A stretch of 21,751 nt of DNA, taken from a virus (taxonomy: Duplodnaviria; Heunggongvirae; Uroviricota; Caudoviricetes). The notes under the pieces were generated by a model. It did not search any database, had not been told where the DNA came from, and saw nothing but the letters and a program-made list of their open reading frames with translations. The position numbers were made by a program, and so were the translations under genes. The stretch lies in IMG/VR virus record IMGVR_UViG_2734482547_000006; one strand, written 5' to 3'. Positions within the stretch are counted from its first letter, which is position 1; every line of letters begins with the position of its first letter. Positions 1 through 21,751 of the stretch are shown here, piece by piece.

Positions 1-491
1 TGATACAGCCCTGTGGCCTCCAGATTATCCAGATAGAGATTCTGACCGTGACGCCACCAGTCATCCCCGCGATGAAAATCCGACATCTCAATTCCCGCCA
101 GATGGTAAGCGTCCCGGAACAGCGTGTAACAGTCCGTCACCCCGTGCTCAAAGCGCCGCCCGGTGAGATGCGGCACACAGCGGAACTTGTGAATCGCCCC
201 GCGGCAGACCAGCCACCACGGCAAATCACTCTGCACCTGCAGCCGCCTGTCGGCTTCACTCAGCCAGGGCAGACCACCGGGATGACTGTGGACCAGCGCC
301 ACAATCTCACCCTGCATTTTGGCCTGCAGCCAGTCCTCCGGAGCCATCCGGAAATAATCCTCCGGCTCACCGGAGATATTCACGCAGGGAAAATATCTTT
401 CCCCCTCCGGCGTTCTCACCACGAAGCCGCACGACTCCGCTGGCGCACATCGTCGGGCGTGCGCCAGAATCGCTGATTCTGTCTCTGTCAT
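1..491 (-). CDS. K: Tail assembly protein K (NlpC/P60 plus MPN family), N-terminal ~163 aa; gene continues beyond the window start
   Basis: Reverse translation from ATG at 489-491 gives MTETESAILAHARRCAPAESCGFVV...HSHPGG..., matching lambda gpK as recalled. It starts 5 nt downstream of the L stop. The + strand ORF 48..476 is its antisense. Confidence 0.85.
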   Translation of the reverse strand, partial: MTETESAILAHARRCAPAESCGFVVRTPEGERYFPCVNISGEPEDYFRMAPEDWLQAKMQGEIVALVHSHPGGLPWLSEADRRLQVQSDLPWWLVCRGAIHKFRCVPHLTGRRFEHGVTDCYTLFRDAYHLAGIEMSDFHRGDDWWRHGQNLYLDNLEATGLY

Positions 492-496
492 GGGAT

Positions 497-1195
497 TTAC
501 TGCGAAAGTTTGTTAATGGAAAGGAAGCCGCCAAAGTTGCCGACGTTATTGCGGAACTTACAGCCGCTCAGGCATTTACTGCATTTATCCTTCGAGATAT
601 CAGATGTCGGCTGGTCATATTCATCAGCGACAGCTGGGCCATTATAACCGCACTCATCACCGCGATAGATCCAGGTGCAGGTGTTAGCCAGCATGATGCG
701 CCCCGGAAAAACAGCACCATCCGTTTCCGTCGGAGTAGACAGCACAAAGGCCGCGCTAGCCGCGTTCAGTTCGCTGCACTGCTCGATGCGCCAGCGGCTG
801 ATCACCTCCTGCTCCGGATCGGCTTCGCTGTTTCCGTTGACGAAGTTCACCGCATCCAGAAAACGGGCGTACACCTTACGCCGGACCACCGTTCCGCCGA
901 CCAGACTCTGCAGATCTTCCGCCATCCCGGTGACCATGCCGTGCAGGTTTGATACCTTAAGCGTGGGACGTGCGCTGCTGCCCTTACCGTTCATCTCAAA
1001 GCCGCTTCCCTGAATGGGGTACGCCTGATACTTTCGCCCCTGCCAGGTAACCGGTTCACCTTTTTCGTTCTGCTCATTGCAGAAAAAGTAACGCTCCCCA
1101 CCGACCTCTGTCAGATCAATTTCCCAGAGCACCACGCTGGCCGACTGCTCCGCACGAATGCATTCATTCAGCGTTTCCTGTTGTATGTCCTGCAT
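497..1195 (-). CDS. L: Minor tail protein L
   Basis: 232 aa, same length as lambda gpL and near-identical in sequence as recalled ([12 protein letters not shown]...FGGFLSINKLSQ). The start overlaps the M stop in an ATGA arrangement. Confidence 0.9.
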   Translation of the reverse strand: MQDIQQETLNECIRAEQSASVVLWEIDLTEVGGERYFFCNEQNEKGEPVTWQGRKYQAYPIQGSGFEMNGKGSSARPTLKVSNLHGMVTGMAEDLQSLVGGTVVRRKVYARFLDAVNFVNGNSEADPEQEVISRWRIEQCSELNAASAAFVLSTPTETDGAVFPGRIMLANTCTWIYRGDECGYNGPAVADEYDQPTSDISKDKCSKCLSGCKFRNNVGNFGGFLSINKLSQ

Positions 1196-1533
1196 CAGAT
1201 CACCACTTCGTCAAACTGACACGAAAAATCGGTATAGGTGATATGTTCTGTCGCTGACCACGTTCGACACACCACTCTGATTTTTCTGTTAATACCCGGC
1301 GGGCGCCAAAAAAAAGATTTATAGCCTTCATGCCGGGCTAAAAATTTTTCAAATGAATCACGTTCATTCGCCTCAACTTTGAAATCACAGGTGAAAACGC
1401 GCAGAGAATGATTAAGTCCATTTGGACTTCGTTGCTCATAACCATCACCAAATCTTACAGTTTTTATCGATGGTTTATTTTCTGTTTTCATTCCATCCTC
1501 TGGTAACCAGTGAAATTCTTCCGTATTAGCCAC
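1195..1533 (-). CDS. Minor tail protein M family (diverged from lambda M)
   Basis: 112 aa, sits between the tape measure and L genes. Shares the [10 protein letters not shown] motif with lambda gpM (VRFGDGYSQR) and overlaps the end of the tape measure gene. Confidence 0.75.
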
Positions 1534-4500
1534 TTAACATTCCCCCATCACGTCGCATATTTAACAGATTGCCCTGCACCCGCTGATCAACCATCCCCAT
1601 AAGTGCTTTTATTGCCTGAGGGCCAATCTCTCCATTCTGGCCGTCATTTTGAATAGTGATTTGGTATACAGGGGCATAGGTAATATCTCCGCCTCCATTA
1701 CCACTTTTACTATTAATAGCTCTGACACCAAGAGAACCATCGGAAGTTCGTGTTAATGGCATAATGGCTTCCGGTCCAGCCTCACCAAAAACACCAGCCC
1801 CTTTTGCAAAAGCAAAAAATTGCGGGGAATCATAAATACCGTTCGAATACGTGCTCAATGACGGAGACTCATAAACACCGCCCTTTGCATTCGGAATAAA
1901 TTTACTAATAGCACTCCCGATAGTTCCTAAAATCCCCCCAGAAGAACTGTTACTAATGCTGTCGAAAATCCCAGTAATTGAAGCCTTTAATGCTATTCGA
2001 CTAAGATCCGAAATCACGGAAGTAGCGAAAGAACGAAAATTTGCCTTGCCTGTCGTGACAAAATCACCCAGCGCATCGGTCATCCCATCAAACATCTGAG
2101 TCGTGGTTGATTTTATCTGCTCACTGATATCCTTAGTGTCATCCAGCCAGTTATTGAATCCCTGGGAGGCACCACTAACCCAGTCTCCTGCCTGAATATC
2201 GAGCTGCTCGTTTTTCTGTCTGACAATTTCTTTTTCCCGTTCCAGAGCATCATTCAGAGCCTGCATTTTCTCTTGAAAAACATGATCTGACATTCCACGG
2301 GATTTATCTGCATAGTCACGTTCAAGTTGCAGACGCTGATTGTTATATCCATGTTCAATCCGCAGTAATTCCTGCTGGCGTTGCTGATTTTTATCGCCAA
2401 CCCCATAACCAGCAATCTGAATATCATACCCCTGCTGACGATTATCAATCGAAGCCTGCAATGAATCACGCCATGCTGTTATTTCGGCGGATTCCTTGAT
2501 TAGCCTGTTATTTTTTTCAATCGCAACATTTTTCTCCATCAACGCGGTTATTTCTTCCCGGTGTAAGAGAAGCGATTTCTGATCCTGGGTTAATTTCGTT
2601 GATGGTCGTGACTCTAGGTCGGCAATCCGCTGACGCCACTTAACCAGTTCCTGTTCAGAGGAACTTAATTTAACGGTCAACTCAGCTTGTGAACTTAGTA
2701 ACGCATTCTGTTGATTCAGATGATCAATCATTCGTTGGGCTGCATCATCAGAATAACCTTTCGCCTTTGGTTGCTTTGGATCTTTATAACGCTCATTTAT
2801 TTGAGCGATAAGATTATTATATTCTTCCTTTGAATACTGATTCTTTAGCTTTTCCAGTTTTGCAAGTTCACTAGCTCTCTGCTGCTCCCGGGTCTGATAT
2901 TGTTTTGAAAAGGCATCTGCTCTCTGTCTGAGTTCAATTCCTTCCTGTTGTCGCTTGTTGTAATCGTTTATTGATGAATTTAGTACGTCCTGAGCAATTT
3001 TTTCTGCTTGAAGTACGCCCAATTGCTGCTTTAATCGTGCCAGCCTTTTATTTTGAGCTCCGCCATCTCCAATGCCACCTAACCCGAAAACTCCGGGTCG
3101 GGTATTTTTTTCTATTTCATCAATTTGACGGAGAACATCTGAGATTTTTTGATCAAGGGAGGCCTCACGGCCAATATCCAGCATGGAATCCCATGCCCAT
3201 TTTGCGGAGTCTGCGACAGCTTTCCATGCAGTCTCAAGATAACCAAGATTTTCTTTAATCTGGTTGGTGCGCTGGATCATTGAGGATGAGTATTCTTCTG
3301 TCGCAATGCGGGCGGCCTCCTGCTGGTTCCCTTCATCCTGTAGCGCCTTAATCTGGTTATAAGTCGCAAGTGTCAGAAAATGGTACTGATCATTAAGTTT
3401 TGATATGGCACTGACAGGATCCTTTGCAATTTCATTGAAGTCATTAACCAGTTGTTCGGTTGATATTCCTGTTACTTCGCTCGTTTTTACTATCGCTGTC
3501 GTCACTTGCTCCAGCGAACTGCTCGCTACCTTTCCCGAACGCACAAGCTGATTTAATACTGCCGCCGCAGCACCAGTTGTCGAATCAGCCGCATTCCCGG
3601 CACGTTGAGCTATATCGCCCAATTGCCCGCTGGTTGTCCCCAACTGATTTCCGGTAAGAATAAGAGATTTATTAAATTCGTCCTGCTCCTGAGAGCCTTT
3701 ATAGTAAGCCAGTCCTAAGACCCCAACGGCTGCTGCGGCCAGGGTAAAAGGATTAATTAATCCCAGCACATAAGAACCTACACCTTTGATCGCCGGGCCA
3801 ATCCCACCGAACATATCTTTTAGCTGGCCGCCCTGCTGCATTAACACCATAAATGGCGACTGACCAGTGGACAACCCAACAACAATATCCGTCATTTGTG
3901 CAGGCAACATGCGCATAGCAAAAGCCGTTTGTTTTGCCGACATTCCGGTTTTGCTTAATTGTGATTGAGTAACCTCAAGCTCACTCCGCATAGCACGAAG
4001 TTTTCCAGAAAGCTCCTCATACATTTCAGGAGAAAGCATCCCCTTAGCTTTTGCTTCATTGAGCTGTTTCTGTTGTTCTACCAGACGATTAAAAGCAGTT
4101 CCGACAGGATCAAGTTGAGCAATCAGACGTTGCAAAGCAACAACCTGTTCATCATGCGCTTTTGCTGCTTCTCGCTCTGCCTGAGCCTCTCCGGTAAGCT
4201 CTCGCCGTGTTTCCTGTATTTTTCGGCTATAATTCTCAAACTGAGAACCATTTATTTTCCCGGATGCAAACGCAGCATTAAGTTCATCATGCTGTTGTTC
4301 AAGATTTCTTAGCGCCGCAGCCAGAGGGTCGATCTTGTCCAGCATTCTTTGAAAGGCCTGAGCCTGCGCTTCCTGCTGGGCGGCAGCAAGTTTTCCGGCC
4401 TTCTCGGCTTCTCTCTGCGCTTGCGCAACCCCGCTCAATTCCTCTGTGGTTTCATTAAGTTTACGGACAAGAAATTCATATTCTTCTTTATCAATAAGCC

Positions 4501-4759
4501 CTTTATCGAAAAATTTCTTTAATTCAGAATAGCGTCGACCGACAGTATCAATTGCGGCACCAACTGGATCAATAGCTGCTTTTAATTTTGCGAGCGCGTT
4601 CTTCTCATCTTCTGTTGCCTTAGTCACTTTCCCTGCGCTATTTGCAGCAGTTTCCCCAGCCTGCGTCATTTTGACTAATGAGGAGGTCAGATTGTCAGCA
4701 TTATTTTTCGCTCCAGTGCTATCAATAATTATTGCGAGACGCGAGGTTTGCTCTGCCAT
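1526..4759 (-). CDS. Tail tape measure protein
   Basis: 1077 aa, highly alpha-helical and Q/E/A/K-rich with three tandem ~70 aa repeats near the N-terminus, a central hydrophobic segment and a Gly-rich C-terminus. Lies between the GT chaperone and M. AGGAG sits 9 nt before the ATG. Confidence 0.9.
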
Positions 4760-4775
4760 TTATTAAAACTCCTGA

Positions 4776-4803
4776 CAACAAAAAACCCACCGCGAAGTGG
4801 GTT
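4776..4803 (-). terminator. Intrinsic-terminator-like hairpin (CCCAC-TTCGCG-GTGGG plus T6) between the GT chaperone and tape measure genes
   Basis: On the minus strand a perfect 5-8 bp GC stem is followed by TTTTTTGTTG, immediately before the tape measure RBS. Confidence 0.4.
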
Positions 4804-4924
4804 TCAGGCGACATAATAGTAGATATAGCGATTACGAGGCCACGCAATGCTTTTCTCCAGGAGCATCATCGATTTAATTAAAGACACCATCACATCTCTG
4901 TAACAGAGTGTACGTAATTAACAA

Positions 4925-5245
4925 CTACACACACTGCTCCTGAAAATACTGGTCATCCAGTGCAAAGATCACTGCTTCAAATTCATCGCGCTCAATCAAT
5001 ACCGGATGAGTGGCTAAATATTCATTTATCTCTGTCAGAGATAAAGGCAAAGGCACCCCAGCCATTCCAGCATAACGTCGGGCACGGGATATTACCGAAT
5101 AGGCGTACAACAACTCCTTAAGCACCGGGTCTATTTCTGGTTCCGGTATCGGTGGCAACCTGAGTTTTTCTCGCTTCCATCTTGCCTTTTCCCCCCTTTC
5201 TCCCCCGAACTCCGATAACCACCGCTGGGCAGCTATGGCTTTTTT
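4925..5245 (-). CDS. Tail assembly chaperone GT, the -1 frame C-terminal extension (T part) made by programmed frameshifting
   Basis: ORF 4925..5158 is in the -1 frame relative to G and stays open back to the slippery site; the shifted reading gives ...KKAIAAQRWLSEFGGERGEKARWKREKLRLPPIPEPEID.... Position is the same as lambda G/GT. Confidence 0.65.
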   Translation of the reverse strand, partial: KKAIAAQRWLSEFGGERGEKARWKREKLRLPPIPEPEIDPVLKELLYAYSVISRARRYAGMAGVPLPLSLTEINEYLATHPVLIERDEFEAVIFALDDQYFQEQCV

Positions 5246-5694
5246 ATCGTATCCTGCTTCTGCTGCTCTTTACCCTGGGCGATGCTGGCTGCTTCTGCAA
5301 GGATCTGCCAGTACAACTCTGGATTCTGCTTAAGCAGCGCGATCCCTCGTTCTGCCGTATATTCCAGTGCAACCTCAACACCATTAACCAGTTCACCAAC
5401 CCCTTTCCAGTCTTTCAGCAGATAACGAGCGGCATTATCAATGAGTAAATCATCAACAGAATCCACCTCGGAAACCTTTGAAATATCAAACTCCTTCGTT
5501 CCGACGTGCAAACTGGCATCCATTTTCTCAATGTGGCGACGGATTAATGCATTACGGGAGCGATACTGATCGTTATCGCTGCTTGCCACCAACAGTTTTA
5601 ACCCGTCTACAGGTTTTAAGTCCTTCATTGGCGTAAACCAGCGTTCTCCACCAATGATAATTTTCTGATTAAGAATAAACATCCATAACCTCAT
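5233..5694 (-). CDS. Tail assembly chaperone G
   Basis: 153 aa, acidic, located between the major tail and tape measure genes and ending in a slippery site with a downstream -1 frame ORF. Confidence 0.7.
   Translation of the reverse strand: MRLWMFILNQKIIIGGERWFTPMKDLKPVDGLKLLVASSDNDQYRSRNALIRRHIEKMDASLHVGTKEFDISKVSEVDSVDDLLIDNAARYLLKDWKGVGELVNGVEVALEYTAERGIALLKQNPELYWQILAEAASIAQGKEQQKQDTIKKP
5239..5245 (-). other. -1 programmed ribosomal frameshift slippery heptamer A_AAA_AAG at the 3' end of G
   Basis: The last G codons are ACG ATA AAA AAG CCA TAG. The heptamer A AAA AAG is the dnaX-type slippery sequence and lies 2 codons before the G stop. Confidence 0.65.
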
Positions 5695-5742
5695 TCAATG
5701 CGTCCCCCTGTAGGGCAGTACCACAGGAGGAATAACGGAAAA

Positions 5743-6705
5743 TCAACTAATCGCCTCAGCACTGGCTTTTGCGATCACGGCAGCCGGGGAATTTTTTTTT
5801 CTGGTTATCGTAGGTGCTTCATCTGCTGCGGTAATGCTCAATTGAACCTGGATAATGTCGCTATTACCCCCATCAGGCCATTCACCTGACACCTGAACCT
5901 TCGGGAAACTGAAAGTGTATGCCCCCTCTCCATTCGAAAGCGTGAAGCTGAACGGAACTGTTTCTCCAGTCAGTGTTTTACTCCAGATTTCCCACGCGGC
6001 TTTAGACCATGAAAGCGTCACCGTACCGGACGGTGTAAAAGTAGTCGGAATATTTGCTCCTGCATAAGGCGAGCCAGTCCCGATACAACGCTGTGTCTGG
6101 AGTTTGTTATCGAACTGAATATCAAAACTGTCGATACAAAAACCGTTACCTCCGGCAACACCATTCAGGCTTACTGCTGAAACCTCCTTAAACGAATAAC
6201 GTAGCTTTCCTGCACTATCCACAGGTTCGCCTTTGATAAAATTCGTATCATCGGCCTTTGATTCCCAGTCCAGTCCGGCAAAGGTTACGGTCGCTGTAAT
6301 ATCGCCGTCGTTAGGGATCTGCATTTTCCATGAGCCAACCTGCGCTCCTCTGACGACAGAGGCAATTCCGACATCGGACGCATAGGTCGCCAGAGAAAAT
6401 GTTATTCGCTCATTCCCCATTGTCAGAGAATCGCCTGACCATTCCGCGCCGAAACAGGATGCAAGAAAATCATCATGTTGACCCCAGCGAAATTTGGTAC
6501 CAACATCACCGCCGACATCCACAGTGCCAGGCGTCGCCCCCTGAGCCATCCGGGAGCCACCAATCTCATTATTTTCGCCTTTATTCTGGGTGGGTTTTAC
6601 TCCCCAGCTTGTGCGTTTTAATAAACTCCAGTCACCACTTGCTGGCGTAGTGCCTGCAACCGTCTCCCGGATAAATGCCGAGATAACCTTTGCACCTGAA
6701 CTCAC
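5743..6705 (-). CDS. Major tail (tube) protein
   Basis: 320 aa, immediately upstream of the G/GT chaperone and downstream of the tail terminator, with a Gly/Thr/Ser-rich beta-type composition. Assigned by synteny. Confidence 0.7.
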   Translation of the reverse strand: MSSGAKVISAFIRETVAGTTPASGDWSLLKRTSWGVKPTQNKGENNEIGGSRMAQGATPGTVDVGGDVGTKFRWGQHDDFLASCFGAEWSGDSLTMGNERITFSLATYASDVGIASVVRGAQVGSWKMQIPNDGDITATVTFAGLDWESKADDTNFIKGEPVDSAGKLRYSFKEVSAVSLNGVAGGNGFCIDSFDIQFDNKLQTQRCIGTGSPYAGANIPTTFTPSGTVTLSWSKAAWEIWSKTLTGETVPFSFTLSNGEGAYTFSFPKVQVSGEWPDGGNSDIIQVQLSITAADEAPTITRKKNSPAAVIAKASAEAIS

Positions 6706-6731
6706 AGGAGCCTCCTATGTCATTAATTGCG

Positions 6732-7124
6732 CTAGAGCGCGCGATATGGAATTTGAAGATTAAGCTGGAACCAGCCATTCTTTTCGCCAACGGCTATTGA
6801 GGAAACAGCCTGGTAACTGAGACGATCGTCATCCTGAAACTCAAACAGTTCCCGCAATTTATCGGCTGTCTCAGTAATGAGTTTTGAACCAGAACCTGCG
6901 GGGACAAATAACTGAATAATGATTATCCCCGTGCGATAAACAACCGGCCCCGCGCCAATTTCATTAACTCCAGCCTGCCCGGGAATATTACTTAACCGCG
7001 CCCAGATTAACTTACCGGAAGGATCGAACGTTGGCCCGTTCGGATACAATACGTCTTTTCCATCAATAATCGTCTGTGCCGTCATTCTGGAAATAACCGT
7101 ATTTCTGATTTCAGTAAACTTCAT
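6732..7124 (-). CDS. Tail terminator protein (gpU-like position)
   Basis: 130 aa, directly upstream of the major tail gene. Assigned by size and synteny. Confidence 0.55.
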   Translation of the reverse strand: MKFTEIRNTVISRMTAQTIIDGKDVLYPNGPTFDPSGKLIWARLSNIPGQAGVNEIGAGPVVYRTGIIIIQLFVPAGSGSKLITETADKLRELFEFQDDDRLSYQAVSSIAVGEKNGWFQLNLQIPYRAL

Positions 7125-7501
7125 TTGTAAGCCTGTAAAACACCATGAAAAGCGTTGGCATACACGCCAGTTGGCGCTTGTTGTGAATGACCGTTTTCAA
7201 GAGCCTCTGCATAAGGAAGGTTATTCTGGATATAAATAACCCCGTAATTTGCAGCTTTCGAAATAACCCCGATCCCACGCTGAACAGCAATCGTACCGTT
7301 CGGATCCACGTTATCAGATATACCAAAATCGGGATGCTGTAACGACACCAGGTTGTTATTTCTGAAACGTCCGGTATCAACCGGAGCAGCAATATCAATA
7401 GCAGTAAGAATCTGCATAGCGATGTAGCGAATCTTCAGCCCTACATCTTCCTCAATCATCCCGGCAAATATTGACGGTTCTATATCCCATGCCTTTGCCA
7501 T
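7121..7501 (-). CDS. Tail completion / HK97 gp10-like head-tail joining protein (gpZ-like position)
   Basis: 126 aa, 4-nt overlap with the downstream gene. Assigned by synteny. Confidence 0.5.
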   Translation of the reverse strand: MAKAWDIEPSIFAGMIEEDVGLKIRYIAMQILTAIDIAAPVDTGRFRNNNLVSLQHPDFGISDNVDPNGTIAVQRGIGVISKAANYGVIYIQNNLPYAEALENGHSQQAPTGVYANAFHGVLQAYK

Positions 7502-7885
7502 TTACGCTCTCCTTAACTGGATAGAGTAAACTGATGCGGAAGGATCTACACTTGCTGTAATTACCTCGTATCGTTGTAACTGCCTTGATACAGGATCATA
7601 AATCTCAATAATATGGTCGACAGCTGGTTTATCCGTAACCTCGCATACCAGAGCGGTTAATTTAAGGTCACCATGCAAAATATTAATCCCATCAATTCTG
7701 CCCAGCTTATAACGTGTCAACACGCCTCGCCCGGTATAGATTGCGGTGGATTCGCCGCCAGTTTCCGTCACAGGATCCCAGTGCCGGTGCGTAACGTAAG
7801 AACCAGAAAAATCACTCACGGCGTCCGCTAAATCCTCATCAAAAGCAGCGGCAACCTCTGACTGAATCTCTTCACGAAGCCCCAT
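7502..7885 (-). CDS. Head-tail connector / head closure protein
   Basis: 127 aa, tightly packed with its neighbours, between the capsid and tail genes. Confidence 0.5.
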   Translation of the reverse strand: MGLREEIQSEVAAAFDEDLADAVSDFSGSYVTHRHWDPVTETGGESTAIYTGRGVLTRYKLGRIDGINILHGDLKLTALVCEVTDKPAVDHIIEIYDPVSRQLQRYEVITASVDPSASVYSIQLRRA

Positions 7886-8280
7886 TATCCCCCCCTCACA
7901 ACCCTGACTTGTGAGCGACTAAGTCCGTACGGTTTCAGCAGTGCTATCGCAAGCTGTAAATCGGGTTCAAGCAATGCAGTGCTGTTTGCTGGCAACTCAG
8001 AAAATGATTTCGATACACTGACCCCGTCAGCCGACACGGCTTTACTGATAACAACGCCAGAATCATTTTTCTGCTGAAACAACTTACCGAATGAGGCAAT
8101 TCTGGCTGCATATGCTCCCGCAAGTTTTACCTCTTCCGGAATACGGGATGGGTTAATTTTCAGGTTGAAGCCATTAAGCCAGGCATTAGCCATTAAAACA
8201 GCTTTATTTTTAGCGTTCTCACTCGTCCAGGCGTTCCCAAACGCATTATCAACGTCATCACAGGTCACGTAAGTGATCAT
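7885..8280 (-). CDS. Head-tail adaptor (DnaT-like domain phage protein)
   Basis: 131 aa, first gene of the head-tail joining block downstream of the capsid gene. Confidence 0.5.
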   Translation of the reverse strand: MITYVTCDDVDNAFGNAWTSENAKNKAVLMANAWLNGFNLKINPSRIPEEVKLAGAYAARIASFGKLFQQKNDSGVVISKAVSADGVSVSKSFSELPANSTALLEPDLQLAIALLKPYGLSRSQVRVVRGG

Positions 8281-8283
8281 GTG

Positions 8284-8460
8284 TTACTCCTGAGTTTTCC
8301 AGCCCATAGCCTTCCAGTTGTCAACTTCATCAGGATGAACATTAGCGATAGTTGGTGCGCCGGGAAACATCTGATAATCGGTCACCATAACCACTAACTC
8401 AATTTGCGTTTTTTGTGCGGCTTCACGCTGTGCTCTTTGCTCTTTAGTTAATCCGGCCAT
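8284..8460 (-). CDS. Small hypothetical protein (58 aa) between capsid and head-tail adaptor
   Basis: Not in the ORF track. Read by hand: ATG at 8458-8460, translation MAGLTKEQRAQREAAQKTQIELVVMVTDYQMFPGAPTIANVHPDEVDNWKAMGWKTQE, stop at 8284-8286 just before the next gene start. The G-rich RBS is only ~3 nt from the ATG. Confidence 0.35.
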   Translation of the reverse strand: MAGLTKEQRAQREAAQKTQIELVVMVTDYQMFPGAPTIANVHPDEVDNWKAMGWKTQE

Positions 8461-8471
8461 ATGCCCCCCAT

Positions 8472-8492
8472 TAAAAATGGGGCCGAAGCCCC
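8472..8492 (-). terminator. Intrinsic-terminator-like hairpin (GGGGC-UUCG-GCCCC plus T-run) just downstream of the major capsid gene
   Basis: On the minus strand GGGGCTTCGGCCCC is followed by ATTTTTAATGG; the loop is a UUCG tetraloop. Position fits a partial terminator that raises capsid mRNA dosage. Confidence 0.45.
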
Positions 8493-8502
8493 GTTTGAAT
8501 GT

Positions 8503-9644
8503 TTAACCAAGAATCAGACAACCATGTGCCGGCTTCACTGATGAAACACCCCATGCCAGTCCAACTTCATAGCGCACCTGGCGATACTGACGATACAGTG
8601 CAATCTGGAACGTAATCCCTGAAATCGGGTCCGTAACATTCATTACATCATCAGCATTATCGCCACCTTCCGGCATTGCCGGAGTACGGGATGCCAGCAG
8701 AAACGCGTTGCGATCAAACGCCATATTTGCAGTAAAGGCCCCAACAACTGTGATGGCAGTATCATCGGCCAGATCCTGACGCAGTCCGGGCGCTGCAAGA
8801 GTAATCAGATTGCTGGTCGCTGCTGCCACAACATACTGATTCGGATCACCAGCGAACGTAACAATCTGACCTGCAGAAATACTCCCCGAACCAGTATCAA
8901 TGGAAATAAGAACATCGCCTTCTTTTTTCTCTCCATTCACGAGATAACCAGTTGCAGCAACCTTTGGCGCTCGTTTCACACCTGCCGAACTGTGAATATT
9001 GAATCCCTCCAGACGCCCCAACACGCCCTCACGCAGTAGCTGTTCAGTGCCGGATTCATTCACTTTAAACAATACAGACTGTTTTCCGCGCAAATTAGCA
9101 ATGGCAGTGGAGCCAAGCACCATCTGCAGATCGGTTGTCGGTGCGCCGTTATCCTCCAGAACCTGACGAGCCAGAGCAGCATCAGAAAGATCATCTTTAA
9201 CACCAAACGGCGTTGTCCCTGCGGTTCCCACGGCGCGGGAAGCACCGAAATACAACGCACCAAGATCAGCCTCAACCTCGTTTGCAAGGGCGCGAAAAGC
9301 CTGCTTGAACTGATCAGCCAGAATGGTGTTGTAAGTCCCTGAAGGGCCAAGAGCCAGTTGTTCTTCACCATTCCATTTAACCGGTGCCATTTTGGATTTA
9401 GTAATTTTTACATCAACAGTGCCAATATTCTGATCACCGGTATTCGGAGCTGACGGCCCCGGTACGATATCTTCGGTTTTCGCCTCAGGCGCAACTGGCG
9501 CGGTTACCGTCTGATCTTTTGCTGCGGCGTCAGCTTTTGCGTTTTTTGCTACCGCAGGGATAAAACCTACCTGCTCACGGGATACAACATCCAGGGCGGT
9601 ATAAATAGTCGGGATCAACCCGGTCAGGGTATTTCCAGCCATAA
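8503..9644 (-). CDS. Major capsid (coat) protein
   Basis: Track ORF is 410 aa, but the likely true start is the internal Met (MAGNTLTGLIPTIY...), which is preceded by AAGGAATATTTAATT-ATG; this gives 380 aa. Follows the scaffold gene and is followed by a hairpin terminator. Confidence 0.8.
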
Positions 9645-9740
9645 TTAAATATTCCTTAAAAATTTGCGTAATTGTGAATAGATGGAGTAATGAGCTATCC
9701 AGCCCTGACACCAGCTCCCATCCGGAAGCTGACAAATGTG

Positions 9741-10505
9741 TTAATCAACGATTGTGATACCGTCTTTCAATGCGTTTTGCTTACCTGCAACATCCAGTGC
9801 ATCAAAAGCAGAGCGTTTCATCGTTTTCTGACCAATATCATGCTGTGTCGGACGGGAGCCGCCGCCATTGTTGCCACTGGCTTTCAGGATGTAGTCTTTC
9901 TGAGGGTAATTTTCGACAAGGAACTCCAGCGCCTCATCAAACTGCGCCAGTTCGCCAGGCTTCGCGCGGGAATAAATTTTGTTGCCGGAAGCGTCATAAG
10001 CAACGATCCTCCCTTCTTCCACTTTGAATGCCTGCCCGAAGCGGGCTTGTAATAAATCTGCCGGGATCGCAATTTTATCGGCAATATATTTTGAACCCGC
10101 AAAACTACCGCCAATCATAGAATCGTAAAGCTGCTTCTCCAGCATCTGAGAGCGTTGCTTTTCTTCATCTAATTGCTGCTGAAAATTTTTCGTAATTTCT
10201 GCCTTAACCTGGTCAACCTGTCCCGCATCGAGCAGCTTTTTCTGGTCGATTTTTGACAGCATTTCCAGTGCCTCGATCGCCTTCTTCGGGTCTTCGATAG
10301 CGGCAAACTTAGCCAGTTTTTCCTCTGCAGCTTCTTTAGCCAGGCGATGATTTTTTGCCTCGCCATTAAGCTCTGTAATTTTTTTTGTCGCCAGCGGTGC
10401 ATCGAAGCCAATTTCTTTACCATCGTCGTGCACATAAACTGGCAGGCCAGCAGTATCAATTTCTGCGTATTGTTTTCCGTTAATCTCGACCGTTTTCAGT
10501 TTCAT
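9741..10505 (-). CDS. Capsid scaffolding protein
   Basis: Highly charged, helical, K/E/A-rich protein between the MuF-like and capsid genes. Start chosen at internal Met MKLKTVEING... (ATG 10503-10505), giving 254 aa. Confidence 0.65.
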   Translation of the reverse strand: MKLKTVEINGKQYAEIDTAGLPVYVHDDGKEIGFDAPLATKKITELNGEAKNHRLAKEAAEEKLAKFAAIEDPKKAIEALEMLSKIDQKKLLDAGQVDQVKAEITKNFQQQLDEEKQRSQMLEKQLYDSMIGGSFAGSKYIADKIAIPADLLQARFGQAFKVEEGRIVAYDASGNKIYSRAKPGELAQFDEALEFLVENYPQKDYILKASGNNGGGSRPTQHDIGQKTMKRSAFDALDVAGKQNALKDGITIVD

Positions 10506-10563
10506 ATTAGTACCTGGTTTAAGTCTTCCGACAGTTACGCTGCTCACCATCCGGATCGCAGCA

Positions 10564-10590
10564 ATAAAAAAGGCCACCCGAAGGTAGCCT
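10564..10590 (-). terminator. Intrinsic-terminator-like hairpin (AGGCTACC-UUCG-GGTGGCCT plus T6) between the MuF-like and scaffold genes
   Basis: On the minus strand an 8-bp stem with one G-U pair and a UUCG tetraloop is followed by TTTTTTATTGC. Confidence 0.45.
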
Positions 10591-10609
10591 GTTGTAATAA
10601 ATGATTTAT

Positions 10610-11725
10610 TTAAATCCCTGCTTTTCTGAATACCTGTGCATCACGCTCACGGAGCTGCTTCAGCGTCAGCCATTCGCCTTTATCGGTGTAAAATTCATCT
10701 GGCGACATACCACCATCCCGAATCAGCTTTGCTCGGCTTTCCCCCACAATCTGTTTTTGTCTGGTGTAAGGCTGACGCAAAAACCATTCCCTGTAGGTTG
10801 TATCTCCGGCCACCACGCCATCCATGCTGGCCCGCTCAGCCGGGGAAATATCGCGAACATCAATACCCAGTTCCTTCGCTGATTTCAGAATGAACGTTTC
10901 CGTTGAGCGGCAGCAGAAATGAATTTTTCCCGGCCCCTGCAAATAAGGCACGCTGTGACCTACAGGTTTATTATTCAGCGTATATTTGAGGCGATCCCTG
11001 ATTCGACATTGTGGCGTAGTACGATTATCAAGCGTTGATAACCATTGCTTACCCTTAATCAAATCATTATTCGCGCTGGCAAAACTCTCACGGGCAGTAG
11101 CAGCAAGATGTCCAACCGCTGTTTTTGCAATGCTGGCCGCATTAGCCCGGCTCATCTGCAATGCACCATCCTGAAATCCCTTACTGACATGTCCCCGAAT
11201 TTTTCTTGCGATCTGCTCATTGGTATCCCCCAGCAAAAAACCCTGACGCACTGTATTTGTTATGCGTCTGAGCCGATCCGCCTCAAGATCTGAGGCCCAC
11301 TCACTGAGCAGTCGTCCCTGGAATGGTCGCGCCATTGCAGCGGCATAAAGTGCATCAGGAGAGATACCAACCAGAGGGTGAACATCAGCAACAAAATCAG
11401 GTAGCATAGAATCAAACAGACTTAACTGATAACCAGCCTCATAAATTGCCAGCTCGTTCAGCTCTCCGGAGAGACTGGTAAACATGCTGTTAATAGCAGT
11501 GCGGTTAACCTCTCTGACGCTCGCCAGAAGTGACTCCAGGCGCTTAACGGTAAAACTACCTGGATCGAGGCTGTCCAGTGCTATCAGCAGGCGAGCAGTA
11601 AGTTCCGCATCGCTGTCATTCAGTATTTTCACCATTCTGGCAGCCACGCCAGTGCTATAGCGGGATATCCAGACTGCATGAGCAATTGATTCATCACGCA
11701 GCCGTTCATTCACGGTTTGCATCAT
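10610..11725 (-). CDS. Phage head morphogenesis protein (MuF / SPP1 gp7 family)
   Basis: 371 aa directly downstream of the portal gene with a 20-nt overlap, the usual place for a MuF-type minor head protein. Family assigned from recalled sequence character and synteny. Confidence 0.65.
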   Translation of the reverse strand: MMQTVNERLRDESIAHAVWISRYSTGVAARMVKILNDSDAELTARLLIALDSLDPGSFTVKRLESLLASVREVNRTAINSMFTSLSGELNELAIYEAGYQLSLFDSMLPDFVADVHPLVGISPDALYAAAMARPFQGRLLSEWASDLEADRLRRITNTVRQGFLLGDTNEQIARKIRGHVSKGFQDGALQMSRANAASIAKTAVGHLAATARESFASANNDLIKGKQWLSTLDNRTTPQCRIRDRLKYTLNNKPVGHSVPYLQGPGKIHFCCRSTETFILKSAKELGIDVRDISPAERASMDGVVAGDTTYREWFLRQPYTRQKQIVGESRAKLIRDGGMSPDEFYTDKGEWLTLKQLRERDAQVFRKAGI

Positions 11726-13112
11726 TGATTTCCATCAGCATTACACTCTGATTTTTTAATTCATCGATCACTTCCTCTGGACGGGAATCCTGATCGATAA
11801 ATTTCAACGCCTGCAACACCCGAACCGCATCAATCTGACGTATATCACCGCCCTGACGCAATGACTGAACAGCCAGCGCGGAGGATGAGTCAAACACCTG
11901 GGCAGATACATCCAGTTCAGTGCGCACATCCACATTGCCACCGCAACTCTCTCCGCTCCATTCCGCCATTATCTGGAGAATATTATCGAGGGCATCTTCG
12001 AGGGAGTTCGCCATTGTATAAAGCGGCGAGTGTTCCTGCATCCGCTCTTCATTAGTCTGATCAACAGATTTGGTGGATGTATTTTCAGCCCGCAGAAGTT
12101 TAGCGCCGGCATGACGCATCTGATTTTCCAGCTTCTCAAGTGATGTTTCGCCAGATTCTATCGCTGCGCCACTATGTTCAACATATTCGAGGCCATTTTT
12201 TGTTCTGTCCTCAAAAATCGTAGCCGTGGATGCACCAACCGTCAGTTCTTCATTCCTGTCCAGCCCGTAGGCCACCAGCAATGGAACGCGGGCAACATGA
12301 AGAATATTGTCCTGCTCGCTCTGGCTTTGCCAGTGCTTGATATTCAGCAAGCCAAGATTAAGCAATGGCGGTGTACCACGCATAAACCCTGTTTTCTTCG
12401 TATACAGTGTTACCAGAGGAATATCATCACGGCTGGTATTCCATGACTCATGAAGCATCCAGACAGATTCGCCATTAGTACCTTCGCTGCGTCGATAAAT
12501 TTCTACTCGACGGGGCATAATATGGCGGATCTGCTCCACCTTCTTCTGCCCGAAATCATCACCATCAATAATGATGACCTCTTTTATACGCAAATCAGTG
12601 AGAACAACTTTCCCTTTTTCAACTTTCGATTTCCATCCAATAACCTGGCGTGGATTCAGCATCGTAACGTACGGGCGACCACCGGCCGCGTTTTCATCGG
12701 CTTTTGTCCGAATCTCGTTCATATCCGTTCGTGGATAGTCCACCAGCGCATGTGCCACACCATACTGAAATGCGAGACTGAAAAATTGCTGCGCCCACAC
12801 ATCCAGTCGGCTCCCCTCCATGTCGATATTTTCTGCATATTCCCTGATTTTTTCCGGCGTTTCCTCACTCAATACTGTCGGCTCTGCAAATATGCGCCCA
12901 ATATTTTGTTTGATGCTTTCTTCATACACAGGAAGTAACGTAGCCACAGACAGGCGTTTTTTATAAGCGTCTTCATCTTCATTAGGCCATTTGGGGAGAT
13001 AATTTTCCCCCTGCCTGCGCATTTCAAGCGTACCGCCCATCAATGCGTCGTTAATATCCCACGCCTCCAGCATATCGTTATAGTCGAGGTTGGGTGTTGA
13101 TATATCAGCCAT
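11706..13112 (-). CDS. Portal protein
   Basis: 468 aa, immediately downstream of the terminase large subunit, with size and acidic C-terminus typical of portals. Confidence 0.8.
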   Translation of the reverse strand: MADISTPNLDYNDMLEAWDINDALMGGTLEMRRQGENYLPKWPNEDEDAYKKRLSVATLLPVYEESIKQNIGRIFAEPTVLSEETPEKIREYAENIDMEGSRLDVWAQQFFSLAFQYGVAHALVDYPRTDMNEIRTKADENAAGGRPYVTMLNPRQVIGWKSKVEKGKVVLTDLRIKEVIIIDGDDFGQKKVEQIRHIMPRRVEIYRRSEGTNGESVWMLHESWNTSRDDIPLVTLYTKKTGFMRGTPPLLNLGLLNIKHWQSQSEQDNILHVARVPLLVAYGLDRNEELTVGASTATIFEDRTKNGLEYVEHSGAAIESGETSLEKLENQMRHAGAKLLRAENTSTKSVDQTNEERMQEHSPLYTMANSLEDALDNILQIMAEWSGESCGGNVDVRTELDVSAQVFDSSSALAVQSLRQGGDIRQIDAVRVLQALKFIDQDSRPEEVIDELKNQSVMLMEINDANRE

Positions 13113-13114
13113 AA

Positions 13115-14416
13115 TTAAATCCGAAGTGATGTGACTCTTCCGGTCGGTTTGACAATAGGGAATTGCTTAACGATGAAATAACCTCCGGCATCATTCGGGT
13201 GATCATTGCCAGATTTTTTATCAGGCTCCCCCTTATCATCCCAGACCTGTTGCTCCAGAGATTCGGCATATACCGGACAACGCTTCACATTAACTTTATA
13301 GCGACGCTCACCATTGGCATTGCAGAACATTGCATTCATTGAGTTAACGCGATCTTTTACTGGCGGGTTCGAGCTGTTCACCACAACGTTAAAACCTGCC
13401 TGCTTAAGCTGGGCTATATCCGTCGTACTTGCGTTACTTGATTTTCTGGAATCTCCGGAAGCATCTGGATAAATATAAATCTCCCTCACTTTCCGGTAAT
13501 CATGCCCGTCATACAGCCAGAAGCGTTCTTTAATGAGGCGGATCATATCCGGCGTATCGTAGGCATTGATGATTTCAGTTACCGCACATGGAAGCCCCAA
13601 ACGCAGCACATGGACGATTCCCGCCATCTTTCCAACGTTAAAATCCATCCCAATATAAATCGGCTCCCCTGGCTGCTCCACTTCTTCGCAATTATTCAGT
13701 TTCCGGTCAAACTGATGGTAAACAGTACCACTTGTCAGGTTAGTAAACCGTCCTAGAAGATAGGCTTTAATCAGCTCTGGAGGGTATGATTCAAGAAGTG
13801 AAGGAATGTAATCTGCTGGCAGGTTCTTTTCATTATCGAAAGTAGATGCCTGCACCAGACCATACAGTGAGGCCAGCTCTGTTTTTTCACGCACGGCTTT
13901 AACAAACTGCTCGTAGACAAATTTGAATCCTTCCGGCGTGGTTGTAACGTCAATACCGTTGCGAAGTCCATCAATCTTATAACGCATACGCGCAATTATC
14001 TTGCGCCACGCCGTTCTGGCTTTTTCCTTCGGCAAAATGTCCAGTTCATCCACCAGCGCATTACCAATTTTGAAACCGACGATCGTTTGTGGCTTCTCCA
14101 TCGATCTGCAGATAGTGGTTCCCCGATACTGGCGTCCGTAATAAAAGTGAACCTCTTTATTTCCCTCATTAATTTTTACGTTCAATCCCCAGTCAGCAGC
14201 AACTTCTTCCACTGTAGGGTAAAAAATATCGCGAATTTGGGGATACGTTGGCGCAAAATATCCCTGATTTATACCTGGATGCTCCCAAATCCCCTTGCAT
14301 ATGCCGCCACACCCAACCCATGTTTTGCCCGAGCCAAAACCAGCAATATAGGCTTTAAATTTATGGGGCATTGAAAGAAATCGCGCCTGAGGCACATTAA
14401 GCGTCGGAGAGATCAT
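13115..14416 (-). CDS. Terminase large subunit
   Basis: Walker A-like motif GFGSGKT near the N-terminus and an acidic nuclease-type C-terminal half. Start is probably ATG 14414-14416 (MISPTLN...), 8 nt after AGGAG; the track start at 14425 is a GTG lying too close to that RBS. Confidence 0.85.
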   Translation of the reverse strand: MISPTLNVPQARFLSMPHKFKAYIAGFGSGKTWVGCGGICKGIWEHPGINQGYFAPTYPQIRDIFYPTVEEVAADWGLNVKINEGNKEVHFYYGRQYRGTTICRSMEKPQTIVGFKIGNALVDELDILPKEKARTAWRKIIARMRYKIDGLRNGIDVTTTPEGFKFVYEQFVKAVREKTELASLYGLVQASTFDNEKNLPADYIPSLLESYPPELIKAYLLGRFTNLTSGTVYHQFDRKLNNCEEVEQPGEPIYIGMDFNVGKMAGIVHVLRLGLPCAVTEIINAYDTPDMIRLIKERFWLYDGHDYRKVREIYIYPDASGDSRKSSNASTTDIAQLKQAGFNVVVNSSNPPVKDRVNSMNAMFCNANGERRYKVNVKRCPVYAESLEQQVWDDKGEPDKKSGNDHPNDAGGYFIVKQFPIVKPTGRVTSLRI

Positions 14417-15491
14417 CTTCATCACTCCTTAATCTGGCATCAACCACATTAATATTGATCGCCACAGGCTGGGGATGTTCATTATCCTCCACCGTTTCGA
14501 TCTCTTTGCGCAGCTTCTGGTTCTCTATTCTGCGCCGTTCAATTTCCAGTTCCTGTAGCCGCTTATCTGCACATAATGCCCCGCCAGCAGAAAGCAAACG
14601 CAACAATTCACGCCGGGCGGCAGCCTTATCCTCCAGCAGGATCTCAACACCGTATTTTCCGAGCTTTGACCCTGCATATAATTGCCGCGCATCCCCATCA
14701 AGCAGTGTGGTATCAGCCATATAAAGCTGTCCTGTTCCCTCACCGCAGCACTTCGGGCAATCAGGATTGGGTATGGCGTTATCAACAAAGCCGAGGCCTC
14801 CATATTCCGGCTCGGGTTTACCATCTCTGGAGGCCTGTGCCGCAGCCTTATCGAATTCTGCAATATCACGCCACTGGTAGAGATGATTCTCGCCCCAGCA
14901 ATAACGGCAGTTAACACGGCGAAATTGTGCCAACTGATTGGGGTCGGCCTGGACAATGGCCATCAACTGGCTCACCAGTAAATCCAGGTCTGCGGTATAG
15001 CGTTTCTGGTACTGATTGCGGAAGTAGCTGATAGCACGATAAACCCTGGCATTTCTAAGCATACGGCTGGCGTTGCTGTTAGCTGTCGCACCTTGCCCCT
15101 CATAACCAGCCAGTCGGTATGCCTCTGTCGGCTTTTTCCCCTGAGCAACCAACATGGCGAATTTTGCCTGCTGGTCAGAAATACCGAATTCATCGGGGCA
15201 GAACGAAATTTCTTCCGTGTCCCCCTCAATCAGGAGTGCATCGGATACAGCCTTTTTTTTCTGAGATTTTCCGTTCTGCCTTTGCGCAGTCTGCGCAGTT
15301 TTTTTTCGCGCACTTTTTTGCGCAGTTTTGCGCATTTCTTTCTGCGCATTTTTCGGAGTTTTTTTGATGTAACGACGGGCTGTTGCGTAGTTCAGTCCCC
15401 TTGCTTCACACCATGCCACCGGAGATATACCGGAGCGGGTGTATTCAGCAATATACTCCTGCTGCAACGCCCCCCAGTCCGGTCTGCTCAT
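14397..15491 (-). CDS. Terminase small subunit (putative; N-terminal HTH, Lys-rich linker, CxxC...CxxC zinc ribbon)
   Basis: 364 aa immediately upstream of and overlapping the terminase large subunit gene. N-terminus YIAEYTRSGISPVAWCEARGLNYATARRYIKK looks like an HTH; Cys pairs CRYC and CPKCC are present. Large for a small subunit, so assignment rests on position. Confidence 0.6.
   Translation of the reverse strand: MSRPDWGALQQEYIAEYTRSGISPVAWCEARGLNYATARRYIKKTPKNAQKEMRKTAQKSARKKTAQTAQRQNGKSQKKKAVSDALLIEGDTEEISFCPDEFGISDQQAKFAMLVAQGKKPTEAYRLAGYEGQGATANSNASRMLRNARVYRAISYFRNQYQKRYTADLDLLVSQLMAIVQADPNQLAQFRRVNCRYCWGENHLYQWRDIAEFDKAAAQASRDGKPEPEYGGLGFVDNAIPNPDCPKCCGEGTGQLYMADTTLLDGDARQLYAGSKLGKYGVEILLEDKAAARRELLRLLSAGGALCADKRLQELEIERRRIENQKLRKEIETVEDNEHPQPVAININVVDARLRSDEDDLSDA
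15283..15348. repeat. Six copies of (T/C)GCGCA separated by T-runs inside the 5' part of the small terminase gene; candidate pac / TerS recognition site
   Basis: Plus strand reads tTGCGCAgtcTGCGCAgtttttttTCGCGCActtttttTGCGCAgttttGCGCAtttctttcTGCGCAttttt, with copies at about 15283, 15292, 15307, 15319, 15329 and 15343. It encodes the KTAQKSARKKTAQTAQ low-complexity linker. Confidence 0.35.
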
Positions 15492-15494
15492 CAG

Positions 15495-15746
15495 TTAGTC
15501 CTGATTTTTATCCACCCTGAGTAGTTCGCGCAGAGCAAAGGCATCCCCTTTTCTGGCAAGCTTAAACAATGCCGCTCGTAACTCGGCTTCACCTTTCGCT
15601 CTGCCCTTACGGATGGCCGCATAAAAATCTGTCATTGCTTCCCGATTTTCTTTCAGTCGGTTCAGATCAACATCCAGAACGTCAGCGATTTGTTGTGCAG
15701 TCATCCGGCACGCTGCCAGAGACTCGACTTTCGAATACGGAATCAT
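15495..15746 (-). CDS. Small hypothetical protein (83 aa), possibly DNA-binding, immediately upstream of the small terminase gene
   Basis: ATG at 15744-15746 with GGGGG 6 nt upstream. Basic, helical C-terminus. Overlaps the 3' end of the glycosyltransferase gene by 65 nt. Could be a second DNA-recognition component of the terminase. Confidence 0.45.
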   Translation of the reverse strand: MIPYSKVESLAACRMTAQQIADVLDVDLNRLKENREAMTDFYAAIRKGRAKGEAELRAALFKLARKGDAFALRELLRVDKNQD

Positions 15747-16614
15747 TTGTCACCCCCATTGATATGCAGGGTGTCTTCTTCCTGTATTTTTCGTGAAGGA
15801 TTTTTACTGCAGCGTTGTTCCAGGTGACCTGATGGTGAATGCGTTTATGGCTGGCACCCATCAGTGAGATTTTTACGCACGACGGCGAATACATGACGGA
15901 GTAAAAACTTTTAACGTAGGTTCCGGAATCCAGATACAGCTCGGTCATTCCGCCGCTGTTTTTCTGCGTCTGTTTCTGCCCTAACTGGACAGCACCGATC
16001 GTCATAAACAATTCACCACAGCGACCGAGATTCGTGTACGTATTCACATCCTCGTTAATGCGCCCCATGAATGAGAACGGTCGATCAACCGAACAGATAA
16101 AGCTGTTCATTGCCTTGCGTTTCACCCACGAAGCATGGCCGCCATTGTCACCAAGAAAATCCCCGCCCTGCGACATAGCGATGGAAAGCGCGGGTATTGA
16201 TTCGTAATACGCCAGCATTTCAGAAAGGATCGCATCCAGTTTCCTTATCGGGAAATAGGCCTGGTCATAGTTGCGATCCACCCGAAACTGGAACTCGTGA
16301 TAATCATCATCGAGCTGAATGAAGTATTTACACCCGACCAGTTTTGCCAGGTCGAAACAGGCATTACGGGCGTAAAAAATTGAGCGGCGATCACCAAAAT
16401 TATCGGCTTCGTCAAAACGACTGGCAATATCGGCTTTGGAAAATACCAGCACCTGTTCACCAAATTCAGCCATGTACTGATGCCGTGTCTTATCTTCATC
16501 ATCAACAACGATAAAAATTTTCCCGGTATAGCCAGCACGACGCAACGTCCGGTAAGTCAGAACTTTGTCCGGTCGCCCGTGAGTCAGAATAAAGGCGCAA
16601 AAATCATCACGCAT
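15682..16614 (-). CDS. Soluble GT-A fold (GT2-like) glycosyltransferase
   Basis: Contains CAFILTHGRP...KIFIVVDDED and ARNACFDLAKLVGCKYFIQLDDD, which fit the GT2 consensus around the DXD motif. No hydrophobic membrane segments seen. Likely start is ATG 16612-16614 (MRDDF...), preceded by GGGGAGGAGGAGGAAT and overlapping the ParB-like stop by 8 nt. Confidence 0.6.
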   Translation of the reverse strand: MRDDFCAFILTHGRPDKVLTYRTLRRAGYTGKIFIVVDDEDKTRHQYMAEFGEQVLVFSKADIASRFDEADNFGDRRSIFYARNACFDLAKLVGCKYFIQLDDDYHEFQFRVDRNYDQAYFPIRKLDAILSEMLAYYESIPALSIAMSQGGDFLGDNGGHASWVKRKAMNSFICSVDRPFSFMGRINEDVNTYTNLGRCGELFMTIGAVQLGQKQTQKNSGGMTELYLDSGTYVKSFYSVMYSPSCVKISLMGASHKRIHHQVTWNNAAVKILHEKYRKKTPCISMGVTNDSVFESRVSGSVPDDCTTNR

Positions 16615-17398
16615 ATTCCTCCTCCTCCCCGCCATGCATGATCTCCACCATGCGCTGCGTCATTCGGACAAATCCATTTTCAATAGCCTGCTGATAATCA
16701 ATGATCACCAGCGCCGACTCCTCGAAAAGGCACTGAATTTCAGCGGGGGCATGAGCGTAATAGTCCGCAATTCTGCTGAAATTAAACACTGTGTGACGTT
16801 CTGCCGCACACAGGAGGAATTTCTCAATATCAAGATCAAGGGACGCCGAACGTATCCGGCTGATCAGCTCCTGAGTTTTCGTATCGTCGTACAGTTCACT
16901 GATATCCGGTTTACCGCCCGACGGCTCATAAACAGGCGTATCAATTTTCGTCGTATACGGCTCCTCCTCATTTCCTGTACCGGGCAAAACATCCGTCAAC
17001 AGTTCATCAATTTCTGTCGGGATGAAGCCTGTCAGGGAGACATCAAAATCAGCATTGATTAGGTCCGACAGCTCCATCCGCAACAGATCTTCATCCCAGC
17101 CAGCATTCATCGGCAGGCGATTATCTGCCAGGCGGTACGCCTTTTTCTGCTCATCCGTCAGGCCAGACAGAACAATGACCGGAACAGAATCCATTTTGAG
17201 CATTTCAGCCGCCATAACACGACCGTGACCCGCAATAATTTCGCCCTTTTCGTCAATCAGCACCGGATTAGTCCAGCCGAATTGCTTAATACTTTCTACC
17301 AGTTGTGCCACCTGCTCAGTACTGTGCGTCCTGGCATTGTGCGCATACGGTGACAATTCTTGTAATGGGCGATAGACTATCTTTAATTTCTCGCTCAT
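16607..17398 (-). CDS. ParB-like nuclease domain protein (ParB/Srx N-terminal domain, acidic C-terminal half)
   Basis: N-terminal YRPLQELSPYAHNARTHS...PVLIDEKGEIIAGHGRVMAA matches the ParB N-domain pattern including the GxxR box. The C-terminal ~150 aa is strongly acidic. It occupies the position of ynaK in the K-12 Rac prophage map as I recall it. Confidence 0.7.
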   Translation of the reverse strand: MSEKLKIVYRPLQELSPYAHNARTHSTEQVAQLVESIKQFGWTNPVLIDEKGEIIAGHGRVMAAEMLKMDSVPVIVLSGLTDEQKKAYRLADNRLPMNAGWDEDLLRMELSDLINADFDVSLTGFIPTEIDELLTDVLPGTGNEEEPYTTKIDTPVYEPSGGKPDISELYDDTKTQELISRIRSASLDLDIEKFLLCAAERHTVFNFSRIADYYAHAPAEIQCLFEESALVIIDYQQAIENGFVRMTQRMVEIMHGGEEEEYA

Positions 17399-17413
17399 AC
17401 AGCCTTGCTTTAT

Positions 17414-17449
17414 GAATAAAACGCACCCCAGCAGCCAGTGCTACTGGGG
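17414..17449 (-). terminator. Intrinsic-terminator-like hairpin downstream of trkG
   Basis: On the minus strand CCCCAGTAG-CACTGG-CTGCTGGGG (9-bp stem, one mismatch) is followed by TGCGTTTTATTC. Confidence 0.4.
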
Positions 17450-17535
17450 GCGGAGGTGTTGCTGGTAAAGTTAGGTATTGGATCAATGAGTGAGTCAACA
17501 TAATATTAAACTCACAATTATAAATCAGCCATATA

Positions 17536-18993
17536 TTAGGAGCGCCAAAAAAAACCTGAAAACAATATAATAACAGGATAAATTTCAAGGCGACCAAGAA
17601 TCATAGCTATGCACATTAAATATTTTGCAATGTCATTAAGCACTCCGAATGACGATGCAGTAGCCCCAAAACCTAATCCCATATTATTAATACATGCAGC
17701 CACTGTTGCAAATGATGTAAGAAAATCATATCCCATACCATTTAACACCAGTATAAAAAACACCGTGAAGAGAGTATAAAGAAAAAAGAAACTCCATACA
17801 GACCTCATTACACGATCTGTAACTATCTTCCCTCCTACATTTACACTTAACAACGCTCTGGGATGAGAAAGTTGATTTATCTCGTGTTTGCTTTGTTTGA
17901 AAAGTATAAGAAATCGAAGTGACTTAATTCCACCACAGGTTGAACCGATACATCCCCCAAAGAAACTTGACAACAGCAAAAACACTATCGTGTGCGTGGG
18001 CCAGTTTGCATAATCCTGCGTAGCTAAACCATTATCAGTGAGCATGGAGCTGGCAAGAAAAAACGAATGAATAAAACTTCCATGCAAGTCATACATACCT
18101 ATATGCCAGACCTGGAAAGAGGTAACAATGATCACCCCTAAGGCTATTAACAGAAAGAAACGAAGTTCAATATCTCTGATTAAAGGTTTTATCGTTTTTC
18201 TGCTAATAACAATATACCAAAGAGTGAAGTTGAAAGCCGATAGCAGGGAAAAAGAACCAGCCACCAGCTCAACCAAATAGTTATTAAAATATCCGATACT
18301 CTCGCTATGAGTTGAGAAACCACCAAGCGAAACTGTGGAAATCCCGTGACAAATAGCATCAAACAAAGGCATTCCTGCAAGTCTATAACAGACAATACAA
18401 GCAATACCTAATAAAGAATAAGTTATCCACAGTGTCCGTGACGTATCGGCCAGGCGGGGAGTGAGTTTGTCATCCTTAAATGGCCCCGGCATTTCTGACT
18501 GATAAAGCTTTGCACCACCAATACCCAATAATGGCAATACTGCAACCGCCAGAACAATAACTCCTAAACCACCTATAAAATTTAACTGTGACCGATAGTA
18601 CAAATATGCCCGAGGTAATGAACTAACATCATCAATTACAGTTGCTCCTGTTGTTGTTATTCCAGAAACCCCTTCAAACAGAGCATCAATGAACGTTAAA
18701 TTAAGTTCTGAGTCAATCCATAAAGGGAATGCACTAATAACAGAAAACAAAATCCAAAACATTACAATTATAATAAACCCATCACGAGTACGTAATTGAA
18801 TGCCAGATTTCTTAGTTGTATACCACGCTCCGCCACCAATGCAAAAAAATATAACGAAAGTTATAAAGAAAACGAACAGGCTTTTTTCTTTATAAAACAA
18901 TGCTACAACCATTGGTGGCAACATTGAAAGACTATAGAGCCAAACCAGGAACCCACACATATGAGTAACAACTCTTACATGAGATGTATTCAT
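17536..18993 (-). CDS. trkG: Potassium uptake protein TrkG (TrkH/TrkG family membrane transporter), Rac-prophage-type moron
   Basis: Multi-pass hydrophobic protein; from MNTSHVRVVTHMCGFLVWLYS... it is 485 aa, matching the size of E. coli TrkG as recalled. AT-rich codon usage contrasts with the flanking phage genes. Sits right after Rz/Rz1, as in the Rac prophage. Confidence 0.9.
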   Translation of the reverse strand: MNTSHVRVVTHMCGFLVWLYSLSMLPPMVVALFYKEKSLFVFFITFVIFFCIGGGAWYTTKKSGIQLRTRDGFIIIVMFWILFSVISAFPLWIDSELNLTFIDALFEGVSGITTTGATVIDDVSSLPRAYLYYRSQLNFIGGLGVIVLAVAVLPLLGIGGAKLYQSEMPGPFKDDKLTPRLADTSRTLWITYSLLGIACIVCYRLAGMPLFDAICHGISTVSLGGFSTHSESIGYFNNYLVELVAGSFSLLSAFNFTLWYIVISRKTIKPLIRDIELRFFLLIALGVIIVTSFQVWHIGMYDLHGSFIHSFFLASSMLTDNGLATQDYANWPTHTIVFLLLSSFFGGCIGSTCGGIKSLRFLILFKQSKHEINQLSHPRALLSVNVGGKIVTDRVMRSVWSFFFLYTLFTVFFILVLNGMGYDFLTSFATVAACINNMGLGFGATASSFGVLNDIAKYLMCIAMILGRLEIYPVIILFSGFFWRS

Positions 18994-19130
18994 ATCTAAA
19001 TATTCTTTCAATTATAACCACCTTGCTGCAATATTATGATTATACTGTATAAAATTTAACTCCTCTTAGATCTTACTTCACTGTTCCTTATGAAACAATC
19101 ATCAAAATGAATCATATTGTAGTTAAGATT

Positions 19131-19595
19131 TTACTTTAAACACTGCTCGGTTATGTATTGCTGAGCACCTTCAAGTTGGGCCTGCATCATTACCAGTCGT
19201 TCCCGGAGGGTGAAATAATCCCGTTCAGCGGTGTCTGCCAGTCGGGGGGAGGCTGCATTATCCACGCCGGAGGCGGTGGTGGCTTCACGCACTGACTGAC
19301 AGACTGCTTTGATGTGCAACCGACGACGACCAGCGGCAACATCATCACGCAGAGCATCATTTTCAGCTTTCGCATCAGCTAACTCCTTCGTGTATTTTGC
19401 ATCGAGCGCAGCAACATCACGCTGACGCATCTGCATGTCAGTAATTGCCGCGTTCGCCAGCTTCAGTTCTCTGGCATTTTTGTCGCGCTGGGCTTTGTAG
19501 GTAATGGCGTTATCACGGTAATGATTAACAGCCCATGACAGGCAGACGATGATGCAGATAACCAGAGCGGAGATAATCGCGGTTACTCTGTTCAT
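19131..19595 (-). CDS. Rz: Spanin, inner-membrane subunit (i-spanin) Rz
   Basis: Near-identical to lambda Rz as recalled ([58 protein letters not shown]...). Start taken at the ATG that overlaps the endolysin stop in an ATGA arrangement. Confidence 0.9.
19190..19375 (-). CDS. Rz1: Spanin, outer-membrane lipoprotein subunit (o-spanin) Rz1, embedded out of frame within Rz
   Basis: 61 aa with lipobox VVGC and the proline-rich stretch [16 protein letters not shown], near-identical to lambda Rz1 as recalled, fully nested in a different frame of Rz. Confidence 0.85.
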
Positions 19596-20089
19596 TGCTG
19601 ACCCCACAAACAGATTTCACGCTCAATCTCACGACGAGTCATGAGACCTTTCCATTGCTTACCGCCAGCATATGTCCAGCGACGTAGCTGATCACATGCG
19701 CCTTTGATATCGCCCTGGTTTATTTTGCGAAGAAGCGTCGATGTTCTGAAATTGCCAGCGCCCACGTTGTAAACGAACGAGTAAAGAGCGCCGCGCGTTG
19801 TTTCCGGTATATCGACTTTGATGTACGGGTTAATTTGTCTGGCGACAGTGGCAAGGTCTTTATTCAAGAGTGTTTTGCATTCTGCTTTGGTATACGTTTT
19901 ACCGAGCATGATGTCTTTTCCTGTATGCCCGTGACATACAGTCCATACACCAACAATATCTTTGTATGGTATGTAGCTGACACCTTCCAGACCATCGTTA
20001 CCACTTGGGCCAGTGATTAACACTGATGCTATAGCAATTGCTCCGCCACCAATAGCAGCAGCAACGACTTTTCGTAATGATGGAGGCAT
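19592..20089 (-). CDS. R: SAR endolysin (T4-lysozyme-like muramidase with N-terminal signal-anchor-release domain), phage 21 R-like
   Basis: 165 aa; N-terminal weakly hydrophobic Gly/Ala-rich SAR segment [20 protein letters not shown] followed by a lysozyme-type sequence that matches phage 21 R as recalled. ATGA overlap with the holin stop. Confidence 0.85.
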
Positions 20090-20304
20090 TATTCACCTCT
20101 CGCAGCCTTGCGCTTATCTTCTTTAATCTTGAAATAAAGGTTTGTCAGGTACGTCAGCAGGCCAAATACCAGACTACCCAGCACACCGATTGCAGCCCAC
20201 TGTGACGGAGTTACTCTATCGAGCAACTGTAAAAACCAGTAGCCAGCACTGCCTGCGGAGGTGCCGTAGGCAATGCCTGTTGAAATTTTGTCCATGGATT
20301 TCAT
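20089..20304 (-). CDS. S: Pinholin (phage 21 S-like class II holin) with a dual-start motif
   Basis: [26 protein letters not shown]...[15 protein letters not shown] matches the S21 pinholin as recalled, with antiholin start MKSM and holin start MDK. The track ORF extends upstream to 20361, but that extension is unlikely to be translated. Confidence 0.85.
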
Positions 20305-20403
20305 AGCCTCACCTCCGCACGGAACGGATGGCATAGTTATTATGTGTAGGCTTTCAGACACATCAATCAGAGCCTTAATTGATATATATGCTGGAGACGA
20401 TGC

Positions 20404-20430
20404 AATATAAAAAGCTCGCCGTAGCGAGCT
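20404..20430 (-). terminator. Intrinsic terminator (AGCUCGC-UACG-GCGAGCU plus T-run) between lipoprotein gene 1 and the holin gene; possible tR'-like element
   Basis: On the minus strand a perfect 7-bp stem with a 4-nt loop is followed by TTTTTATATTGCA, about 100 bp upstream of the holin start. Confidence 0.5.
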
Positions 20431-20555
20431 AATAAAATGTATTTCTCTGATATTATGTTTATTTGTATTAGCTCAGACTTGACATCACAGGTTTCGTATA
20501 TAGAACATCATCAAATCTGTCAGTTTGCTATGAATGAGATATAGTAATTGAAGAG

Positions 20556-20951
20556 CTAACCTCGCATGTCAAAGCCAGATTTCTGAAAATCTCTGTAGAC
20601 TTCCGGATTGTTGAAGGCCGGAAATTTGGCTTTATGAGCTGCGGACTTTATCGCTTCGCAATAGGCTTTATCACCGTTACTGGTAGATATTTTTAACGCC
20701 GTGCCATCCTGAGAGAATTCCATATGCAACCTGCATTTTTTCCCTTTCCAGTTATGCGGCTCATCAAGTTTGGCATTAATTGCAGCTCTGATTCCCCGCG
20801 CTTGCGCCCCCCATTCATCCTGATCATCCCAGCGTCCTGAACTGCAACTACCTGTAGCAGTAGTTTTGTGGCAATCTGAAGGGTGTAAAGGTGTGCATCC
20901 CGCAACAAAACCGACCCAAAAAGTCAACATAACGATTTTCTTTAATCCCAC
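20556..20951 (-). CDS. Lipoprotein with TolA C-terminal (domain III)-like domain, diverged paralog
   Basis: GTG start with GAGGAG 6 nt upstream. Signal peptide MGLKKIVMLTFWVGFVAGC with lipobox VAG-C and Thr at +2. C-terminus GKKCRLHMEFSQDGTALKIS..GDKAYCEAIKSAAHKAKFPAF..EVYRDFQ aligns with the TolA C-terminal segment GKTCTLRIKLAPDGMLL....GDPALCQAALAAAKLAKIP....VYEVFK. Confidence 0.7.
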   Translation of the reverse strand: MGLKKIVMLTFWVGFVAGCTPLHPSDCHKTTATGSCSSGRWDDQDEWGAQARGIRAAINAKLDEPHNWKGKKCRLHMEFSQDGTALKISTSNGDKAYCEAIKSAAHKAKFPAFNNPEVYRDFQKSGFDMRG

Positions 20952-21101
20952 TTCTTGCTCCTCAATCCATTAAAATCTCAGCAATAGTAGTTGTTACGTC
21001 CGCCACTGGCTCAGAGCTGACTATCCGCTAAATTTAGCTCAGTGCCGTAGCTGTGTCAGAACAAACCTAAGCCGAAACCGTTTATTACAAAACAATAAAT
21101 A

Positions 21102-21530
21102 TCAGGGTTTAAAATCCAGCACCCCATTTTGAAATACTTTATATACTTCCGGCGAAGGGGGGGCAGGTATATCAGCATTCTTTATCGCATTCATCGCTTC
21201 ACGACATAAATCGAGGTCTCCACTTTCTCTTTTAACCTCCAGTAGAAGGCCATTCGGGGCCATATGCATTCTCAGTGTACACTCTTTTCCTGAATACTTA
21301 CTCGCATCCCCGAACTGTTTTTCGATGGCGCTCTTGATTTGATGGGCATACAGACGGATATCCTCACTAACATCAGAAGTACGTTCAGATGAACTCACAT
21401 ACTGTGTCTCTATTGCTTTATCGGAGTAATATGATGTACGGTCATGATAATTTGTCGATACAGCATCAGTGCACCCGATAATAATCCCACTAATAATCAA
21501 CGTAAGAATTGATGCGCTACGAAAACCCAT
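21102..21530 (-). CDS. Lipoprotein with TolA C-terminal (domain III)-like domain
   Basis: Signal peptide MGFRSASILTLIISGIIIGC with lipobox IIG-C and Thr at +2. C-terminal ~85 aa (YAHQIKSAIEKQFGDASKYSGKECTLRMHMAPNGLLLEVKRESGDLDLCREAMNAIKNADIPAPPSPEVYKVFQNGVLDFKP) closely parallels the recalled E. coli TolA C-terminus (...YAGQIKSAIESKFYDASSYAGKTCTLRIKLAPDGMLLDIKPEGGDPALCQAALAAAKLAKIPKPPSQAVYEVFKNAPLDFKP). RBS GAGGAAAA precedes the ATG. Confidence 0.75.
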   Translation of the reverse strand: MGFRSASILTLIISGIIIGCTDAVSTNYHDRTSYYSDKAIETQYVSSSERTSDVSEDIRLYAHQIKSAIEKQFGDASKYSGKECTLRMHMAPNGLLLEVKRESGDLDLCREAMNAIKNADIPAPPSPEVYKVFQNGVLDFKP

Positions 21531-21559
21531 TTTTCCTCACATATGTCATATAGTAAAGG

Positions 21560-21589
21560 ATTATATATACCGTTGTTTTGGACGCTCAA
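21560..21589 (-). promoter_or_regulatory. Candidate sigma70 promoter for lipoprotein gene 2
   Basis: Minus strand TTGAGC, 18-bp spacer, then TATAAT (plus 21560-21565), about 30 bp upstream of the ATG. Hexamers read by eye only. Confidence 0.25.
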
Positions 21590-21641
21590 ACAGCGAATCA
21601 GATCAAATAAAACGCACATTTGTTAACATTTACACAAAGTC

Positions 21642-21751
21642 GGTAATGACTCCAACTTACTGATAGTGTTTTATGTTCAGATAATGCCCGATGACTTTGT
21701 CATGCAGCTCCACCGATTTTGAGAACGACAGCGACTTCCGTCCCAGCCGTG
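21642..21751 (-). mobile_element. insB: IS1 insertion sequence, terminal ~110 bp including the terminal inverted repeat and the 3' end of insB; element continues beyond the window
   Basis: GGTAATGACTCCAACTTACTGATAGTGTTTTATGTTCAGATAATGCCCGATGACTTTGTCATGCAGCTCCACCGATTTTGAGAACGACAGCGACTTCCGTCCCAGCCGTG matches the IS1 end as recalled, with about one mismatch. The minus strand encodes the InsB C-terminus ...[24 protein letters not shown] with stop at 21657-21659. Confidence 0.85.

Follow-up and report, generated by a model that had tools for sequence, protein, structure and literature searches.

A TAGT-family glycosyltransferase and its ParB-like partner, encoded by overlapping genes upstream of the terminase genes of an Escherichia coli Rac-like prophage: a candidate DNA-directed glycosylation module

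Introduction

Glycosylation of phage DNA is understood only where a hydroxymethylated base is made first, by either a dNMP hydroxymethylase or a TET-like dioxygenase. The sugar-adding enzymes closest to the one described here are the beta-glucosyl-HMC alpha-glucosyltransferases of T2 and T6 and the GT-A enzymes associated with phage 5mYOX, all of them soluble, phage-encoded, and characterized by a common Pfam family, a GT-A fold and an R...DDD...ED motif. PMC13390438 places the T6 enzyme in the TAGT Pfam family, and the motif has been described for DNA-acting phage GT-A enzymes and for JGT (bioRxiv 10.1101/2023.12.21.572611); trypanosome JGT and GREB1 are more distant TAGT relatives of our enzyme. 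Another system of interest is the phage 5mYOX dioxygenase with its ParB-like activator (O'Toole et al., PNAS 2026, PMC13229309), in which the activators lack a DNA-binding domain, and a passage of PMC8256090, citing Iyer et al. 2013, relates the proposal that ParB proteins direct modification enzymes during packaging.

In a Rac-like prophage of E. coli we analysed a pair of genes encoding a ParB-like protein and a glycosyltransferase (GT) of this same enzyme family. The pair has no accompanying hydroxymethylation step and yet is very common. In a published survey of phage GT-A enzymes such "orphan" contigs were left aside without an explanation. Here they resolve into one coherent system of two subunits, whose partner domain is defined but unannotated and which occupies two stereotyped positions in genomes.

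Results

The window, that is the whole stretch of 21,751 nucleotides analysed (IMG/VR record IMGVR_UViG_2734482547_000006), has lysis genes, trkG and the terminase genes as neighbours of the pair, and the replicon is an E. coli Rac-like prophage in which the pair lies just upstream of the DNA-packaging genes. The ORFs for the ParB-like protein, the GT, a small protein, TerS and TerL follow each other in that order, all on the minus strand (Table 1), so that the position at the head of the packaging module, put forward in a preceding sequence-only reading, is borne out by TerS and TerL downstream. The trkG moron is separated from the ParB-like gene by a terminator-like hairpin, which marks where the module is bounded upstream, and the GC content is 0.36-0.41 for trkG as opposed to 0.48-0.49 for the ParB-like and GT genes. 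The 83-aa basic protein noticed earlier after the GT gene is indeed encoded there (ORF 15746..15495, pI 9.25), and PGAP prefers a 69-aa version starting at 15704. It matches phrog_309, "terminase small subunit" (E 8.3e-23), and has no Pfam match; the small ORF is related to a TerS fragment, and its membership in the module is uncertain. Its overlap with the GT gene corresponds to a lineage-specific C-terminal tail of about 22 residues in the E. coli GT.

Table 1. Features of the ParB-like/glycosyltransferase locus and their coordinates in the window
Feature	Coordinates	Strand	Remarks
Terminator-like hairpin, between trkG moron and ParB-like gene	17426..17449	-	10-bp stem, 7 G-C, then T-run
ParB-like partner gene	16607..17398	-	263 aa, pI 4.5, net charge about -25
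ParB/Srx N-terminal nucleotide-binding-type domain	16994..17398	-	partner residues 1 to ~135
Linker motif Y148-T-x-K-I-x-x-P155-x-Y157-E-P159	16922..16957	-	from conservation among partners
C-terminal helical domain (CTD)	16634..16903	-	partner residues ~166-255; unannotated
Coupling junction: GGAGGAGGAGG Shine-Dalgarno and ATGCGTGA start/stop overlap	16607..16632	-	read from sequence
TAGT-family GT-A glycosyltransferase gene	15682..16614	-	310 aa, pI 8.0, soluble
Small basic ORF between GT and TerS	15495..15746	-	83 aa; phrog_309 match
TerS	14397..15491	-	
TerL	13115..14425	-	

At the junction of the two genes the GT start codon ATG (16614-16612), followed by CGT GA, runs over the ParB stop codon TGA (16609-16607), giving an overlap of 8 nt (ATGCGTGA). 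Directly upstream of the GT start lies GGCGGGGAGGAGGAGGAAT, which contains AGGAGG, and the purine codons of this Shine-Dalgarno sequence also encode the acidic tail of the ParB-like protein, GGEEEEYA; both the overlap and the AGGAGG ribosome-binding site are therefore as first reported. A GT start at 16635, which would give the longest ORF, was ruled out by the N-termini of the homologues and by PGAP: MR(D/N)DFC is the N-terminus of 25 of the 25 GT homologues in alignment A1 and the PGAP start is identical, which places the true start at ATG 16614 and yields a protein of 310 aa ending at 15682. The overlap is not a matter of chance, as the arrangement recurs across related pairs, with 74 of 78 adjacent partner-GT pairs overlapping in viral contigs and 67 of 72 in genomes, by 4-23 nt; the coupling first proposed for this locus is real and evolutionarily conserved.

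The GT is a soluble, cytoplasmic GT-A enzyme of the TAGT family. It matches Pfam PF20691 (TAGT) with 121.5 bits (cut-off 27.5; E 6e-35) over profile positions 4-205 of 205, matches phrog_842 with an E of 1.5e-103 and is 100% identical to P0001. The motifs VVDDED (residues 36-41) and YARN...YFIQLDDDY (81-105) are present, and the catalytic-type residues R83, D102-D103-D104 and E188-D189 are invariant across the GT family alignment, the residue after ED being V and not Y/F. The R...DDD...ED motif of bioRxiv 10.1101/2023.12.21.572611 is thus found, and is invariant, in the GT clade, which has in addition a conserved C-terminal extension beyond the Pfam model (GTYVKSFY...RIHH..W). In the AF2 model the pLDDT exceeds 85 over most of residues 1-150, and the C-terminal region (residues about 186-280) is poorly predicted; every Foldseek match of the model against the PDB is a GT-A enzyme, the top BFVD fold matches are TAGT proteins with a TM-score of 0.71-0.73, and the fold matches include an annotated homologous enzyme from Klebsiella phage PKO111. 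The protein had been described as a GT2-like GT-A enzyme without membrane segments and not a GtrB-type O-antigen modifier. Of this description, the motifs register in the profile search and the GT-A fold is upheld by the PDB and BFVD matches, while "GT2-like" has to give way to TAGT (PF20691). A GT2/GtrB identity was rejected on the lack of a Glycos_transf_2 match and of a membrane segment (over 19 residues the Kyte-Doolittle mean peaks at 1.08), and the features of a GtrB-type O-antigen modifier, namely a GT2 match, membrane association and gtrA/gtrC neighbours next to an integrase, are absent here, the neighbours being lysis genes, trkG and terminase genes. The T6 beta-glucosyl-HMC alpha-glucosyltransferase also falls in PF20691, above the cut-off (35.8 bits, E 1e-8), and a profile comparison of alignment A1 with the T6 enzyme gave no alignment, so the link between the GT and T6 consists of the shared Pfam membership and the fold match to the PKO111 enzyme. 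The family is said to owe the name TAGT to Iyer et al. 2013 (NAR 41:7635); the association with a hydroxymethylase or TET enzyme to which this name refers does not define sequence membership, and is not seen here.

The ParB-like partner, for which the RefSeq gene name is ynaK, is the full-length form of the K-12 remnant ynaK. It is composed of a ParB/Srx N-domain, an invariant linker motif (YTxKIxxPxYEP) and the CTD. The protein matches Pfam ParB_N (E 8.9e-7) and phrog_620 (E 5e-90), its AF2 model matches the Noc, ParB, KorB and Srx folds, and the boxes I-III (SIxxFGWxxP, GHGR, LADN) of the fold that it has in common with ParABS ParB, Noc and KorB are recognisable. Unlike a partition ParB, however, it is strongly acidic, lacks an HTH, and is accompanied by neither a parA gene in the window nor a parS-like repeat; against TIGR00180 it reaches 38.1 bits, in the N-domain only, for a cut-off of 58.45. 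No recognisable DNA-binding domain was found in the partner with Pfam or in the AF2 model, with no HTH and nothing beyond ParB_N, and no convincing parS-like palindrome or inverted repeat was found around the pair. Of the box II residues (A-G57-H-G-R60), G57 is found in 56 of the 56 partners compared and R60 in 45, about 20% of partners having lost the arginine. The closest relatives of the N-domain are ParB-fused DNA methyltransferases (phrog_498, E 8.6e-51; PADLOC MTase_II, PDLC03229, E 1.7e-38); the homology covers the N-terminal ~140 residues, and identity to the N-termini of phage methylases is 40-53%. In these fusions the ParB domain is covalently joined to the enzyme, whereas here it is carried by an adaptor-like CTD and the enzyme is separate, except in locus L118.

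Among 56 diverse partners, Y148 of the linker motif is present in 56 and both P155 and Y157 in 55, even though this stretch is predicted to be disordered (pLDDT 40-46 in the AF2 model). The CTD is better conserved than the ParB domain: F194, L195, R201, F205, A211, L230, I232, D234, A238 and G242 are each found in 56 of 56 partners. Searches with the CTD against Pfam and against PDB sequences returned no family and no relative, with matches at chance level only, and a CTD profile retrieves 6141 proteins that are either CTD-only or ParB_N+CTD, the linker motif also being found in CTD-only partners. The part of the partner that is always retained is consequently the CTD and not the ParB domain, and it constitutes an obligate GT-associated module. 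The T6 GT gene, by contrast, is flanked by uvsX and gene 42 and has no CTD partner beside it, whereas this clade has an obligate CTD partner encoded by an overlapping gene.

The partner is encoded directly upstream of the GT in 78 of 86 viral (IMG/VR) loci and in 72 of 76 genomic (GTDB) loci, and in a CTD-centred sample all 78 CTD loci have a TAGT gene within about 1 kb. An in-frame fusion of partner and GT was seen solely in L118 and could be a sequencing artefact or the loss of a stop codon. Five TAGT representatives with N-terminal extensions of 180-265 aa (P0383, P0386, P0387, P0412 and P0420) were considered as further fusions and rejected, since their extensions are neither ParB nor CTD; fusions are thus rare. 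At 50% identity the GTs fall into 1502 clusters, and among complete E. coli genomes 1607 of 5426 (~30%) have the pair, which also occurs in viruses of many bacterial phyla and of archaea, haloarchaeal viruses included.

The two forms of the partner occupy different positions. Full ParB+CTD partners precede terminases; TerL follows within 4 kb in 56 of 65 loci and in 38 of 51, and the terminases belong to several unrelated families; in Nocardia phage NTR1 the pair lies directly before TerL and no TerS is annotated. CTD-only partners often adjoin DNA polymerase or clamp genes in large phages, and in phages of 100-137 kb and 191 kb the CTD-only+TAGT units lie among the genes for DNA polymerase A, clamp, dUTPase, RecA and clamp-loader. 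In L095 and L123, ParB-methyltransferase fusions are encoded directly upstream of the pair. There are also loci with two to five TAGT paralogues in tandem, NAD-dependent epimerases encoded adjacently, and TAGT fusions to SAM methyltransferase or sulfotransferase. In five loci a gene inserted between ParB and GT was considered as a dioxygenase candidate and turned out to be a second TAGT paralogue.

A search for a base-activating enzyme was negative throughout. The window, the full Rac-like prophage annotation and the contexts with precomputed Pfam hits contain neither a TET/JBP dioxygenase nor a thymidylate-synthase-type hydroxymethylase nor any other base-activating enzyme that could be found. 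When about 1500 ORFs from 86 loci were clustered into neighbour families, those recurring in at least 5 of the 86 loci were terminase, portal and replication families only, with no third conserved partner gene of the TET/JBP or ThyS kind. Likewise, the complete 38-kb phage phi jlb1, which carries the pair, offers no ORF of sufficient size for a TET/JBP dioxygenase or a hydroxymethylase, and for the large phages with CTD-only partners the neighbourhood inspected extended about 10 kb to each side. With the base-activating enzyme, the known acceptors of the family (5hmC, 5hmU and glucosyl-5hmC) are absent as well, and the acceptor cannot be 5hmC or 5hmU made by the phage. The DNA of E. coli is not known to contain 5hmC or 5hmU. 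DNA modification is therefore still a proposal, as no source of these bases exists here.

Discussion

Judged from sequence and genomic context, the pair may constitute a late-expressed, two-subunit, DNA-directed glycosylation module, a reading to which we give a probability of about 0.5. From the obligate co-occurrence and the one fusion we infer that the activity of the GT probably depends on its partner. The hairpin separates the pair from trkG, and antiterminated late transcription would read through it; we hypothesize that the pair would be transcribed only with the late operon, both proteins being synthesized in a coupled manner from the overlapping genes. They would then modify phage DNA after its replication, either ahead of packaging or in the course of it: the CTD and the linker motif would bind the basic GT and activate or position it, and the N-domain, of the type fused to phage DNA methyltransferases, would tie the GT to DNA or to the packaging stage. 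The expected product would be sugar-decorated phage DNA, resistant to host nucleases. A precedent for the role of the N-domain comes from some phage thymine dioxygenases, which require a ParB-like activator when the substrate is double-stranded DNA.

The 5mYOX system resembles the present one in several respects. In both, a phage ParB-fold protein stands beside a post-replicative DNA-modifying enzyme (here a predicted one), has an N-terminal nucleotide-binding-type domain and a C-terminal domain but no recognisable DNA-binding domain, and is often encoded near terminase. The residues of the NTP motif seem dispensable in both, as judged by mutagenesis of the 5mYOX-ParB and here by the natural loss of the box II arginine in ~20% of partners. 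The client enzyme differs, a dioxygenase in one case and a glycosyltransferase in the other, and in contrast to the 5mYOX-ParB the ParB domain can be absent here, as in the CTD-only partners.

Several observations were counted for a DNA-directed module: TAGT membership together with the T6 enzyme, the R...DDD...ED motif and the GT-A fold; the obligate pairing, the L118 fusion and the conservation of the CTD above that of the ParB domain; and the methyltransferase-type N-domain, the L095 and L123 neighbours and the replication-module and TerL positions. Counted against it were the lack of a base-activating enzyme, in phi jlb1 likewise; the acidic partner with no DNA-binding domain and no parS-like palindrome; and the loss of the box II arginine and the protein-glycosylating TAGT domain of GREB1 (PMC7968844).

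The target could instead be a protein. Candidates are a packaging or virion product of the adjacent late genes and the partner itself; if it is the partner, the disordered YTxKIxxPxYEP would serve as acceptor and tandem GTs would extend a protein-primed glycan. GREB1, a TAGT-domain protein, O-GlcNAcylates ER-alpha (PMC7968844), no source of a hydroxymethyl-pyrimidine is at hand, and the partner is acidic and devoid of a DNA-binding domain; moreover, Y148 is invariant and P155 and Y157 nearly so (55/56) in a region of pLDDT 40-46, and in most loci the pair lies directly before terminase and head genes. The fold matches of the GT also include the protein-acting GT-A enzymes glycogenin, SunS and ColGalT1, but these reflect generic GT-A similarity (TM-score ~0.4). 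Downstream of a constant pair, the terminase, portal and capsid families differ from locus to locus, so no conserved virion acceptor is apparent, and the replication modules that house the CTD-only+TAGT units are distant from structural genes; the N-domain, furthermore, is of the DNA-methyltransferase-fused type. A protein target is thus rather unlikely. The sequence-only reading had left DNA and virion proteins side by side as targets; DNA is now the better supported, by the family shared with T6, the homology to ParB-methyltransferase fusions and the replication-module relatives, and it is these last that disfavour a virion protein.

A target that is neither the phage's own DNA nor a protein, in defence or counter-defence, for example a host small molecule, an immune signal or the DNA of a superinfecting phage, appears improbable. 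An NEB preprint raises the possibility of prophage-encoded GTs modifying invading genomes, and about 30% of complete E. coli genomes have the pair. Nevertheless, the GT has no PADLOC match, lytic phages have the CTD-only+TAGT unit in their replication modules, and the position in a late operon behind the terminator-like hairpin, with phage-like GC, makes expression of the pair in the lysogen unlikely. Still less credence is due to a conventional hydroxymethyl-cytosine or -uracil GT acting on 5hmC, 5hmU or glucosyl-5hmC made by another enzyme. This would agree with the label "beta-glucosyl-HMC-alpha-glucosyltransferase" of phrog_842 and RefSeq phages, with a Pfam family that is named TET-associated and holds the T6 enzyme too, and with a hydroxymethylase encoded elsewhere in those large lytic genomes that were viewed ~10 kb to each side. 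However, the PHROG name was transferred from distant T-even members, and a profile comparison of alignment A1 with the T6 enzyme gave no direct alignment; this prophage and other small temperate phages have no TET/JBP or thymidylate-synthase-like gene, and the DNA of E. coli has neither base. It is very doubtful, finally, that the GT has a separate function and that its ParB-like neighbour serves the terminase as an accessory factor or is a packaging-associated nuclease, the last being an alternative offered by the sequence-only reading. Cleavage of DNA is established for some ParB/Srx proteins, Pfam formerly used the name "ParB-like nuclease", the gene adjoins TerS and TerL, and the NTR1 pair is immediately upstream of TerL with TerS unannotated. 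Nothing specific favours such a nuclease: the genes overlap and co-occur almost without exception, several unrelated terminase families follow the pair, and what is kept is the CTD, the best-conserved part of the partner and one that the earlier reading missed, and not the ParB domain, with CTD-only partners found away from terminases.

If DNA is the target, the module would bear on the recognition of temperate phage DNA by restriction, CRISPR and type IV systems and may affect the sequencing of such phages, and the ParB-like activators of DNA modification, a newly recognised role, would acquire a second client enzyme. Seen as a two-subunit system, what was an annotation curiosity becomes a question that is directly testable in E. 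coli.

As to the chemistry, glycosylation without a hydroxymethyl-pyrimidine is a tentative possibility, in which the sugar might be placed directly on canonical DNA (base, backbone or end) or a glycan might be primed on the Tyr/Thr motif of the partner and tied to replication or packaging; if true, either form would add a new class to the known viral modifications, and about 30% of complete E. coli genomes would carry it. Observations pointing to elaboration of a glycan, which were also counted for the DNA-directed module, are the tandem TAGTs, the epimerases and the methyltransferase and sulfotransferase fusions.

Results

The glycosyltransferase of the window, described as GT2-like in a sequence-only reading, does not belong to GT2 but to Pfam PF20691 (TET-associated glycosyltransferase, TAGT; E 6e-35), and it also matches phrog_842 (E 1.5e-103). 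The glycosyltransferase motifs quoted in that reading are present, with R83 and D102-D104 invariant, and its view that the protein has no membrane segments was borne out, no hydrophobic segment being found. The profile search and structure prediction that it had proposed as checks gave a registering family and PDB fold matches that are exclusively GT-A enzymes. In the AF2 model, most of residues 1-150 are predicted confidently and those beyond about residue 186 poorly; the best matches to this model among viral models are TAGT proteins (TM-score 0.71-0.73), followed more weakly by a T-even-type beta-glucosyl-HMC alpha-glucosyltransferase. By Pfam comparison the T6 beta-glucosyl-HMC alpha-glucosyltransferase is a PF20691 member too, as likewise given in PMC13390438, and the R...DDD...ED set of DNA-acting phage GT-A enzymes and of the base-J glucosyltransferase (bioRxiv 10.1101/2023.12.21.572611) corresponds to these invariant residues together with the invariant E188-D189. 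By sequence and fold the enzyme belongs to the TAGT family, which comprises 1502 clusters at 50% identity (E up to 1e-3; 709 at E up to 1e-30). The genomic association from which the family is named is not shared by the enzyme.

The ParB-like partner begins with a ParB/Srx fold of about 135 residues, continues with a predicted-disordered linker carrying the invariant motif YTxKIxxPxYEP, and ends in a helical C-terminal domain (CTD) for which neither a Pfam family nor a related solved structure exists. The closest relatives of the N-domain are N-terminal modules of phage DNA methyltransferases and not partition proteins (phrog_498, E 8.6e-51; PADLOC MTase_II, E 1.7e-38; 40-53% identity to methylase N-termini), and only 24 of the 520 phage records matching the partner do so past this domain. 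The partner does not qualify as a partition ParB, since a parA neighbour, an HTH domain and parS-like repeats are all lacking and its TIGR00180 score falls below the cut-off. In a set of 56 diverse partners, conservation of the CTD and of the motif is far higher than that of the ParB domain, whose box II arginine is kept in only 45. With a pI of 4.5 and a net charge of about -25, the partner as a whole is strongly acidic, whereas the glycosyltransferase is mildly basic. The 6141 proteins recovered with a CTD profile fall into a longer ParB_N+CTD architecture of about 240-260 aa and a shorter CTD-only one of about 128-148 aa.

Relevant features of the window in gene order, all genes being on the minus strand
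Feature	Coordinates	Strand	Remarks
Lysis cassette (P21-type holin, lysozyme, Rz)		-	first in minus-strand gene order
trkG, AT-rich moron	17536-19011	-	GC 0.36-0.41
Terminator-like hairpin	17449..17426	-	10-bp stem, 7 G-C pairs, T-run; between trkG and ParB-like gene
ParB-like gene	17398..16607	-	263 aa
Glycosyltransferase gene	16614..15682	-	310 aa per PGAP
Small ORF	15746 or 15704..15495	-	83 aa, or 69 aa in PGAP
TerS	15491..14397	-	Terminase_2
TerL	14425..13115	-	Terminase_6N/6C
P22-type head genes, lambda-type tail genes	past TerL	-

Because a strong terminator-like hairpin separates trkG from the ParB-like gene, the pair would be reached only by antiterminated late transcription. The start/stop overlap ATGCGTGA and the ribosome-binding stretch GGAGGAGGAGG reported at the gene junction are both found in the sequence, and the purine run serves as Shine-Dalgarno sequence while encoding the acidic ParB tail GGEEEEYA. 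The glycosyltransferase starts at the ATG at 16614, since 25 of 25 diverse homologues begin MR(D/N)DFC and the PGAP product has 310 aa. As had been noted, a small basic ORF follows, its length being either the 83 aa claimed or the shorter PGAP form; it matches the middle of the terminase-small-subunit PHROG phrog_309 (E 8.3e-23) despite the full TerS after it, and its start is overlapped by an acidic glycosyltransferase tail of about 22 aa that is E. coli-specific and absent from relatives. The 5' part of TerS (window 15290-15353) contains the 13-nt direct repeat TCTGCGCAGTTTT (plus strand) in three copies with 24-27 nt spacing; these could be pac or TerS-binding repeats, or merely the trace of Lys/Ala/Gln-rich coding sequence that is itself repeated.

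Rac-like prophages match the region at 99.8% identity, and their RefSeq entries call the ParB-like gene ynaK after a truncated K-12 remnant. Of 5426 complete E. coli genomes, 1607 contain part or all of the region and 866 contain at least 80% of it. Both genes of the pair are intact in the window; many other E. coli genomes have an intact glycosyltransferase gene next to a ParB-like gene that is annotated merely as a brief ynaK pseudogene fragment or is interrupted by IS3 (L001:21745-22002, genome hits H6-H12).

The pair is an obligate, ancient module. From IMG/VR, 86 loci were sampled whose glycosyltransferase shares 44-58% identity with a Lactobacillus phage homologue; 78 of these have the partner immediately upstream, and in 74 of the 78 it overlaps the glycosyltransferase start by 4-23 nt (most commonly 11 nt). 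Likewise, in 76 GTDB loci (one genome per species) the two genes adjoin in 72 and overlap in 67, the hosts including Bacteroidota, Bacillota, Pseudomonadota, Planctomycetota, Acidobacteriota, Chlorobiota, CPR bacteria and one archaeon. Sampled from the CTD instead, a TAGT gene was found within about 1 kb in 78 of 78 loci and directly downstream in 72. Among isolated viruses, the pair is carried by the Lactobacillus phages phi jlb1, c5, Ld17 and LL-Ku, Nocardia phage NTR1, Porphyromonas phages, haloarchaeal virus HHTV-2 and Vibrio phage pv27; our literature search found no paper describing the pair or the CTD. One IMG/VR locus, L118, has an in-frame fusion, a single 522-aa ORF (L118:6287-7855) of ParB-like N-domain, CTD and TAGT that keeps the internal MRDDF start and has lost the box II arginine (AGNGVYEQA); it is the sole fusion seen and may reflect stop-codon loss or a sequencing error.

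Full ParB+CTD partners stand where replication/late-regulatory genes meet packaging genes, with TerL less than 4 kb downstream in 56 of 65 IMG/VR and 38 of 51 GTDB loci, the terminase family varying from locus to locus, and with no adjoining polymerase in either set. CTD-only partners often lie within replication modules of large phages, typically in the order DnaB, primase, PolA, clamp-like gene, CTD, one to three TAGT genes, dUTPase, RecA and clamp loader; among 21 sampled loci, 7 adjoin PolA/clamp genes, 6 have TerL less than 4 kb downstream and 8 show neither arrangement. Some loci hold two to five tandem TAGT paralogues, as in the arrays of five and three after one CTD-only gene at L165:5249-10218 and L170:10432-12982. 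NAD-dependent epimerases also occur next to TAGT genes, and certain TAGT proteins carry a fused class I SAM methyltransferase or sulfotransferase domain, or a second TAGT copy in the same chain (proteins P0367, P0374, P0399, P0406, P0393). Together, these paralogues, epimerases and fusions point to elaborate glycans. At two loci (L095:4930-6105, L123:4988-6274) ParB_N-N6_N4 DNA methyltransferase fusions lie directly upstream of the ParB+CTD/TAGT pair, placing two ParB-domain modification units in tandem.

Neither a TET/JBP dioxygenase nor a thymidylate-synthase-type hydroxymethylase (ThyS) was seen in the window, in the annotation of a complete Rac-like prophage, in the contexts with precomputed Pfam hits, or among neighbour gene families found in at least 5 of the 86 loci. 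In the complete 38-kb genome of phi jlb1, which carries the pair, all unassigned early ORFs are below 120 aa and hence too small, so that the known TAGT-family acceptors are unavailable in such phages. A published metagenome survey left unexplained that about 65% of glycosyltransferase contigs had neither 5mYOX (phage thymine dioxygenases) nor ThyS (bioRxiv 10.1101/2023.12.21.572611).

Discussion

A soluble TAGT-type GT-A enzyme is here encoded, in a late operon or a replication module, together with an obligate, co-translated partner of which the CTD and its motif form the constant part. We hypothesize that CTD and motif bind the glycosyltransferase, perhaps ordering its conserved, poorly predicted C-terminal third, that the ParB N-domain, where temperate and small phages have it, would tie the enzyme to the packaging stage or to phage DNA, and that the target would be phage DNA. 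A precedent exists in a subclass of phage thymine dioxygenases that needs a ParB-like activator on double-stranded DNA (PMC13229309), an activator which likewise has no DNA-binding domain and likewise tolerates loss of NTP-motif residues. In addition, ParB proteins were proposed to direct modification enzymes during packaging (Iyer et al. 2013, as cited in PMC8256090). The systems most similar to the pair are the ParB-dependent 5mYOX systems and the ParB-methyltransferase fusions, from which it differs in that the client is a glycosyltransferase and the adaptor domain is new.

We give this DNA-directed, two-subunit glycosylation even odds (about 0.5); the absent acceptor, the acidic partner and the fact that the substrate of GREB1 is a protein all speak against it. 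Glycosylation of protein, including self-glycosylation of the invariant Tyr/Thr motif of the partner, seems to us an unlikely alternative, and the remaining readings rank below it. The pair is common and directly testable in E. coli.

In the window, two minus-strand ORFs directly upstream of the prophage holin gene carry a TolA C-terminal domain (PF06519), at 20556-20951 (131 aa, E 1.3e-14) and 21102-21530 (142 aa, E 2.4e-23), and may be TolA mimics acting on colicin or phage entry. Outside the window, about 7-10 kb upstream of the pair in the Rac-like prophage of E. coli AR_0077 (L001:28121-31620), an island encodes an HATPase_c_3 ATP-binding protein, a Methyltransf_35 'putative O-methyltransferase' (E 2e-89) and a C5 DNA cytosine methyltransferase. 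A metagenomic phage that carries the pair has two more glycosyltransferase genes, of the GT2 family (PF00535), behind its major capsid gene (L086:15837-16894); these could serve a separate virion- or envelope-directed glycosylation.

Follow-up and report, generated by a model that had tools for sequence, protein, structure and literature searches.

The window, by which we mean the whole stretch of 21,751 nucleotides analysed here (IMG/VR record IMGVR_UViG_2734482547_000006, a virus of the Caudoviricetes), carries two adjacent small genes, which we call A and B, on its minus strand. Gene A (21530..21102) is an intact open reading frame that starts with ATG and encodes 142 aa. Gene B (20951..20556) is likewise intact, starts with GTG and encodes 131 aa, and its start is supported by plasmid homologues of B, which have ATG at the same codon. 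Both reading frames lie where an earlier note, made from the letters of the window, had placed them, and each has a ribosome-binding site of its own, as the note had read: GAGGA-N5-ATG (21531..21545, minus strand) for A and GAGGAG-N6-GTG (20952..20970, minus strand) for B. A sigma-70 promoter-like site, TTGAGC-18-TATAAT (21560..21589, minus strand, 10/12 matches), stands approximately 30 bp 5' of the start codon of A. The terminator expected after the pair corresponds to a terminator-like hairpin, AGCTCGCTACGGCGAGCT, then TTTTATATTG (20413..20430, minus strand), which separates B from the holin gene. These two sites are pattern matches, and the number of promoter-like sites in the region is not above that expected from shuffled sequence; the promoter-like site is retained in relatives without IS1, and the terminator-like site is identical in L002 and conserved in relatives. 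Together they would fit an independent unit.

The gene immediately 3' of the pair, here as wherever A-B was found, encodes a holin S of phage-21 type (PF04971; 20089..20304), followed on the same minus strand by a lysis cassette (19131..20089) that comprises a lysozyme gene (19592..20089), Rz (PF03245; 19131..19607) and an embedded gene for the Rz1 lipoprotein (19190..19375). On the 5' side, an IS1 end (21642..21751, no strand assigned) inserted 111 bp from A splits A-B from the Q / pR'-tR' region that relatives have. The placement of the pair in the Q-S cargo slot, 5' of the lysis cassette, is true of the relatives; in the window the IS1 end replaces the Q side. No tRNA genes were found between Q and A. 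The GC content is 0.42 in A and 0.46 in B against 0.48 in the rest of the prophage, a small difference.

Protein A begins with a signal peptide and lipobox (residues 1-20; TLIISGIIIGC, with Cys20 as the lipobox cysteine and Thr at +2), continues with a poorly conserved linker that is predicted to be disordered (residues 21-53) and ends with a TolA domain III, or TolA-III (residues 54-142), whose last residues are VLDFKP. This domain matches PF06519 over profile positions 4-96 of 96 with 82.6 bits (E 2.4e-23; gathering score 25 bits). In a search of PDB sequences, residues 55-142 matched residues 334-421 of E. coli TolA with an E-value of 5e-28, in a gapless alignment with 52 identities in 88 positions (59%), and the AF2 model of A superposed on 2x9a_B with an rmsd of 0.7 Å over 88 columns and a TM score of 0.95 (Foldseek against the PDB). 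The N-terminus of TolB, colicin N and g3p-N1 bind TolA-III by β-strand addition to β3 (A415-K420), and colicin A binds β2, at residues 375-380 (PMC4339652; PMC7391070). A retains LDFKP in β3 and, in the colicin A box, L-L-x-x-K, and a variant of A with 66% identity retains the same residues. Judged by its sequence, A closely mimics E. coli TolA on the β3 face, to which TolB, colicin N and g3p bind.

Protein B has the same layout, with the lipobox LTFWVGFVAGC (Cys19, Thr at +2) and a TolA-III domain at about residues 44-131. It matches PF06519 over profile positions 10-92 of 96 with 54.6 bits (E 1.3e-14; the gathering score is again 25 bits), its residues 51-129 matched E. coli TolA at E 5e-9 in the search of PDB sequences, and the gapless alignment with TolA 334-421 contains 27/88 identities (31%). 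The AF2 model of B superposed on 3qdp with an rmsd of 1.1 Å over 86 columns and a TM score of 0.92 (Foldseek against the PDB). Of the residues used for binding, B retains only one of seven in β3 (D418) and two of six in the colicin A box, which makes it doubtful that B would bind the ligands of E. coli TolA; B probably has a different or additional ligand. The mimicry of TolA-III proposed in the earlier note thus stands for the fold and the β3 face of A and for the fold of B, but not for the binding surface of B, where the β3 side chains are lost. The linker of B is highly conserved and contains cysteines (PLHPSxCHKTTATGSCSSGRWDDQDEWG), two of them extra to the domain and invariant, and its conservation exceeds that of the domain (0.96 versus 0.93), which a simple model of a tethered decoy does not explain. 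A search of PDB sequences gave no match to this linker at E ≤ 10, so that a resemblance of it to the TolB-binding epitope of colicin E9 is unsupported.

The AF2 models, which are predicted and not solved structures, have pLDDT values of 82-96 across the domain in both proteins, and they superpose with 0.7-1.6 Å on TolA-III as it is seen when bound to IF1 g3p, M13 g3p or colicin A. A pair of cysteines that would form a disulfide (C84/C109 in A, C73/C98 in B) is invariant in both families and aligns with the cysteines of E. coli TolA-III. The proposal that both proteins contain this domain is therefore borne out by the profile search as well as by structural superposition. Neither protein has the full-length architecture of TolA: the profile of TolA proper is matched only at positions 293-386 of 387 by A and 304-382 of 387 by B, the scores against NF007065 (107.8 and 53.7, respectively) are below the cutoff of 213, and the genes are placed not in a tol-pal operon but in a prophage, with the Q region on one side and the lysis genes on the other. 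Similarity to TolA is already known, being present in RefSeq product names. The genes had been read as tandem paralogues, but a local duplication is rejected: A and B are only 29% identical to each other, whereas A is 59% identical to the host TolA and is nearer to full-length TolAs. By their sequence relationships A and B are separate lineages, that of B being the older of the two and widely mobile.

Lipoprotein signals were scored with a PROSITE PS51257-type pattern, and the match in both proteins agrees with the earlier reading of a lipobox cysteine followed by threonine. Both proteins have Arg or Lys within the first seven residues, and the lipobox cysteine is invariant across the aligned homologues. 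Under the +2 rule, the residue that follows this cysteine governs the sorting of lipoproteins to the outer membrane. The +2 residue in the B family, among the representatives found with a lipobox, is one of Ala, Thr, Ser, Gly and Val, and in no case Asp, which fits outer-membrane sorting; A and B probably belong to the outer membrane, with their anchor in its inner leaflet.

RefSeq (PGAP) labels A as a partial tolA pseudogene ("tolA, incomplete, missing N-terminus"), a label that arises because only the C-terminal part of the TIGR02794 profile carries A past the cutoff (score 75.6, cutoff 59.45). Taken at face value, the label would mean that A and B are decaying, functionless fragments of a captured tolA, which we regard as scarcely credible. 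Each open reading frame is intact, with a ribosome-binding site and a new lipoprotein signal peptide, and PHROG 5772 is matched by the entire length of both proteins. Purifying selection acts on both genes, with dN/dS of 0.08-0.25 in the domains: in A the domain has a value of 0.25, against 0.49 for residues 1-53, the N-terminal part with the linker, and in B the value is 0.08-0.11. Moreover, 80 viral contigs contain the pair in identical or almost identical form (99-100%), and 772 of 5426 complete E. coli genomes (about 14%) have it.

Wherever the contig reaches, the 80 viral contigs have the order Q, A, B, S21-type holin, in combination with two types of Q and two types of lysin. A-B is a cargo unit of two genes that Rac/phage-21-like prophages of E. 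coli carry between their Q antiterminator region and their S21-type holin. The Q-S slot of other phages contains different cargo; in Stx-like prophages a variant of A stands there on its own. Members of the A lineage came up in no clusters other than those of E. coli/Shigella, and each context of A that we examined is a lambdoid prophage. The term "prophage-encoded" used in the earlier note is too narrow, as B-type genes with 80-90% identity are present on about 600 plasmids and also on chromosomes of four genera. Conjugative plasmids account for 488 of the 917 records that match B-type genes. On all four I-complex plasmids that we opened (IncK2/Z, IncI1/B/O), B lies directly after the relaxase gene nikB of the nikA-nikB pair, and on pO157 it follows psiB-psiA-hok. 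Chromosomal copies are solo cassettes at non-syntenic sites in Enterobacter, Serratia, Citrobacter and Klebsiella, one of them adjoining GmrSD and HEPN genes.

These plasmid contexts could suggest that the B lineage serves conjugation, in mating-pair stabilisation, entry exclusion or recipient establishment, and that the prophage copy is a by-product of gene flow; the position after nikA-nikB speaks for this, as do psiB and psiA, which are typical leading-region genes. We nevertheless consider such a function very improbable: pO157 is typed as non-mobilizable, B is also found as a solo chromosomal gene and in prophages devoid of transfer genes, and A was encountered only in E. coli/Shigella clusters and, in the contexts examined, only in lambdoid prophages. 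A native envelope role for B, and perhaps for A, deserves more weight, but we still judge it unlikely; the protein would be a docking or adaptor lipoprotein of the outer membrane, would bind some periplasmic or outer-membrane partner through its conserved linker motif and its TolA-III-like domain, and would be carried by the prophage and the plasmids as a fitness gene. Such a role would suit the 78-89% identity of the B lineage across many genera with dN/dS of about 0.08, the linker with its two invariant extra cysteines and a conservation above that of the domain, and a β3 face that differs from that of TolA. It would also suit the size and diversity of the family of stand-alone TolA-III lipoproteins, since among the best 150 matches of the search of representatives 93 are of ≤165 aa, most of those with a lipobox. 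However, the gene moves without companions and occupies chromosomal sites that lack synteny from one genus to another, which is the behaviour of an accessory rather than a housekeeping gene; conjugative and bacteriocin plasmids are strongly enriched in it, and no partner gene co-occurs with it.

The earlier statement that the pair lacks an assigned function still holds: we found no functional study of these proteins in the full-text literature searched, PHROG 5772 is listed as "unknown function", and neither A nor B matched the defence models of PADLOC-DB 2.0 at E ≤ 1. The supplement of a ciprofloxacin transcriptome lists a "tail fiber protein" and not an A or B gene.

Group A colicins, related bacteriocins and filamentous phages share TolA-III as their gate, and laboratory constructs that fill the periplasm with one of the partners are known to close it. 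The reading that we prefer, albeit tentatively and at a little below an even chance, is that A and B function as decoys at the outer membrane, directed at Tol-dependent colicins and at filamentous phages. Each lipoprotein would hold one TolA domain III on a tether of 25-35 residues just beneath the outer membrane, where it would capture molecules that need to dock on the energised TolA anchored in the inner membrane. Candidates for capture would be, among bacteriocins, the translocation domains of group A colicins and their relatives and, in filamentous phages, the g3p-N1 domain; once captured they would be held unproductively, leaving the carrier cell tolerant. Here we infer for A and B a location at the outer membrane, expression in the lysogen, ligand binding and a protective phenotype. 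Sequestration works in the opposite direction, as periplasmic pIII-N1 sequesters TolA and brings about tolerance to colicin A and a 4-log lower uptake of phage (PMC10424213). A functional TolA-III in the periplasm should compete for TolB too, with a leaky, tol-like envelope as a possible cost. In 1993 Levengood-Freyermuth, Click and Webster reportedly observed both colicin tolerance and leakiness when free TolA-III was exported to the periplasm of wild-type cells.

The same competition underlies a further explanation, in which A and B modulate Tol-Pal: a tethered TolA-III would bind the TolB N-terminus or another native partner without transmitting force and so locally stop the mobilisation of Pal, and the resulting weaker outer membrane would help phage lysis, bacteriocin release or vesicle production. 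The β3 strand that A preserves is the one bound by the TolB N-terminus (PMC4339652; PMC7391070), and a review of Tol-Pal considers that vesicle production could be regulated via interactions of TolB (PMC7391070). In the 80 viral contigs A-B invariably adjoins the S21 holin, a linkage that would fit a lysis-related role too, and in Klebsiella a plasmid copy lies beside a bacteriocin operon with a release/lysis gene. On the other hand, B-type genes occur on I-complex plasmids, on pO157 and at solo chromosomal sites where genes for lysis or release are absent from the surroundings, the prophage is already equipped with a full set of holin, endolysin and Rz-Rz1, and the terminator-like site stands between the pair and the holin. 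The affinity between TolA and TolB is weak (40-200 µM; PMC7391070), so strong expression would be needed. Plasmids and chromosomes maintain the gene under strong purifying selection, although a tol-like phenotype, if constitutive, would be a burden to them. We therefore think modulation of Tol-Pal improbable, at about the level of a native envelope role. A lysis accessory as the main role was considered separately and is disfavoured, because relatives lie on plasmids and chromosomes without lysis genes nearby, and this spread favours the decoy function over a role in lysis only. Of the two proposals in the earlier note, the decoy would thus gain indirect support from the distribution of the genes, and modulation of Tol-Pal during lysis would lose some.

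A close parallel to the pair was found on CloDF13-like bacteriocin plasmids of K. pneumoniae, which encode a TolA-III lipoprotein (PF06519, 2e-24) in tandem with a secreted protein that contains a TonB C-terminal domain (PF03544, 9e-11); these two proteins (WP_001237044 and WP_072354022) are encoded next to the bacteriocin-immunity-lysis operon. Like A-B, this is a tandem of small envelope "tip" domains on a mobile element; the TolA-III member shares the architecture of lipobox and TolA-III, ends in APLDFRP and is 39% identical to A. In contrast to A-B, the partner is a TonB C-terminal domain with an ordinary signal peptide and not a second TolA-III. The Klebsiella pair fills the slot that in CloDF13 itself is held by genes K and L; the two pairs are not equivalent, as the proteins of K and L are unrelated to those of the Klebsiella pair and tblastn found no TolA- or TonB-like sequence in CloDF13. 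A TolA and a TonB tip side by side would fit decoys for both energy-transducer routes.

A more general proposal, which we regard as speculative and rather less likely than the decoy function of A and B itself, is that stand-alone copies of the TolA-III and TonB C-terminal tips constitute a widespread, unrecognised class of single-gene immunity in the Enterobacterales, acting as periplasmic co-receptor decoys. TolA-III would take the form of an outer-membrane lipoprotein, in some cases with a secreted TonB C-domain as its partner, and the carriers would be prophages, conjugative and bacteriocin plasmids and chromosomal islands. If this is true, such decoys would give broad tolerance to Tol- and Ton-dependent bacteriocins and to pilus-dependent filamentous phages, and would explain why they are carried by plasmids that build the pili used by these phages. 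About one in seven complete E. coli genomes, together with pO157, I-complex resistance plasmids and Klebsiella bacteriocin plasmids, would then hold a portable tolerance factor that shapes competition in the gut, affects the prospects of colicin- and phage-based antimicrobials and could account for some of the as yet unexplained variation in colicin sensitivity among isolates. The RefSeq label of a broken tolA meanwhile hides A from analyses of gene content.

Among known systems, A and B share with TolA-III of Tol-Pal (PF06519; PDB 1TOL, 2X9A, 3QDP/3QDR, 1S62) the domain family, the predicted fold and both cysteines. They differ from TolA in that the inner-membrane anchor (domain I) and the long helical domain II are absent, which leaves them unconnected to the TolQR motor; in place of these domains they have a short tether behind a lipoprotein signal peptide, and the genes are on mobile elements outside the tol-pal operon. 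The Rz1-type spanins are a different matter, as the cassette has its own Rz and embedded Rz1 apart from A and B, and the two proteins had no homology to o-spanins, their profile matches being of TolA/TonB type only. With the Q-S morons of lambdoid phages, such as stx and nanS-p, A-B has in common the slot 3' of Q/tR' and 5' of S and a content that varies among related phages, and its promoter-like and terminator-like signals may add to the likeness; its cargo, however, is a copy of a host envelope domain and not a toxin or an enzyme.

Cor of φ80 and N15, Llp of T5 and TraT of F are small outer-membrane lipoproteins of mobile elements that exclude phages or DNA. The likeness of A and B to them would be one of proposed mode only, that of mobile-element lipoproteins blocking the entry of competitors at the outer membrane, and neither Pfam nor PHROG nor PADLOC indicated a relationship in sequence. 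Whereas Cor and Llp block the surface receptor FhuA, the proposed target of A and B is the TolA-binding segment of the invader, reached through mimicry of a periplasmic co-receptor. Artificial periplasmic Tol competitors (exported g3p-N1, colicin T-domains and free TolA-III) follow the logic that we propose for A and B, a copy of one partner titrating the other with colicin tolerance and phage resistance as the result, as was shown for pIII-N1 (PMC10424213); those competitors are laboratory constructs, whereas A and B are natural, bear a lipobox and have spread on prophages and plasmids.

The region at 20556-21530 holds two intact ORFs on the minus strand, gene A (21530..21102, 142 aa, N-terminus MGFRSASILTLIISGIIIGC followed by TDA) and gene B (20951..20556, GTG start, 131 aa, N-terminus MGLKKIVMLTFWVGFVAGC followed by TPL). 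Both products fit a PROSITE-type lipoprotein pattern, with a basic residue within the first seven positions, the lipobox Cys at position 20 (A) or 19 (B) and Thr at +2, and each gene has a correctly spaced Shine-Dalgarno sequence of its own (GAGGA-N5-ATG for A, GAGGAG-N6-GTG for B); lipobox, +2 Thr and separate RBSs had also been read by the earlier note. Plasmid homologues with ATG at the codon in question support GTG as the start of B; RefSeq uses a shorter form of B, and on plasmids a longer one, with the lipobox unchanged in both.

The proposed similarity of both C-terminal domains to domain III of host TolA (TolA-III) was borne out by profile and structure. PF06519 scored 82.6 bits for A and 54.6 bits for B (Pfam threshold, 25 bits), and a PDB sequence search matched A 55-142 to E. 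coli TolA 334-421 (E 5e-28) and B 51-129 to E. coli TolA (E 5e-9), with 52/88 and 27/88 identities to TolA-III in gapless alignment. AF2 models, with pLDDT of 82-96 across the domain and low confidence over the N-terminal 41-50 residues, superposed on solved TolA-III structures at 0.7 Å (A on 2x9a_B, 88 columns, TM 0.95) and 1.1 Å (B on 3qdp, 86 columns, TM 0.92), and the domain Cys pair is invariant in both families. The membrane anchor and helical domain II of TolA are absent from both proteins.

Neither protein reaches the NF007065 equivalog cutoff, and RefSeq calls A 'tolA, incomplete, missing N-terminus' because its C-terminus alone clears the TIGR02794 cutoff. This PGAP annotation makes A a 'tolA' pseudogene (21102-21530 here; 8703-8963 in comparison locus L002), though the ORF is uninterrupted and carries a lipoprotein signal of its own. 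The pseudogene label is an annotation artefact and no evidence of decay; at a dN/dS of 0.25 (A domain) or 0.08-0.11 (B), it is most improbable that the genes are the non-functional remnants such a label implies.

The earlier note had set the pair in the Q-S slot, the lambdoid cargo ('moron') position between the Q antiterminator and holin S. In the window itself Q is missing, because the upstream side runs into an IS1 end (21642-21751) inserted 111 bp upstream of the A ATG; this end separates A, B and the lysis genes from the Q and pR'-tR' region of relatives, and several complete E. coli genomes (H1-H5) cover the full query with the IS1 end included. The placement holds in relatives without IS1, where Q is followed by a promoter-like site and strong terminator, probably pR' and tR', then by about 540 bp, a promoter-like site (TTGAGC-18-TATAAT) and A. 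Across 80 IMG/VR viral contigs, A is always followed by B and the holin wherever the contig extends far enough, and the pair is joined there to either of two unrelated Q types and either of two lysin types; we therefore regard it as a cassette occupying the cargo position between Q and S. Of 5426 complete E. coli genomes, 772 contain this region of 1.3 kb.

On the same strand, A and B are followed downstream by a hairpin (20430..20413, minus strand), a phage-21-type holin (PF04971), lysozyme, Rz with embedded Rz1, and then trkG. The terminator claimed after the pair thus stands as a terminator-like hairpin, and the promoter- and terminator-like sites of A and B are pattern matches only. The lysis cassette (19131-20304) resembles the phage 21 type, with an S21-family holin bearing an M-K-S-M dual-start motif, a lysozyme with a Gly/Ala-rich hydrophobic N-terminal stretch like a signal-anchor-release sequence, and Rz1 wholly embedded in Rz. 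The potassium transporter gene trkG (17536-19011, GC 0.376) lies inside the prophage, as in Rac, between Rz and a ParB-like gene. Directly upstream of the terminase genes, at 15682-17398, the end of this ParB N-terminal domain protein, whose gene is labelled a ynaK pseudogene in a close relative, is overlapped by a TET-associated glycosyltransferase (PF20691, E 6e-35); the two may form a DNA-modification module. The remainder of the window carries late genes of a Rac/phage-21-like prophage (terminase, portal, coat, tube, tape measure, tail L).

A and B are adjacent and 29% identical, but the description of them as divergent paralogs needs qualifying, since sequence comparison places them in different lineages. 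In a cluster search, A-type proteins were found in E. coli/Shigella clusters only; beyond its own variants, the closest relatives of the A domain are full-length TolAs, that of E. coli among them, and in Stx-like prophages a 66%-identical variant occupies the Q-S region with no B present. B-type proteins fall into 368 clusters (Citrobacter, Enterobacter, Klebsiella, Raoultella, Serratia and other genera), with loci also in Leclercia and Kluyvera, and group with other short lipoproteins, apart from TolAs. Among the best 150 hits of a profile search over 1.84 billion representatives, 93 were of at most 165 aa, most of these with a lipobox, so a lipobox joined to TolA-III is an established, if uncharacterised, architecture.

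Beyond E. coli, B stands alone on the chromosome, in a neighbourhood that differs from genus to genus: between glutathione peroxidase and RidA-like genes in Enterobacter, between nrdDG and a GmrSD-HEPN pair in Serratia, next to the ars operon in Citrobacter, and between TetR and acetyltransferase genes in K. oxytoca. In Serratia marcescens (locus L028, 6957-8736) the adjoining GmrSD-family and HEPN-domain proteins suggest a defence-island setting. When each species was represented by a single genome, 22 loci matched, of which only that of Shigella flexneri combined A and B with the lysis genes. That the B lineage has a native envelope role unrelated to defence is, in our judgement, unlikely.

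B also occurs, at 80-90% identity, on about 600 plasmids. It directly follows nikA-nikB in all four I-complex plasmids examined (IncK2/Z, IncI1/B/O; L036, L046, L047, L048); a conjugation-related role seems to us very doubtful. On pO157 (L035, 5965-6396) an 88%-identical gene follows psiB-psiA-hok and precedes toxB. A third type of TolA-III lipoprotein shares about 35% identity with B and is found on about 310 plasmids, mostly from Klebsiella; on the one Klebsiella IncFIB/FII plasmid examined (L037, 5217-6246) it encodes 144 aa and follows a thioredoxin-like (DsbA/TraF-like) gene. A fourth, a 123-aa lipoprotein ending in APLDFRP, is encoded in K. pneumoniae on CloDF13-like bacteriocin plasmids of 10-12 kb (L038, 1841-2574; L039, 6859-7592), directly before a 121-aa secreted TonB C-domain protein, and this tandem adjoins the genes for bacteriocin, immunity and release. 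The corresponding slot of CloDF13 itself (L045, 3813-4728) is filled by the unrelated genes K and L.

That A and B modulate Tol-Pal for lysis, release or vesicles is rather improbable, given the spread of the family on elements that never lyse their host. Since the family also pairs with a TonB tip domain on a bacteriocin plasmid, a protective decoy fits better than a lysis helper, and tentatively we consider this the most likely role of A and B. The TolB N-terminus, colicin N and g3p-N1 bind TolA-III by β-strand addition to β3 (A415-K420), and colicin A binds β2, residues 375-380 (PMC4339652; PMC7391070). A retains the β3 motif LDFKP, together with half the residues in the colicin A box, as does its 66%-identical variant. 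The lipid anchor would hold the TolA-III copy beneath the outer membrane, without a link to the TolQR motor, where it would be expected to bind ligands emerging from that membrane and keep them unproductively.

Other features fit a decoy poorly. B keeps only D418 among the β3 residues, and a functional copy of TolA-III can be expected to compete for TolB as well, at a possible envelope cost. The B linker (20864-20894; B residues 20-47, PLHPSxCHKTTATGSCSSGRWDDQDEWG), with two invariant extra cysteines and low AF2 confidence, is conserved beyond the domain (0.96 vs 0.93 in 121 representatives across genera; dN/dS 0.08 for residues 1-45), which points to a specific interaction. A possible likeness of this linker to the TolB-binding epitope of colicin E9 found no support in a PDB sequence search, which gave no match at E ≤ 10. 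PADLOC has no model covering A or B.

TolA-III similarity is already evident in RefSeq product names, Pfam and PHROG 5772 ('unknown function'). Our literature search found no functional study of A/B-type proteins, in line with the earlier statement that the pair has no assigned function, and neither 'prophage' nor 'paralog' appears in a 2020 Tol-Pal review (PMC7391070). What is new is that a known host domain has been re-packaged as a lipoprotein of its own, carried by mobile elements, with a plausible but so far unreported role. Exported free TolA-III is reported in the older literature to have the effect known from the reverse case, periplasmic pIII-N1. There, pIII-N1 sequesters TolA, which makes cells tolerant to colicin A and lowers phage uptake by 4 logs (PMC10424213).
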